Assembly (NCBI GenBank): GCA_963663225.1 | Contig: OY760142.1 | Coordinates: forward strand, 3,168,001-3,232,000 | DNA: 64,000 nt | DNA from: Nitrospirota bacterium | GTDB taxonomy: Bacteria > Nitrospirota > UBA9217 | Direction: 5' to 3' | Part shown: in pieces, positions 1-64,000 of the stretch | Layout of the letters: every line of letters begins with the position of its first letter | Position numbering within the stretch: the first letter of the stretch is position 1 | Program-made: the position numbers and the translations under genes | The notes under the pieces: model-generated | Told to the model about the DNA's origin: nothing | Databases searched by the model: none | What the model saw: only the letters and a program-made list of their open reading frames with translations

Positions 1-104
1 AGCAGGTCGATGTAATTCTGCCAGCTTGCGTCTGCTGAAGCTTTTTCAGAATAGTCGATCCGGATAAACGTCTCTATTATGGAATTTAAATCAGGTGTAT
101 TCAT
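1..104 (-). CDS. 5' part of a hypothetical protein running off the left edge (MNTPDLNSIIETFIRIDYSEKASADASWQNYIDLL...)
   Basis: ATG at 104-102, frame open to position 1; same strand as the upstream flavoprotein gene; read by hand, absent from the ORF track. Confidence 0.5.
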   Translation of the reverse strand, partial: MNTPDLNSIIETFIRIDYSEKASADASWQNYIDL

Positions 105-137
105 TATTATACTTTTGCTGCTTTCAATCAGGTCATC

Positions 138-806
138 TCAGGCCGTTTTTACCTTTTGTGCAAATCGCGCGCCCATTTCAAAAGTCTTCTGACAATCCTG
201 TGGAAATATTTCCTTGCGCCTCTTTGCCTTGTCTTCAGGATTGAAACGGTCTGCCACATACTTGGAATAATCGTCAAACTGATAGGTGTCGAAACAGAAA
301 ATCGACTCGGAATGTCCGAAAATGCGCTGCAGGAACATTTCATTCCGGCTGAGATGTTTTGCATAGCCGAATTTTTCCATGAGGTCCTCCGGGACCCCCA
401 TGGTGTAAATAAAACCGGTGCTGATCTTTCGCGGGAAAAGAGATTGAGGTGGATCGGTATAGGTATGATACGGAAACATAAGCCGCTCCAGAAATGATCT
501 CATTTCACCGGTAACCGTCGCAAAATAAATGGGAGACCCCAGAATAAGAGCGCCGATTTCTTCGATTTTCTTTAAGATCGGCGTCAACCCATCCTGCACC
601 GCGCATTTGCCGTAACTCTTGCCTCCCCTCACTTTGCAGGCAAAGCAGCTTATGCAACCTTTGAAATTGAGATCGTATAAATGTATCAGTTCTGTTTCCG
701 CGCCTTGTGCGGCAGCGCCTTCCAGAGCCTTTTCCAGCAGCGTAGCGGTGTTCCACTTTTTTCTAGGGCTTCCGTTCACGGCAATAATTTTCATAAGCGC
801 TACCAC
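138..806 (-). CDS. Iron-sulfur flavoprotein / NADPH-dependent FMN reductase (flavodoxin) family; probable start at the MKIIAVNGS Met
   Basis: NGSPRKKWNT FMN-binding loop, CISCFAC...C cluster motif, GSPIYF. Confidence 0.85.
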   Translation of the reverse strand: MVALMKIIAVNGSPRKKWNTATLLEKALEGAAAQGAETELIHLYDLNFKGCISCFACKVRGGKSYGKCAVQDGLTPILKKIEEIGALILGSPIYFATVTGEMRSFLERLMFPYHTYTDPPQSLFPRKISTGFIYTMGVPEDLMEKFGYAKHLSRNEMFLQRIFGHSESIFCFDTYQFDDYSKYVADRFNPEDKAKRRKEIFPQDCQKTFEMGARFAQKVKTA

Positions 807-872
807 CCTTGTTCAGGTTTGATCCGGTCAAAGTGCGGCATGCAGACAAATCACCTGCTGACAAAAAAGACG

Positions 873-1319
873 TTATTGCCCGGTTCGTTTTCCGGATAAA
901 GGACTACACGAATCGTCCTGCGATTGGCTTTTTTGGATCGATCCGAATATCATGTCCAGTACCTCTTTCTGTTTCCCTTCAAATTTATTCAATACAGCCA
1001 GACAGCTTCCCATGGGAAACCGCTTATGCAGATAATCCGCATCGCGTCCGGAAAGAATAACGATTCTGTTTTTATTCACTCCTTTTGCGATCGCGTACGA
1101 AAGCACCTTTGCCCCATCAAGACCCGGCATTTCGAGATCAACCAGCAGCAGGTCAAGGCCGGTCGAAATAAGAGCGAGGCATTTTATCGGATCATTGCAG
1201 GTAAGGACCTGAAGGCCGGGGTAGCGCTCCTCTACATATTTCTCGAGGAGATTCAAAAAAGCGGCATCATCATCAATCAGCAGGATTGTTTTCATTGTCT
1301 CCGGTCGAGGTATAGCCAT
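873..1319 (-). CDS. Single-domain response regulator (CheY-like receiver)
   Basis: ILLIDDD, LLVDLEMPGLDG phosphoacceptor motif, ILSG, conserved Lys. Confidence 0.85.
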   Translation of the reverse strand: MAIPRPETMKTILLIDDDAAFLNLLEKYVEERYPGLQVLTCNDPIKCLALISTGLDLLLVDLEMPGLDGAKVLSYAIAKGVNKNRIVILSGRDADYLHKRFPMGSCLAVLNKFEGKQKEVLDMIFGSIQKSQSQDDSCSPLSGKRTGQ

Positions 1320-1450
1320 CTTGCATCATCACGGCGACTATAGGCAACAGTTTTGCCCTTATCTGTGCCGTCCTTCCGTATGACATAGTTTATCAGACTT
1401 GGGAACCACATGCAAACAGCAAAGAGCGCTATCAAGCACCATTTCTGACA

Positions 1451-1479
1451 TTGTTTTTTTGAAAAAGTTACGCTATACT
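1451..1479 (+). promoter_or_regulatory. sigma70-like promoter of polA (near-leaderless)
   Basis: TTGTTT-17 nt-TATACT, 9 nt before ATG 1489; no Shine-Dalgarno. Confidence 0.5.
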
Positions 1480-1488
1480 CACCTACCT

Positions 1489-4167
1489 ATGACAACCCGG
1501 CAGTCCAGAAACACTTTCTACATTATAGACGGCAATTCCTATATCTACCGTGCGTTTTACGCCGTGCGGGGACTCAGCAACTCCTCCGGCCTGCCCACCA
1601 ATGCCGTATTCGGTTTTGCCAACATGCTTCTGAAAGTCATCAAAGAAAAATCTCCGGACATGCTTGCCATAGTCTTTGATCCCAAAGGCCCCACCCGCAG
1701 GCACGGCGAGTACAAAGAATACAAAGCCCATCGCCCTCCCATGCCGAAGGACCTGGTTCCGCAGATACCGTATATCCATAAGCTTGTGGAGGCGTTTCAC
1801 ATTCCGATCTTTGTCCAGGAAGGACAGGAGGCGGATGATGTAATCGCCACACTCAGCCGCAGGGCTGAAGCGGACGGCCACAAGATCGTTATTGTCACCG
1901 GAGACAAGGACATCCTGCAACTCGTCGGCCCAAACATCACCGTGTATGATACGCTGAAGGATAAGATATTCGAATCCAAAGATGTTGAAGAGCGCTGGGG
2001 GGTGCCGCCGGAGCAGATGGTTGAAATCATGGGACTCATGGGTGATGCGTCGGACAACATACCGGGCGTACCCGGCATCGGTGAGAAAACGGCGCAGTCG
2101 CTGATCAAAGAATATGGAACCATTGAAAATCTGCTTTCCCACACGCACAAAATAACCAAGCCGAAGCTGAAGCAATCCCTTATCGAATCGGCCCACCTCG
2201 CGCGCCTGAGCCGGGATCTCGCGGTCCTGCATACGGATGTTCCCCTCGACGTATCGTACGAAGCATTGAAGCCTAAAGAGCCTGATAACCACGCTCTGCT
2301 TCAGATTCTGCGGGAGCTCGAATTCACTTCACTGCTGAAGTATGTTTCCCGTGAGCCGCAACAGCAAGGCTCCTATGAGACCATCCTCGAAGAGCACCGG
2401 TTGCAGGAACTCATCCAGGTGCTTTCTTCCGCGCAGGAATTCTGCTTTGACACCGAGACGACGTCTCTTGATCCCATGCAGGCGGAACTGGTGGGAATTT
2501 CCTTTGCCGTCGAGCCGGGGCGCGGATTCTATCTTCCGCTCGGACACAGGTATGCCGGTGTTCCGAAGCAAATCGACCGAAACCATGCGCTGTCCCTGCT
2601 GAAGCCGCTCATGGAAAATGCCGCAATCAAGAAAATCGGCCAGAATATCAAATATGACCTGCTCGTGCTCAGCCACTACGGCATCACGGTGCGGGGCGTT
2701 TTCTTCGACACCATGATCGCATCCTACCTGCTGAACCCCGGCAAACCGTCACACGGCATGGACGCGCTCGCGCTTGAGTACCTTGATTACAAAACCATCA
2801 CGTATGCCGAGGTCGCTGGTACCGGCAAAAAACAGATCGGTTTTGACGCTGTCGAAATACCGACCGCAACGAGGTATTCCGGGGAAGACGCAGACATCAC
2901 ACTCCGGTTGAAACAGGTGCTCGCACCCCTTCTGCACGATCAAAATCTGGAGGAGTTGTTCCGGGACATGGAGATGCCGCTCATGGAAGTCCTTGCCGAC
3001 ATGGAGCGGACCGGCGTAAAAATAGATGCGGCCTTTCTGAATACCATGTCGAAAACACTGGGACGGCAAATAGCAGGAATCGAAAAAAGCATCTATGAAC
3101 TTGCAGGCATGGAATTCAATATCAATTCGCCGAAACAGCTTTCCGAACTTCTCTTTACGAAACTCAATCTTACACCGATCAAAAAAACAAAGACCGGGTT
3201 TTCGACCGACGTTGACGTGCTTGAGGAACTGGCCCACGCGCATCCCCTGCCGGCGGAAATACTCAAATACCGGACTCTCGCGAAACTCAAATCCACGTAT
3301 ATCGACGCTCTGCCCGCCATGATCAATCCGATGACCGGACGGCTGCATACCTCCCTCAACCAGACCGTGACCGCCACAGGCAGGCTGTCGAGCAGCGAGC
3401 CCAACCTGCAGAATATCCCCATACGCACCGAGGTGGGAAGGGAAATTCGACGGGCCTTTATCGCGGAACAAGGCGCGAGCCTGCTTTCCGCCGACTATTC
3501 GCAGATCGAGCTGCGCATTCTTGCGCACATGAGCAATGATCCCGCCCTGATCCAGACTTTTCAGCGGGATGAAGACGTGCATACACGCACCGCTTCGGAA
3601 ATATTCGGACTTCCTTCCGATGAAGTCACCCCCGAAATGCGACGAAAGGCAAAAGCCGTCAATTTCGGCATCATCTACGGCATCTCGGCCTTCGGCCTTG
3701 CCCAGGATATCGGCGTTTCCAATTCCGAGGCAAAGCGGTATATCGACAGCTACTTCGCCCGATATCCGCAGGTGCGCGCGTTTATTGACAACACAATTCA
3801 GGACGCAAAAAAGAACGGATTTGTCATCACCCTCTTTAACCGGAGGCGTTTTATCCCGGAACTCGCATCATCCACCGCCGCGGTGCGCAGCTTCGGCGAG
3901 CGCACGGCGGTGAACACGCCCATACAGGGTACCGCGGCAGACCTTATCAAACTGGCCATGATCCGAATCCAGGCATGCATCTCTCACCAGAAGCTGTCCT
4001 CTAAAATGATCCTGCAGGTGCATGATGAACTGGTGTTTGAAATACCCGACCAGGAAATCGATGCTATGAAGAAGCTTGTCAGAAAAGAAATGGAAGGCGT
4101 GCTCGACCTGTCGGTCCCGATCAAAGTGGATCTAGGCATTGGAAAAAACTGGGATGAAGCGCATTGA
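1489..4167 (+). CDS. polA: DNA polymerase I
   Basis: IDGNSYIYRAFYA 5'-exonuclease, FDTETTSL 3'-5' exonuclease, DYSQIELR motif A, KAVNFGIIYG motif B, QVHDEL motif C; start placed at ATG 1489 rather than the upstream TTG. Confidence 0.97.
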   Translation: MTTRQSRNTFYIIDGNSYIYRAFYAVRGLSNSSGLPTNAVFGFANMLLKVIKEKSPDMLAIVFDPKGPTRRHGEYKEYKAHRPPMPKDLVPQIPYIHKLVEAFHIPIFVQEGQEADDVIATLSRRAEADGHKIVIVTGDKDILQLVGPNITVYDTLKDKIFESKDVEERWGVPPEQMVEIMGLMGDASDNIPGVPGIGEKTAQSLIKEYGTIENLLSHTHKITKPKLKQSLIESAHLARLSRDLAVLHTDVPLDVSYEALKPKEPDNHALLQILRELEFTSLLKYVSREPQQQGSYETILEEHRLQELIQVLSSAQEFCFDTETTSLDPMQAELVGISFAVEPGRGFYLPLGHRYAGVPKQIDRNHALSLLKPLMENAAIKKIGQNIKYDLLVLSHYGITVRGVFFDTMIASYLLNPGKPSHGMDALALEYLDYKTITYAEVAGTGKKQIGFDAVEIPTATRYSGEDADITLRLKQVLAPLLHDQNLEELFRDMEMPLMEVLADMERTGVKIDAAFLNTMSKTLGRQIAGIEKSIYELAGMEFNINSPKQLSELLFTKLNLTPIKKTKTGFSTDVDVLEELAHAHPLPAEILKYRTLAKLKSTYIDALPAMINPMTGRLHTSLNQTVTATGRLSSSEPNLQNIPIRTEVGREIRRAFIAEQGASLLSADYSQIELRILAHMSNDPALIQTFQRDEDVHTRTASEIFGLPSDEVTPEMRRKAKAVNFGIIYGISAFGLAQDIGVSNSEAKRYIDSYFARYPQVRAFIDNTIQDAKKNGFVITLFNRRRFIPELASSTAAVRSFGERTAVNTPIQGTAADLIKLAMIRIQACISHQKLSSKMILQVHDELVFEIPDQEIDAMKKLVRKEMEGVLDLSVPIKVDLGIGKNWDEAH

Positions 4168-4278
4168 TCGTTCTGCAAAGAGAAATCATAATCACGACTC
4201 AGGCGCGCTGAGAACCGGCAATTTCATTCCTAATTCAATATTACAGAAAAAGTTTTATTCAGTTTTAGAAAGGATTTC

Positions 4279-5388
4279 ATGACGCAAAAAATCAAACACA
4301 TACCCTTTGACGTCTCCGAACAATTTATAGCAGACGTATTCATCGCCCTCGGGGTACAGGAGTCCGACGCCAGGACCTGTGCCGAAATTCTCACGGAGGC
4401 CGACAAACGGGGCATCGATTCTCACGGCATCGCACGTTTGAAAACCATTTACTACGACCGGATCAGAGAAGGCATTCAGTTTCCCAATGCACCGTTCGAG
4501 ATAGTCCGTGAAGGACCAACCACTGCGGTTGTGGACGGGAACAACGGCATGGGCCACGTGATAGCAAAAAAATCCATGGCCATCGCCATAGAAAAAGCTA
4601 AAAAATTCGGTATGGGTATGGTGGCTGTGCGGAATTCCACGCATTACGGCATTGCCGGTTATTACGTCATGATGGCGGCGGAGGCCGGCATGATCGGCAT
4701 GACGGGTACCAATGCGCGGCCCTCCGTGGCCCCCACGTTCGGGATCGAGAACATGCTCGGAACAAACCCGATCACCTTCGGCCTGCCCACGGATGAGGAA
4801 TTTCCCTTTGTGCTCGACTGCGCGACTTCTCTCACCCAGCGGGGGCAGATAGAAGTGTACGCGCGGGAGGGTCGAGATATACCGGAAGGCTGGGTGATCG
4901 GAGAAAACGGAAAAGCCAGAACCGACTCCAAACAGATACTCGGAGACCTGGTGAAGGGCAAAGCCGCACTTACTCCGCTCGGCGGCATTGGGGATGAAAC
5001 CGCCGGATACAAAGGGTACGGCTACAGCACGGTCGTGGAAATACTGTCGGCAGCGCTGCAAGGCGGCAACTTTCTCAAGATGCTTGTCGGCATGGAAAAC
5101 GGCAAAAAAGTCCCCTATCGGCTCGGCCATTTTTTCATCGTCATGGACATATCGGCGTTCACCGACCTGCAGGAATTCAAAAAAACCGCCGGATCAATTC
5201 TGCGCCAACTGCGCGCATCAAAAAAAATGCCGGGAAGGGACAAAATCTACACCGCGGGAGAGAAAGAATATCTGACGTGGCTTGAGCGAAAAAGCACGGG
5301 CGTGCCCCTGGTGGAAGAGACGCAGAACGAAATCCGTCACATGATTCAAGAGCTGGGCCTGAAGAAGTATGAAAACCTGCTGCTATGA
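4279..5388 (+). CDS. Ldh_2 family (malate/L-lactate/sulfolactate) dehydrogenase
   Basis: GIDSHGIARL, VRNSTHYG, GTNPITFG, YKGYG motifs. Confidence 0.9.
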   Translation: MTQKIKHIPFDVSEQFIADVFIALGVQESDARTCAEILTEADKRGIDSHGIARLKTIYYDRIREGIQFPNAPFEIVREGPTTAVVDGNNGMGHVIAKKSMAIAIEKAKKFGMGMVAVRNSTHYGIAGYYVMMAAEAGMIGMTGTNARPSVAPTFGIENMLGTNPITFGLPTDEEFPFVLDCATSLTQRGQIEVYAREGRDIPEGWVIGENGKARTDSKQILGDLVKGKAALTPLGGIGDETAGYKGYGYSTVVEILSAALQGGNFLKMLVGMENGKKVPYRLGHFFIVMDISAFTDLQEFKKTAGSILRQLRASKKMPGRDKIYTAGEKEYLTWLERKSTGVPLVEETQNEIRHMIQELGLKKYENLLL

Positions 5389-8001
5389 TTCTGCAATTTC
5401 GAGCAATAGTGCCCGTATTTTTTCAAGACGGAATGAATCAGTAATCTTGAGGTGCAGCAAATCCGTCACGTAGAATGAATCCATGATGCGCGCTCCCTCG
5501 GTTACGATTTTCGCCGAACCGATGTCAAGGTTGAGGTCGTACAACGCTTTTGTGATACGGTACAGAAACCCCACCTGGTCACGAGCCGTGATGTCAATAA
5601 TTGTATAGGTGTAGGACGTTTCGTTATCAAACTCAACCCCGGCAGTGATGGTTCCGGGAACCACCTTGTCCGAAGCAAACAACCGGGGCTGCGGCGGTCT
5701 GCTCCTGTTCGCCAGCGCTTTCCTGAGCTCTGCCATCACGCTCTTCCATGCCGGCTCATAGTCATACAGCTTTCCTTCCGGTCCCGTAATCTGGAACGTG
5801 TCGATCATCACGCCGTTTCTGGACGTGTACACCTGCGCGCGAAGGATGCTCAAATTCTTCGTGGCAATTGTCCCTGACGTACGATAAAACATCCCGTATG
5901 CATCGTACGCACAAATCGTAAGTTCCGTGTACCCGCGCTCGGGGTAATGGCGGTGCTGAAGCACCAGCTGCTCTCCCGGAAGCCTTTTTACCATGCTCAT
6001 GTGGTCAACGACTTTATGTGGGGAGGTATAGATGATGTACTGGTCGGACATGGAGTCTAAAAACGCTGCAATCTCTTCAGGCGTAAATAACGAGGCCGCC
6101 GTTTTACGGATGTTTTCTGATGCTGTTGAAAATCGCACCCGCGCCGCTTCCACAGCCTGCGCGCTCGTATCGAGAGCGCCGAGTGTTCTCACATAAAGCT
6201 CGGAAAGCAACCCTGCCTTCCATTGTGTCCATGCTGTCGGGTTTACTGCAGAGATATCTGCAAAGGTGAGCAAATACAGCATGACAAGGTTTTCCCGGTT
6301 GCGCACGGTCCGGCAGAAACTGGCGATCACTTTCTGGTCGGTGAGTTCCCTGCGCTGAGACAACGAGGTCATCACCAGATGATTTTTGATGAGAAAAAGA
6401 ATGCGGTCCCGGTCCTCCCCGACAACGTTGAGCCTTGACAGAATCTTCTCCGCGAGGTCAACCCCCTTGACTTCATGTTCATGCCGGTATATTTTCCCCA
6501 GATCGTGCAGCAGGACCGCAAGGAACAGGACCCACCGTTTTTTGATGCTTTTAAACGCCTCAAACAGCGTGGAATTCGCGGGAAACCTGCCGGTCCAAAT
6601 ATTTTGAAGATTCCTGATGGCGAGCAGAATATGCTCATCCACTGTGTATTTATGGTAATAATCGTGCTTCGCAAACGCCTGGACAGCACGGAACTCGGGG
6701 ATATATCTGCCGAGGAACTTCAGGTCCTTCATCAGCGTAAGCGTTTCCCACAGCATGTCGGGGTTGTTTAATATGGTGAGAAAAATAGCTGCAGCTTCGG
6801 GGGATGATCGTGCCTCATCGCCGATTCTGCATTCACGTATGGTGCTTCGAAGACGGTCTGAAAAAACGGCATGCCGCGACTGGGCGATTTCGAAAGCGGA
6901 CAGGATGAGGGCCGGGTCCTTTGCGGAAGCATCGGGCGTGTCCAGGAGGAGGGTTTTTCCGGCGAGTTTGAACGACCCCAAAGAGACGGTCCGTGAAAAC
7001 CAGTGTCTGGGCGGTTTCCGCAGTATTGCGTCAAGCACCATATCAGTGAATTCCCTGATATTTCTCGCATGCAGAAAATAGGCCTTCATGAACCGCTCGA
7101 CTGCGAGTAAATTGGCTGAATTCCGGTAGTGAAAATCCTCCGCCGTCCGCTCCTGCAAGTCGAAGGTAAGATGGTCATTCTTCCGGCCGGAGAGAAAATG
7201 GATTTCGTTCCGCAGACGCCAGAGAAAATTTCTGGCGCGCAAAAAAGCGGCATACTGGCCATCGGTTATAATGCCTTTGCCGACCAGTTCGCCGAGCGAT
7301 GATACGCGGTAATGGGTGAATGCGGCCCACAATGCGGTGTGAAAATCCCTGAGGCCGCCCTCGCCTTCTTTGATGTTCGGTTCCCTGAGATAAATGGACC
7401 CTCCGAATTGACGGCGGGTCGCAAGCCGTTCTGACACTTTTTCCGCTATAAACGCCGCCGGTTTTTGATAAAAGACCTCACCCTGCATGGTGCGAATATA
7501 GCTGTCATAGATGCCGGTATTTCCGGCAATAAGGCGGGATTCTATGAGAGATGTGCGTATTTTGCCGTCCTGCCGGCAAAGCGATACGCATTCCTTCATG
7601 GTACGAACGCTGTAACCGACATCCAAACCGGCGTCCCACAGCGGATACAGCAGTTTCGGCGCGTGCTGCCGATCCGCTTCGTCCCGGCAGAGGAGCATGA
7701 TGTCGATATCCGAGTATGGGTTTAGTTCTCCCCTGCCGTAACCGCCTATGGCGACCAGCGTCGGCAGGGAATCCGCTATCGAGGCTTCTGCGTATGCGTT
7801 GCGAAGCACCTGGTCAATGAGGGCAGTACGGCGCTGGACGATCTCGCTGCCACTCGCTCCGTCAAAATGGGCAGTACGGATTGCCGAGCTCACGTCTGCA
7901 AGGATGGTTTTAATATTGTTACTGTTTTTTCCTGACAATTTGTCCTTCGGGCAGTTACAAAAAACCGGTGGAGCAGGATGACTGTTACCGTTTAAATACA
8001 A
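5383..8001 (-). CDS. glnD: [Protein-PII] uridylyltransferase/uridylyl-removing enzyme
   Basis: AIGGYGRGELNPYSDID nucleotidyltransferase motif, EPNIKEGEGGLRD, HKYTVDEH...LLHDLGK HD domain, two C-terminal ACT domains. Confidence 0.95.
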   Translation of the reverse strand: MYLNGNSHPAPPVFCNCPKDKLSGKNSNNIKTILADVSSAIRTAHFDGASGSEIVQRRTALIDQVLRNAYAEASIADSLPTLVAIGGYGRGELNPYSDIDIMLLCRDEADRQHAPKLLYPLWDAGLDVGYSVRTMKECVSLCRQDGKIRTSLIESRLIAGNTGIYDSYIRTMQGEVFYQKPAAFIAEKVSERLATRRQFGGSIYLREPNIKEGEGGLRDFHTALWAAFTHYRVSSLGELVGKGIITDGQYAAFLRARNFLWRLRNEIHFLSGRKNDHLTFDLQERTAEDFHYRNSANLLAVERFMKAYFLHARNIREFTDMVLDAILRKPPRHWFSRTVSLGSFKLAGKTLLLDTPDASAKDPALILSAFEIAQSRHAVFSDRLRSTIRECRIGDEARSSPEAAAIFLTILNNPDMLWETLTLMKDLKFLGRYIPEFRAVQAFAKHDYYHKYTVDEHILLAIRNLQNIWTGRFPANSTLFEAFKSIKKRWVLFLAVLLHDLGKIYRHEHEVKGVDLAEKILSRLNVVGEDRDRILFLIKNHLVMTSLSQRRELTDQKVIASFCRTVRNRENLVMLYLLTFADISAVNPTAWTQWKAGLLSELYVRTLGALDTSAQAVEAARVRFSTASENIRKTAASLFTPEEIAAFLDSMSDQYIIYTSPHKVVDHMSMVKRLPGEQLVLQHRHYPERGYTELTICAYDAYGMFYRTSGTIATKNLSILRAQVYTSRNGVMIDTFQITGPEGKLYDYEPAWKSVMAELRKALANRSRPPQPRLFASDKVVPGTITAGVEFDNETSYTYTIIDITARDQVGFLYRITKALYDLNLDIGSAKIVTEGARIMDSFYVTDLLHLKITDSFRLEKIRALLLEIAES

Positions 8002-8395
8002 TCGATTTCAGCTCTTCAATCATGAGCGTGAACGTGCCGAATTTTGCTTCTCCATAACAGCGGGTTTTCGCATCGATATCAAAGCTCGTTTCTGTCCCGT
8101 CTATAAGGCGCACCGCGACTTTCATGAACCGGTCACGCCGTTCCTGCACGGTCAGTTCTTTTATCTTATCGAAGGGAATTGTTACCTGCATCATGCCGAT
8201 GTTTCCGGCGAAATGAATGCGCCCTTCCCAACTGAATTTTTCTCCTTCAATCCTGACTCCTGATGCATCAGTAACGACAACGGTGTAATTCTTCTCCACC
8301 CGTGGTGCTCGTTCCACCCCACCGGTCCCGCCCATTGCCGTCAGGAGGAGGAATGCACCAAGAAGAGCGGCGATACAGAACAGTCGTCGAAACAT
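7985..8395 (-). CDS. Exported hypothetical protein overlapping the glnD start
   Basis: GAAAGGAG RBS, N-terminal hydrophobic signal, beta-rich body. Confidence 0.75.
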   Translation of the reverse strand: MFRRLFCIAALLGAFLLLTAMGGTGGVERAPRVEKNYTVVVTDASGVRIEGEKFSWEGRIHFAGNIGMMQVTIPFDKIKELTVQERRDRFMKVAVRLIDGTETSFDIDAKTRCYGEAKFGTFTLMIEELKSIVFKR

Positions 8396-8629
8396 TGATA
8401 ATCTCCTTTCAACAGCTGATTTTATTCTAAAATAAGATTACCATGAAGCTGCATCGCTTTCAAGAAAAAAGCCTGCTGTGACAAATCGGTGACGTAATTC
8501 CTGTTGGGAAAAGATCATGAACAAGTCTGTCACGATAGAGTGAAAAAAGCTTGCAAAGGACAACCCGTTTGTGTAAGGTACGAAGGATATCGGCAGTCAG
8601 TTGAATATAATGCGATTTAAGGACTCTGC

Positions 8630-9403
8630 ATGCACAATACGTTCCAATCACTGATCGACCTGATGGCCAGACTTCGCGGACCGGGAGGCTGCCCTTGGGA
8701 CCGCAAACAGACAACCGATTCACTCAAACCGTTCCTTATCGAGGAATGTTATGAAGTCGTGGACGCTCTCGACGAAGGGGCTCCTGATAAAATCAAGGAA
8801 GAACTGGGAGACCTGCTGTTCCAGATCATGTTCCATGCGCGCCTTGCGGAGGAACAGGGACAGTTCACCATCGATGATGTGATCAGCGGCAGCGTTGAAA
8901 AAATGATCCGCCGCCATCCTCATGTATTCGGCGATGCGCAGCTCAACACCGACAAGGATGTCCTTGCAAACTGGGAACAAATAAAAAAGAAAGAAAAAAC
9001 CCATCAGGAGCGTAAATCCGTCCTTGAGGGCGTTCCGAAGCACCTGCCCTCCCTTCTTCGTGCCCACAGCCTTCAGCAACGCGCCGCCCGCGTAGGATTC
9101 GATTGGAACAAAATTGATGAAGCCCTGCCCAAGCTTGATGAAGAAATGGCCGAGTTCAAGGCATCGCTCAAGCAAAAAGATGCTGCAGGCATTGAAGAGG
9201 AACTCGGCGATATCTTCTTCATGTTGGTGAATATTTCAAGGTTCCTGGGCGTCAATCCTGATGCAGCTCTGCGCAAAACCATCAGCAAATTCATCCACCG
9301 TTTCCGATATATCGAGGAACACGCAGCCGACGCCGGAAAAACACTGAATGAGATGACGCTGGAAGAGATGGAAATGCTGTGGCAAAAAAGCAAAGCGAAA
9401 TAA
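8630..9403 (+). CDS. mazG: Nucleoside triphosphate pyrophosphohydrolase MazG
   Basis: GCPWDRKQT, EECYEV, EELGDLL, RRHPHVFG; tandem MazG domains. Confidence 0.95.
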   Translation: MHNTFQSLIDLMARLRGPGGCPWDRKQTTDSLKPFLIEECYEVVDALDEGAPDKIKEELGDLLFQIMFHARLAEEQGQFTIDDVISGSVEKMIRRHPHVFGDAQLNTDKDVLANWEQIKKKEKTHQERKSVLEGVPKHLPSLLRAHSLQQRAARVGFDWNKIDEALPKLDEEMAEFKASLKQKDAAGIEEELGDIFFMLVNISRFLGVNPDAALRKTISKFIHRFRYIEEHAADAGKTLNEMTLEEMEMLWQKSKAK

Positions 9404-9500
9404 ACATGCATATTCGCCGCTGCACCCGGTGTGATGAAGGCAAAGCAATCAACAAGAAAGTTTTCTATAATAAATTATAAAACAATACTTGAGGGCTGAA

Positions 9501-10340
9501 ATGAGAAAAACCGCACTTATTTTCATCGTCCTGAGTTTGATGCTGTGCACCAGTGGAATTGCAGATGAATCCGAACGTGTCGGGGCCGGTCAAAAAGGGA
9601 CCACGCTTTCACTCGCGTATGACGGCAACTATCTCTATTATAAGGAAGTAGCTGGTGGAGAAGGCATCGACCGGGACACCAGCTGGCAGAGCGGCGCTTT
9701 TCTTGAACTCCGGGGAGACAACGAATTCCTGTTCGCGCGCATCGCGACCAGCTTTGTCATGTCTACTTCCGCACGATATACCGGGGCGCTCCAAAACGGC
9801 ACCCCTCTCACCACAGACACGAAAGAGCAGGTTTACAATGGAGAAGTCAATATCGGTTTTAAAGCGCTGAACCTCGGCCCAACAACCCTGTCGCCCTATG
9901 CCGGAATCGGATACCATTTCTGGAGACGGGGCGAAGACAATCTTCCTGTCTATCAGGAAGACTATAAATGGTGGTATGTTGCGGCAGGCCTTAATTTTGC
10001 TGCCAGATTCGACAAACTGCTTCTTAGTCTCGATGGTGCGGTTATGTTTCCCTTTGACGCCGAGATGAAAACCAGCACGGCCGGACTATACGATGAAGCC
10101 ACCTTTAATATCAAATCGCGTCCCGGCTTTCGGGCCGACGCCACAATAAACTACACCGTGTACTCAAACGAGAAAATCAACCTGATCGTCTTTGCCAATC
10201 CCTACTATCAGCGCTGGAACATCGGCGCATCAGATTCCGTTGTTCAGACCCGCGGGGGAACTCCTGTTAACATGGCCTACGAGCCAAAAAGCAATACTGA
10301 TATCTACGGAGTCAGGATCGGCCTGGGGATCAACTTTTAA
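9501..10340 (+). CDS. Outer-membrane beta-barrel protein
   Basis: Signal peptide, alternating aromatic beta strands, C-terminal GLGINF ending in Phe; start placed at ATG 9501 after GAGGG. Confidence 0.75.
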   Translation: MRKTALIFIVLSLMLCTSGIADESERVGAGQKGTTLSLAYDGNYLYYKEVAGGEGIDRDTSWQSGAFLELRGDNEFLFARIATSFVMSTSARYTGALQNGTPLTTDTKEQVYNGEVNIGFKALNLGPTTLSPYAGIGYHFWRRGEDNLPVYQEDYKWWYVAAGLNFAARFDKLLLSLDGAVMFPFDAEMKTSTAGLYDEATFNIKSRPGFRADATINYTVYSNEKINLIVFANPYYQRWNIGASDSVVQTRGGTPVNMAYEPKSNTDIYGVRIGLGINF

Positions 10341-10366
10341 ACCGCTTTTTCAACCAGGCGAATAAA

Positions 10367-10876
10367 ATGAAGATTGACATGTTTATCAGTGTCTTGACAG
10401 CAGCACAGGTTGAAACAGTCGCGGTTCTGGCCCGAAAAATCTGGACAGAACACTATGTTCCTCTGATCGGCAAGGAACAGGTTAAGTACATGCTCCATAA
10501 GTTTCAATCGACACAGGCCATTGCCGACCAGATCACAAATGGACATCTGTATTTTCTGATAATGAATAGCGAACGCCCTGTCGGTTATCTAAGCGTCCAG
10601 CCCAGAAACGAGGAGTTGTTTTTGAGCAAGCTGTATGTTGTCTCATCCGAACGCAACAACGGCTTTGGCAGATCGGCCATTCACTTTTGCCAAAGGATTG
10701 CTCAGGAGAGGAACCTGAACAAAATCACGCTCACCGTGAATAAAATGAATCAAAATTCCATCAATGCCTATCTAAAGTTCGGTTTCAAAAATCAAGGCCC
10801 GATTCTTCAGGATATCGGCAACGGGTTTGTGATGGATGATTATAAAATGGAAAAAGTTTTTACTGACGGCAAATAA
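10367..10876 (+). CDS. GNAT family N-acetyltransferase
   Basis: LSKLYV...RNNGFG acetyl-CoA motif; LTVNKMN...AYLKFGF. Confidence 0.9.
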   Translation: MKIDMFISVLTAAQVETVAVLARKIWTEHYVPLIGKEQVKYMLHKFQSTQAIADQITNGHLYFLIMNSERPVGYLSVQPRNEELFLSKLYVVSSERNNGFGRSAIHFCQRIAQERNLNKITLTVNKMNQNSINAYLKFGFKNQGPILQDIGNGFVMDDYKMEKVFTDGK

Positions 10877-10904
10877 TAGATTTAGGAAATGGAATAAAAT
10901 TCGC

Positions 10905-13136
10905 ATGACATCTGGACACAGCAAAATCATTGCACATGAGCTATCACTCACGGAAAAACAGGTGCTCACCTGTGCCGCCCTGCTCGATGAAGGCGCTACC
11001 GTGCCGTTTATTTCCCGCTACCGCAAGGAAGCAACCGGTTCTCTCGACGAAGTGGCGGTCACCGCAATACGCGACCGGCTGGCGCAGCTCCGTGAACTGG
11101 ACAAGCGCAGGGACGCGATTCTGAAATCCCTTGAAGAGTCAGGCAAACTTACCGGGGATCTTAAAGACAGAATTTCAACCGCAGAGACCATGACTGCACT
11201 GGAGGACATGTATCTGCCCTTTCGCCCGAAGCGCCGCACAAAAGCGGCAGTTGCCCGAGAGAAGGGACTTGAACCTCTGGCACAGCGCTTGTTTTTGCAG
11301 GAAGACAGGACTGATCCCGCGGCTGAGGCCGCTGCGTTTGTAAATCCGGAGCAAGGCATCGAATCACCGGACGATGCGCTCGCAGGTGCGCGAGACATCA
11401 TCGCAGAATGGATAAGTGAAGACGCTACGGCACGCGCAAAAATGCGCGACTTATACGTTGCAAAAGGCCGGTTTAAGACAAAAATAGTATCCGGCAAAGA
11501 AGAGGAAGGAATCAAATACAAGGATTACTTTGACTGGGAAGAGCCGGTACATGACGCCCCTTCGCACCGCATTTTGGCCATGAGGCGGGGCGAGAATGAA
11601 GGCTTTCTTATCTTACGAGCAATGCCGCCGGAAGAGGACGCTTTGTGCATTCTGGACGCTCTTTTTGTAAAGAACGAAGGACCCGCTTCGCGTCAGGTCG
11701 CGACGGCCCTCCGTGACGGTTACAAGCGCCTGCTCTCCCTGTCCATTGAGACGGAAATCCGCCTTTCTGCCAAGGAACAGGCTGATTCTGGAGCAATCCG
11801 GGTCTTTGCGCAAAATCTTAAGCAACTTCTGCTGGCCGCCCCGCTCGGCAGGAAAAACATTCTTGCCATAGATCCCGGTTTTCGCACCGGCTGCAAAGTG
11901 GCGTGCATCGACCGTCAGGGAAAACTGCTGCATCACGACACGATCTATCCGCTTTTTTCAGAAAAAAACTCAGCCGAAGCCGGAGCGATCATCCGGGACC
12001 TCTGCAAACAATTCCAGGTAGAAGCTATCGCTATCGGAAACGGAACCGCGGGAAGAGAAACGGAGGCCTTTGTCAAAAAACTCGGCCTGCCTGCGGCGAT
12101 CCAGATCGTAACGGTGAATGAAAGCGGCGCATCGATCTATTCTGCATCGGAAACCGCCAGGGAGGAATTTCCCGATCAGGATTTGACCGTACGGGGGGCG
12201 GTTTCCATCGGCCGGAGGCTGATGGATCCTCTCGCCGAGCTTGTTAAAATCGACCCCAAGTCAATCGGAGTCGGTCAATATCAGCATGATGTTGACCAGG
12301 CAGCCTTAAAACACAGCCTCGATGATGTGGTTGCTCACTGCGTCAATGCCGTCGGCGTTGAAGTGAACACCGCGAGCAAGCAACTGCTCATGTATGTTTC
12401 CGGCCTGGGTCCGCAATTGGCCGGAAACATTGTTGAATACCGCAATCAGCACGGGCCTTTTCGCTCACGCATGGAATTGAAAAATGTGCCTAAGCTCGGC
12501 CCAAAAACCTTCGAGCAGGCCGCAGGCTTTTTAAGAATCCATGGAGGAGAAGATCCGCTCGATGCGAGTGCGGTACATCCCGAAAGCTACCATGTAGTAT
12601 CTGCCATGGCCGGCGATCTGAAGTGCACAATCCAAGACCTGATGCAGAATAGCGACCTGAGGGGAAGAATAAATCTGAACAGATATATCAGCGACGCAAC
12701 CGGCCTCCCGACACTGCAGGACATCATGAGTGAGCTGGCAAAACCCGGCCGGGACCCCCGTGACACGTTCGAAGCATTCAGTTTTACCGAAGGCATCGAG
12801 AAGATTGAAGACCTGAAACCGGGCATGAAGCTGCCGGGAGTAGTGACGAACGTGACGGCATTCGGCGCCTTTATCGACATCGGCGTCCATCAGGACGGCC
12901 TTGCCCATCTCAGCCAGTTGTCGGACCGGTTCATAAAAAATCCCGGTGAAGCTGTGACTGTGCACCAGAAAGTGATGGCCACGGTGCTTGACGTTGATGT
13001 GCAGCGGAAACGGATATCGCTTTCTCTCAAAAGAAATCCTCACCAGCCGGGCAGTCAAAAAAAAGAACCAAAGCAGCAAGAGAGACAGGTTAATTATCGT
13101 GCATTACAGCAGGCGTTTATGAAGACCCGCACCTAG
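10905..13136 (+). CDS. tex: Tex RNA-binding transcriptional accessory protein
   Basis: EGATVPFISRYRKEATG, IDPGFRTGCK, VNESGASIYSAS, GVGQYQHD, C-terminal S1 domain. Confidence 0.95.
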   Translation: MTSGHSKIIAHELSLTEKQVLTCAALLDEGATVPFISRYRKEATGSLDEVAVTAIRDRLAQLRELDKRRDAILKSLEESGKLTGDLKDRISTAETMTALEDMYLPFRPKRRTKAAVAREKGLEPLAQRLFLQEDRTDPAAEAAAFVNPEQGIESPDDALAGARDIIAEWISEDATARAKMRDLYVAKGRFKTKIVSGKEEEGIKYKDYFDWEEPVHDAPSHRILAMRRGENEGFLILRAMPPEEDALCILDALFVKNEGPASRQVATALRDGYKRLLSLSIETEIRLSAKEQADSGAIRVFAQNLKQLLLAAPLGRKNILAIDPGFRTGCKVACIDRQGKLLHHDTIYPLFSEKNSAEAGAIIRDLCKQFQVEAIAIGNGTAGRETEAFVKKLGLPAAIQIVTVNESGASIYSASETAREEFPDQDLTVRGAVSIGRRLMDPLAELVKIDPKSIGVGQYQHDVDQAALKHSLDDVVAHCVNAVGVEVNTASKQLLMYVSGLGPQLAGNIVEYRNQHGPFRSRMELKNVPKLGPKTFEQAAGFLRIHGGEDPLDASAVHPESYHVVSAMAGDLKCTIQDLMQNSDLRGRINLNRYISDATGLPTLQDIMSELAKPGRDPRDTFEAFSFTEGIEKIEDLKPGMKLPGVVTNVTAFGAFIDIGVHQDGLAHLSQLSDRFIKNPGEAVTVHQKVMATVLDVDVQRKRISLSLKRNPHQPGSQKKEPKQQERQVNYRALQQAFMKTRT

Positions 13137-13165
13137 ATGATTTGAACAACTGCGGCAGAATAACC

Positions 13166-14047
13166 ATGAAAAAAACAAATTATTTTTTCCGAATGTTCGC
13201 ATTGTTGTTCTCTCTCCTGATGGTACAGTCAACGGGAGAGATTCGCATTGCCCTTGCTCAGCAAAAGAATGCGAAAAACGAACGTCTCCCGGTGGAGATA
13301 TCCTGGAACCCCATCGCCGCCGGAGTTGAATATGCTGCACAGAGGATCATGGACAGCCCTGCCGCCGGCGACGGGGTCCTGCACATCGTACGAATTGATC
13401 CTGCGAAGGCAAAACTTCGCTCACTCATGGCATCCGCCATAGACAAGCAGCCCCGCACGGCACAAACCTGGTGCACCTCATTCGGTTTGGCCGCCGTGAT
13501 CAATGCCGGCATGTATGATCTGGACCACCTCACCCACGTCGGGTACATGAAGAATGAAAAGCATATTAACAACCGGCGATGGTCGAAGCAGTACAACAGC
13601 GTTTTTGTATTTAATCCGCTGAAAGCCGATCTTCCTCAAGCGCAGATTATTGACCTTGCCGAAAACCGTCCCCCGGTTCTCGAAAGCTACGGAACGGTAA
13701 TCCAAAATCTTCGTCTGATTAAAGGAACGGGAATCAATGCCTGGAAGGAACAACCCAAAAAATGGAGCGAATCAGCGCTTGCCATAGACAACCGGGGCAG
13801 AGTGCTTTTTCTGTTCATCCGGTCCCCTCTTTCAATGCACGAGTTCAATGAAAAAATACTGCAATTGGCGCTCAATATCAGCCGCGCAATGCATCTTGAA
13901 GGCGGACCGGTGTCGAGCCTTTCAATATGCACCCCTGAAAAACAGATCCATTTATCCGGAGCCCTGGAAATGGGACCAATAGATGATGGCGGAAAATACG
14001 GACAATGGCCCTTGCCGAACATAATAGGAGTCGTTGCTGGTCAATAA
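13166..14047 (+). CDS. Exported phosphodiester glycosidase (NAGPA-like) family protein
   Basis: Signal peptide, AVINAGMY, SALAID...LF, AMHLEGGPVS motifs. Confidence 0.7.
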   Translation: MKKTNYFFRMFALLFSLLMVQSTGEIRIALAQQKNAKNERLPVEISWNPIAAGVEYAAQRIMDSPAAGDGVLHIVRIDPAKAKLRSLMASAIDKQPRTAQTWCTSFGLAAVINAGMYDLDHLTHVGYMKNEKHINNRRWSKQYNSVFVFNPLKADLPQAQIIDLAENRPPVLESYGTVIQNLRLIKGTGINAWKEQPKKWSESALAIDNRGRVLFLFIRSPLSMHEFNEKILQLALNISRAMHLEGGPVSSLSICTPEKQIHLSGALEMGPIDDGGKYGQWPLPNIIGVVAGQ

Positions 14048-14058
14048 GGAGAAATATT

Positions 14059-14346
14059 ATGGATGCTCCAGGTAGCAAAGAAAAAATGCTGAACCTCTCA
14101 CAGTATGAACACGGCATCCTGAGCCAGCTGCGATTGTTTCAAATCGCCGGATTGTGCGCCGCCGCCTTCGGCTTGCTGGGCATCCTCGCGGGCCTTTACA
14201 GCGTTTTTTTCCGGACGATGGCTCCTGTCGAGGCTATCATAGTAAAAGTCCTGATTCTCAATTCTTGCGGCATAATCATATTCAGCCTGCTTTTTTATAT
14301 CATGTCCCGTTTTGTTGAGAAGTTCAAAAATTTTTTAAACCTTTAA
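14059..14346 (+). CDS. Small two-TM membrane protein
   Basis: AAGGAGA RBS before ATG 14059; two hydrophobic segments. Confidence 0.6.
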   Translation: MDAPGSKEKMLNLSQYEHGILSQLRLFQIAGLCAAAFGLLGILAGLYSVFFRTMAPVEAIIVKVLILNSCGIIIFSLLFYIMSRFVEKFKNFLNL

Positions 14347-14414
14347 TTTAGATTATTCACCTGTTGAAAGCTTTTTTCATTTAAGCGATATGATGTTTGA
14401 TGACGGAGGCAATA

Positions 14415-15878
14415 ATGCGTTTTAAACTGATCGTTCTGGGAGTAATTCTTTTATTGTCAGGGTGTTTTCATACGGTTAAAACAGGCGAGATAGCCCTCAA
14501 CCTTCAATCGGGTTCCGACCTTACGCTTGGCTTGTCGAAAAAGGATATTTCTGTTGCAGACACAAAATACAATTTTCATTCCCCTTTATTCATAAGCAAT
14601 TTACTCCTGGACACCCTGATGGCGGAATCAAACGGCCGGGTGGTGCCACCTGTAAATCAGCCGCTTTCGCTGTCGATTACCTACGACTTTCAACCTGAAT
14701 TTCAGCCTAACATTTTTATCGGAGTTACTTCACTCTTCATCCCCATACTCGGATTTATCCCCGAGTCAAATGAAGAGCGGTATCGCGTGGAATATGCCGT
14801 CAAGGACCCGCAGGGCACTGTAGTGTATCAGCGCTCCCTGGAAAACACAGTCGAGGGGAGCATAAAAGGATGGTATGTCGGGAGAATCGGCGCAGCTACC
14901 AATTTAAAGAAAGCCGAAGCTCTACTGGCGGCAAAAAACGCAGCGCGACTGGTTTTAAAAGACCTTGATGAACATTCAGGGAAAATCCTTGCCGCCGTTC
15001 GATCAGCCCGCATCCCCTCCACCGCATCCGGCAGACATTTTAATACAACTGCCGCACAGGACATTATTCGTAGCACTCCGCAAGAATCTCTTCCTTCTGC
15101 TGCCGCTGTCAGCTCTGATGTGGATGAATTGCCTTCAAAAAAAGCAAAGGCCAAAAATGCCTACGCCATCGTAATCGGCATTGAAACATATCGCCAGAAA
15201 CTGCCTCCCGCGGATTTTGCCGTTCGCGACGCCTCCACCATTACGGAGTATCTGACGAAAGTCCTCGGATATCCTGAAGAGAATGTCATAACGCTTCTGA
15301 ATGACAGAGCATTGCAAAGCGACCTTGCAAAATATTTTGAAAAATGGCTCCCGAACAATGTTGAGCAAGGCAATACCGTCTTTGTGTACTACTCAGGCCA
15401 CGGCGCTCCCAATCCGAAAACGGGAGACGCCTATCTTGTTCCGTATGATGGTGATCCGACATTTATTACCGAGACTGGATATTCATTGAAAAGAATGTAT
15501 GATGCTCTCGGAAAACTGCCGGCCAAGGAAATTATCATTGCTCTGGACTCCTGCTTTTCCGGTGCGGGCGGCAGATCGGTCATCGCCAAAGGTTCACGTC
15601 CCCTTGTCGTTAATCTTCAGACCAACATTGTCCTATCCAAAAACATGACGGTTTTATCCGCGTCCTCAGATGACCAAACAAGTTCTGCTTACGCTGAAAA
15701 AGGACATGGTTTGTTCACCTATTTCCTGCTCAAAGCAATCAAAAATGAAGATGTTGTGCGGAAAGATGGATCGCTCAAGATTGAGGATTTATATGATTAT
15801 CTCAAACCGCAGGTGGAGCGCGTCGCCAGAAAACAATACAACAATGAGCAAATGCCCCAGTTAATATACCCGAAGTGA
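14415..15878 (+). CDS. Lipoprotein with C-terminal caspase-family (peptidase C14, orthocaspase) domain
   Basis: GGAGG RBS, lipobox LLSGC, YAIVIGIETY, YYSGHG (His) and LDSCFSG (Cys) dyad, HGLFTYFLL. Confidence 0.9.
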   Translation: MRFKLIVLGVILLLSGCFHTVKTGEIALNLQSGSDLTLGLSKKDISVADTKYNFHSPLFISNLLLDTLMAESNGRVVPPVNQPLSLSITYDFQPEFQPNIFIGVTSLFIPILGFIPESNEERYRVEYAVKDPQGTVVYQRSLENTVEGSIKGWYVGRIGAATNLKKAEALLAAKNAARLVLKDLDEHSGKILAAVRSARIPSTASGRHFNTTAAQDIIRSTPQESLPSAAAVSSDVDELPSKKAKAKNAYAIVIGIETYRQKLPPADFAVRDASTITEYLTKVLGYPEENVITLLNDRALQSDLAKYFEKWLPNNVEQGNTVFVYYSGHGAPNPKTGDAYLVPYDGDPTFITETGYSLKRMYDALGKLPAKEIIIALDSCFSGAGGRSVIAKGSRPLVVNLQTNIVLSKNMTVLSASSDDQTSSAYAEKGHGLFTYFLLKAIKNEDVVRKDGSLKIEDLYDYLKPQVERVARKQYNNEQMPQLIYPK

Positions 15879-17203
15879 TAGAAAACGGAACGCAAAAGAT
15901 GAAGACAAAATATATCAGTTTGCTTCTTTTTGCCGCAATAGTAACACTGACTACCGCCTGCGCTACCGTACCGCTGGCGCAGCAGGAATTGGATATCAGG
16001 GCAAAGAATATGACACCGCCGTCTAACAAGGCGCTGCTCTACGTTTACCGAAATGCCATATTTGTCGGTTCCGCTGTCGCCATGGATATCTATATTGATG
16101 GCAATTCCGTCGGCCAACTAGCGGAAAAGACTTACTTGGTAGTTGTGCTGGAGCCGGGTAAACACAAACTTTCCCAATATCGCGATGAATCAATCAGGGC
16201 AACAAATTACCATCCCCTTAATGTTAAGGCCGGCAATAAGTACTATGTAAGAGTCTCTGCAGCAGTTCCACCGAAGGAAACGCTGGTACTCGGCGGCCTC
16301 GAGAAAACCGATTTTTTAGCCGGTTACAGTCTGATTAATGAAAGTGAAGAACCGCTCCAGATAGTTTCAGGAAAGATCAAAGATCGGGATGTTCCTTCTT
16401 CTACTTCTACATCGTCGCTGCTTGCTCAAGCGTCAGCATCCGATATCGATGAACTCCCGCCGATAAAAACAGCTCAAAACAGAAATGCCTATGCCATAAT
16501 TATCGGAATCGAACACTATCGTCAGAAGCTTCCCCGAGCGGACTTTGCCGTTGCTGACGCAAATACTGTTGCGGCCTACCTTACCAAAGTGCTTGGCTAT
16601 CCGGAAGAAAATGTTGTGACACTTCTAAATGACAGGGCACTGCAAAGCGACTTGACAAAGTACTTTGAAAAATGGCTCCAGAACAACGCTGAAAAAGGAA
16701 GCACAGTTTTTATCTATTATTCAGGCCATGGTGCGCCAAGTATCAAATCTGGCGATGCCTTTTTAGTGCCGTATGATGGCGATCCCTCGTTCATTGAGCA
16801 AACCGGATACTCGCTGAAACGTCTTTACAAAAACTTGAGCACGTTGCCAGCAAAAGAGATTATTGTTGCCCTGGATTCCTGCTTTTCCGGTGCAGGCGGT
16901 AGGTCGGTCATCGCCAAAGGTTCGCGTCCCCTTGTCATGAATCTTCAAACCAACGTTGTACTGCCCAAAAATACGACAGTGCTTTCCGCATCATCCGGTG
17001 ATCAGACAAGCTCTGCGTACGAAGAAAAGGGACATGGACTATTCACGTATTTCATGCTTAAAGGAATTAAGACTGAAAACATCGTTGCTCAGGACGGCTC
17101 CATAAAAATAAGCGATCTGTTTCACTACATCAAACCCAATGTAGAGCGCATCGCAAGGAAGCACTATAATACGGAGCAGACACCACAACTGATCAGCCAG
17201 TAA
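15114..17203 (+). repeat. Diverged direct duplication of the caspase module: 15114-15878 and 16439-17203 (765 nt each)
   Basis: Both copies start at SD(V/I)DELP; shared DNA stretches such as tcctgcttttccggtgc and tcggtcatcgccaaaggttc. Confidence 0.9.
15875..17203 (+). CDS. Lipoprotein with DUF2846-like N-domain and C-terminal caspase-family domain
   Basis: GTGA overlap with previous stop (alternative ATG 15899), lipobox-like TTAC, PPSNKALLYVYR...LEPGKH...AGNKYYV, YYSGHG and LDSCFSG. Confidence 0.9.
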   Translation: MIENGTQKMKTKYISLLLFAAIVTLTTACATVPLAQQELDIRAKNMTPPSNKALLYVYRNAIFVGSAVAMDIYIDGNSVGQLAEKTYLVVVLEPGKHKLSQYRDESIRATNYHPLNVKAGNKYYVRVSAAVPPKETLVLGGLEKTDFLAGYSLINESEEPLQIVSGKIKDRDVPSSTSTSSLLAQASASDIDELPPIKTAQNRNAYAIIIGIEHYRQKLPRADFAVADANTVAAYLTKVLGYPEENVVTLLNDRALQSDLTKYFEKWLQNNAEKGSTVFIYYSGHGAPSIKSGDAFLVPYDGDPSFIEQTGYSLKRLYKNLSTLPAKEIIVALDSCFSGAGGRSVIAKGSRPLVMNLQTNVVLPKNTTVLSASSGDQTSSAYEEKGHGLFTYFMLKGIKTENIVAQDGSIKISDLFHYIKPNVERIARKHYNTEQTPQLISQ

Positions 17204-17219
17204 AAAAATAGGAGTTTGG

Positions 17220-18038
17220 ATGAAAAAAATATTTTTCTTATGCTGTATCATGCTTATAATCCCCCTAACCGGTCTTGCGACGGAAAAACCGGTCTGGGTC
17301 GAGGCAACGGGAGAATCTCAGCTCGGTGATACAGATACTCTGAAAGAAGTGAAGGACAGAGCAAAACGCGATGCCCAGAGCAAGGCGGTCGAAAAAGCGG
17401 TCGGTACCTTCATCAAGTCACACACGCTGGTCTCAAACTTTCAACTTGCCGATGATCTGATTTATGCGGCTGTTCGCGGAAAAATTGAAAAATCAGAAAC
17501 TCTGCAGGAAGGCTGGGATGAAAAGGATCGCAACCTATACCGCGTCAGGATCAAAGCCCTCGTTGATCCTGTTTATCCGGGAAAAGATCATGGCTTTTCT
17601 CTGAAAATCGCAATGTCCAAAAACATACTAAAAGAAGATGAAGAGGTCAGAATATTCTACCAATCCAGCAGAGAGTGCTACGTTTACATTTTTTCAATCG
17701 CTGCGGATGGATCCGTAACCGTGCTTTTCCCCAATTCTGTGAACAAAGACAATCATCTTCTGCTTGATAAAGCCTATGAATTTCCGCCTGCCGGCAGTCC
17801 TCTCAAATTAAAAGCCAGCTTCCTGCCTGATTTTAAAGGAAAAACAGCGGAAGAGCGGATTAAAATCATTGCCACGGCCAGAGAGGAGGCCATTGTTCCT
17901 CTGGGATTTCAGGAGGGTATGTTCAAAATGTATGATGCAAAATCAACGGGCATGATCAGCGATCTGGCCAGAAAACTGAACCAGATTGATCCCGCGGAGT
18001 GGACGGAAGCAACGGCAACTTACAAAATTGTGCGATAA
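17220..18038 (+). CDS. Secreted protein with FlgT-N/LPP20-like domain and DUF4384-like domain
   Basis: Signal peptide; VEATGE...AKRDAQSKAVEKAVG; CYVYIFSIAADGSVTVLFPN...YEFP...ERIKIIAT. Confidence 0.75.
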   Translation: MKKIFFLCCIMLIIPLTGLATEKPVWVEATGESQLGDTDTLKEVKDRAKRDAQSKAVEKAVGTFIKSHTLVSNFQLADDLIYAAVRGKIEKSETLQEGWDEKDRNLYRVRIKALVDPVYPGKDHGFSLKIAMSKNILKEDEEVRIFYQSSRECYVYIFSIAADGSVTVLFPNSVNKDNHLLLDKAYEFPPAGSPLKLKASFLPDFKGKTAEERIKIIATAREEAIVPLGFQEGMFKMYDAKSTGMISDLARKLNQIDPAEWTEATATYKIVR

Positions 18039-18042
18039 CACA

Positions 18043-19467
18043 TCAACCGCTTTCCGGTTTTACCATGATAGATTTTCTTTCCCTCAACGTCACCAGGCCG
18101 GGTTTGGCCCCCTTCGGCTTTTTAACAAACCGCGCGCGCGTATAGGCAACTGACACCTTTCCTGCGAGTTTGCCTTTGCTGTAGTATGCCGCCAAAGCAG
18201 CCGCTTTTACCAGTACCTCCACTGGAATCTCTGCATTGTTCGGATTTTTGACCAGGACATGTGATCCTGGCATTCCTTCGGCATGGAGCCAGAGGTCATC
18301 GGCATGAGCAAGCTTTGTCGTAATGTAATCATTGCCAAGCGCACCTTTTCCCACGCAAATTTCCCAGCCATGAAAGGTGAAAGTCCTGAATCCCGGGGTC
18401 AGCGGCTCAGAATATTTTTTCTCTTTATTATTTTCTTTGATATATCCTTCGGCAACAAGCATTGAACGGATGGAAGCGAGATCGCTGCGGGTGTGTGCTT
18501 TATCAATATCTCTGTGCAAAGTTTTCAGAAATGCCGTTTCCTCTTCCGCAGAACGCAACCGCTGTTGAATAATAGCCAGTCCTGCTTTAGCTTTTTTATA
18601 TTTTTTAAAATATCTGTCTGCATTCCGGCTGGGTGAAAGCCTTGGATCGAGCGGGATGGCCTCGATTTTCCCTTCGTAATCCGAAAGCTGGGCAAGTTCC
18701 ATTCCCGGTTTCAGCCGATCTATATTGGCAAGGATCACCATACCCGCCTTTTTATACTCTTCTGCACGGTCTGCAGAAGTTAAATCGTTAGAAAGCGCTG
18801 CGAGTCTGCGTTCTGTCTTTAATAGCGTGCGGCGGATTAACGAAACCAGCATAGTTCGCAGTGACGTAAATTCACGCTGTTCGATGACCTGCTGATAATA
18901 AAGCTCCGCCTCTTTGCTCGGAGAACCAACGCTCTCTTCTTGTCGGATTGTTGCATCCTGGGCAGCATGATCAACAGACGGCGGTGCTTTTTTCGATGGG
19001 GGAACATATTGTATTCCCGGCAGCATCGGTCTTGCGGTATCAGAAGAAAAAGGTCTCGGGTAGTATACAGCCAGGATGGTTGCGGATGAATCGGTGAGAA
19101 TGATATTGGGAAACGTTCCGATAAGTTCAAACACCAGCCGGTACCCCGTCCCCGCTTTTTCAAAGAGAAATTCTGCTACTCTGTCCCGGTTCAGCAGGCC
19201 AAGACCTGCGAGTCGAGCACCGGTCAGATGGCTTCGAAGGTACAGTGTTAAAGAATGTGTTACAGGAACCGATACCGGTTTTGCGGTCACCAGATGCAAT
19301 CGGGGCAGTAACCGGTCAGGTGACAGTAAAAGGAAATAATTTTTCCTGTCCCGATGAAATGAAAAATATAGGCCGCCTTCAGCCCCCTGATAGACCCGCT
19401 CCAGCCGGCCGCCGGGGAGAAAAGCAGCAAGTTCATCTACGACGTGTGAGAGGAGTTCGAATTTCAT
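18043..19467 (-). CDS. NFACT / RqcH (FbpA-like) ribosome quality-control protein
   Basis: LVFELIG.FPNIIL, PSRNADRYFKKYKKAK coiled coil, VGKG..GND, DLWLHAEGMPGSHV, AAYYSK, KKPKGAKPG. Confidence 0.9.
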   Translation of the reverse strand: MKFELLSHVVDELAAFLPGGRLERVYQGAEGGLYFSFHRDRKNYFLLLSPDRLLPRLHLVTAKPVSVPVTHSLTLYLRSHLTGARLAGLGLLNRDRVAEFLFEKAGTGYRLVFELIGTFPNIILTDSSATILAVYYPRPFSSDTARPMLPGIQYVPPSKKAPPSVDHAAQDATIRQEESVGSPSKEAELYYQQVIEQREFTSLRTMLVSLIRRTLLKTERRLAALSNDLTSADRAEEYKKAGMVILANIDRLKPGMELAQLSDYEGKIEAIPLDPRLSPSRNADRYFKKYKKAKAGLAIIQQRLRSAEEETAFLKTLHRDIDKAHTRSDLASIRSMLVAEGYIKENNKEKKYSEPLTPGFRTFTFHGWEICVGKGALGNDYITTKLAHADDLWLHAEGMPGSHVLVKNPNNAEIPVEVLVKAAALAAYYSKGKLAGKVSVAYTRARFVKKPKGAKPGLVTLRERKSIMVKPESG

Positions 19468-19512
19468 TGAATATTTGCTAAAAATTCATGGGACGTTTGT
19501 AAAAACGGTTGA

Positions 19513-19541
19513 AGCCTATCAGAAGCAGGACTGTATGTCAA
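19513..19541 (-). promoter_or_regulatory. sigma70-like promoter of the NFACT gene
   Basis: TTGACA-17 nt-TAGGCT on the minus strand. Confidence 0.55.
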
Positions 19542-19576
19542 CAGTTCAGCCGGCTGAAGACTCTGCTGAAAAAGTG

Positions 19577-19613
19577 AAAAGACCCCGTCTTATCAGCAAA
19601 GAAGGGGTCTTTT
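19577..19613. terminator. Bidirectional-type intrinsic terminator
   Basis: AAAAGACCCC...GGGGTCTTTT inverted repeat downstream of the porin gene. Confidence 0.7.
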
Positions 19614-19777
19614 AAGAATTCATATATCCTTTTCCGGAGTTCGACCGTTTTTGATTACGATACCCCCACTGATGTCTTGTGCTGCAGGACAATCATTCTG
19701 GGCAGCATCACACGTTCCAATAGCGTGATGCCGTTATCTGAATGCACAGTCAGCGCTGGCGTAACAGTCCGGGGAGT

Positions 19778-21118
19778 TCAAATTTTCCACTGTAATTCCC
19801 ATCTGATAAATGTTGCGGCATCTCGATTTGCAGGCGCATAGTAATCGCCCGGTACAAAATCCTCGATCAGCAGATAACCGTCGATGGTCTTGGAAAATTT
19901 GTGGGCGAGCTTTGCAATATACAGGTCACCACGCTTTTTTCCACCTTGTGAAAACATGCCTGTTCCGATCGTATTTTCATTCGCCAGCATATACGTATAG
20001 GACAGATCAAGAGTTGTAGCAGGCGTCAGAGCAAACTTCAAGGATGCCCGGGCGGCCTGAAGATTGGTCCAATATGCCACAATGCCCCCTGATTCCTTTG
20101 CAAGAGATAAGCAATAGAGTTCGCTGAGCCAGGGGAACCGGGAGAAGAGCGGGTCCCAGCTTCCGTCTTTATCAGGAGAATTCGGCTTATCGCCGGAAAG
20201 ATAGACATACCCCAACTCCCAGGATGGTGTAAAGGGCACGGTATCATATTTCTGGCTCACATAGGCATAGCCGCCATCCGCCTCCCTCTTCATCCCGTTG
20301 TCATACGATCCGAACTGGTGTGCGTATTCACCCCGTGCGTTCACTCCGCGCCAGCCGCTTCCAACGGAGTATGTGAAACGTGCGCCAAGCGTGTTCAGTC
20401 TGAGCACGTTGGAGGAATATTCCGCTTTCCATACATAATACGGTTCTATGCCGAAATCATCAAAGGGCTTCAAATTTCCATATACGACCACCGCTTCTTC
20501 ATTATAGCCACTCAGGTTGCGTTTGGGGGAGGAAAACATGATCGGCAGACTGTTTTCATAGGCCTGATCGGTGATATAAATAAGATCAGCACTTGTTTTT
20601 TCGCTGAATTTTACCGTCGCCTTCGCCGCATTGAAATAAAAGCTGCGGGACCCGTCTCCCGGCGTGCCGTCCATGAGTATGAATCCGTCTCCATACATCA
20701 GGTCTTGCCTGCCGATGCTCACATCAACAGGCAGTCCCGCGATGTTGTTTCCATACACGATAAGGTTATCAAAAAAAATTTCATCCTTATTGAGCCCGAG
20801 CGGCCTGCTTCCCGGATTGGTATTGGTGGAATCAAAAAAGTAGCGGGCCTCGTTCGTGAGTTTAACATAAAACCCATATTTTTTGTTCAGTTCAACTCTG
20901 TCCCAAATCGATGTTTTGAGACGGAGATAATTGTCGTCATTGTTGGGCCTTCCCGTCCCCGGATCCACTGACTGAAAGGTGAATACATTATCCCATACTT
21001 CCTGTCTTAACCGCAGCGAAAGCCCGAATGTGTTATCCAGTTCGGCATACGCTGACGTGGCTATAAAAAATCCTGCCGCAAGCGCAACTATTCCTCTCAC
21101 AAAAAATCTGTTCAACAT
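19778..21118 (-). CDS. Alginate-export (AlgE-like) family outer-membrane porin
   Basis: GGGGAGG RBS before ATG 21118, signal peptide, LRLRQE, IGRQDLMYGDG, YLSGD...WDPLF, beta-barrel pattern. Confidence 0.8.
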   Translation of the reverse strand: MLNRFFVRGIVALAAGFFIATSAYAELDNTFGLSLRLRQEVWDNVFTFQSVDPGTGRPNNDDNYLRLKTSIWDRVELNKKYGFYVKLTNEARYFFDSTNTNPGSRPLGLNKDEIFFDNLIVYGNNIAGLPVDVSIGRQDLMYGDGFILMDGTPGDGSRSFYFNAAKATVKFSEKTSADLIYITDQAYENSLPIMFSSPKRNLSGYNEEAVVVYGNLKPFDDFGIEPYYVWKAEYSSNVLRLNTLGARFTYSVGSGWRGVNARGEYAHQFGSYDNGMKREADGGYAYVSQKYDTVPFTPSWELGYVYLSGDKPNSPDKDGSWDPLFSRFPWLSELYCLSLAKESGGIVAYWTNLQAARASLKFALTPATTLDLSYTYMLANENTIGTGMFSQGGKKRGDLYIAKLAHKFSKTIDGYLLIEDFVPGDYYAPANRDAATFIRWELQWKI

Positions 21119-21255
21119 ATCCTCCCCCCTCCCTTGCAATGCAACTCGCTTCAATCTGTTCTACTGATCTGTTTACTTATTCCCCCTGTAATCTTGACGA
21201 AAGCACACCTGTCGTACATTAAACCAATACAGCAACACAGCACATTCTTATTTTT

Positions 21256-22011
21256 TCAGGGAATGCCTAGGATTTTATGTATTTGAGGAATCACTCGGGC
21301 ATTTTGAATGATTTTGAGAACAGCTTCATGAAACTCTACAAGCATAGCCGCTGAAGGAGCAAAGCAGCCGCTTGCCGGCTGAATAACAAAAGGAATTTCA
21401 TCATCAAACCCTGCGATAATTTCGGCAGCTGCCATGACATCATCCAGGGACGTGGCATTGGTTACGACCACCTTGATAAACAGGGTCAAGCCTTGCGCAG
21501 CGGCAAGGAACTGCTTGTGCTCCCCCCAAAACGGCTGCAGGCCGGTTGCCGACGGCAGCTTGAAATCCATGCTTATTACATCGACCACGGAACGAAGGTC
21601 CTTCATGGCTGCTGCATGCAGGCCATTCGTCTCTAAATAAATCCGGAACGTCTTTCGTGTCAGGGGAAGGAACTCCAGTAAAAAATCATGGTGCAGCAGC
21701 GGCTCCCCTCCGGTCAGGCTGATTGTAGGACGTGAGGGACCCGGTATGACCAGGTTTGAGCAAAAGTCGACAAGATCGCCGCTGGAGACAGGATTGGGGA
21801 TCTGCTTGTACTGTAGCGGTTCTTTGGATATCTGCACATTGCAGAAGTGCGGCTCTTGTTCACCGGAAGTACTGTTGGTGGGAGCAAGCGTATCACAATA
21901 CTGGCAACGGATATCGCAGCCTGCAAAGCGCACAAAAATATGACGCTCCCCGATCCAAGGCCCTTCGCCCTGGATGGATGAAAAAATTTCCTGTAGAAAA
22001 GCCTGTTTCAT
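21256..22011 (-). CDS. queE: 7-carboxy-7-deazaguanine synthase (radical SAM)
   Basis: EIFSSIQGEG, FVRFAGCDIRCQYCDT, SLTGGEPLL, LETNG, PQIHK. Confidence 0.9.
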   Translation of the reverse strand: MKQAFLQEIFSSIQGEGPWIGERHIFVRFAGCDIRCQYCDTLAPTNSTSGEQEPHFCNVQISKEPLQYKQIPNPVSSGDLVDFCSNLVIPGPSRPTISLTGGEPLLHHDFLLEFLPLTRKTFRIYLETNGLHAAAMKDLRSVVDVISMDFKLPSATGLQPFWGEHKQFLAAAQGLTLFIKVVVTNATSLDDVMAAAEIIAGFDDEIPFVIQPASGCFAPSAAMLVEFHEAVLKIIQNARVIPQIHKILGIP

Positions 22012-22019
22012 CGGAAGCA

Positions 22020-22048
22020 ATAATACAGAACAATGGTACGAATTACAA
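22020..22048 (-). promoter_or_regulatory. sigma70-like promoter of queE (near-leaderless)
   Basis: TTGTAA-17 nt-TATTAT, then 8 nt to ATG 22011. Confidence 0.5.
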
Positions 22049-22151
22049 GGAGTCGTTTATTTTTATTAAAGATAGGCTGAAAACGGCCGAAACATACTGT
22101 ATTATGTGATAATTTCCATATACACAAAAATGCAGGAATACACATAATATC

Positions 22152-22180
22152 TTGACAAAACAGCATAAATAAGGTAATTT
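22152..22180 (+). promoter_or_regulatory. sigma70-like promoter of the lytic transglycosylase gene
   Basis: TTGACA-17 nt-TAATTT, AAGGAGG RBS downstream. Confidence 0.6.
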
Positions 22181-22202
22181 TATGTGCAATAAAGGAGGGA
22201 TA

Positions 22203-23537
22203 ATGCGCAATCGTTTTATCCTTATTTTTCTATCAGTTATAGCCTTTTCTTTTCTCATGCTGACGTCAGGATACGCAGAATATCCATCCTCCGCAGATAC
22301 GGCAACAGTCCCCCAGCAATTGCAACCACCCTCTGAAGATGTTATCAAGCTGGAAGAAGGCATCGATGATTCTGTAGTGGAAAAACCTTATAATATCCCG
22401 ATGGTTCTGAATGACAGCGTGGAAAACCATCTCGAATATTTTAAAACGCGCGGTAGAGACGCATTTCAGCTCTGGCTCGACCGTTCAGCCCGTTATATTC
22501 CGCTTATGAAGGAAATTTTCAAGCAGAAGAACTTGCCGGAAGATCTGGTTTATATCGCAATGATCGAAAGCGGGTTCAACCCGTACGCCGTATCCTGGGC
22601 AAAGGCCGTTGGTCCATGGCAGTTTATGAGCGCAACCGGCAAACTATATGGCCTTAAAATTGACTGGTGGATTGACGAGCGCAAAGATCCGGTAAAATCT
22701 ACTAACGCTGCCGCGGAACATCTGAAGGATCTGCGCAATCTCTTCGGATCCTGGCCGCTGGCAATGGCTTCATACAATGCAGGCGCCGGGAAGGTGCAGC
22801 GTGCCGTCCTCAGAACCCGGTCCGAGGACTTTTGGGACCTGAAGGCCTCCCGGTATATCAGAAAAGAAACAAAAAATTACGTGCCGAAATTCATGGCTGC
22901 CACCATCATAGCAAAAAACCCGGAGTCGTACGGCTTTACTGTGTCAAAATTCGAGCCGTTCAAGTATGACGAAATCGTTCTCGATGAAAGCACCGATCTT
23001 CGTCTTGTCGCACGTTGCACCGGCGCCACCTATCAGGAGATCAAAGAACTGAATCCGGAACTGCGGCGATGGGTGACCCCTCCTGGCTTCGAAAAATACA
23101 CGTTGCGCATTCCGGCCGGAAAAAAAGAACTGTTCCTTGCAAATTTTGCGGCCATTCCTCCCGAACAAAAAATCAAGTGGGAGCGGCATGAGGTTAAAAA
23201 GGGAGAGACCCTGTCTCAGATTGCAAATCAGTACAACACGGTTCCCGAAGCGATCCGGGACATTAACGGGCTTAAGAAAAACCGCGTGTCACCAGGCAAA
23301 CACTTGCTGATTCCGGTGGACCTTAACGGAAAACAGGATGTCAGCTACCTGACAACAGTTGAAGGCGGGAAACGACAGCAGATCCTTTATCGGGTACGAC
23401 GGGGCGAAACAATCACAAAAGTTGCCCAAAAACATAATGTAAGTGTTGCCGACATTCGGGAGTGGAACAAGGGCCTCGGTAAATCCCTGCGGGCAGGACA
23501 GAAAATCAAGCTGGTTGTTGACACTGACAACATCTGA
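22203..23537 (+). CDS. mltD: MltD-like lytic transglycosylase with two LysM domains
   Basis: IAMIESGF catalytic Glu, AVGPWQFM, ASYNAG, ETKNYVPK, LysM repeats HEVKKGETL and YRVRRGETI. Confidence 0.9.
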   Translation: MRNRFILIFLSVIAFSFLMLTSGYAEYPSSADTATVPQQLQPPSEDVIKLEEGIDDSVVEKPYNIPMVLNDSVENHLEYFKTRGRDAFQLWLDRSARYIPLMKEIFKQKNLPEDLVYIAMIESGFNPYAVSWAKAVGPWQFMSATGKLYGLKIDWWIDERKDPVKSTNAAAEHLKDLRNLFGSWPLAMASYNAGAGKVQRAVLRTRSEDFWDLKASRYIRKETKNYVPKFMAATIIAKNPESYGFTVSKFEPFKYDEIVLDESTDLRLVARCTGATYQEIKELNPELRRWVTPPGFEKYTLRIPAGKKELFLANFAAIPPEQKIKWERHEVKKGETLSQIANQYNTVPEAIRDINGLKKNRVSPGKHLLIPVDLNGKQDVSYLTTVEGGKRQQILYRVRRGETITKVAQKHNVSVADIREWNKGLGKSLRAGQKIKLVVDTDNI

Positions 23538-23739
23538 CAGGAAGCGAACAGCAACTCAGCAAGTACTCAACGCTTCATACTGCATCAATTGCTTTATCTA
23601 AGCCAGAACTCAAGACCTTCGCATTCATCACTCGACCCTCCTGCTCTCCGCAATGACCGCGAGTATGCATTCCTTGTCTGCGTTCAACAGATCGCCCATG
23701 ACTGAGGAAATAACCAAGTGCCAGGATGTGATTCCTCTT

Positions 23740-24453
23740 CTACTTTGCTTCTTTTCCCGTACCGGGAACCGAGAAAGGTACTGCGCTCTGCGTTTTTGTC
23801 ATTGCCTCCATGGCCCACGTCGTACCGCCGAGTTTGCTCAGCACCAGTTTGTATTTCTTCTGTGCTTCCGCGATGTTCCCTGTCGTCTCATACAGCTTTG
23901 CAAGCTCGATTGTCGAGACGCCGGGACCATTGAGAGACTCTGCCTGCTCCCACGCTTTTATGGCTTCACTCTGGTTATTTAGCCCTTGATAAATATATCC
24001 TACTCGCTGATATACGAGACCGAGCAGAAATCTGTCTCCTGAATACTGTGAAATGAATTTTTTATATTCCTTGAGAGCCTCGTCTGTCTGGCCCAGATTC
24101 ACGAGACAATTGCCGATATAGTACTGTGCAATCGCTCCATTCACGGTACTGGGATATTTTTGCTGCACATCGCGAAAAAGACCGAGGGCTTTTTGATAGT
24201 CGGGAACGGTCCCGGCCGAAGGACGATAATATTCATATGCCGCGGAAACGAGTGGCGATGCATTCTTCTCCTGCACTGAGCGCAGCACCAGATACCCCGC
24301 CGCAATCAGAAATACCGCGATAACAGACAGGCAAGCAACAAGCAACTGCTTTTTATAGGTTATCGCAAAATCGGTAATCCGGTGGGCAATGGTCATGAAT
24401 TCCTGATTAGGCTGTTTTTTTGCATTATTATCTCTTTTTTTGATCGTCGGCAT
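23740..24453 (-). CDS. Membrane-anchored TPR protein (YfgM-like)
   Basis: GGAGGAG RBS before ATG 24453; one TM helix followed by TPR helices. Confidence 0.8.
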   Translation of the reverse strand: MPTIKKRDNNAKKQPNQEFMTIAHRITDFAITYKKQLLVACLSVIAVFLIAAGYLVLRSVQEKNASPLVSAAYEYYRPSAGTVPDYQKALGLFRDVQQKYPSTVNGAIAQYYIGNCLVNLGQTDEALKEYKKFISQYSGDRFLLGLVYQRVGYIYQGLNNQSEAIKAWEQAESLNGPGVSTIELAKLYETTGNIAEAQKKYKLVLSKLGGTTWAMEAMTKTQSAVPFSVPGTGKEAK

Positions 24454-24519
24454 GAATCTCCTCCCAAGAAATTGGCGGTTTGCAGGATGCGGATTAAGTG
24501 GCAGCAATCCCTGGCTACA

Positions 24520-25182
24520 TCATTGCTTCCAAGCAGCAAGTGCTTTTGCTGCCAATTTTTTTGAGTTTTGAAGAACAGTCAAAATTGCAGTGCGGTCCAG
24601 ACCGGCTCCGAGCAGAATTCTCTGCGCCTGTTCATCGGTAATAAGATCTCCGGGCTCGTGGGTGTCCGTATCGATGACAAGCTTTGCCCCGGTCTCCAAG
24701 GCCAGTTTCGCCACATGGCCATTGGACAAACTGTGGCCCTTGCGGGACGTGATCTCGAGGTGGACACCGTTCCGCGCGGCCAGTTCAGCTTCGTCTCCGC
24801 TCAGAAGGCCGGGATGAGCAAGGATATCCACACCCGCCTCGATTGCCGCCCGATTCGTTCCCGGATGCACGGGTTCAACAAGCGTTTCGCCATGCGCAAC
24901 AACAACAACGGCGCCAAGAGAGCGTGACCGCTCCACAAGCTCACCGAACGTTTCCGGCGGAATGTGAGTAAGCTCGATTCCGGGCAGGGCCGTTATGTTC
25001 CATCGCCGGTTCAGCTCCCTGCATGCAGCCGTGACGCGTGGAATGATAAAATCAAAGTTTGACGCGTCCGCATGATCGGTAATCGCTATTACTTCATAAC
25101 CGTGGATGACCGCCCGGCGGACCAGTTCCGACGGAACCAGCACTCCGTCACTGAAAAAAGAATGCGTGTGGAGATCGATCAT
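24520..25182 (-). CDS. PHP-domain protein (histidinol phosphate phosphatase-like)
   Basis: IDLHTHS..SDG, ITDH, ELTH, AHP, DTDTH. Confidence 0.9.
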   Translation of the reverse strand: MIDLHTHSFFSDGVLVPSELVRRAVIHGYEVIAITDHADASNFDFIIPRVTAACRELNRRWNITALPGIELTHIPPETFGELVERSRSLGAVVVVAHGETLVEPVHPGTNRAAIEAGVDILAHPGLLSGDEAELAARNGVHLEITSRKGHSLSNGHVAKLALETGAKLVIDTDTHEPGDLITDEQAQRILLGAGLDRTAILTVLQNSKKLAAKALAAWKQ

Positions 25183-25212
25183 GGCAACACCTCGGGTGCA
25201 GCGTGACTGGCA

Positions 25213-26166
25213 TTATTTTGAAGCGATTGAAAACTTTTTCCCCTGGTAACTTCCGCGCTGCTCCATATAGAGATCCAGGTCTTTGAGCAACTGATAGCGC
25301 GTTTTGTGCCAAAGGGGTGCGATCAGGATGTCATCCGGTGCTGCGGCAAACAGCCTCTGCAAAACAATGTCCGGAGAAAGCCGTTCCAGAAAATCTGCGA
25401 GCATTTCTATCCATGCATGATAACCGAATGTCGAAAAAGGCTCCCTGGCAAAAACATCAGCCAGAGCCGTATGCTGCACCACCTGGAGCTGATGTATCTT
25501 GAGAAATTCGAGCGGCAGCCGGGAGAGCGCATCCGCCATGCCGAGCATTTCCTCCCGCGTCTCGGTGGGAAAACCCAGAATAAGGTGTGCGCCGACCCGG
25601 ATTCCTTTTCCGGTGGTCATCGAAAGGGCGTTTTGAAAGCACTCCCACGTATGGCCCCGGTTTATAAATGCCAGCGTTTTGTCGTAAATCGACTGGAGTC
25701 CGTATTCTACAAGGATAAAATAGTCTTTGGCAAGTTCTTCAAGAAGCGCTATTTTTTCCGCATCAATACAGTCCGGTCGTGTCCCGATGGCAAGCCCGAG
25801 TACATCGGGATTATCCAATGCCTCCCGATACAGCGTTGCAAGCGTTTCTACCGTCGCATACGTATTTGAGTATGGCTGAAAATATACGATAAACTTCTCA
25901 GCTCCGTAGCGGGAGCGAAGATACGGGACGCCTCTCTCGATTTGCTTCCGGATGGATTCAGCGCTTGAACATGCTTCAGGTCTGAAGCTGTCGTTATTAC
26001 AGTAAATGCAGCCGCCTGATGCGACCGTACCGTCGCGATTAGGGCAGGTAAACCCCGCGTCTACATTGACCTTGTAAACCGCCTTGCCATATATATCTTT
26101 CATGTACTGCCCGAAGGCTTTATAATGTCTTGATGCAGTTTTTTTGTTAAATTCAGCTACTTTCAT
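25213..26166 (-). CDS. YhcC/TIGR01212-type radical SAM protein
   Basis: DAGFTCPNRDG...GGCIYC, YFQPYSNTY, IGTRPDC, INRGH. Confidence 0.9.
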   Translation of the reverse strand: MKVAEFNKKTASRHYKAFGQYMKDIYGKAVYKVNVDAGFTCPNRDGTVASGGCIYCNNDSFRPEACSSAESIRKQIERGVPYLRSRYGAEKFIVYFQPYSNTYATVETLATLYREALDNPDVLGLAIGTRPDCIDAEKIALLEELAKDYFILVEYGLQSIYDKTLAFINRGHTWECFQNALSMTTGKGIRVGAHLILGFPTETREEMLGMADALSRLPLEFLKIHQLQVVQHTALADVFAREPFSTFGYHAWIEMLADFLERLSPDIVLQRLFAAAPDDILIAPLWHKTRYQLLKDLDLYMEQRGSYQGKKFSIASK

Positions 26167-26387
26167 GACAACATCTATATTGATTCCGCAATCATAACCG
26201 CCGGGGCCGCTTCAAGTGCAATCCTGCGATTTGAAGTCTCAATAATCCTTATCGCTTATTTGTTGATGAAACACTATACCAGAGGAGAAACAAAAAATCC
26301 AGAATGGAATTAAGTAGTTCAGCTCCGGAGTATAGAAAAAATTGCTGCACTCTTCGAACTCATCCGAAGCGTTCAGATGGCATCCGA

Positions 26388-27884
26388 TTACAACTCAAAT
26401 ATTCTGCTGGCTCTAATAAAGCGTTTTAAATAATACTTTTCGTACAGGTTGCTCTTTGTCACGCCGGTTCTGCTGCTTGCATGGGCAAAAATACCATCAC
26501 CCAGGTAAACGCCTACGTGAGAAACACGACCTCTGGTTGAGGAATCGAAAAAAAGCAGATCTCCCGGCTGGATACCGGACTCATCGACACTGAATCCGAC
26601 AAGTGACTGACCCATGGTGCTTCTGGGAAGTTCAATATTCTGGGCGCGGTAGATTCTTCTCGTAAACGCAGAGCAATCCAACCCTTTATTGGAATCACCG
26701 CCGTAGCGATAGGGAACGCCAAGAAACTGCTCCACGATTGCGTTCAGCTTGTCCAAATCGAGCTGGCCTTTTTTTGCGTCCGTGGCGATGGATCGCCCCA
26801 TGTCCTCCAGTTGTTTTTTCCGAAGGGCCCGCCGTTCCCGGATTCTTTGCAGTTTCTCTTGCTCAAACGCAGTCAACTCGGCTTCAAGGGCTTTTTGCTC
26901 TGTTGCGAGTTGAATTGATTCGGCATGTGCAGTTTTCAGATGCGATTCAAGCTGCCTGATAATATTTTCTTGGGCGATTCTTGCGGCGTGTTCGCCCTCG
27001 CTTCTGCCCTGCTGCAGCAGTTTTTCTTCTGCCGCAGCTTTTTCGTTTTCTTTTTGCTTCGTGTCCGCTGCCGACAGCTGCAGTCGGCTCTCCAGCTGTC
27101 TCCTGCGCTCTTGTTTAGCGAGCATTTCCTGTTCTTTCGGAGTCAGTGGCTTCCATTTTTTAGGTTCTCTTTTTCGTACAAATTTGACCGCGTCCAGCGC
27201 CAGCTGGTCCGGGCTTTTTTTCTTCAATTTCCCCCTTTTTACGTCGCGCATAATGCGCAGGGCGACTTTGCGCGGCGTCAAACCACGTTCAACACCGTAA
27301 ATCAAACCACGGGAGAGCCCCAGTATTGACGCCGGTTTCCAGGCATCGTCAAGGGCACGGGCAATGAACCCTTCCGCAATATCCTGAGGCACATCCGAAT
27401 TATGAAAATCCTGGAGCGCTTTTGCGGCTGCAACCAGACTATCGGCAGGTACGGCCGCATATACAATAATATCCAGCATCTGCTCCACATATTCCAGCGG
27501 AGCGCCCCGCTTTGAAGATTCGTAAACAAGGCCGATAACTTCAACAGTTTTTTCTTCGGTAACATTTTCAAAATCAGCCTTTCTGACCACTTTTTCTACA
27601 ATTTTCAAAAAAACAGGGCTGAATCTTTTGTCCGAATCCGGTGAAAACCTGATAAGAAGCAGATTCTTTATCTTTTCTTTTTTGAGCCGAACGCATTCCT
27701 TATCGAGCACTGCATTTATTTCGGCCATCTCCTTGCCGGTGTCGGAGTAACCAGTTGCCGGAAGAGAAAAAGACGCTATGCAGCAAAAAAGGAGAATGCT
27801 CCTAAAAATTGTTCTTGTAAAAACCGCTTTCATACTCTTTACTGTATTCCCTCCCCGAAGAGCCGGAGGCCTCTCTGTCACCAT
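26388..27884 (-). CDS. Exported NlpC/P60 peptidoglycan endopeptidase with helical N-domain and coiled coil (start may be ATG 27833)
   Basis: LGVPYRYGG...GLDCSAF, PGDLLFF, HVGVY, HASS; E/K/Q/R-rich coiled coil; signal-like segment. Confidence 0.85.
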   Translation of the reverse strand: MVTERPPALRGGNTVKSMKAVFTRTIFRSILLFCCIASFSLPATGYSDTGKEMAEINAVLDKECVRLKKEKIKNLLLIRFSPDSDKRFSPVFLKIVEKVVRKADFENVTEEKTVEVIGLVYESSKRGAPLEYVEQMLDIIVYAAVPADSLVAAAKALQDFHNSDVPQDIAEGFIARALDDAWKPASILGLSRGLIYGVERGLTPRKVALRIMRDVKRGKLKKKSPDQLALDAVKFVRKREPKKWKPLTPKEQEMLAKQERRRQLESRLQLSAADTKQKENEKAAAEEKLLQQGRSEGEHAARIAQENIIRQLESHLKTAHAESIQLATEQKALEAELTAFEQEKLQRIRERRALRKKQLEDMGRSIATDAKKGQLDLDKLNAIVEQFLGVPYRYGGDSNKGLDCSAFTRRIYRAQNIELPRSTMGQSLVGFSVDESGIQPGDLLFFDSSTRGRVSHVGVYLGDGIFAHASSRTGVTKSNLYEKYYLKRFIRASRIFEL

Positions 27885-27923
27885 GATCCACGTCAGGCAT
27901 CAAGTCTGTAAGACTACGCAGCA

Positions 27924-28778
27924 TTACGTTGTAAATCGCTTATCCCGCAACGACAGCACCGTTTTCAAATTTCGCGGGTCATCTTCTTCCGTTTTCTTTG
28001 GAGTTTCCATAATCATCGGAATATCCCGGAACGTTGGATGATTCAGCAATATCCTAAACCCTTCCAGACCTATAGTTCCTTCGCCGATATGCCAGTGGCG
28101 GTCCACATGCGAACCGAGGTCGCGGAGGCAATCATTCAGATGCATCCCTTTGAGGCGTTTCAGGCTCACTGTTGTATCAATTTTTTTCGCGAGAGCATCA
28201 ACATCCTTGTCGGATCTGATATCGTATCCTGCGGCAAAACCATGGCAGGTATCATAGCAGATACCGATGCAGGAAGAATCATTGAGATGCGCTATCACGT
28301 CCTGCACCTGCTCGAGAGTGTACCCTACATCCCCTGCCTCGCCTGCCGTATTTTCCAGGAGGATGGTCGCGCGGGGTGGATGCAATCTCATCGCCATGTT
28401 CAGGGCGGCCGCCACCCGGTCAACCATCCAGGTCGGCTCTTTGCCGCTGGCCGAACCGAGGTGCGTAACCAGATATTCTGCCCCGAGATGCTCGGTCCGT
28501 TCAAGGTCGATGACAAACTGCTCGATCGATTTTTCGTACAGGTCCGGCCGGGAGGAAGCAAGATTGATCAGGTAATTTGTATGGACAAAAACAGGGGCGA
28601 TGTCCCATTGATTGCGGAGCTTTTTAAATTCTGCGATATCGTCCGTGTCAAGCGGCTTGATCGTCCATCCGCGGGGATTGCGGCAGAATATCTGCATCGC
28701 GGAACAGCCGAGGTCGTACGCACGCTCAACGGATTTGGAAAATCCGCCGCTGATCGATACATGAAAACCAAGACGCAC
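27924..28778 (-). CDS. nfo: Endonuclease IV
   Basis: GFHVSISGG, HTNYLINLAS, LLENTAG, CYDTCH, HLND, DRH..IG.G, METP. Confidence 0.95.
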   Translation of the reverse strand: MRLGFHVSISGGFSKSVERAYDLGCSAMQIFCRNPRGWTIKPLDTDDIAEFKKLRNQWDIAPVFVHTNYLINLASSRPDLYEKSIEQFVIDLERTEHLGAEYLVTHLGSASGKEPTWMVDRVAAALNMAMRLHPPRATILLENTAGEAGDVGYTLEQVQDVIAHLNDSSCIGICYDTCHGFAAGYDIRSDKDVDALAKKIDTTVSLKRLKGMHLNDCLRDLGSHVDRHWHIGEGTIGLEGFRILLNHPTFRDIPMIMETPKKTEEDDPRNLKTVLSLRDKRFTT

Positions 28779-28779
28779 G

Positions 28780-30807
<2,028 letters not shown>

Positions 30808-30852
30808 TCATTGCAACCGGGGCCGGACTCAACCGCTCCTTTGGACAGCGCG

Positions 30853-32238
30853 CTACTCGCTGCTTTTTTCCTCCAGGTGGTAGTCCTTGATTTTCGTAAG
30901 GAGTGTTTTGTAGCTCACTTGAAGAATTTCCGCCGCGCGGGTTTTATTCCCGTTTGTCTGCCTGAGCACCTGCCTGATACGGCGGGATTCTGTGATACGG
31001 ACCGCTGCTTCGGCAACCGCCTGCAGAGGACCGTCCATCGGCACGTTCTCGGCCAGCGTTTCGCGGATATTCGACTCGCTGATACCGAGGTCCTGGCTGC
31101 GAATCGTCCCTCCATCGGCGTGAATGACGGCCCGTTCCATCACATTCTCAAGTTCCCGCACGTTTCCTTTCCAGCGGTATTTCGTCAGAATATCCATGGC
31201 TTCATCAGAAACGGAAAGAGGTCCCTTCCGGACTTCCGCGGAGAATTTGTTCAGAAAATGCTGAGCGAGCATCTTGATGTCCTCACGCCGGTCCCGAAGA
31301 GGCGGAATGGTGATCGGAAATACATTCAAACGATAGTACAGATCATCACGAAAAAGCTTCTCTTCAACCGCTTTTTCGATGTTTTTATTCGTAGCCGCAA
31401 TGATTCTCACATCGATCTTGATTGGCTTGTTACCTCCAACACGCTCAATCACCTGATCCTGCAGGACCCGCAGGACCTTCGCCTGAAGAGCAAGATCCAT
31501 GTCTCCGATCTCGTCCAGAAATACCGTGCCCTTGTCCGCCAGCTCAAGCTTTCCGAGCTTGCGCGCATCAGCCCCCGTAAACGCACCGCGTTCATAACCG
31601 AACAATTCGCTTTCAAGCAGTTCCTTCGGGATGGCGGCCGAATTAATGGCAATAAACGGTCCATTCTTGCGCTGGCTCAGGCAATGCACAGCGCGAGCGA
31701 ACAGTTCCTTTCCGGTCCCGCTCTCTCCATGCAACAATACGGTCGCATTGGTCGGAGCGACTTTTTGTATATTTGCGGTGATCTCCTGCATGTGCGCGCT
31801 TTTTCCGATAATCGTCGGAAACCCGATCCGGTCGGCGAATTCTTCCCGCAGAAGAATATTTTCCGTCGCCAGGCGGGAGGCATCCAACGCCCGCTTTATT
31901 AGCAGCAACAGATGGTCGGTATCAAAAGGCTTCGTCAGGAAATCATACGCTCCCTGCTTCACGGCCTTGACCGCGGTCTCGATGGTGCCGAAAGCGGTCA
32001 TGACGATGACGGGCAGGAGCGGATGTTCATCTTTTGCTGCCTTGAGGACTTCAAAACCGTCCTTTTTCGGCAGTTTGATGTCAGTCAGCACCAGACCGAC
32101 CCGCTCATTTGCCAGTTTCTTAATGCCTTCCGCGCCGTCCCTGGCGGCCACGACAAAATACCCCTCCGCCTCAAGCGTCTGCTTCAGCATGTCAAGCATG
32201 CTCTCTTTATCTTCTATAACGAGGATTGTATCCGCCAT
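30853..32238 (-). CDS. sigma54-dependent response regulator (PilR/NtrC-like)
   Basis: Receiver domain, GESGTGKE, ESELFG...GAFTGA, FLDEIG, WKGNVRELEN, Fis HTH. Confidence 0.93.
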   Translation of the reverse strand: MADTILVIEDKESMLDMLKQTLEAEGYFVVAARDGAEGIKKLANERVGLVLTDIKLPKKDGFEVLKAAKDEHPLLPVIVMTAFGTIETAVKAVKQGAYDFLTKPFDTDHLLLLIKRALDASRLATENILLREEFADRIGFPTIIGKSAHMQEITANIQKVAPTNATVLLHGESGTGKELFARAVHCLSQRKNGPFIAINSAAIPKELLESELFGYERGAFTGADARKLGKLELADKGTVFLDEIGDMDLALQAKVLRVLQDQVIERVGGNKPIKIDVRIIAATNKNIEKAVEEKLFRDDLYYRLNVFPITIPPLRDRREDIKMLAQHFLNKFSAEVRKGPLSVSDEAMDILTKYRWKGNVRELENVMERAVIHADGGTIRSQDLGISESNIRETLAENVPMDGPLQAVAEAAVRITESRRIRQVLRQTNGNKTRAAEILQVSYKTLLTKIKDYHLEEKSSE

Positions 32239-32245
32239 AACTACA

Positions 32246-33505
32246 TTACCTTAAGGGAAGAATGACCCTGAATGCCGTCCCTTTTCCTTCGCTGCTTTCC
32301 ACAGCGATCCGGCCGCCATGAGACAGAACGATCTTGTGTACAAGGGCAAGGCCGAGTCCGGTCCCTTTTTCCTTCGTTGTATAGAACGGAAGGAATATTT
32401 TCTTGATGTTTTCCGGGGGGATCCCTATGCCTGTATCGCGAATAGAAATTTTCAGTTCTCTTTTTTTTTCGACCTCAATCGTAAGCGTCCCGCCGTCCGG
32501 CATTGCCTCGATTGCGTTTTGAATCAGATTCGTAAACGCCTGCTTCATCAGCACTTCGTCAACACCTGTTTCCACATCATCCAGCTTCAAATCGGTCGTA
32601 ATGCGGGAATCCGCGCCGGTCGCCTGCAGTGCGGCGGCAAGACAGTTTTCGAGCATTTCGCGAATATTGACTTTGACTCGGTTCAGGGAAGCCGGACGCG
32701 CGAACGTCAACAAGTCCCCGATGATCCGGTTCATGCCGCTCACTTCATTCGTAATGTCCCGAATAATGTTCTGGTGTTCCGGCCCCATCTTTTTTGACAG
32801 CAAATTCAGATACCCGCTGATCACCGCCATGGGGTTACGGAGTTCATGTGCGATGCCGGCCGACATCTCGCCGAGTGCGGTCAGCCGCTCCCTGAGTTCC
32901 ATCTGTTCCTGAAGCTGCTTAACCTGGGTAAGGTCTGAAAAAGAGAAGATAACGCCGATTGCCTCTCCGCGCCGGTCCGTCAGCACGACGGTATTGTAGC
33001 CGAGCCAGCGTTTCCCTGAAGGGCAGTCGATCGGAGACTCCATTCTTGCGGACGGCAATCTGGTCTCAAGAGTGTCCTGGATTGTTTTGGATATCTCTCC
33101 GGTGAGGAACAAATCCCGGCACGTTGTGCCGATCACCTGCTCCCGCTTCACGCCGAGGACTTCTTCAGCTGCCCTGTTGATCGTGGTCAGAAGGCAGCTG
33201 CGGTCAAATGTCATTACCCCGCTCGTCACGCACTGGAGGATGTTCTCATTGTAGCTCTCCACGTTTTCTGCGCGCTGCTCCGCCAGCAGCTTGAGGCGCT
33301 CCAGCTCTTTTTCCTTTTCTTTGAGTTGTTTTGTCACTTCATGGAAAGCGCTGATGATGAAAGCAGTCTCGGTAGATTTCTCGCGGGTCTCTTTTTCAAC
33401 ACCAAAGCGGCGGCGGTACCGGCGTGCCAGGCTCCAGATGAGCAGTGCTCCCGAAAAAAGAATCAATGCTCCGAGAACCATTATGAGAATGCTATGACCG
33501 GTCAT
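32246..33505 (-). CDS. PAS-domain sensor histidine kinase (PilS-like)
   Basis: ATGA overlap with the pilD stop; TM helix, PAS, AHELRNP, NLIQNA, DTGIGI, GTGLGL. Confidence 0.9.
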   Translation of the reverse strand: MTGHSILIMVLGALILFSGALLIWSLARRYRRRFGVEKETREKSTETAFIISAFHEVTKQLKEKEKELERLKLLAEQRAENVESYNENILQCVTSGVMTFDRSCLLTTINRAAEEVLGVKREQVIGTTCRDLFLTGEISKTIQDTLETRLPSARMESPIDCPSGKRWLGYNTVVLTDRRGEAIGVIFSFSDLTQVKQLQEQMELRERLTALGEMSAGIAHELRNPMAVISGYLNLLSKKMGPEHQNIIRDITNEVSGMNRIIGDLLTFARPASLNRVKVNIREMLENCLAAALQATGADSRITTDLKLDDVETGVDEVLMKQAFTNLIQNAIEAMPDGGTLTIEVEKKRELKISIRDTGIGIPPENIKKIFLPFYTTKEKGTGLGLALVHKIVLSHGGRIAVESSEGKGTAFRVILPLR

Positions 33506-34332
33506 AGTCGGATCAGGCCGAGATACCATGAAATAATATCAGAACTGTAGAAAGCAGTCACCAGGGCGCCGAGCGCCAGAAAAGGCCCGAACGGAATCAC
33601 TTTTTCCATGGTTTGGCGTTTCAGTGCTATGAGAAGAAGTCCTGCAACAGATCCGGTGAGAGCGCCGAGCATAATGGTAAGAATAGCCCCCTTCCATCCG
33701 AGGAAACTTCCTACCATGCCCATGAGTTTAACATCTCCTCCGCCCATGGCTTCTACATTGCGAAGTTTTTCCCAGAGCCATCCGATGGCAAAAAGAGGAC
33801 CTCCTCCGAGCAGCAAACCGATAAGTGAATTCAGAAACCCTGTAAGGTACGGGCCCGCCTGCGGCAGAACGCGGTCCAGGTGGAACGGAAGAGGATCGCC
33901 AAGCGCCGACATGAAAAACGGTGCAAGAGTAAGCCCCACCAGCATGCCCGGCAGGGTAATGACATCGGGTATGATCTGATGGTCATAATCGATGAAGGTG
34001 ATAACAAGCAGGGAAGAGCAGAAAAGCATGAGCAGAATCGCCTCTCCGCCGATTTGAAACTCACCGACCACCCAGACATACAGAAGTCCGTTCAGAAATT
34101 CAACAAGCGGGTAGCGCCACGATATAGGCTCTTTGCAGTACCGGCACTTGCCCCGAAGCAGAAGAAAGCTGAACAGGGGAATATTGTCATAAAACCGTAT
34201 CGGGGACTTGCACCGGGGGCAGTGGGATGGCGGAGAAACAATTGAGCGGCCGCGCGGCAGGCGAAGGATGCAGACGTTCAGAAAACTCCCGATGATGAGA
34301 CCGATAACAAAAACTGCAATGCTCATCATCAT
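33502..34332 (-). CDS. pilD: Type 4 prepilin peptidase/N-methyltransferase
   Basis: GSFLNVCI.RLP, SHCPRC...CRYC, FIDYDH, MGGGDVKL, IPFGPFL. Confidence 0.93.
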   Translation of the reverse strand: MMMSIAVFVIGLIIGSFLNVCILRLPRGRSIVSPPSHCPRCKSPIRFYDNIPLFSFLLLRGKCRYCKEPISWRYPLVEFLNGLLYVWVVGEFQIGGEAILLMLFCSSLLVITFIDYDHQIIPDVITLPGMLVGLTLAPFFMSALGDPLPFHLDRVLPQAGPYLTGFLNSLIGLLLGGGPLFAIGWLWEKLRNVEAMGGGDVKLMGMVGSFLGWKGAILTIMLGALTGSVAGLLLIALKRQTMEKVIPFGPFLALGALVTAFYSSDIISWYLGLIRL

Positions 34333-34697
34333 AAGGAGGAATCCTCCTTCTGTTTCCTGACCGGTGCGAGCGCTTCTTGTTCTATCCTGATCTCGTTGAG
34401 AAGCTCTTCAACTTCCTTCTTTTGCTCGATCAGCTCGCTCAGCGCGCTGGAAATGGTTTCATCGTTCAACAGTTGCTCGGTGGTCTTGGGAATGTCCCCC
34501 CCGTTTTTCAAATCAACCACTTTCTGGCCTATGACCTGGTATTGACGAGCAATGTCTTTCTGGATGTCGTTAATCTTGATCCGCAGGCGGACAATCGAAA
34601 TTTCCGCCTTCACCCGTTCGGAAAAAACCGCGGCGAACGCGACGATTTTCTGCACGCCTTTCTGCATATTTACAACCGATTTTTCCCAGATTGTCAT
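34329..34697 (-). CDS. Hypothetical coiled-coil protein
   Basis: GAGGT RBS, ATGA overlap with pilD. Confidence 0.7.
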   Translation of the reverse strand: MTIWEKSVVNMQKGVQKIVAFAAVFSERVKAEISIVRLRIKINDIQKDIARQYQVIGQKVVDLKNGGDIPKTTEQLLNDETISSALSELIEQKKEVEELLNEIRIEQEALAPVRKQKEDSSL

Positions 34698-34761
34698 CTG
34701 ACGACCTCGTGATTGTCTTTCCTTTGGAAAAAAAAGACAATATCCGCCGCACTACGTGCAT

Positions 34762-34790
34762 ACTGTATCAGAATACCGCGAAAATATCAA
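34762..34790 (-). promoter_or_regulatory. sigma70-like promoter for the hypothetical-pilD operon, overlapping the recG stop
   Basis: TTGATA-17 nt-TACAGT. Confidence 0.45.
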
Positions 34791-37234
34791 CCTACGCCGG
34801 CCAGGCGAAGCTTTCCCTGCCACTTTCTGCGGAGTGTTTCCCGGAGCAGCGGATGCTGTGCAAGAACAGGATCACAGGTCGCCAGGTCGAACGCCTCTGC
34901 CCGGGCCTGTTCAAGCAGATCGGCGTCCCGGATGATGTTGGCGGCACGAAGGTCCGGAAGCCCCGATTGACGCGTTCCGAAAAACTCCCCGGGCCCCCGC
35001 ATCCGCAGATCTTCTTCGGCTATTTTAAAACCGTCGTTTGTACGTATAAATGCATCCAGCCGTTCCCTCGCCTCTTCCGCAAACATTCTCGGTCCCATGA
35101 GCAGGCAATACGACTGATGCCCGCTTCTGCCGACGCGGCCCCGAAGCTGGTGCAGCTGAGCCAGGCCGAAGCGCTCGGGATGTTCGATCACCATCGCGGT
35201 GGCGTTCGGAACATCCACACCGACCTCGATGACCGTTGTCGAAACAAGAATATCCAGGGCGCCTGATGAGAACAGGGTCATGACCTTGTCTTTTTCATCA
35301 GACTTCATCCGGCCGTGGACCAGTCCCACTTTTCGCTGCGGGAAAATATCCTTTTGCAGATGCTCCGCCATTTCAGTTGCCGCTTTCAAATCACTTTTTT
35401 CGGTTTCTTCTACAAGAGGGTACACCACGTATGCCTGCCGCCCTTTTCTCAGTTCGTTTTCAATGAACTGGTATGCCTCCCTGCGGCGGCTTTCGAAATA
35501 CAGTCTGGTTACAATAGGATTCCTGCCGGGAGGCAATTCATCGATCACGGACACATCAACGTCGCCATATACGGTAAGTGCCAGCGTTCGGGGAATCGGC
35601 GTAGCCGTCATGATAAGCACATCCGGTTCATATCCCTTGGAGGTGAGTGTTGAGCGCTGCATCACGCCAAAACGGTGCTGCTCATCAATAACGGCCAGGC
35701 CGAGGCGTTTGAATTTCACGTCTTCTTCAATAAGCGCATGGGTCCCGATTATAATATGGGCCGTTCCGGACGCAATTTCAGCAAGTAAAGCCTCTCGTTC
35801 CTTCTTCCTGATGCGGCCCGTAAGAGACCGGACGGCAATGCCGAGAGGGGCGGACAAGAAAGATATATTTCTATAATGCTGCTCCGCAAGAATTTCCGTC
35901 GGCGCCATAATGCATGCCTGATAATCGTTTTCGACAGCCATCAGCGCGGCAATCAGGGCGACAATGGTTTTGCCGCAGCCGACATCTCCCTGAACCAGCC
36001 TGTTCATCGGCTGTTCAGCAATCATGTCCCGCTTGATTTCGGCAATCACCCGTTCTTGCGCGTGCGTCAGGGTAAAAGGAAGTTTTTTTCGGAACGCCGA
36101 TTCCAGCTTTCCGGCATCATGGAATGAAATTCCCTTTTTTTCTCGAGAGGAGCCCTGTTTTCTGAGCGCAAGACCCAGTTCCAGCAAAAAAAGCTCCTCA
36201 TAACTCAGCCGTTGATGTGCAGGGCTCATACCGCGGTTCAGCATGGAGATGTCTTTTGTCAGTTCCGGAAAATGGACTTCGCGTAAAGCTTCGGCAATTC
36301 GAATGAATGAATGTTTTTTGATGATTTCTTCAGGAATAACGTCCGGTACAAAGGCCCCACAGGAATCAAGAACAGTTTTCAGAAGGCTGCGGACAACACG
36401 CACGGATAGTCCTGCAGTCGTACGGTAGATGGGAACAATTCTGCCGGTATGTAGGAGGGCGTCCGGTTCGTTTTCATCCATGATCTCATATTCAGGATTA
36501 TCGATTTGTGCCAGACCGCCCCGGTAAGGATTGGACTTCACAATGCCGGAAAGGATCACGGTCTGGCCCGCTCGAAACACCTTTTGCATGAAAGGCTGGT
36601 TAAACCAGGAGCCAATCAGTATCCCGCTCTTGTCCGTAATAACCAGCTCGAAAATTTTGAGACGGCGTCGGCGCGTAGAAACAACTTCCGCAGAAACCAC
36701 GCTTCCCGACACCGTTTCATAGCTGCCATAGGAAATTCTTCCAATTTTTTTTAAATTTCCCCGGTCTTCATAGCGCCAGGGAAGGTAAAAAAGCGCATCT
36801 TCCAGGGTATAAATGTCAAGTTTTTTGAGGAGTTCCGCCCGCTTGGGGCCTATGCCTTTGCAATATTGGATGGGAGCGTCCGGCCGCAGACGGGGGTGGC
36901 CTTCTGATTGCGCCGGCTCAGGAACGAGCTCCTGCCGGGAAACGCTTGGGCTGTCTTTAAGTGCGTTGATGTGCTGCTGCAAAGTTTCCAATAGAGACAG
37001 CGCACGAAGAATTCTCTCTTTTTTGTGCTCTGCCGGCAACGTGTCGAATCCGGAAAAAAGCGCCTCTATTTCACCGAGGCCGGCAAGGTCCTGTTTTATT
37101 CGCTTCAGTTCGGCAAACTGTATCCGCATGAACGCTTCAATGGCGCCAAGACTTTTGAGATGCAGAAAATCATCCTTGCGAGCGAAACTCAGCGGCTTTT
37201 TGATTCTTTCAAGAATAGTTTCGAATCCGCCCAT
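34787..37234 (-). CDS. recG: ATP-dependent DNA helicase RecG
   Basis: Wedge domain WFNQ, QGDVGCGKT, DEQHRFG, MTATPIPR, QLRGRVGR, DLRMRGPGE. Confidence 0.96.
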   Translation of the reverse strand: MGGFETILERIKKPLSFARKDDFLHLKSLGAIEAFMRIQFAELKRIKQDLAGLGEIEALFSGFDTLPAEHKKERILRALSLLETLQQHINALKDSPSVSRQELVPEPAQSEGHPRLRPDAPIQYCKGIGPKRAELLKKLDIYTLEDALFYLPWRYEDRGNLKKIGRISYGSYETVSGSVVSAEVVSTRRRRLKIFELVITDKSGILIGSWFNQPFMQKVFRAGQTVILSGIVKSNPYRGGLAQIDNPEYEIMDENEPDALLHTGRIVPIYRTTAGLSVRVVRSLLKTVLDSCGAFVPDVIPEEIIKKHSFIRIAEALREVHFPELTKDISMLNRGMSPAHQRLSYEELFLLELGLALRKQGSSREKKGISFHDAGKLESAFRKKLPFTLTHAQERVIAEIKRDMIAEQPMNRLVQGDVGCGKTIVALIAALMAVENDYQACIMAPTEILAEQHYRNISFLSAPLGIAVRSLTGRIRKKEREALLAEIASGTAHIIIGTHALIEEDVKFKRLGLAVIDEQHRFGVMQRSTLTSKGYEPDVLIMTATPIPRTLALTVYGDVDVSVIDELPPGRNPIVTRLYFESRRREAYQFIENELRKGRQAYVVYPLVEETEKSDLKAATEMAEHLQKDIFPQRKVGLVHGRMKSDEKDKVMTLFSSGALDILVSTTVIEVGVDVPNATAMVIEHPERFGLAQLHQLRGRVGRSGHQSYCLLMGPRMFAEEARERLDAFIRTNDGFKIAEEDLRMRGPGEFFGTRQSGLPDLRAANIIRDADLLEQARAEAFDLATCDPVLAQHPLLRETLRRKWQGKLRLAGVG

Positions 37235-37242
37235 ACGATGGT

Positions 37243-37271
37243 AGTGTAGAGTATTTTGGCTGGTTTGTCGA
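37243..37271 (-). promoter_or_regulatory. sigma70-like promoter of recG (near-leaderless)
   Basis: TCGACA-17 nt-TACACT, then 8 nt to ATG. Confidence 0.5.
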
Positions 37272-37427
37272 GAAAAAGTACTGTTGAGGAAGTGCCGTGT
37301 GAGGTGCGCTTCGGCACTGTGGCGGGTTTAATCTTTATACCTGAACCTGATTACGACGGCAGAAAAAGCACTGCATACGGGGTGAACGAGTTCGATCCAT
37401 CATCACAACAATAATTCTGAATCTGCA

Positions 37428-38840
37428 TCAAACATTCGATTTGATGCTGTCTTCCTGGATCCCCAGTACCCTGTCGATAATATCGGCAAGCTCGGTATCG
37501 TAATCATGAGTCAGAGTGAACACCCTGCATTGCACCACGCGTGCAGGAATGTAATCGAAGAATTCCTTCAGCGGTTCTTTCTCCACCTTGTGGGTTGAAG
37601 GATTGAACACGTATATCTGGCGATCGCCCATCATCAGAGGATTGATCGGGCGCGGGTCCTGAGTGGCCATGTCAACCCTGAACTGGATGTTCTTTAGTTT
37701 AAGAGGCAGTGCTTTCAAGATCTTTTTCCGCAGTTCTGCCTCATCGATGATGGTTTTTCCTTTCTCGAATACGCGCATGGAGAGCGTAACGTCATACGCC
37801 ATTTTCCATTTGACGTCCCTGGCAAGGATGCCGATCCATTCGCGCCCGAGCGACGCCAGTGCGCTGTTTTTGCTGCCTCCCCACTTCCGCACGGTTTCAA
37901 GCAATGACCAATCGGTCAGTTCGAGATACCCGGAAAGATTGTCCAGCGGATTGTAGGGAAAGAGGTGTTCCATCGTGTCTTTAAAAAGCTCTTTCAAGTG
38001 TTCATCGATGGCCCGCGTGGTGCGGTGATAATACACATTGGTATACATGTACAGCCGGGCGTTCAGGAACATATTCAACGCCGAAAGGCCTGCCTTATGG
38101 AGGGTCAATCCCTTATCGGTAAAAAAAGTATAATACAGCAGCCGGTCTATATCTATAGCGCCGGTCGAGACGCCGCACATATAGGCATCACGCAGCACAT
38201 AGTCAAGATTGTCCACCGTATAAATGCCTGAGAGCATGGGCTGGAGAAATACCAGCCACCGGGGCTGCTTCGAATTTGCGGTTGTTCCTTTGCCGATGAG
38301 AAACGCGATATGCTCGGAATTCAGCTTCGGGTCGCTTTTTGCGAAATCTCCCGAAGGACTGCGGCGGATGGAGCGAATAATTTCCGTGAAATCCTTTTTT
38401 ATAATATGCTGGCCCACTTTTTCATGTGTCAGCCCAAACTGGTCGAGATAGTTGTCATCAAAAAAATGTCCGAAAGGACCGTGTCCGATGTCGTGCAGCA
38501 ATGCCGCGACCCGAAGAAGCTCCTCGATAAAATTCGCCGAAGGACAGTCCGGTACGAGCGCTTTCAGAGAGGGATACAGGTGACGGGCAAATCTGCCTGC
38601 CAAATGCATCGCGCCGAGTGAATGCTGAAACCTGCTGTGCTCCGCCGACGGATAAACCCAGCGGGCGCTCTGGAGCTGGTATATGCGGCGAAGCCGCTGC
38701 ATCCACGGAGTGTCAAGCAGATTCTTTTCGGTAATATCATCCTCTCCCCGGGGAGTAGTGAATGAAATATACCCATGAACAGGATCGCCGAGAAGGGCCG
38801 TGCCTTCATACAATTCTTCGCCTTTTTTAATCTCACGCAT
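37428..38840 (-). CDS. HD-domain phosphohydrolase (SAMHD1-like dNTP triphosphohydrolase family)
   Basis: DPVHGYI, QRLRRIYQL, HSRFQHSLG, LLHDIGHGPFGH, DNLDYVLRD, VYYHRT. Confidence 0.88.
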   Translation of the reverse strand: MREIKKGEELYEGTALLGDPVHGYISFTTPRGEDDITEKNLLDTPWMQRLRRIYQLQSARWVYPSAEHSRFQHSLGAMHLAGRFARHLYPSLKALVPDCPSANFIEELLRVAALLHDIGHGPFGHFFDDNYLDQFGLTHEKVGQHIIKKDFTEIIRSIRRSPSGDFAKSDPKLNSEHIAFLIGKGTTANSKQPRWLVFLQPMLSGIYTVDNLDYVLRDAYMCGVSTGAIDIDRLLYYTFFTDKGLTLHKAGLSALNMFLNARLYMYTNVYYHRTTRAIDEHLKELFKDTMEHLFPYNPLDNLSGYLELTDWSLLETVRKWGGSKNSALASLGREWIGILARDVKWKMAYDVTLSMRVFEKGKTIIDEAELRKKILKALPLKLKNIQFRVDMATQDPRPINPLMMGDRQIYVFNPSTHKVEKEPLKEFFDYIPARVVQCRVFTLTHDYDTELADIIDRVLGIQEDSIKSNV

Positions 38841-38846
38841 AAAAAT

Positions 38847-38874
38847 ATTATACCGGGAAACGCCGGTGAGTCAA
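38847..38874 (-). promoter_or_regulatory. sigma70 promoter of the HD gene (leaderless architecture)
   Basis: TTGACT-16 nt-TATAAT, then 6 nt to ATG 38840; no SD. Confidence 0.65.
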
Positions 38875-38979
38875 CTTCATTTTGTCGGGTGCCACTGTAC
38901 AATTTTATTGCTATAAATAACCATGCAAAAAGAAATAAAATTTAGTATAATGGCGCGCAGGAATACGGGGAGGAGCCGA

Positions 38980-39828
38980 GTGCAGACATTATTCACGTAT
39001 CTTACGAGGCAGTCTGAATCCGTCAAGCTCATTATTACCATTATCGTGACCATTGCAGTAGGCATTATCGACTATCTCACCGGTATTGAACTTTCGGTCC
39101 ACTTGCTGTATATTCTGCCGGTTTTTATAAGCACCTGGTTTCTCAGCACCGGAGCGGGGGTCGCCTTTTCCGTCGTCTGCACCGTAATCTGGGCGCTTTC
39201 TGACAATATTTTTTCCCGCAGCTATAACTCCCCTCTCATTCCCTACTGGAATTTTTGCATGTGCCTGGGATTTTTGCTCGTGACCAGCGCCTTGCTGGGA
39301 CTCCTTAAAACATCCCTTGAACAGGAACGGCAAGTGGCAAGAACCGATTTTCTGACGGGAGCGGTAAGCAGAAGACACTTCCTCGAACTGGCAGAAGCTG
39401 AAATAAACAGAGCCCGCAGATATACCCATCCCTTTACCGCTGTTTATATTGATATCGATAATTTCAAGGCAGTCAACGACACATTCGGACATGATATCGG
39501 TGATGAACTGCTCATACATGTAGTGTCCATGATTAAAGACCAGATTCGGGCTTCAGATATTATTGCGCGGCTTGGCGGCGACGAATTCATGATTTTCTTC
39601 CCTGAAACCGGTTCGGAAACGGCAATGTCGGCTATTGATAAAGTGCGGAAAGTCCTTTTGCAGGCCATGATAAAAAACAACTGGCCCGTCACTTTCAGTT
39701 TCGGAATGGTAACGTTTACCACTCCCCCCTGGTCCGTTGACCATATGATCAAGCTTACCGACGATCTCATGTATGAAGGCAAAAAATCCGGCAAAGACAC
39801 GATAAAACACGAAGTGTATCGCGGTTGA
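38980..39828 (+). CDS. Membrane-bound diguanylate cyclase
   Basis: GAGGAG RBS before GTG 38980; about four TM helices; DIDNFKAVNDTFGH, RASD I-site, intact GGDEF. Confidence 0.9.
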   Translation: MQTLFTYLTRQSESVKLIITIIVTIAVGIIDYLTGIELSVHLLYILPVFISTWFLSTGAGVAFSVVCTVIWALSDNIFSRSYNSPLIPYWNFCMCLGFLLVTSALLGLLKTSLEQERQVARTDFLTGAVSRRHFLELAEAEINRARRYTHPFTAVYIDIDNFKAVNDTFGHDIGDELLIHVVSMIKDQIRASDIIARLGGDEFMIFFPETGSETAMSAIDKVRKVLLQAMIKNNWPVTFSFGMVTFTTPPWSVDHMIKLTDDLMYEGKKSGKDTIKHEVYRG

Positions 39829-39848
39829 ATATCAGGCGAGGCTGTTTG

Positions 39849-41246
39849 TCACGTCGTTTTTCGCTTACCACACTTTGTCTGTGGAAATATTTTTCCCGGA
39901 TTCATAATATTATTCGGGTCAAGCGCATACTTGATTCTCTGCATGGCGTTTATCGTGGCCGTTCCGTACTCCATCGGCAAATAGGCAGCTTTTGAAATGC
40001 CGACGCCGTGCTCTCCGGTAATGCTCCCGCCAAAACGAAGCGTCGCTTCAAAAACTTCCTTCGCCGCTTCATGCGCTCTCGGCAGGTCCTCTTCGGCGGC
40101 CATGATATTCGTATGAATATTGCCATCTCCCGCGTGGCCGAAATTCACGATCAGAAATCCGTATCGTTGTGCGATGCCGTCTATTTCCCGTAAGATATCA
40201 GGAATTTTGCTGCGAGGCACAACAATATCCTCGTTCACTTTTTCGAGATTCAATGTCTTGAGCGCCGGGGAAAGGGCTCGCCGTGCCTTCCAAAGATGCT
40301 CCCGCTCCTCCTCGGACCGGGCCCTGTTTACACGGAGTGCGTTCAGGCCGGCCAGAATTTGCTCAATGCGGCCTGCCTCCCGCTCGGTCGTTTCCTCAGC
40401 CCCATCCACTTCGACAAGCAGCATGGCGGCCGCCCCTCCTGACACATCTTCGCCGAGGTGGGTTTCCACGGCCTTCAACGACGCTTGGTCGACAAATTCA
40501 AGGGCGCGCGGAATGATCCTGCTTTTCATGATCTCCAGGATGGCCCGTCCTGCCGTCTGAATGTCTGCAAAAAAAGCGGACAGCGTCTTGACGGTTTCCG
40601 GAAGCGGCAGGAGCTTAACGGTAATCAAGGTGACAACACCGAGCGTTCCTTCGGATCCGACGATGAGTTTTGTCAGATCGTAGCCCGCCACGCTCTTCAT
40701 TGTCCGCGCTCCGGTGGTAATAATCTCCCCTGTCGGCAGAACAACTTCCAGGCCAAGCACATAGTCCTTGGTCACTCCATATTTAACTGCACGGAGCCCT
40801 CCTGCGCATTCCGCGACGTTCCCGCCGATGGTGCTTGTATCGTGGCTGGCCGGGTCCGGAGGATAAAAAAGCCCCCGCGATTCCACTTCGAGCTGCAACG
40901 TTCCCGTTATTACTCCCGGTTCCACCACGGCAATGAGGTTGTCCTCATCAATTTCTCTGATTCTGTTCATCCGCTCAAGTGATAAAACGATGCCTCCGCA
41001 TACCGGCACTGCTCCGCCGGACATGCCTGTTCCTGCTCCGCGCGGGACCACGGGAATCCGCTGATGGTTGGCGAGGGAGAGAATGTCCGATACCTGACTT
41101 GCAGTCACAGGCAGAACCACTGCCCAAGGGAGCGATTCGTGGCGGGTGGCGTCACGCGCGTATGGCTCCAGCTCTGTGGATGCCGTGATAACGCCGGAAG
41201 GACCGACGATCTTTTTTAATTTATCGATAAAAGTTTTTTTAAGCAT
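39849..41246 (-). CDS. glcD: FAD-linked oxidase, glycolate oxidase GlcD-like subunit
   Basis: PRGAGTGMSGG, FYPPDPAS, GSEGTLG, FGHAGDGNIH, GEHGVG, DPNNIMNPGKIF. Confidence 0.85.
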   Translation of the reverse strand: MLKKTFIDKLKKIVGPSGVITASTELEPYARDATRHESLPWAVVLPVTASQVSDILSLANHQRIPVVPRGAGTGMSGGAVPVCGGIVLSLERMNRIREIDEDNLIAVVEPGVITGTLQLEVESRGLFYPPDPASHDTSTIGGNVAECAGGLRAVKYGVTKDYVLGLEVVLPTGEIITTGARTMKSVAGYDLTKLIVGSEGTLGVVTLITVKLLPLPETVKTLSAFFADIQTAGRAILEIMKSRIIPRALEFVDQASLKAVETHLGEDVSGGAAAMLLVEVDGAEETTEREAGRIEQILAGLNALRVNRARSEEEREHLWKARRALSPALKTLNLEKVNEDIVVPRSKIPDILREIDGIAQRYGFLIVNFGHAGDGNIHTNIMAAEEDLPRAHEAAKEVFEATLRFGGSITGEHGVGISKAAYLPMEYGTATINAMQRIKYALDPNNIMNPGKIFPQTKCGKRKTT

Positions 41247-42819
41247 ATACTCGATAATCAATGTCCGGGAAAATATTGTCCAAAAGTTCTATGCCGTCAA
41301 GCCAGTCCTGGTCGACGTGTCCCTCCCGGATATCATAATACAGTCTGGTGAAGCGGAGGATGTGTTCCTTCGTTCTGCGCACCGCATAATCGACATGGCT
41401 GCCAGTCTTCAAAATAAAAGCCCAGTCAGAGCTTTGCGCGAGAAGCACCTCCCGCGCCGCCTGGTTCAACGCCCGCTTCTGCAAGCCTTCGCTTTGAGAA
41501 AAAATCCTCGCCAGTTCCACCATCCGCTCAGCCGCTTTATGAAGATGCCGGTATATCCAGTCATTTGATCCGTCAAGCCATACTTCGGCATATCCCTTGT
41601 ATCCCCAACTCGACAGGGACGGGGCTGCAACCTGACATTTCGGGTTTTCCTGCAGATACTCGGATGGAGTAATCAACCGTACGGTTTTTTGATCGAATAC
41701 AGTTTTCCGGATCAGGTAATCAATCCAGTTGGGACCTTCGAACCACCAATGCCCGAACAGCTCGGAATCATACGGGGCAACAATAATGGGCTTTCGTCCC
41801 TGGAAGAGACCGGCCAGCCACTCCACTTGTTTTTCCCTGTTGAACAGAAAATTGCCGGCATGCTCCGCGGCCCTCTGCAGCGCCCAGTGGCGGATATAGG
41901 GGTCTTTTTGGTCCGACTCACCTGTAATTTTGTAATACTTGACGCCGAGATTGACGCGGATGCCGTCAGGATGAAGATACGGCTTAACATATTCATGATC
42001 CAGATCAAACCCCGCATCCCGGTAAAAGTCTCGATAATTATAATCTCCGGGATACCCCTCTATGGAACTCCAGACTTGCTTGGATGATTCAATATCCCTG
42101 CCGAAAGCCGCCACACCGGAAGGGCAATAAACAGGCGCATAGACACCGTACTTTGGACGCGGCAATGCATTGGAAATGCCGTGTGAGTCCGTAAAGAAAT
42201 ATCGTATGCCTGCATCCTTCAGAATTTCGTCAAGTCCCTCGTAATACCCGCATTCCGGCAGCCAGATGCCCCTGGGTGCCCGGCCGAAGTGTGTTTTATA
42301 ATGCTCCACGGCAATCATAATCTGCGCCCGTACTGCCTGTGGGTTCTGCATCAGCGGCAGAAAGGCATGCGTGGCAGCGCAGGTAATAATTTCCAACCTG
42401 CCGAGGTCCTGGAATTTGCGAAATGCCTGTATAAGATTGCATCCGTATTTTTCTTCAAATACGGAGCGGGCGTTTTTGAACATGTCTTCGTACATCCGGG
42501 CAAGCGGGTTGAATTCCGGCTGATCGGAAGTCCGGTCAATTTCTTTTCCGGCAAGCTCAATGAGCCTGTTAATATGCCGAATATACCGTTGCTGAAGCAG
42601 CGGGTCGACAAGCATCGAAACAAGCGTGGGCGAAAGGCTCATCGTGATCCGGAAATCAACATTGTCATCCACCAGCCCGTCAAAAACATTGATTAGTGGT
42701 ATATACGTTTCCGTTATCGCTTCGTACAACCAGTCCTCTTCCAGAAACCGGTCGTGTTCCGGGTGTCTTACATAGGGTAAATGGCTGTGCAGCACCAAAG
42801 CCAGATAACCTTTTTCCAT
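41239..42819 (-). CDS. GH57 1,4-alpha-glucan branching enzyme (DUF1957)
   Basis: LHSHLPYVRH, ETYIPL, WLPECGY, PYDSELFGHWWFEG, AQSSDWAF. Confidence 0.92.
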   Translation of the reverse strand: MEKGYLALVLHSHLPYVRHPEHDRFLEEDWLYEAITETYIPLINVFDGLVDDNVDFRITMSLSPTLVSMLVDPLLQQRYIRHINRLIELAGKEIDRTSDQPEFNPLARMYEDMFKNARSVFEEKYGCNLIQAFRKFQDLGRLEIITCAATHAFLPLMQNPQAVRAQIMIAVEHYKTHFGRAPRGIWLPECGYYEGLDEILKDAGIRYFFTDSHGISNALPRPKYGVYAPVYCPSGVAAFGRDIESSKQVWSSIEGYPGDYNYRDFYRDAGFDLDHEYVKPYLHPDGIRVNLGVKYYKITGESDQKDPYIRHWALQRAAEHAGNFLFNREKQVEWLAGLFQGRKPIIVAPYDSELFGHWWFEGPNWIDYLIRKTVFDQKTVRLITPSEYLQENPKCQVAAPSLSSWGYKGYAEVWLDGSNDWIYRHLHKAAERMVELARIFSQSEGLQKRALNQAAREVLLAQSSDWAFILKTGSHVDYAVRRTKEHILRFTRLYYDIREGHVDQDWLDGIELLDNIFPDIDYRVYA

Positions 42820-42896
42820 TCTTCCTCCGAGGAGAGCTGTGCAGAGCGCAGGTCGCAGGTGCGACCGTACGCAGGCGAAATTCTAGAGACCAAAAG

Positions 42897-42924
42897 AAAA
42901 GTCCATCCGCTTTGGATGGACTTT
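42897..42924 (-). terminator. Intrinsic terminator between the DUF4912 and GH57 genes
   Basis: AAAGTCCATCC-loop-GGATGGACTTT followed by a T-rich tract on the minus strand. Confidence 0.7.
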
Positions 42925-42993
42925 ACAATAAAAATCACTTCAGTACAAGAGTATTTCAACTGCTCAGGTACAAGCAAAAAACACGCCGCCGCC

Positions 42994-43920
42994 TTACCTC
43001 CGTCTTGCCCGCTGGCGGGAAAACATGCCTGGCGAGGTAATCCCTTGCAGGCGTCTGCGTTTCAGTATCTCCTGACTCTGAGGAGACGACAATCCGGTCG
43101 GGCCACCATAAAGCTGCAGAAACTCCTCATCCAGAAGCATCCATTCGTCATCCAGAATATCCGACACCCCATCACGAGGCATGGTAATGTAATTCGACCG
43201 GACCAGGGTTAAGAACTTCCCTTCGGGTGAAAGCAGTCCCAAATCAGCGCAGAAGGAGTGGGACGGCCTTCCAAAATCAAAATACCAGCTGCCGGTTTGT
43301 TCCGAAACCTCCTGATCGTAATACCCGATGGCATTCCTGCCATCAAACTGGACACCGGTTATGTCATAAACCCGGATGCAGAGTCTGCTGTCCCATCCGA
43401 ACCAATTCCGCTCCTTCGCAACCCGTCCCGGCGCCACTTCCCAGTATGCAAACGCTATAAACGGATCTCTCGACAAAAGAGTGATCTTTTCTTCTCCATA
43501 TGACAGGGGAAGGTCTCCGTGTGCCTCAACCATCGGCTGCAACGCAGGGCCGGTATAATACTTGGCCTCAGCCACCCGTTCCTGTGCTATAAATGGCTCC
43601 TCCGACTTCGGAGGAATTTTCCATTCAAGATTCGGCATGTCGGTTTTCCGAGTTTTTTCTACCGGTTCTTTTTTTATAGATTCAGCCTTCTGCACCCTGA
43701 AGTCTTCCGGAGCTTTATCCGATTTGCTCCCGATTTTCCTCGCTGCAAGCGAAATCTGCTGAACGTTTCTTTCCATTGCCGGTTTTTTGATGTCTATTTC
43801 TTTTTTCAGAAGTGCAATAATGTCCGCCTTTTTTGCTTTTGCTGGCAGAGAAACACTCCTCTCTTTAGCCAGGGCTTTGAGTTTCGCTACGGTCATAGCA
43901 GTCAGATCTGTTTTTTTCAT
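42994..43920 (-). CDS. DUF4912 protein with N-terminal Rho_N-like HeH domain
   Basis: MTVAKLKALAK...KKADII; LPLSYGEEKITLLSRDP...AYWE, LRVYDIT-like motif, RSNYITMP; typical neighbour of GH57. Confidence 0.85.
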   Translation of the reverse strand: MKKTDLTAMTVAKLKALAKERSVSLPAKAKKADIIALLKKEIDIKKPAMERNVQQISLAARKIGSKSDKAPEDFRVQKAESIKKEPVEKTRKTDMPNLEWKIPPKSEEPFIAQERVAEAKYYTGPALQPMVEAHGDLPLSYGEEKITLLSRDPFIAFAYWEVAPGRVAKERNWFGWDSRLCIRVYDITGVQFDGRNAIGYYDQEVSEQTGSWYFDFGRPSHSFCADLGLLSPEGKFLTLVRSNYITMPRDGVSDILDDEWMLLDEEFLQLYGGPTGLSSPQSQEILKRRRLQGITSPGMFSRQRARRR

Positions 43921-43962
43921 CTCAAACCCCCTTTCGTGTAGCTAAAGTCCGTTTACGAATAA

Positions 43963-43990
43963 ACTATAGCATAAAACGCACTATTGTCAA
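43963..43990 (-). promoter_or_regulatory. sigma70 promoter of the DUF4912 gene
   Basis: TTGACA-16 nt-TATAGT with an extended TG. Confidence 0.6.
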
Positions 43991-44092
43991 ACCGCACACG
44001 CGCAAACCGAATGAACAGGATAGTGCGGTGGAAAAAATGGTACTTACGATACTCTTTTGTGTTCGAGATGAGAATTGTGCTAATATAAGGAC

Positions 44093-46075
44093 ATGCACGA
44101 AGGCGATCCCACCATACTGCGAGAACTTATTCTGCTGCTTGCGGTCTCGCTGCCAATAACCTATCTCTTCCACCGGGCAAAACTTCCCGCACTCGTCGGT
44201 TTCTTAATTACCGGCGCGCTGATCGGCCCCTATGGAGCGGCAATCATCACCGAAACCAGCGTGGTGGAGCGGCTCGCCGATATTGGTGTAGTGCTGCTCC
44301 TTTTTTCAGTCGGACTGGAATTTTCCATCGCGGATATTCTGAAATCGAGCCGTTCTTTCCTGATCGGCGGCGGCATGCAGGTGGCCTTGACCATTGCCGC
44401 AATTACAGGAATAGCACTCCTGTTCAATTTTCCGCTTCCGCAATCCATTTTTTTCGGATTCCTCGCGGCCCTCAGCAGCACGGCCATCGTGCTTAAAATG
44501 TACACTGACCGTAATGAACTGGACACCGCGCATGGCAGAATCGTCACCGGAATTCTTCTGTTTCAGGATATCGCCGTAGTTCCCATGATGTTGCTGCTGC
44601 CCGTACTGATCAATGCGAGCAGCGGCGGCATGATAACCCCTTTGTCGGTTCTGACGTCGCTGAGCAAGGCCGCCCTGGGGCTGATCGTCATTTATTTTGC
44701 CGCCAGACAGATCGTTCCCTTTCTCCTTTATCAGGTCATCAGGCTCAGAAATCGTGAAATCTTTTTCCTTCTGATCGTTCTACTCTGTCTCGGCACGGCA
44801 TGGATCACCTACAATCTCGGTCTTTCGCTCGCTTTGGGAGCATTTCTCGCAGGTCTCATCATTTCCGAGTCTGAATACAGCCATCACATCGTGGCCCAGA
44901 TCATCCCGTTTCGAGACTATTTTACGAGCATTTTCTTTATCTCGGTCGGCATGCTTCTGCATACTTCCTATTTTCAGCTTCACTGGCCGGTTCTTCTGCT
45001 CATCGCTATCTTCCTTATTGTGCTGAAAACCATCCTCGTAATTCTTACCACGGCCGCGCTGCGGTATCCGCTCCGCACCTCTCTCCTGACAGGTCTCGGC
45101 CTTGCTCAGATCGGAGAGTTTTCCTTTCTTCTTGCGCAACAGGGCACTACCAGCGGTCTTATGGGTCCGGACATGTTTCAAATGTTCGTCAACGCCTCCA
45201 TTCTCAGCATGCTAGCCGCTCCTTTCCTTATCCAGCTGTCACCCTGGATCGCGGCCCGCATCACCGAGATTGCACCAGAACACGAGGAAAAAGACAAGGG
45301 GTGTTCGCTGACCGGCCACACAATTATCGCCGGGTACGGTTTGAACGGCAGAAACCTTGCCAAGACACTCAAATCAACAAAAATTCCCTACGTCGTATTG
45401 GAAGTGAACGCTGATGTTATCAGAAAAGCGCGGGAAGAAGGCGAACCGCTTATCTATGGCGATATTACTAAGCATGATGTACTGCAACGCGCCGGCATCG
45501 AATGCGCAAAAATAATCGTATTTGCAATTTCCGACCACGCGGCGACACGAATTGCACTGAGGCTTGCGCGGCAGCTTAACCCCTCGATTTTCATTCTCAT
45601 TCGCACACGGTATGCAGCAGACGTGGATGAACTCTATAAACTCGGCGCAAACCAGGTCATACCGGAAGAGTTCGAAACTTCCATAGAAATTTTTTCACGC
45701 GTGCTCCACGAATATCACATACCGGCAAATGTCATTGCCAACCAAATCCAGCTGGTACGATTCAGCGGATACAAAATGCTGCGGGGGATTTCACTGGACC
45801 AGGAGAACCTCGGACGCATCGCCGCCCTGTTCGCCGGGACCACGGTAGACAATATTCAGATTGAACAGGCTTCCTCCGCTTCCGGCAAATCTCTTCGGGA
45901 ACTCGATATCCGAAAACATACAGGTGCAACGGTTGTGGCCGTCGCAAGAAACGGCGAAGCAATCACGAACCCCGAACCGGGTTTTATATTACTCAGCGGC
46001 GATATTGTGGTGCTTCTTGGTGCGCATGCTGATTTGGACAAAGCAACAAACCTTCTTGTCAAGGGCGGCAACTAA
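44093..46075 (+). CDS. CPA2 cation:proton antiporter (Kef-type) with TrkA-N and TrkA-C domains
   Basis: GVVLLLFSVGLE, LSSTAIV, ILLFQD, LAQIGEFSF, GYGLNG Rossmann motif, RCK_C domain. Confidence 0.92.
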   Translation: MHEGDPTILRELILLLAVSLPITYLFHRAKLPALVGFLITGALIGPYGAAIITETSVVERLADIGVVLLLFSVGLEFSIADILKSSRSFLIGGGMQVALTIAAITGIALLFNFPLPQSIFFGFLAALSSTAIVLKMYTDRNELDTAHGRIVTGILLFQDIAVVPMMLLLPVLINASSGGMITPLSVLTSLSKAALGLIVIYFAARQIVPFLLYQVIRLRNREIFFLLIVLLCLGTAWITYNLGLSLALGAFLAGLIISESEYSHHIVAQIIPFRDYFTSIFFISVGMLLHTSYFQLHWPVLLLIAIFLIVLKTILVILTTAALRYPLRTSLLTGLGLAQIGEFSFLLAQQGTTSGLMGPDMFQMFVNASILSMLAAPFLIQLSPWIAARITEIAPEHEEKDKGCSLTGHTIIAGYGLNGRNLAKTLKSTKIPYVVLEVNADVIRKAREEGEPLIYGDITKHDVLQRAGIECAKIIVFAISDHAATRIALRLARQLNPSIFILIRTRYAADVDELYKLGANQVIPEEFETSIEIFSRVLHEYHIPANVIANQIQLVRFSGYKMLRGISLDQENLGRIAALFAGTTVDNIQIEQASSASGKSLRELDIRKHTGATVVAVARNGEAITNPEPGFILLSGDIVVLLGAHADLDKATNLLVKGGN

Positions 46076-46120
46076 TCCAGCAACGGTCCGAACAGGCAGA
46101 CGGAATGCATCATAATCTTG

Positions 46121-46149
46121 TTTTCAACACGGTCGATATCAGGTATAAT
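46121..46149 (+). promoter_or_regulatory. sigma70-like promoter of tRNA-Sec
   Basis: TTTTCA-17 nt-TATAAT about 60 nt upstream of the tRNA. Confidence 0.55.
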
Positions 46150-46209
46150 ACGATTTCTTTAAGATCGATTTTTTGGTTGCTCGTCGCTGCAGCTCTGAGA
46201 TTAAGATAT

Positions 46210-46308
46210 GGGAGAGGTTACGGTGCTGGTGCCCGTCCCGGACTTCAAATCCGCTGTTTCCCGGCTTCGGTCGGGAAAGGTGAGTTCGATTCTCATGCTC
46301 TCCCGCCA
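46210..46308 (+). tRNA. selC: tRNA-Sec (anticodon UCA)
   Basis: Acceptor GGGAGAG/CTCTCCC, D arm with 4-nt TGGT loop, anticodon loop CTTCAAA (TCA at 46245-46247), long variable arm TTTCCCGGC-TTCG-GTCGGGAAA, T arm GTGAG-TTCGATT-CTCAT, encoded GCCA end. Confidence 0.93.
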
Positions 46309-46372
46309 TAAAACTTAATAAAATCAATCATATTATACTTGAAAAGTGTAACCGTGGACGTACCGTATGGAA

Positions 46373-47131
46373 TTATTCAATCTTCCTTACCGTCCAGAAG
46401 TCTTCAGCGTAGTTATTATTTTCTATAAACTCATACGGCATCCAGAAGTACCCACCTTGTCCCCAATCTTCTCCCCATGAGTTACGGATAAGGAACATTC
46501 CTTTAATATCGTCGTAACCTACGGCTAGAACAGCGTGACCGCCTAACATGGATTCGCTTCTTTCCGGCATAGGCATAATACCAGTCTGAGAAACTTCGTT
46601 AGACTCGAAAGAATCAAATACAGAAAAACCGAATACAAACGGGTATCCGTCAGCTAAACAGTATTTCATGTTATAAAGTGATTCTTGATCGGTGTCTATT
46701 CTATGGTAAGAAATTACGTGATATTTCTCTCCTTCTTGATAAGCTTCTTGAGAAGGTTCCACGGCGAATTGGTCTATATCATAAGGCCAAGTTTTTTCAA
46801 GGCAAGCACCGTACTGAGCTATAACTTTCATTCCGGTTCTTATTTGTGCGCCGGAGTCCTCGTCTATGTTACCTTCCTTCTTCCGCTCGTTGTAATAAAT
46901 AAAGAGCCTTGAAAAGTCCACGGATTTACCCAAGACACGCTTTTCAAGAAACTCCATTGCACTACCGATCGCGTTCGCCGTACAGCTTCCCAGGTCTCCT
47001 TGATTTTCAATCTGAGTACAGAATTTTCTTAGGTCAACTCTTGTAGGAAGGACTTTAGGTTCTTTACGAATAGCCTTAAATTTCTTATCCCGGAAATCGG
47101 GTATGTCTCTTTTCCATCCGTACTTTCTCAT
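46373..47131 (-). CDS. Papain-family (C1A, xylellain-like) cysteine protease
   Basis: YGWKRDIPDFRD pro-like N-terminus, QGDLGSCTANA, FSRLFIYYNER, GGHAVLAVGYDD, IRNSWG..WG..GYFW. Confidence 0.93.
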   Translation of the reverse strand: MRKYGWKRDIPDFRDKKFKAIRKEPKVLPTRVDLRKFCTQIENQGDLGSCTANAIGSAMEFLEKRVLGKSVDFSRLFIYYNERKKEGNIDEDSGAQIRTGMKVIAQYGACLEKTWPYDIDQFAVEPSQEAYQEGEKYHVISYHRIDTDQESLYNMKYCLADGYPFVFGFSVFDSFESNEVSQTGIMPMPERSESMLGGHAVLAVGYDDIKGMFLIRNSWGEDWGQGGYFWMPYEFIENNNYAEDFWTVRKIE

Positions 47132-47265
47132 TCTTTTACCTCACAAGGAAACTGCTGGCAGCTCATCCTAGCTTTTACTTGGATATTCCAATCAAAGTAA
47201 ACTTTCTTAGGTGGGTCTGCGAAGTGTAAATTTAGTACAAATATTACGGAGAATGCCAACGTCAT
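47128..47265 (-). CDS. Small 45-aa protein with hydrophobic N-terminus (MTLAFSVIFVLNLHFADPPKKVYFDWNIQVKARMSCQQFPCEVKE)
   Basis: Read by hand; fills the gap exactly, its TGA overlaps the protease ATG (ATGA), and it overlaps the upstream gene's 3' end in another frame. Confidence 0.45.
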   Translation of the reverse strand: MTLAFSVIFVLNLHFADPPKKVYFDWNIQVKARMSCQQFPCEVKE

Positions 47266-47863
47266 AATTAATTGGTTCCCATTGAAATTCTTCCCACAAT
47301 ACTGAAGGTGAAATTCTTGTTATGTTCCACTTCTTAAAAATAGGTTCCCCTGCATACCTGTCCGTGTGCTTATAAATATCAGCGACGTAAGCAGAGCAGA
47401 ACCTTGCTCCGGGCCAATGTAAAGGTACGGGCCAGCGTCTAATAAAAGGGAAAATACCTTCAAGTGGTGTCAGAATATCCACCAGTTTTCCAAAAATTCC
47501 TGAATAGTCGTAAGGATTACCCAGGAGTGATACGCCGTACTTAAAACCTTGCTGGATCGCTGTCATGTCCACGCCGTTAGGTGTACGACGTATCACTAAA
47601 CAATGTTTATTATCGAAAAATTTACTTAGGTTAGATGGTACAATACCTTCTACTGTAGCCTCCAATCCCTTGCCTTCACCAACCACGTAAACAACGTGCC
47701 CCGGTTCCTTACCGTCTATCCCAACCAACTTACCAAAGCCTGTAGACTCTTCCATGCTCTCAAAAAATGAAATCCCATCTGAGAGCATAGAATCATCCGT
47801 GTGCATAAATAGAGCATCACCCGCTATGTAGTCAACTCCATACGTAGGTTGTTTGGATAACAA
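47207..47863 (-). CDS. Permuted papain-like NlpC/P60 (YiiX/YaeF-like) amidase/acyltransferase
   Basis: GD.LF, N-terminal His (GHVVYV), G.PYDY, FCSAYVADIY (Cys after His), ISP; GGAG RBS before TTG. Confidence 0.75.
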   Translation of the reverse strand: MLSKQPTYGVDYIAGDALFMHTDDSMLSDGISFFESMEESTGFGKLVGIDGKEPGHVVYVVGEGKGLEATVEGIVPSNLSKFFDNKHCLVIRRTPNGVDMTAIQQGFKYGVSLLGNPYDYSGIFGKLVDILTPLEGIFPFIRRWPVPLHWPGARFCSAYVADIYKHTDRYAGEPIFKKWNITRISPSVLWEEFQWEPINYDVGILRNICTKFTLRRPT

Positions 47864-47864
47864 T

Positions 47865-48047
47865 TTATACTCCTGTTACGTCAGAATCTTTTGCGAAAAG
47901 CAACCCAAAAGAAGTAAGGATTGCTATAATATTTGCCAAAGTATCACTAGTAAAATGAGTGATATCAAGTACCTGAGTAGCAGCCAAAACAGCACCCACT
48001 ACACCAACAACCGTCGTTTTCCAGTTTTTAATTATTAATGACCACAT
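47865..48047 (-). CDS. Holin-like two-TM protein
   Basis: KNWKTTVVG...two TM helices...GLLFAKD, a pattern of small phage holins; AGGAGG RBS. Confidence 0.75.
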   Translation of the reverse strand: MWSLIIKNWKTTVVGVVGAVLAATQVLDITHFTSDTLANIIAILTSFGLLFAKDSDVTGV

Positions 48048-48055
48048 ATTTCCTC

Positions 48056-48481
48056 CTAGACCGCCGTCCCACCGGCAGCGTTATTTACTATGATCGCCAA
48101 AGCGCGAAGCTCAGTCAGTTTTGCAAGCTCATCCGTTACGCCGTCAGTATTGAAAATCTCAAGAATCTTGTCCTGATACGCAAACAGCAAAGCCGTAATA
48201 GCCGCTTGTTCTGCAAGCGTAAGTCCGGAAGTCTTGATATAAGACTCAACCAACGTGACTAGCGTAGTCGTATCAGGAATAAGTTTTCCGTCAATACCGT
48301 CAACAACCTTCTGTGAAATTTCCTGTACTGGTTCTGCGTATTCAGGATGAAGAACCAAAGCCGTCTTAATTGCTACTTTCATCAATTCCTGTACTTTCGG
48401 CATATTCAGAACATCGGTAATATGCAAATACTCCAAAATCTTGTTAAACAAATCAATGATAATCCCTAGAACCTTGCTCAT
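48056..48481 (-). CDS. Hypothetical alpha-helical phage protein
   Basis: ATGA coupling with the DUF5675-like gene. Confidence 0.7.
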   Translation of the reverse strand: MSKVLGIIIDLFNKILEYLHITDVLNMPKVQELMKVAIKTALVLHPEYAEPVQEISQKVVDGIDGKLIPDTTTLVTLVESYIKTSGLTLAEQAAITALLFAYQDKILEIFNTDGVTDELAKLTELRALAIIVNNAAGGTAV

Positions 48482-48858
48482 ACTCCATTCCTCCGTATAG
48501 TTAAATTAAATTCTTTTACTCCACTCAATCGGTGCATCAACAATCTAAAAGCTTTTTCTGAATTACTTATTGATTTATCACCTCCAAATTCTGTCCCGAC
48601 CAAAATACAACCCAACGTGTCTTTAGGATAATTTCCTATATGTATCTGTACATCTGTCCTATCTGGTACGTCCTGTAATTCATAACAGATACCGTGTTTA
48701 GGAGAATTTACTAACTTGCCTTTATAAGTACCTTCAGGAATGCAGGAGATGTTTTCTTTATTGTCTTTCCAAGGAAGCTCTAGAGTAACAAGAAAAGGCA
48801 CCACATCAGCAAGCACTCCAAAAGTACAATCATTCGCATACCAACGAGTGAGAATCAT
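48478..48858 (-). CDS. DUF5675-like protein (L,D-transpeptidase-like; putative endolysin)
   Basis: TFG.L, TLELPWKDN...SCIPEGTY, VPDRT...IHIGNYPKDTLGCILVG; start placed at ATG 48858 (ATGA overlap). Confidence 0.85.
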   Translation of the reverse strand: MILTRWYANDCTFGVLADVVPFLVTLELPWKDNKENISCIPEGTYKGKLVNSPKHGICYELQDVPDRTDVQIHIGNYPKDTLGCILVGTEFGGDKSISNSEKAFRLLMHRLSGVKEFNLTIRRNGV

Positions 48859-49094
48859 TTCCCAAATAATCCCTTTACCCAGGTTGCCGCGCCCCATACT
48901 ATCAAAGTAAGAACGGCTACAATTATTGAACCAACAGCGGTCTTTGTCGCGGTTGAAGTAATTCTGTCTCTGGTAATTCTCAAATCCTTAATGAAGCAAT
49001 GATCCTGATAATGCTGTTCTCTTTCTACATAGAAAGACTTCATTTCATTTCTCATTACTTCTTGAATTGCCAATTGCAGTTCTTCTTTGGTCAT
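48855..49094 (-). CDS. Small protein with C-terminal TM helix (lysis-region membrane protein)
   Basis: AAGAAGGA RBS before ATG 49094; GSIIVAVLTLIVWGAATWV. Confidence 0.7.
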   Translation of the reverse strand: MTKEELQLAIQEVMRNEMKSFYVEREQHYQDHCFIKDLRITRDRITSTATKTAVGSIIVAVLTLIVWGAATWVKGLFGK

Positions 49095-49096
49095 GG

Positions 49097-49246
49097 TTAA
49101 TCCTTCTTGGTGGTTAATTGCGGGCAGTAGCATGGATTAAACCATGTAAGATTTATTCCATTCCAGTAGCAATATCCGCATATACAGTGATAATGATTAA
49201 GTCCGGCCTGTTGCTCAAGTTCACGATTACACTTAGGGCAGTTCAT
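49097..49246 (-). CDS. 49-aa Cys-rich zinc-ribbon protein (MNCPKCNRELEQQAGLNHYHCICGYCYWNGINLTWFNPCYCPQLTTKKD)
   Basis: Read by hand; ATG overlaps the ATP-grasp TGA, stop lies 2 nt before the next ATG; CPKC...CICGY motif. Confidence 0.75.
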   Translation of the reverse strand: MNCPKCNRELEQQAGLNHYHCICGYCYWNGINLTWFNPCYCPQLTTKKD

Positions 49247-50505
49247 TTAAAATCAATACCTACCGACTTGGCTTTTTCAATATATTCTTTGGTAGTCTCG
49301 AAACAATGCTCATCATATTCTATGGAATCTGCCGATACAGATTCAGCGTTCTTTAAGGCCATGCCTTCAGCTTCTTCTAGCGTCTTTCCTATTCCCACGG
49401 CAGAACCTACTATATCCCACCCTTCCTGTGGTATGTATTTCCATGAATTATTTATCCGACAAAGATTCTGAAATTTAAGATACGGATATGCGCTTTCAGG
49501 AAATTCTATAACAGTAGGTTCCTTTTCTGCCCAAGTAGAAGTCAGGTTTATTTCGCATACATAAGGCGCTACCCATTCAAGATTGATTTTCTTTCCTGTA
49601 GCTATGGCGTAAACGGCCTGATTGAAATTCTTACAGTTTACCGTTATAGAAGCAGACGGAGGCATACCAGCCCTCATCGTAGCGTCATTCCAGTAAGGTT
49701 TTTTGTCTTTAGCGGTTCTTACTTCAGTTGAAAACATTCCGCGAGGCTTAGTCTTTTTGTAAAAAGGAATGGACTTTAACAAGACTTCCCTGATTGGCTT
49801 TGGCAGGTTGTTTGTTTTCTCAACTTTCGCCGTATATGACTTCCCTTTTTTCTCAAATCCCCAAAGGCAGGTATCGAAATAACCTTGATCCGAAATAAAA
49901 TGATCCGATCCTGCCTCTTCAGCTTCTATGGTTTCTTCTATAACACCCTCTATCCGAGAAGCGTAAGCCCCTGCTTTATAGTAAAGATAGTTAAGTCGGC
50001 TTTCCGACTGAGTGTAATTTACATGCTGAAAAGTTTCTGTTAGTCCTCGAAATCTTGAAATCTTCACAAATCTCTTTTCGTTTTTTCTTAAAAACTCATC
50101 GAGTGCATCTAAACCGTAAAAAGGTTCATAGGGAATTACCGGAAGATTCATTTTCTTTAATTCTTCCTTAAACCGTATACGGTCTACTTCTAGGATTTCA
50201 GAATTACCCATTGAGAATACGTTGTATCCTTGGTTTCGGAGTTCTATAGCCATATCTCCGTCACCTACATCAAAAAAGCATATCAAGTCTCTCTTAGGGT
50301 CTAATTCTTTCTTGGCTGACCAGAAATCATAGATATTATTTACTCCTGGTAGACCTTCCCCGATCATGGCCTTGTCAACTCTCGGTAATGAACCTTTGTA
50401 TGGAGTGTAATAATTTACCTGCTTAAAATCTTCAGCAAGCTTTTGAGCGATAAAAGAAAACGGCCCATTGTCCCACATTAATACATTGATATTAGAAAGC
50501 TTCAT
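49243..50505 (-). CDS. Divergent PurD/GARS-like ATP-grasp ligase
   Basis: LEVDRIRFKEELKKMNLP, FVKIS, VIEETIEAEE, DATMRAGMPP (cf. EFNCRFGDPE), C-domain VGSAVGIGKTLEEA. Confidence 0.75.
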   Translation of the reverse strand: MKLSNINVLMWDNGPFSFIAQKLAEDFKQVNYYTPYKGSLPRVDKAMIGEGLPGVNNIYDFWSAKKELDPKRDLICFFDVGDGDMAIELRNQGYNVFSMGNSEILEVDRIRFKEELKKMNLPVIPYEPFYGLDALDEFLRKNEKRFVKISRFRGLTETFQHVNYTQSESRLNYLYYKAGAYASRIEGVIEETIEAEEAGSDHFISDQGYFDTCLWGFEKKGKSYTAKVEKTNNLPKPIREVLLKSIPFYKKTKPRGMFSTEVRTAKDKKPYWNDATMRAGMPPSASITVNCKNFNQAVYAIATGKKINLEWVAPYVCEINLTSTWAEKEPTVIEFPESAYPYLKFQNLCRINNSWKYIPQEGWDIVGSAVGIGKTLEEAEGMALKNAESVSADSIEYDEHCFETTKEYIEKAKSVGIDFK

Positions 50506-50506
50506 A

Positions 50507-52291
50507 TTATTGATTGTTCCCCATTACTTCATTGAGACCAGTCCCAAGTGCCCTGGGAGCAATTTGGATTGATTTGTCTAAAAGCTTTTGCATACCTGGG
50601 CTGTCAACTTCCATTTTGGAGGCTGACATGGCTATCTGCTTACCGGCCTTCGTAGTGGTTAAGAATTTAGCTAACAATGCAGAGGAAACTATTGTGCCGG
50701 CGGTAGTGGCCGTTTCCATTGGGTGCGTCATCATGCCAGCTGCGGATGCCACCATTCCTCCCTGTAGCGTTAATTCCGCTGCCCTTGCTCCGGTTGGCGG
50801 ATTTTCCTTAAACTGACCTGCGCGTTTTACTCTCTCCATAAGCGATGCAATTCCAGTTAAATGGCTTACCTCTTCATCAGAGAAAAGTCGGTTCTTCTTT
50901 TTAACATTTTCTTCATAAATCATGTTTTTTAGAGAGGTAGCAAATTTCTGAGGACTAAACAAACCCATTTCACCAGCCCCCTTTACGCCACTGGCCTTAT
51001 CGTATGCCTCCTGCACCTTTTCATACTTTACGTTGTATCGTTTATATGATTCATTAGCTACTTTCAGCTTATCGCTTATGTTGGATAGTGATTTTTCACT
51101 TAACTTGTCTATATCCGAATCAACCGCGTGTTTGAGACTCCCCAGGACACCAACGGCCTCAATATTTCCTTGAGCGCGGGCGGTTTCTTTGGCTACCCCT
51201 AGACCTTTTCGGAGCGTCCACAGATCATCAAAAGTAATATTTCCTATTTCCTTTGGAGGCTGTTTAAATTTGCTCGTATCATAGAGCAGATTTTTAACGA
51301 TTGACTTCGTTTTCGTATCCTGCATTGACTCGAAAATAGAGGGGTATCGTTCTACTAATTCCTTTGCAGCTTTATGGGTGTCCTGCGCTTTCGTGGTTAC
51401 ATTAATTCTCTCTGCTTCTTTCTGAACACCATGATAAAGACTGTCAACAAATTCTTTATTTCCCCAAAAGTTTGGTTTGCTAGGATTGGCAATATACTGA
51501 CCTAACGTATGTTTGGCTGACTCGTCTGCGGCCTTATATTGCGTCTCCCTGAATTTACTAATCCCCAAAGACCCTGGCAACTTCTCTAAAGTTGTTTCAA
51601 GCCGCTGAAGATTTGGGGCGTTTAGTTCTTCGCCAAGAGTCAAGGGTATGCCTTCTTTATCTGCCAGATTTCCAATGGCTGATTTTGTAGCCGGTTTAGA
51701 AATAGCATTTACGGTTTTACCCAAACCGGACAATGCCAACGATCCCCCAGAACCTAAGGCGCCACCTAGGGCAGCATTTAAAGCCCTGTTATCTCCTTCT
51801 CCGGTAAATCTGCTTGCCCCCAATGCCGCCTGAGAAACTCCCGCTGTCAATGCTCTTTTGGCGACTCCACCCGCAATACCACCAGGCACTAATGCCGTAG
51901 GAAGTGTTTCCCCTAAAAACTCACCGGCACTTGCAGCCATGCTGTTAGCTTTTAAGGGTTTCATCATGCTTCTAGCTTCTTCACCCTCGCTAGTAATTCG
52001 CTTTACCGTTTCTGGATTAACCAAGCCAAGCTTTTCTCCTAATATGGACCCGGTTTGTTCAATACCCTTCCCGAAATCATAGAGGCCAGCACCAACTCCT
52101 GTCAGAAACTTTTCCGTACCGGACATTTTCTGTATTTCCGGTTCCATCACATCATCTCTGGTTACTTTTTTTGCGTTTGGTTTTCTGGTTCTAGAAGAAA
52201 ATATCTCTTTCATCTCATCATCAGTAGGAGGACGATCTGCGCTAATAGTCAAGCTTTCGCCTTCAGGACTTGTGATCTTATACTTAGGCAT
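50507..52291 (-). CDS. Putative DNA ejection / internal virion protein
   Basis: MPKYKITSPEG N-terminus typical of phage ejection proteins; Gly/Ala-rich hydrophobic segments; position after the tail gene. Confidence 0.65.
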   Translation of the reverse strand: MPKYKITSPEGESLTISADRPPTDDEMKEIFSSRTRKPNAKKVTRDDVMEPEIQKMSGTEKFLTGVGAGLYDFGKGIEQTGSILGEKLGLVNPETVKRITSEGEEARSMMKPLKANSMAASAGEFLGETLPTALVPGGIAGGVAKRALTAGVSQAALGASRFTGEGDNRALNAALGGALGSGGSLALSGLGKTVNAISKPATKSAIGNLADKEGIPLTLGEELNAPNLQRLETTLEKLPGSLGISKFRETQYKAADESAKHTLGQYIANPSKPNFWGNKEFVDSLYHGVQKEAERINVTTKAQDTHKAAKELVERYPSIFESMQDTKTKSIVKNLLYDTSKFKQPPKEIGNITFDDLWTLRKGLGVAKETARAQGNIEAVGVLGSLKHAVDSDIDKLSEKSLSNISDKLKVANESYKRYNVKYEKVQEAYDKASGVKGAGEMGLFSPQKFATSLKNMIYEENVKKKNRLFSDEEVSHLTGIASLMERVKRAGQFKENPPTGARAAELTLQGGMVASAAGMMTHPMETATTAGTIVSSALLAKFLTTTKAGKQIAMSASKMEVDSPGMQKLLDKSIQIAPRALGTGLNEVMGNNQ

Positions 52292-52295
52292 TTAC

Positions 52296-53741
52296 TTACT
52301 CCACCACTTGATATGAGTATCCGGTAGCAGTTGCGCTCGTATTCCCTTTTTTCATTCTTTGTTTCGTGCTTTCAATTTCCTTGTCTGCGCTCTTAATTCT
52401 CATGCTTGCCATTTGCTTTGTTTCATCAAGAATCTTGACAAGTTCTTTTAATGAAAGGTTTGGATCGTGTATTTTGTTCCACCGATCCTGAGCTCCGACC
52501 GAAAGTTCTGCAATAGATGCCTGTGATCCCGTGGAAAGCTTCGCAATTTCGTTTGAAATTTCTGTCAAGTAAGCTTCAATAACCCGCTCTTGACCGCTAC
52601 CCGCAGCCCTTACCTTCAGTTCTCTTAACGGCTTATCGAGTCCTCGAATACCTATTCTCTGGATGTCTTTGTATATCTCGTTGACCCTATCAATCTGCTG
52701 ATTCAGATTATTAACAAAGCCACCCATCATGCCGCGTGATCTTTCCTGATTTGCAAGAGACTTTGATAATGCCTTGAATGTTTCCGCGTCTGTTTTGGCT
52801 TCAGCTCCCGAAATGCCCTGGTTCTTAGCCCAATCAGCATATTCCTGTGAAAATTGCGTTCTACTGTCCTTATCTCCCCACGCAAAAGGCGGTAGTTCTC
52901 CAGTTTCTTTTCTATTCTTAAACCACCATTCTTTTTGGTATTTAGACCATTGACCAAACGGGGTGTGACCTTGGTTCTTCGCATCAGCCGTTGCTTTTGC
53001 TTGCTTTACTTTTTCATCTTGTTTTCTCTGTAGTATGTTATTTGCCAACTTTTTTACTTCAGGGTCTACGTCACCGCTCTCTGCCAAAGCGTATAACTGA
53101 TTATCCGTAATATTCTTATCACCTAACATCATAAGCCCCTGTTGCTTTTTAAGCTGTCTATACATCATGTCTGCCTGTTGACGATTTTGTAAAAGCGGGG
53201 CCATTTCTTTTTGTGTTTTTTGTATGTCTTCTTGAAGTTTTTGAATCTTTTCATTGTCCGGGCCAGGTTTTAAATCCTTTAGCTTATCCTGTAGTCCTTG
53301 TAGTTTTTCATTATAATTTCTTGTCTGCTCTACCATGCCATCTTTGAATTTGCTAACTACCGTCATTGCTTCTTGTGGTTTCTCTGAATAATATTTAAGT
53401 GTTTCTTGCATTTCTCGCGGTGTAATTTCCGTCTTGTCTTTATCCCAACCCGCAATTGACGAATAATGCTGCATAAAGTCTTTAATGAGGGGATGGGATT
53501 CCATTACCTTCTCGATAGGCATAGATTTATCGAGCTTCTGTTGGCGCTCCTTTTCTCTCTCTGCATCCATAAGAGTATTGTCAGTAATGGCCTTACTTAC
53601 TTTAGCCTGATCCTGTAAAATACTTGTTTGGGCTTCTAATGCAGGTCTGTTGCGTTCATCCCTTGCCATTTGCAAGAGATTACCCATAGTAGAATTTAAT
53701 CCAGAACCTACGCCACTCGCGATGTCAAGTGCTTGAGCCAT
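52296..53741 (-). CDS. Putative ejection / internal virion protein (coiled coil)
   Basis: ASGVGSGL N-terminus, Q/K/E-rich helices, synteny. Confidence 0.6.
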   Translation of the reverse strand: MAQALDIASGVGSGLNSTMGNLLQMARDERNRPALEAQTSILQDQAKVSKAITDNTLMDAEREKERQQKLDKSMPIEKVMESHPLIKDFMQHYSSIAGWDKDKTEITPREMQETLKYYSEKPQEAMTVVSKFKDGMVEQTRNYNEKLQGLQDKLKDLKPGPDNEKIQKLQEDIQKTQKEMAPLLQNRQQADMMYRQLKKQQGLMMLGDKNITDNQLYALAESGDVDPEVKKLANNILQRKQDEKVKQAKATADAKNQGHTPFGQWSKYQKEWWFKNRKETGELPPFAWGDKDSRTQFSQEYADWAKNQGISGAEAKTDAETFKALSKSLANQERSRGMMGGFVNNLNQQIDRVNEIYKDIQRIGIRGLDKPLRELKVRAAGSGQERVIEAYLTEISNEIAKLSTGSQASIAELSVGAQDRWNKIHDPNLSLKELVKILDETKQMASMRIKSADKEIESTKQRMKKGNTSATATGYSYQVVE

Positions 53742-54754
53742 GATTTCCTCCGGTATTTAACTATATAAACAGCCTTGCAAATAGGACAGCCTACAAACAG
53801 AATAAACGAACCTAAACGGCTTCCCTTGATATTAGGATTTACCCTCGAAGCCATCTCGTATGCAAAAGCTCTGATAAAAGGAGCTATACACTTGGTAAAT
53901 AATTTACTTCTTTGCATGATCCTTACTAAAGGATCGGCTAATAGTCTGTATCCCCAATAGACTTCCGTAGTAAGACGCGGTTTGATATATTCCCATTCCT
54001 GGTCTACTATTTCTTTTTCAAGTAATCCCTGTCTTACGAGTTCTGAGCAAAGAACCCAAGCGGCAACACCCACAACTATATCCGCAAGCCATTCCCAAGC
54101 CGCTGTAGCAGCTCCGGCTACGGCTTCTCCTGCTGTGGATATGCCACTACCGATAGCAGACCACATACCAGTTCCAGCGGTAACGTCTGTGGCAATGCCT
54201 AATGAAGTGTAGGTTGTTGGCAAAGCTGTGCTTATCGGTGTACTCAACGCCCCCTCAACTCCGTAACTTGCCAAGGTCGGCAATGCCTCTGTAGCAGCTA
54301 AACCCGCACCCGTTGCACCTGTCGCATATAAAGAACCAGTGGCTAATGATGGGGTTTGCAAAGTCGTTGCTGTTCCAAGCGCGGTTTCAGTACCAGTTGC
54401 GCTCAATGTCTCTGGTGTAGTAGCTCCCCAAAGTCCAGCCTGTTTGCCAAGGTTATACGTCATTAAACCCTGTATTGGTGCCGACACAGCACTACTTACC
54501 GCTTGCTGGTTACTTTCACGTTCTTTTAGGTCTAATTGCCTTTTAGTAGCCGACTCTTGAAGATTCTGTTGCCTGACAGCTAAGTCGTACTTTCGCTGGC
54601 TGTCCTCTTCCTGAGACTGGGCTTGATAATTAGCAGCCACAACTCCCGTAAGAGCTTGCGGGGAAAGCCCCTGAGTCTGTCCCAAAGCCTTCTGCTGGGA
54701 CTGCGTTCTCATTAAGTCCTTGCTCCAATAATATGGGTCTGTATAATTAACCAT
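53708..54754 (-). CDS. Putative pilot/ejection protein with an A/T/G-rich middle and a distinct C-terminal WVLCSEL domain
   Basis: Directly after the tail nozzle gene; low-complexity region, hydrophobic segment, then LCSELVRQG...GY...A.P.V..M..S. Confidence 0.6.
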   Translation of the reverse strand: MVNYTDPYYWSKDLMRTQSQQKALGQTQGLSPQALTGVVAANYQAQSQEEDSQRKYDLAVRQQNLQESATKRQLDLKERESNQQAVSSAVSAPIQGLMTYNLGKQAGLWGATTPETLSATGTETALGTATTLQTPSLATGSLYATGATGAGLAATEALPTLASYGVEGALSTPISTALPTTYTSLGIATDVTAGTGMWSAIGSGISTAGEAVAGAATAAWEWLADIVVGVAAWVLCSELVRQGLLEKEIVDQEWEYIKPRLTTEVYWGYRLLADPLVRIMQRSKLFTKCIAPFIRAFAYEMASRVNPNIKGSRLGSFILFVGCPICKAVYIVKYRRKSWLKHLTSRVA

Positions 54755-57744
54755 TACTCCCCTCCCACTAAGTCTTCTCTGATCTGTTTATAGAATATTC
54801 CTATACCTATCGGTTCTAAGCAAATATCCTCATTATTCGTAGTCATGGAAAGCCTGAAACTGTGAAAAATACTCGGTTCTCCTGCTATTGACTCAACATG
54901 ACTGGTAAGTCTTTTCGTACTTGAAACTACCGGATATGTTAAAGTTTTAGATAAAGCGGTATCGGTATAATATTTCAGTTCCAATGTATTCGTAGTAGTG
55001 GTTAAGGTCTTTACGATTGGCTTAATTTTTCTTATTCCTGTTTCAATCATCCACCCGCCAAGCGGTATATCTCCGGTATGAATAATTGTCGTAATAGAAT
55101 TTCCATCAAACGTCTGCCCGTTTTCAAGCCGTTCTATATATCCATCAGTAGTAGCGGCATAAACGTATCGATTTCCATAATTATCAACCACGCTTGTACC
55201 TAACTGGATTCTCTTCCCTGTGCCACGGTCTATCTTGAACCATTTCTTCCTAATTACATCAAAAACGTATTCCTTATTTAAGGTAGTATTTCCTTGAGAA
55301 GCCCACAACCAATGCCATTCGTGATTTTCTACGTCATAAAAAGACTCTGAATAAGAAGCCATTGAAGGTTCTATGGCGTAAGAATTTTTCTGGTCGAAAA
55401 CATCTTTAATATCTTCGTGAATAGGATAGACCGTTGACCCGTCCCACAAGGCTATAGCCCCGGAAGACTGCCAAAGAATAATATTTCTCGTGACGTTCGT
55501 TCCTGAAGCTTGAAAACCTATATCGCAAGCCGTTAAAGTATTCGGAGCCTCCACACCGTACATACTGGCTATTTTGTAGACGGCGTATGTATCCGGACTC
55601 GTCCCGTCAACTATATAAACCGAATCGGTTTTCCCTACGAAGAGGTTCTCAAAGAAGTTATTAGAGAATCTTGAAAAGAACGGCATAGCAGATACAATTT
55701 CTTTTTCATCTCCAAATAACAACTGTGTTGAATCTGTACCATTAAAGACGCAATTGGTATTTGACGCACCTATAAGAATTGAGTTTTTATATCCATTCTG
55801 ATCATTACAAAGAACAAGCCTGTTTTGGAACATGGTTGCAAACTTGTAGTTATTAAGATCGTATTGAGATTCCGGTATTCCTGCAACAGCATCGATGGCT
55901 ACAATCGCACCAGCATTAGTACAGACTGAATTAAAATGTACCCGGTAGTAATAATACAAATACGGATTATTAATAGAAGTCTTGAACTCATCGGATGAAT
56001 CTGGTGGTTCCCATACTACAGCACCGCTTTTTGCTAACGATGATGCTCCATCCGTAGTATGGTCGGTTACTGTTAAAACAGACCATGCAGAACCGTTCCA
56101 ATACGAAACGGTCATAATATTTGTTGCCTGGTTATTAAACGTAGAACCAATATCAAAAAGCAACCCCTGCATACGTTCTGCGAATCCGATAAACAAGTCA
56201 CCCGACGAACCGTATATATTGGAATACGTCGTATTATCATACGTAGTGGGGGCACCATACGGATTTGCTACGTAATCTTTCTTTAATACTCTCGCGGTAT
56301 GATCTGAATAGCTCGTATAGGAAAGAGTAGAAGAGGTTGTAAGGGTAATTTGATTTATTCTTGTAGCCGCATCGATCCCGTTAAAATTAAACCAATACCA
56401 ATACAGAAGCACTCCGTTAAAATACCTTACCGCAGCCGCACCGTTAGTATCCGAAAACGAAATCGTTCCGTTTTTTGCAAGCGTAACTCCTCCGGACGCT
56501 GTACCGTCACTTAAACCAGAAACAGAAGTCCAGTTATACCCATTCCAGTAACTAACAGTCACACTTACAGTAAGCGTATTATTTGTGTACACATCAAAAA
56601 AAGCACCTGTAAGCGGGAATTGACTGCCTATAATTGTATAATGATCCGCAGGGGCTATTTCTGAAGAAGAACCACCGCTTTCAGCGTATAAAATATTACT
56701 TGTATAATCCGTAATCGTAGACGGCGTAGTCGTTGTATCGGTATCTGTAATTAAATACTGCCCCGGAGGAAAACTAGACGACGTATAAGACGAACCTGAA
56801 GTATTTCCTACTTGGTATGAAGTCGGCTGTAAAGGAACTCCGTCCCATTGATTTGTAATGGATTGAGGAGGTGCAACAACCGTGCATCTATAGACGCTTG
56901 TAGTCGCATCCACTCCGTTAAAATCGAATAAATAGTAATAAAGCAGAACATTCTGGAAAAATCTTATACTTGTAGAACCAACGGTACTCGTAAATAAAAT
57001 CATACCTGTCTGCGCTAAAGTCTTGCCGCTTGAAGCCGTGCCGTCCGATAGGCTTGCTACAGCAGTCCAGGCCGTCCCACTCCAATAATACGCTGATACG
57101 GACGCTGTAGAGGTATTTGCGGTCTTTACGTAAAATTTCACCCCTGATAATTCCCTTGTACTCGCTATATGTACATATCGCGATGAAATTACCGCATACG
57201 TGGTAGTATCAAAGTCTGTAACCTGATCGGTATAATCAAGGGCTATCGTAGGAGTAGAGGAATAATCGTTTGCATCAGCTACAATAAAGGCAGAACACCT
57301 TGATTCATTGCCACCCCAAAGAATCATTTCTTTCGTATTTCCGTAAACTACGCACCCATCAGGAGCATTAAAAAACTTTCCGCTTGAAGAACCTGTGGTT
57401 TCACTATACAAAAGTGAAAAATTACCCTGGTTAGGTATGGAAGTCGTATTATCGTAAAGAGCAGACGAACCGTCATTCGCAAATCCCTGTACTAAAAAAT
57501 GACTTTCAGGTATAGACTCTTTCTTAAAATGAAAAGCCGCTGTGATATCTGTTTTCGTGACCGGAGTTGAGTTAATCTTGCTCATCCCCGATATGGATAC
57601 CGGGCCTTTATCGTTGTACCGAGCGTTGATAAGCTCCTGCATGTCTCCCTTGCCAAGCTGTGCAGGATCAACAGAAGTTATCAACTTCCCTGTAAACTCA
57701 ATCGCTTCGTATTTGAAAGGTTTGTCTTTACCCTGGCTTGCCAT
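54754..57744 (-). CDS. Tail nozzle / tail tubular protein B-like, with three inserted beta-sandwich repeats
   Basis: FTGKLITS.DP N-terminus, FQNRLVL and other propeller-like blades; three YW(S/N)G..W....D(G/H)T repeats. Confidence 0.7.
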   Translation of the reverse strand: MASQGKDKPFKYEAIEFTGKLITSVDPAQLGKGDMQELINARYNDKGPVSISGMSKINSTPVTKTDITAAFHFKKESIPESHFLVQGFANDGSSALYDNTTSIPNQGNFSLLYSETTGSSSGKFFNAPDGCVVYGNTKEMILWGGNESRCSAFIVADANDYSSTPTIALDYTDQVTDFDTTTYAVISSRYVHIASTRELSGVKFYVKTANTSTASVSAYYWSGTAWTAVASLSDGTASSGKTLAQTGMILFTSTVGSTSIRFFQNVLLYYYLFDFNGVDATTSVYRCTVVAPPQSITNQWDGVPLQPTSYQVGNTSGSSYTSSSFPPGQYLITDTDTTTTPSTITDYTSNILYAESGGSSSEIAPADHYTIIGSQFPLTGAFFDVYTNNTLTVSVTVSYWNGYNWTSVSGLSDGTASGGVTLAKNGTISFSDTNGAAAVRYFNGVLLYWYWFNFNGIDAATRINQITLTTSSTLSYTSYSDHTARVLKKDYVANPYGAPTTYDNTTYSNIYGSSGDLFIGFAERMQGLLFDIGSTFNNQATNIMTVSYWNGSAWSVLTVTDHTTDGASSLAKSGAVVWEPPDSSDEFKTSINNPYLYYYYRVHFNSVCTNAGAIVAIDAVAGIPESQYDLNNYKFATMFQNRLVLCNDQNGYKNSILIGASNTNCVFNGTDSTQLLFGDEKEIVSAMPFFSRFSNNFFENLFVGKTDSVYIVDGTSPDTYAVYKIASMYGVEAPNTLTACDIGFQASGTNVTRNIILWQSSGAIALWDGSTVYPIHEDIKDVFDQKNSYAIEPSMASYSESFYDVENHEWHWLWASQGNTTLNKEYVFDVIRKKWFKIDRGTGKRIQLGTSVVDNYGNRYVYAATTDGYIERLENGQTFDGNSITTIIHTGDIPLGGWMIETGIRKIKPIVKTLTTTTNTLELKYYTDTALSKTLTYPVVSSTKRLTSHVESIAGEPSIFHSFRLSMTTNNEDICLEPIGIGIFYKQIREDLVGGE

Positions 57745-57746
57745 GC

Positions 57747-58682
57747 TTACCTGCTGTAATTGCCGATTGACCGTGATCGCTTATCCATCTTTGAGAAATT
57801 AACTCGCATACCCGTATTCTGTTTACTACGTCTCATTTCAGCCGCTATCTTTCTTACTAAAACGTCATAATGCTTGAATAACGCATCTCCGAAATTAGCC
57901 TCACGATCCTTGTACTTATAAAGAAACGCTGCATATTGAACTATCGGCAATTCGTAACTAAAAGGAAGTTGATACGAACGGTACGGAGAGTACACCGGGC
58001 CCGGTCTCTTAATATAAGGAATAGTTAACGTAGCTGAAGCAGCAGGTTCGGGAGTCAAATAAACAGACAATCGAGGCTGTAAAGTAATTACATAGTCATC
58101 GTTCAGCGTCCATTGATTAGTAGTGCCGTTAAATAATGCGCATACAATCTGCGATGATGAGGTAATATCTATTACCACTCCGTCGCTATTATCACTTGTG
58201 TTGTATACCGCATCTCCAATTGAAACATTCGCAAAAGGTGCTGTTGAATCAGTCAAAACACACTCGCCGTTCGAGGCAGTACCAGCCAACGTAGCCGTAC
58301 CAGCAAGAGAACCCTTATCGGTCGAATTAATAATCGCGAAACTGTCCGCAATGGCAGCCGTAGAGCTGTTATTCTCCATTATGATGCTTGCATAGTCTCT
58401 ACCAACTAAAAAAGTATCGTTTCCACCATAGGTATGTTTAATAAACTTACGGTTATACGAATCCTCAAGCGACAAATCCACAAAAGAAGGGTCAAGATCA
58501 TAACTAGATGTTCCAGCCACAACAGATATTGTTTGCGTGTCTGTTAGAAAATGGGTTTTAAAGTTAAAATCCTGTACAGCATCATACAAATAGTCGTAAC
58601 TTTCCCGATCCGTCGCAAAAGTGCTGGAAGATGACTCTTGCAAGATGCTATACAGCCTTCTTGTTAAAGACTTGCCGTCCAT
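57747..58682 (-). CDS. Head-to-tail adaptor (tail tubular protein A-like) with an inserted beta domain
   Basis: Helical N-terminus, YDL.P..., YLTPEP...LTIPY, LP..Y...IVQYAA; position before the nozzle. Confidence 0.7.
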   Translation of the reverse strand: MDGKSLTRRLYSILQESSSSTFATDRESYDYLYDAVQDFNFKTHFLTDTQTISVVAGTSSYDLDPSFVDLSLEDSYNRKFIKHTYGGNDTFLVGRDYASIIMENNSSTAAIADSFAIINSTDKGSLAGTATLAGTASNGECVLTDSTAPFANVSIGDAVYNTSDNSDGVVIDITSSSQIVCALFNGTTNQWTLNDDYVITLQPRLSVYLTPEPAASATLTIPYIKRPGPVYSPYRSYQLPFSYELPIVQYAAFLYKYKDREANFGDALFKHYDVLVRKIAAEMRRSKQNTGMRVNFSKMDKRSRSIGNYSR

Positions 58683-58695
58683 AAATTAATCCCTT

Positions 58696-59265
58696 CTAAG
58701 GCTTTCTGAGGATTTCTGTATTGCTTGTCTCTCCGTTGATACGTCTGCACAGTTTCCAAGTTCTTTCTGCATCGGTGCGACTTACCATGCCATCATTTGT
58801 AATTCTGCAACCTGCTTTACGCGCCAAAGCCACTTCTTCGCTGGTAAGTCTGATACAAGGATCAGCCATTCTGCGAGCTTCTTCGTGCGCATCTGCCGTT
58901 CCGCGCATCATGTCGCTTCTGGTAAACATAGCCGAAGATATTTTTTTTCCAAGGCTAGACGATACATTTGCAACTATGTCCTGTTGCTTTCCTTCTAAGC
59001 GTGGTTCCGACTCATTAATCAGATCAAGCTTAGTGCGCATCTTTTTTAAATCTGCTATTGCTCCTGGTTTTTTGTCCTCTGCTATCTCTCCGCGACTTAA
59101 TGAAGCATCCAAAGAATCAATATTGTTTTTCAACTCTTCCTTGTGCTGTTTGAAATACCAAGACGGCATTTCAGAACCAACATTCCCATGATGGTTCATA
59201 TCTGCTTTTCCGAAAAAATCAATATGCTCCGCATCTTCTTTCTTAATAATTACATTTTCAGCCAT
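58696..59265 (-). CDS. Hypothetical phage protein
   Basis: GAGGGGG RBS; fits between flanking virion genes. Confidence 0.75.
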   Translation of the reverse strand: MAENVIIKKEDAEHIDFFGKADMNHHGNVGSEMPSWYFKQHKEELKNNIDSLDASLSRGEIAEDKKPGAIADLKKMRTKLDLINESEPRLEGKQQDIVANVSSSLGKKISSAMFTRSDMMRGTADAHEEARRMADPCIRLTSEEVALARKAGCRITNDGMVSRTDAERTWKLCRRINGETSNTEILRKP

Positions 59266-59283
59266 AAAACCCCCTCAGATTTA

Positions 59284-59310
59284 AAATAAGGGGGCAGAAA
59301 CGCCCCCTTT
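59284..59310 (-). terminator. Intrinsic terminator after the beta-helix gene
   Basis: AAGGGGGCG-TTTC-TGCCCCCTT followed by ATTTT on the minus strand. Confidence 0.7.
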
Positions 59311-59313
59311 GAA

Positions 59314-60246
59314 CTAAACAAGCGTACCATTTGTCGCTACTGCTGCCGCACTCCAGTTTCCGGCCCAATGGCAAGCGTCTGCTGTAAATGGGGCCGCACC
59401 AGAACCAATGCCACACCGGTTGTTTACTAAAACACCCGTACTCCCGGTAAGCAATACAACAACCTTTGTTGCTGAAGCGGTATTATTCTCAAGAATATTG
59501 TTAGAAACGCATATCTGAGTTACCGCAGCCGTGATATTGTTAATTACACCAAGGGAAGTAGTAAAGTTACCCCGTGCATAGTTGTTGGTGAATTTAATGG
59601 AATCTCCACCGACCAACTGAAGCCAGTTTGTACAGTTGGCAACCGCATCACCGTGAATATAGCAGTTGTTAATTGCAAGGTTATTAGCATGAGCAGCCGA
59701 GTCAAGAGTCATACCAATAAGAGTGACATAGCTTGTCTTTGCGAAATAATGCTCGCACGTATCAAGCGTAAAACCTGCCGCACGCACATCAAATGCCGTC
59801 GCAATAGCATCTATTCCGGTAGAATCAAAATACATGTTCTGCACAAACACGTTTGCAGCAGTCACAAGGAAGGTAGCCGTAGTCGCCGTCGATAATGTAA
59901 TCGTAGGACGTAAAGAACCAGTCCCAAGACCGATAATAGACACTCCCGCTACGTTACAAGTAATACCGCCGGCGGCCTTGATTGTTTCCGTATGGCCCGG
60001 AAGAACATAAATAATGTCTCCGTTGTTTGCGGTGCATTTACCAATCGCGTAGTTTATTGTCTTAAACGGCCTATTCGGGCTTGTCCCGTAAGCAGGATCG
60101 TCTACACCAGCTACAGAAGAGCTTGGTACGGTAGACAAATTACCTACAAAAAATACATTACCTATGGAAACCATATTGCTAGGAGCCGGTAAAATTGAAT
60201 TTCCAAACGCGCCTACCCCTCCCTGAAAATTATATGTTTCCCACAT
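59314..60246 (-). CDS. Right-handed parallel beta-helix (pectin-lyase-like) virion protein
   Basis: VFFV...D...GTS..RPFKTINYAI...GDIIYVLPGH, followed by Asn-ladder coils (INNCYIHG, FTNNYARG, VSNNILEN, LVNNRCG). Confidence 0.7.
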   Translation of the reverse strand: MWETYNFQGGVGAFGNSILPAPSNMVSIGNVFFVGNLSTVPSSSVAGVDDPAYGTSPNRPFKTINYAIGKCTANNGDIIYVLPGHTETIKAAGGITCNVAGVSIIGLGTGSLRPTITLSTATTATFLVTAANVFVQNMYFDSTGIDAIATAFDVRAAGFTLDTCEHYFAKTSYVTLIGMTLDSAAHANNLAINNCYIHGDAVANCTNWLQLVGGDSIKFTNNYARGNFTTSLGVINNITAAVTQICVSNNILENNTASATKVVVLLTGSTGVLVNNRCGIGSGAAPFTADACHWAGNWSAAAVATNGTLV

Positions 60247-60264
60247 AGAGTCTCCTTTCTAAGA

Positions 60265-60284
60265 GCGGGGGATTTCTCCCCCGC
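60265..60284 (-). terminator. GC hairpin after the major capsid gene (weak terminator/attenuator)
   Basis: GCGGGGGA-GAAA-TCCCCCGC with only a short T tract. Confidence 0.55.
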
Positions 60285-60295
60285 CATTGATTTAA

Positions 60296-61240
60296 TTAGC
60301 TGACGTTGTGTCCATATATCCAACGCCAATCCAAGAAACCACAAGCCCACCGTGCATAGACTGAGTTCTTGATTGAGAAGGTATCAAAATCCACCTTCAT
60401 GCTGTATTCAGGGTTTATTCTGTCAATGAATACAAGGAACTGTTTCTGCTTGCTATGGTCGGTGAAGAACCAGTTGTTTGTGTCGTAGTCGTCTAGGCGA
60501 AGATAAGGAATAACCTTAATTCCACGCGCTACGTTTACCTTGAACTGACCTGTATCGGGATCAAGTTCCGAGCTTGCACCACTCCGTGGATCGTATCCAG
60601 TAGCCTCACAAGCAGCATCAAAGAGAGTATCTGGTACGATAAGAGTGTCTGGATTCATATCAATACGTTCAGAAATATCATTCCTGAAACGTCTCATCAG
60701 AACCCTAGTTGCAGCTATGGAAGTCTTGGAAAGCGCACTCGTCCCGGCATTTGAAAATCCAGAAGAAGTTGACGTACCAGACTTCGTGGTGTGCGAAGAT
60801 GAACAAAGCGCAACACCCTCTTCGGAGGTCTGGAAATCGAACGCGGCAGAGAAAGCATTGGCAAAAGGACGCACGCCAAGTTTCTCTTTTACGCGAGACG
60901 CAGACCTGGAAAGCATAGCTACACGGTTCTCCATGACCGAATATTTTTTGTCGTCAAGGAGTTTTCTTTCAAACATTACCGCACCGGCATATTCTTTCGG
61001 CTCGATCTTGTTGTAATATCCAGGTGCAATCGAAAGGTATGTCAGTTTCCCGTTAAATTCGGGAATATCCGGAAGTGAACCCACCTCGTAAAATTCACCA
61101 AAGGCAGAATCTCCGGGCATAACGTTGTAAAGAGTAGGAATCATCTGCACAACGTCTTTAAACTTGCTATCGTCGAATACTTTGCGCATCCGTTTATCCA
61201 GTAATCTGGTAAACTGCGCACTGCTGATGGGATTAGGCAT
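60296..61240 (-). CDS. Major capsid protein (HK97 fold, Mu gpT-like family)
   Basis: R.LLDDK.Y, EGVALCSSSH, PDTLIVP, PYL.....NNWF, RWACGFLDWR.IYG pattern; AAGGAGG RBS; follows scaffold and decoration genes. Confidence 0.85.
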   Translation of the reverse strand: MPNPISSAQFTRLLDKRMRKVFDDSKFKDVVQMIPTLYNVMPGDSAFGEFYEVGSLPDIPEFNGKLTYLSIAPGYYNKIEPKEYAGAVMFERKLLDDKKYSVMENRVAMLSRSASRVKEKLGVRPFANAFSAAFDFQTSEEGVALCSSSHTTKSGTSTSSGFSNAGTSALSKTSIAATRVLMRRFRNDISERIDMNPDTLIVPDTLFDAACEATGYDPRSGASSELDPDTGQFKVNVARGIKVIPYLRLDDYDTNNWFFTDHSKQKQFLVFIDRINPEYSMKVDFDTFSIKNSVYARWACGFLDWRWIYGHNVS

Positions 61241-61258
61241 TGTTTAATTCCTCCTTCC

Positions 61259-62095
61259 TTATGCCCGTGCCAAGCAGAAGTGATCCGCTTCAAATCTAAA
61301 TTCCGCGTATTCGCTTCCTGCCGTGGCGAGGTTCAAATTGTACACATAGACCCCAAAGAGGTTCGTACCCGCAATCACAGGGTTCTTGGAGCAGTCGATA
61401 AACAGACCGGGGCCAGCAATATAAACAGTGCTTGCACCCTGCTTTAATGGAACACGCACAAACGTATCGCCAAGTGCTACGTCAAAAGGAAATGCCGTAC
61501 CAACTGACGGTGCCGTGGTGGAGGTGTCCTTGCTTACGCGGTAAATTCCAGCGTTTTTACCAGTACGGCAATAAATCGTTCCGCACTTTGCTACGTTGGT
61601 AAAATCACATGCTCCGGTCGTAGTCGCGGTCGTTAGACCAGTCGTATCAGAACCGCCCGTATCAGTGACTACCGTAGGAGCAACACTCCAAGAAGCGTTA
61701 AAAATGGGGGCCCTTAACACCGTATGGGGAAGAATTTCTGTAATCTGAAGCTTTACTTCTGGATCGTTTTTGGCGTGCATGTGTCCTTCTGCACCCGTCC
61801 AATCACGCGCAAGAAGCTGCGCCTGTGACTGATAAGTTCCGGTAACGTACTGAAGACCGGTTGTTGAATCATAGGTAGGTGTTCTATCGTTAATACCAGT
61901 CACTACACCGGCGATAACCTGATAGTTGGTAGTATCAAAAGCACCTGCCGGTACTGCAAGCGGGAGAACCGTACCATATGTTTGGGCTTTAGAAGCCGCA
62001 ATATAAGTAACGAGTTGTCCCACATAGTATGTTGAAGTCCCGTCAGCAGAAACCCAATACGTTCTGCCTTCGCCTTCCACTACTCTTACTGACAT
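61259..62095 (-). CDS. Putative capsid decoration / cement protein
   Basis: YVGQLV...IAGVVTG beta-rich protein between scaffold and capsid. Confidence 0.6.
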   Translation of the reverse strand: MSVRVVEGEGRTYWVSADGTSTYYVGQLVTYIAASKAQTYGTVLPLAVPAGAFDTTNYQVIAGVVTGINDRTPTYDSTTGLQYVTGTYQSQAQLLARDWTGAEGHMHAKNDPEVKLQITEILPHTVLRAPIFNASWSVAPTVVTDTGGSDTTGLTTATTTGACDFTNVAKCGTIYCRTGKNAGIYRVSKDTSTTAPSVGTAFPFDVALGDTFVRVPLKQGASTVYIAGPGLFIDCSKNPVIAGTNLFGVYVYNLNLATAGSEYAEFRFEADHFCLARA

Positions 62096-62113
62096 GGTTG
62101 TCTCCTTCCTTGG

Positions 62114-62170
62114 TTATTTTTTCTTGCTTTTTTGGGTTTTTACTGCCGCATCGTATTTCTTGTTTTTCAT
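62114..62170 (-). CDS. 18-aa Lys-rich micropeptide (MKNKKYDAAVKTQKSKKK)
   Basis: Read by hand; GAGGA RBS 4 nt upstream of ATG; fills the scaffold-decoration gap. Confidence 0.45.
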   Translation of the reverse strand: MKNKKYDAAVKTQKSKKK

Positions 62171-62181
62171 GGTGTCCTCGA

Positions 62182-62922
62182 TTATGAAAGTTCTTTGGCG
62201 ATGTCTTCATCAGACATGCCACGGCTTTTAAGGTAATTAGCGTATTCCTGCGTTTCCGCATCCAGTTTCGGGAGACTTACAGTCTTGGTAGCCGTTCTGG
62301 TTGTGTTGGCGGCAGGTTGAACAGGTGCGGCACTAGTTGTCGCACGATTCGGCAATTGACCCGTATTGCGCCTTTCGAGAAGTGCAGACTTTGCTTCAGA
62401 GTAATTAACCCTTGCATCCATTTGGGCGTTATCGCTCAAACGCCGATTGAAATTAGCCATCATTTCTGCGACAATTTCATCGTGGAGGTCGCCATTAGAT
62501 GCTGCAAGTTGATTAAGCTGCGCTACATACTGACCCTCGTACTTCTTTTGCTCCTGAACCCTTCTCTGATCCCTGGCCTCAAGAACGCTCTCAACGTCTT
62601 GTGCGGTGGTAATGGTTTCAGGAACATTTACGGAAGATTCAGCTGGCTTCGATTTAAGACCTTCGATCTCACGCGTAAGCATCTCTAGTCTTGATTGAAG
62701 TCCCTTTATCTGCCGTCCCTGCTTCGACTTTATTTTGTGTTTCTGCTCTTCCGAAATACCCGCAAACTCGTCTTCTTCCGCACTTGCCGTTTCCGGGGGC
62801 GTTTTAGTTTCAGGTTCGGTGGAGCTGGTTGTTTCTTCCTTCTTTTCTACTGCATCCCATGCAGCCGAAAGTTCGTCATCGGCTACAGCTTGAGTTTCTG
62901 TAGCGGTTCCCTGTTCAGCCAT
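62182..62922 (-). CDS. Capsid scaffolding protein
   Basis: Acidic low-complexity N-terminus, coiled coil, C-terminal helix-turn-helix (YLKSRGMSDEDIAK); AAAAGGAG RBS. Confidence 0.75.
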   Translation of the reverse strand: MAEQGTATETQAVADDELSAAWDAVEKKEETTSSTEPETKTPPETASAEEDEFAGISEEQKHKIKSKQGRQIKGLQSRLEMLTREIEGLKSKPAESSVNVPETITTAQDVESVLEARDQRRVQEQKKYEGQYVAQLNQLAASNGDLHDEIVAEMMANFNRRLSDNAQMDARVNYSEAKSALLERRNTGQLPNRATTSAAPVQPAANTTRTATKTVSLPKLDAETQEYANYLKSRGMSDEDIAKELS

Positions 62923-62944
62923 TGCTATTCTCCTTTTTAGATTT

Positions 62945-62982
62945 AAAATAAAAAAGGCGACCCGGATTTCTCCGAATCGCCT
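62945..62982 (-). terminator. Intrinsic terminator upstream of the scaffold gene
   Basis: AGGCGATTCGGA-GAAA-TCCGGGTCGCC-TTTTTTATTTT on the minus strand. Confidence 0.75.
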
Positions 62983-63031
62983 GTGTCCTCGTATGCTGTC
63001 TTGAGGTGTAGACGTAGACTAATTTTTAAAA

Positions 63032-63130
63032 TTACTTTCTTTTTAGAATCTCCAACAGCTTTTTCTTTATCCCCTCTATTTGCTGTAAGAGAAGAACAAC
63101 TTCAGTTTTTTCCCGTTCATCAAGTGTCAT
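63032..63130 (-). CDS. 32-aa helical peptide (MTLDEREKTEVVLLLQQIEGIKKKLLEILKRK)
   Basis: Read by hand; AGGA RBS; overlaps the upstream stop; amphipathic heptad pattern. Confidence 0.55.
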   Translation of the reverse strand: MTLDEREKTEVVLLLQQIEGIKKKLLEILKRK

Positions 63131-63443
63131 TTTCTATCCTGTGGTTCTCAATCGTAGCCGACTGCTCATTGAAGTATTTTATTTTCGTATATCTATCCAC
63201 CATCCTTTTCCCTAAATATTTAAGTTCAATTTGTTCTTGTTCTTTTAAATATTCATCCGTATAGCAAAGCTTGTTTAAAAGTTCTGCCATCCTGGTAGCG
63301 TCTTCCTTGATTAATTCATACCCTGATGGGGAAGTAGCGTCTTTTATAAAAGGAGTAAGTTTGCTTAACAGTTCTATGATCTTTTCCCCTCGCTTACCGT
63401 AAGCAGACAAAAACACTTCTAGTTTAGTGGTTGGCTGGCTCAT
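63120..63443 (-). CDS. Hypothetical phage protein after the portal
   Basis: ATGA overlap with the portal stop. Confidence 0.7.
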   Translation of the reverse strand: MSQPTTKLEVFLSAYGKRGEKIIELLSKLTPFIKDATSPSGYELIKEDATRMAELLNKLCYTDEYLKEQEQIELKYLGKRMVDRYTKIKYFNEQSATIENHRIENDT

Positions 63444-64000
63444 TTAATCCCCCCACCAGCCGCCATAGCTCCTTCACGCGCTCCCATCTCTTGAAAGTTC
63501 ATAGGGAGACCCATTTGATTTGACGCAGGGGTGTTTTTCATATTCTTTATTTCGTTTCCCTGCCCTTCGTCCTCGTTCCATTTTGCCTTTTCGAGTTTCT
63601 TGATCATTCCTGCGATTACGTTAAACTCATCTCCCTGAAGCTCTAACTGCCTTCTTACCATATGGGCTATAATAGGCATTACTTCAGGTACGCCTTTCGC
63701 AAGTCCTGAAATCCTTCCGATTGTCTGATCGTAAAGCTGAATCTTCTTATACTTGTTAAATTCAGACTCAATATTAGAAGTAACCGGAGTATAGGTATAA
63801 TCCGCATACGCATCAAAATCTTTTGCAGCGTCTCCCAGCATCTTTAAAATTGTTTCATCGTGAGAAAATCTGTACGTCATTTGCATAATCATCCAGTAAA
63901 GCTCAGTAAGAAACGTATATTCAAACGTCAAGGCTTTATAGTTCTGTCTTGCATTGGTTCTTTGCTCCGCTCCCGCAACGGCGGTTGCTGTTGTGCTTGC
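63440..64000 (-). CDS. C-terminal part of a portal protein (5'-truncated by the window edge)
   Basis: Frame open to 64000 (ASTTATAVAGAEQRTNAR...); TATA(V) resembles the portal TATE motif; position upstream of scaffold and capsid. Confidence 0.7.
   Translation of the reverse strand, partial: ASTTATAVAGAEQRTNARQNYKALTFEYTFLTELYWMIMQMTYRFSHDETILKMLGDAAKDFDAYADYTYTPVTSNIESEFNKYKKIQLYDQTIGRISGLAKGVPEVMPIIAHMVRRQLELQGDEFNVIAGMIKKLEKAKWNEDEGQGNEIKNMKNTPASNQMGLPMNFQEMGAREGAMAAGGGIK

Follow-up and report, generated by a model that had tools for sequence, protein, structure and literature searches.

Several described systems come close to the locus analysed here. Glutathionylspermidine synthetase/amidase is an ATP-dependent enzyme that joins a polyamine to a carboxylate through an amide bond and is paired with an amidase, and LysX/LysW combines an ATP-grasp ligase with a small carrier bearing an acidic EDWGE-type tail. 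PurD, the GAR synthetase (GARS; EC 6.3.4.13; TIGR00877; PDB 2yw2, 1gso, 2qk4), is the nearest in fold, and PMC2978367 attributes substrate or ATP roles to R13, E14, N229, D295 and E297 of the human enzyme. For the locus as a whole, we lean towards two unlinked late-operon blocks, a likely amide ligase and a likely lysis cassette with two likely cargo peptidases.

A PurD-derived protein in a prophage late operon

The locus lies in a 64,000-nt window of a Nitrospirota genome, whose numbering is used below. A complete prophage of 43,586 nt (43.6 kb) was found inserted at tRNA-Sec of the closed host genome. The 24-nt att core (46285..46308, plus strand), at the 3′ end of the tRNA-SeC call (46210-46308), marks the left prophage end; copies of the repeat were located at host-genome positions 3214285 and 2870, the second adjoined by the integrase. 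This prophage end is a nine-gene block with all ORFs on the minus strand. The gene for a 594-aa DNA transfer/ejection protein (50507..52291, minus strand; PHROG 770, E 6e-11; PHROG 26400, E 2e-5) ends 1 nt upstream of the first gene of the block, that of the 420-aa protein, in agreement with the sequence-only reading, which placed the block directly after ejection genes. The gene order and strand of that reading were borne out as well. Its claim of overlaps or gaps of at most about 8 nt did not hold for the longest ORFs, whose junctions were +1, -4, -37, -43, -4, +8, +1, -59 and -4 nt; if translation starts at the internal ATGs 49094 and 48858, a hand count brings the -37 and -43 junctions to +2 and -4. 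Phage late operons are normally packed this tightly, and the spacing is no evidence of functional coupling.

The 420-aa protein (49243..50505, minus strand) matched nothing in Pfam, PHROG or NCBIfam. A profile of 13 relatives matched PDB PurD 2yw2 (E 2e-13), and the AlphaFold model (pLDDT 94) had GAR synthetases as its top Foldseek matches (2yw2: E 4.7e-22, TM 0.72, 452 columns, 17% identity); its N, B, A and C domains could be superposed on GARS from end to end. The next ranks went to PurK, PurT and biotin carboxylases (TM 0.56-0.67). The earlier identification as a PurD-like ATP-grasp protein was thus confirmed. Residue mapping was then used to compare the active sites, with the geometry taken from alignments rather than from the model. 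E106, K148, R153, E218, K220, E261, D274, R278 and P282 were 100% (rounded) conserved in 218 sequences, and R109, K148, E197, K220, E261, D274 and R278, conserved at 99-100%, align to PurD positions. By alignment, the residues for ATP, metal and activation of a carboxylate as acyl-phosphate are kept. The ExK motif matches DHK of PurD, and E261 aligns with a PurD Gly, at a position where PurT has its metal ligand Glu267.

The substrate sites were different. Aligned with nine PurD sequences, the protein lacked GGRE, GLAAGK, the GPNTGGMG loop and GDPE, with GPF, RFRGLTET and a 9-residue deletion at the first three. Because the lost motifs hold R13, E14, N229, D295 and E297 of the human enzyme, the protein is in all likelihood not PurD. 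In the glycine site, R292 was kept (R278), D217 was changed to E218, and D295 and E297 were replaced (RAGMPP); the equivalent of K219 was retained (K220). Both the phosphoribosylamine and the glycine sites of PurD are lost in these alignments, and conserved residues other than those for ATP were mostly acidic. The purD models TIGR00877 and PF01071 gave no match at E 0.1, the host genome has its own purD (E 4e-85), and the branch separated from PurD with SH-aLRT 100 in a quick tree. These results make it quite probable that the 420-aa protein is an amide ligase other than PurD.

The family comprises 941 clusters at 50% identity and is mostly viral, mainly from uncultured phages; only 2 of 50,697 deposited phage genome records carry it, and our literature searches found no description of it. 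The closest relatives share 52-54% identity. Intermediate relatives retain the GPxTG loop, those that resemble PurD more closely are picked up by GARS Pfam models, and the nearest Atlas cluster bears the automatic name 'biotin carboxylase family'. Both interrupted members examined carry an intein-like insert directly after the D274 motif. One member is fused to an InPase domain, which PMC5512222 describes in virion-packaged polyvalent proteins. HAD-like N-terminal fusions, with only a weak TIGR00099 match, occur in 3 of the 12 longer members examined and point instead to a phosphorylated substrate. Since the family is nearly absent from deposited phage genomes, this common phage late-gene chemistry, carried by a large and mostly viral family, has no model system.

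Neighbourhoods of the ligase family and its possible function

Neighbourhoods were counted over 80 viral ligase loci in 40 dereplicated groups. In 21 of the 40 groups a neighbour was annotated as a terminase, portal, capsid, tail or virion gene, and in 9 further groups the ligase comes after a long ORF without annotation (about 1000 aa or more). The contexts were podo-, sipho-, myo- and crAss-like; the late-region placement proposed earlier agrees with where the family usually lies, among virion genes. A zincin-like HExxE gene was the most frequent partner (46/80 loci, 23/40 groups, all within 1 kb); reciprocally, 46 of 80 zincin-like loci carry the ligase, and 33 to 34 of 80 are without it within 6 kb. 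The fold assignment of this partner is weak: the best match, among minimal zincins, reached Z 6.0 with rmsd 3.1 over 82 residues, Foldseek gave E 0.2 or worse and the Atlas TM was about 0.52. The predicted topology fits (a helix after a three-stranded sheet), and the motif is HExxE with a later H and E, not HExxH. The partner is a probable metallo-hydrolase.

A SpeD-like gene was found in 13 of the 80 loci (9/40 groups; 12 within 1 kb), mostly with the ES cleavage motif, and another lies directly before one cellular relative of the ligase (locus L306). Phage SpeD homologues make agmatine or putrescine according to PMC9992855, which also describes SpeD-like genes as common in phages generally and so weakens the 9/40 share as evidence. 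Neither the zincin-like nor the SpeD-like gene was found in this prophage, whose host genome encodes a SpeD-like gene. Both partners were likewise missing from 10 of the 40 groups and 26 of 82 loci. That this complete prophage is without both suggests that the ligase can work alone. Among the scanned neighbours, no pur genes and no recurring base-oxidising or thymidylate-synthase-type partner were seen, while one 2OG-Fe oxygenase and four methylase matches were recorded.

The fold, residue pattern, family size and neighbourhoods were observed directly; we infer the chemistry from that of ATP-grasp enzymes and the partner roles from the neighbours. As in other ATP-grasp enzymes, a carboxylate would be converted by ATP to an acyl-phosphate; K220 and R278 would hold this intermediate, and E261 and D274 would bind Mg. 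The N and A domains leave an opened cleft between them, with the conserved acids D12, D79 and E106 along it; an amine entering there would attack the acyl-phosphate to give an amide. The neighbours suggest that the amine could come from a SpeD-like decarboxylase, encoded by the phage itself in some relatives and by the host here, and that in roughly half of the relatives the zincin-like protein, absent here, may trim or undo the product. A polyamine-type amine (decarboxylated amino acid or polyamine) is a reasonable if tentative candidate, close to an even call. The acceptor, guessed from gene position, would be a virion or injected protein; a virion target is possible but doubtful. The full picture is speculative and on the unlikely side: in a large phage lineage PurD would have become a writer enzyme that, during assembly, attaches a polyamine or decarboxylated amino acid to virion or injected proteins, with SpeD-like amine supply and the HExxE zincin-like protein as eraser or maturase. 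If polyamines were indeed attached to virion proteins, the modification would be new for viruses and the enzyme possibly useful for labelling proteins; if the writer/eraser reading is true, it would represent a viral system for post-translational modification, not described so far, which annotation may mistake for purine metabolism.

Alternatively, the ligase may make a small-molecule or cell-wall amide for counter-defence or superinfection exclusion, not a virion-protein modification. The product could be an amino acid joined to a polyamine, or a polyamine on D-glutamate of a peptidoglycan precursor. Glutathionylspermidine synthetase/amidase is a precedent for such a ligase with an amidase, and with E218 in place of the glycine-binding Asp of PurD the acid could still be a free amino acid. 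Polyamines on the D-Glu alpha-carboxyl of Negativicute peptidoglycan, as described in PMC10628300, also fit. However, the ligase sits among terminase, portal and ejection genes across podo-, sipho-, myo- and crAss-like contexts. Lysogen-expressed exclusion genes are usually not sited there, 110 scanned neighbour ORFs included no racemase, and we regard this alternative as unlikely.

It is quite unlikely that the ligase acts on phage DNA or on a nucleotide during packaging, protecting the genome with an attached amine or amino-acid group. The descent from a nucleotide-pathway enzyme, the frequent position beside terminase and portal, and the HAD-like and InPase fusions would suit it, but the phosphate-binding GGRE is lost, acidic residues prevail among the conserved non-ATP positions, and base-oxidising or thymidylate-synthase-type partners did not recur among the scanned neighbours. 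It is very unlikely that the ligase uses bicarbonate or formate as the activated acid, in the manner of PurK, PurT or biotin carboxylase, to carboxylate or formylate an amine. E261 restores a PurT-type metal ligand, these enzymes follow GARS in the fold search and the Atlas name is consistent with them; on the other hand, GAR synthetases hold the top fold ranks over the full length, ExK corresponds to the PurD DHK, and the GPxTG loop persists in intermediate relatives.

Genes downstream of the ligase and their linkage to it

All downstream genes are on the minus strand. The ligase is followed by a 49-aa Cys-rich ORF (49097..49246) with CxxC and CxC motifs, whose sole match was NF001605 (E 0.061); the ORF is present as reported, and 'Zn-ribbon' is a name from composition. 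A small protein with one C-terminal hydrophobic segment (48855..49133, likely start 49094; PHROG 6420, E 2.5e-4; hydropathy peak 2.17 at residue 65) is a likely lysis-cassette membrane protein. The DUF5675 protein (48478..48897, likely start 48858) matched PF18925 (E 3e-28; 98.4 bits against a cut-off of 26.7), and its gene stands between membrane-protein genes. A preprint (bioRxiv 10.64898/2026.04.11.717860) places DUF5675 among C82-like lysin candidates, and the 52 scanned prophage ORFs gave no match to other lysin families; the protein is a likely endolysin, predicted to be C82/L,D-peptidase-like. A 141-aa protein (48056..48481) without family matches and a 60-aa hydrophobic protein (47865..48047; hydropathy peak 1.73) follow. 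The latter ORF also stands, its 'holin' name matching no family; from size, position and composition it is a likely holin.

Two peptidase-like genes complete the block. The permuted papain-like (C92-like) enzyme (47207..47863) matched PF05708 (E 1.3e-4) at 22.5 bits against a curated cut-off of 27, with one homologue only and no viral relatives by pattern scan. The papain-family C1A peptidase (46373..47131), the final gene before the att site, matched PF00112 (E 8e-18; 65.7 bits against a cut-off of 20.7) and has 22 viral relatives. Both are likely cargo. The 45-aa ORF (47128..47265) exists, but it overlaps the C92-like gene by 59 nt, had no matches in the family libraries or the ligase loci, and may not be a gene. 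Catalytic Cys/His residues were seen in all three enzymes: Q44, C50, H199 and N217 in C1A, H56 before C156 (permuted order) in the C92-like enzyme, and the H86/C97 pair in DUF5675.

The sequence-only reading had coupled the ligase and the Zn-ribbon to these three enzymes in one amide ligation/removal system. Across the 80 viral loci (66 with at least 3.2 kb of downstream sequence), C1A, C92 and the Zn-ribbon were each found in none and DUF5675 in one; 33 metagenome loci, mostly short, gave 0, 0 and 1 for C1A, C92 and DUF5675. C92 genes were sought with Pfam and a profile built from two sequences, which distant members could escape. In the 40 dereplicated loci, none of the 110 ORFs with Cys and His that lie within 5 kb matched a papain family. 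Reciprocally, none of the 22 C1A loci and none of the 80 DUF5675 loci carried the ligase, so the linkage across phages that had been set as a test beforehand was absent. Lysins after the ligase differ among relatives (GH108, Amidase_2, lysozyme, DUF5675), and DUF5675 occupies the slot that relatives fill with others.

We are therefore highly confident that the ligase block and the lysis/cargo block are unlinked, the 'unrelated neighbours' alternative of that reading; the nine-gene module as a single unit is without support. Ligation and removal could still be combined through the zincin-like partner, lacking here. That C92 or C1A replaces this missing partner in a single system has only a slight chance. 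The operon is tightly packed, and in the near-identical loci L218 and L219, which belong to a sister group, a more PurD-like relative, a zincin-like gene and a C1A-like gene stand in a row. However, C1A and C92 were absent even from the loci without both usual partners, the closest relatives have the zincin-like gene and ordinary lysis genes after the ligase, and the peptidases here lie 1.4-2.9 kb from it, beyond the lysis genes.

Comparison with known systems

That the protein is simply a GAR synthetase, brought along by the phage as an auxiliary purine gene, is barely credible: PurD is the best structural and profile match and phage purD appears among metabolic genes in virome papers (PMC11097641, PMC12043954), where it may or may not belong to this family, but the lost GGRE, GLAAGK, GPNTGGMG and GDPE motifs and the absent TIGR00877 match speak strongly against it, and the separate branch and the lack of pur neighbours among those scanned agree. 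As some relatives score on GARS Pfam models, they could be miscounted as purine 'auxiliary metabolic genes'. PurD and the ligase share the full-length fold (TM 0.72) and the K219 and R292 equivalents; they differ in the D217 to Glu change, in the 17% identity, and in the ligase lying in virion operons, not purine operons. With PurT, PurK and biotin carboxylase, the ligase shares the Glu at the PurT Glu267 position, with lower fold scores than for GARS. Compared with DUF5675/C82-like phage lysins, the prophage protein, above the PF18925 cut-off and with the His/Cys pair, is not unusual.

The order of an ATP-grasp ligase and a small Cys-rich ORF in this prophage resembles LysX/LysW. However, the 49-aa ORF ends in TTKKD without an EDWGE-type tail, and neither its homologues nor any small CxxC ORF directly after the ligase occurred in the 80 viral loci; a carrier system of this type was rejected. 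Glutathionylspermidine synthetase/amidase, named in PMC10318531, is a works-like analogy for the ligase and its partner. It belongs to a different ATP-grasp branch, absent from the fold matches listed for the ligase, and it carries its amidase as a CHAP domain within one fused protein; the partner of the ligase family is a separate zincin-like protein.

Prophage setting of the nine-ORF region

The region under study sits at the left-hand end of a prophage. A tRNA search placed a tRNA-Sec gene at window positions 46210-46308, and its last 24 nt, the att core, occur again at contig position 2870 (single contig, 3.26 Mb), with an integrase gene adjoining this second copy. The prophage inserted in tRNA-Sec (window 46210-46308 and 1628-2893 of the host genome contig, G000) is complete, 43,586 nt long, and crosses the contig ends. 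The GC content was 0.51 in the host flank versus 0.39-0.44 in the prophage. Left of it, at window 41239-43920, lie host genes which we take to resemble, one, glycoside hydrolase family 57 and, another, the DUF4912 type. Because SU10-type portal, capsid, adaptor and DNA-transfer genes lie upstream of the nine-ORF region, the prophage is likely that of a short-tailed phage. Several unannotated tail-fibre-like genes (G000 3233770-3239090; locus L329:2773-8090) were located in the terminase-portal interval, not behind the tail genes. The stretch that separates the early genes from the terminase region holds two minus-strand genes, one for an IS1-like transposase and one for a ClpP-like SDH protease (G000 3242719-3244764; L329:11722-13764).

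The nine ORFs were confirmed in the order claimed by the sequence-only reading. They include the 420-aa PurD-derived ATP-grasp protein (the ligase, 49243..50505) and three Cys enzymes, a DUF5675 protein (48478..48897), the permuted papain-like enzyme C92 (47207..47863) and the papain-family C1A peptidase (46373..47131), all four on the minus strand; catalytic residues are present in all three Cys enzymes. An ORF for the 45-aa peptide exists, but it shares 59 nt with the C92 gene and was unsupported as a gene. The ORFs called "holin" and "Zn-ribbon" are likewise real, while their names come solely from composition. In bioRxiv 10.64898/2026.04.11.717860, DUF5675 is placed among C82-like lysin candidates, and no other lysin family was matched among the 52 scanned ORFs of the prophage. 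Close relatives of the C1A peptidase (39-54% identity; loci L085-L106) were often on contigs labelled giant-virus bins.

Test for linkage of the ligase with the Cys enzymes

The ligase, the Zn-ribbon and the three Cys enzymes had been proposed to form one amide ligation/removal system. Linkage was scored in the best 80 of 89 viral ligase loci, which fall into 40 groups at 70% identity and extend at least 3.2 kb downstream in 66 cases. C1A was found in none of these loci and DUF5675 in one; C92 was also found in none, a weak test because only one C92 homologue exists, and a scan found no viral relatives of the window C92 protein. The 49-aa Zn-ribbon ORF occurred in 0/80, and its candidacy as a LysW-like carrier was rejected. 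The 33 mostly short metagenome ligase loci gave C1A 0, C92 0 and DUF5675 1. Of 180 Cys- and His-containing ORFs across the 40 groups, the 110 that lie within 5 kb were scanned with Pfam, and no papain-fold family was detected. Reciprocally, the ligase was absent from all 22 C1A loci and from all 80 DUF5675 loci (best 80 of 181). In loci with lysis genes behind the ligase, the lysin differs, being GH108, Amidase_2, lysozyme or DUF5675. Counter-cases involved the sister group of more PurD-like relatives: the near-identical pair L218 and L219 carry a row of sister-group ligase, HNH-like gene, zincin-like gene and C1A-like gene, and in L167 DUF5675 is close to a sister-group ligase. The module in its proposed form found no support.

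Gene neighbours of the ligase in phage genomes

To characterise the neighbourhoods of the ligase gene in the 40 groups, 89 of 103 large neighbouring genes were scanned. A named terminase, portal, capsid, connector, tail or virion gene was near the ligase in 21/40 groups, and in nine further groups the ligase lies at most 600 nt behind an ORF that lacks annotation and encodes about 1000-2500 aa. A few loci deviate, such as L030, where the ligase sits amid methylase and NusG-like genes. Two phage groups have O-antigen ligase (Wzy_C) genes close to the PurD-like ligase (L044:4055-5251 and L065:4117-5301).

The recurrent partners of the family were a zincin-like protein and a SpeD-like decarboxylase. 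Of the 80 viral ligase loci scored above, 46 (23/40 groups) had the zincin-like gene at most 1 kb from the ligase, 13 (9/40 groups) had the SpeD-like gene, and 56 had one or the other, counts that describe this sample, since these loci also supplied the partner profiles. Reciprocally, the ligase was present in 46 of the best 80 of 352 zincin-like loci, plus one partial copy. The zincin-like gene adjoins the closest relatives of the window ligase (L001, L108-L110); no copy was found in this genome, and the host genome has a SpeD-like gene. In one phage group, the zincin-like gene was also seen between a probable small terminase gene and the large terminase gene, with no ligase within 6 kb (L146-L149, L155, L156, L165, L174, L207, L211).

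The zincin-like protein is 130 aa long, with invariant GD, HExxE, D, Y, H and E. Its model (pLDDT 94.5) showed weak likeness to minimal zincins, and fold searches gave no clear match; the weak rows include MATCAP, SPRTN, selecase, IrrE/PprI, YbeY and the EF-P hydroxylase YfcM. Because these rows range from MATCAP to YfcM, the protein may be a non-hydrolytic metal enzyme. Complex prediction for one relative's ligase with its zincin-like neighbour (L053/L140) returned 0.00, meaning "no answer", which informs neither way. In some copies the zincin-like protein is joined to an Erv1/Alr-like domain that bears a CPC motif (L009:5399-6112, PF04777 E 2e-6; related loci L011, L017-L019, L022, L036 and L037). 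A cellular cassette (L306:6253-9504, from G214 C52) contains, in this order, a SpeD fragment, a sister-group ligase and a SET-domain gene, away from purine genes, and a similar one is found in L308. The SpeD and SET-domain neighbours in L306, one clear case, hint at protein modification.

The ligase family, its proposed chemistry and comparison with PurD

The 420-aa ligase had no match in Pfam, PHROG or NCBIfam, a single-sequence PDB search returned nothing, and viral contigs scanned with a pattern from this one protein yielded no relative. The profile of 13 relatives at 33-55% identity matched PDB GAR synthetases (best E 2e-13). The AlphaFold model (pLDDT 94, pTM 0.92) ranked GAR synthetases first in the fold search (2yw2, TM 0.72, 17% identity), followed by PurK, PurT and biotin carboxylases. 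The profile and the model fold thus support the PurD-like ATP-grasp identity given from sequence at the outset.

A profile search of 1.84 billion representatives yielded 941 clusters at E 1e-30 or better and 1263 at 1e-10, the latter a set that may take in PurD itself. Viral members make up 96-100% of the three nearest Atlas clusters. Only 2 of 50,697 deposited phage records matched the family, both metagenome-assembled hot-spring viruses with the ligase gene between portal and terminase. A ligase scan of species genomes with close relatives found none, and among 401 genomes of the host phylum a strong match occurred only in this genome, with distant relatives in two more. The sister group retains the GPxTG loop and matches GARS models with scores below the purD cut-off. 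In a quick tree of 41 hand-picked rows (19 family, 13 sister group, 9 PurD), a fully supported branch separated the group of the window ligase from PurD, each on one side.

Among 12 longer family members read, three carry a HAD-like N-terminal domain and two an intein-like insert. P0043, P0055 and seven further matches of 758-786 aa have an interruption of about 350 residues; for the two of these that were read, the intein-like insert directly follows D274 of the metal-binding motif. Another member carries a fused InPase domain, which PMC5512222 describes as packaged in virions. No description of the family was found in literature on phage ATP-grasp, PurD-like and SAM decarboxylase topics, within a coverage that takes in few subscription journals; the ATP-grasp families mentioned in passages of PMC7824862, PMC9503650 and PMC5512222 are others.

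ATP-grasp enzymes form an acyl-phosphate first and then an amide. The ligase would accordingly form an acyl-phosphate with ATP and then an amide with an amine. The amine would be cationic and the cleft roomy enough for a large substrate, because the phosphate-binding motif and the cover loop are lost and acids are conserved on the nucleophile side. Since these residues suggest a cationic amine and phage SpeD homologues produce agmatine or putrescine (PMC9992855), the reading we favour is an amine ligase that acts late and has a virion or injected protein as its target. A small-molecule or cell-wall amide as the product is a less likely reading. Among the literature matches listed, none placed an ATP-grasp enzyme in polyamine-peptidoglycan linkage. 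Modification of DNA is less probable still, and PurT/PurK-like chemistry is the least probable of the three.

The ligase was aligned with nine PurD sequences, with residue roles taken from PMC2978367. It lacks the PurD GGRE motif (R13, E14), GLAAGK B-loop, nine-residue GPNTGGMG loop, D295 and E297. As these motifs are gone and the host genome carries a separate purD, the ligase was rejected as a purine gene, and the alignment did not bear out an ordinary GAR synthetase. PurD K219 and R292 are retained as K220 and R278, D217 and E288 are changed to E218 and D274, and the position of PurT Glu267, Gly in PurD, is E261. Across 218 family sequences, these five ligase residues are 98-100% conserved, as are E106, R109, K148, R153, E157, E197, D201 and P282, with D12 and D79 at 93-94%. 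From the lost, kept, changed and conserved residues, the ligase is, at the level of sequence, selected as an ATP-dependent carboxylate activator and is not PurD.
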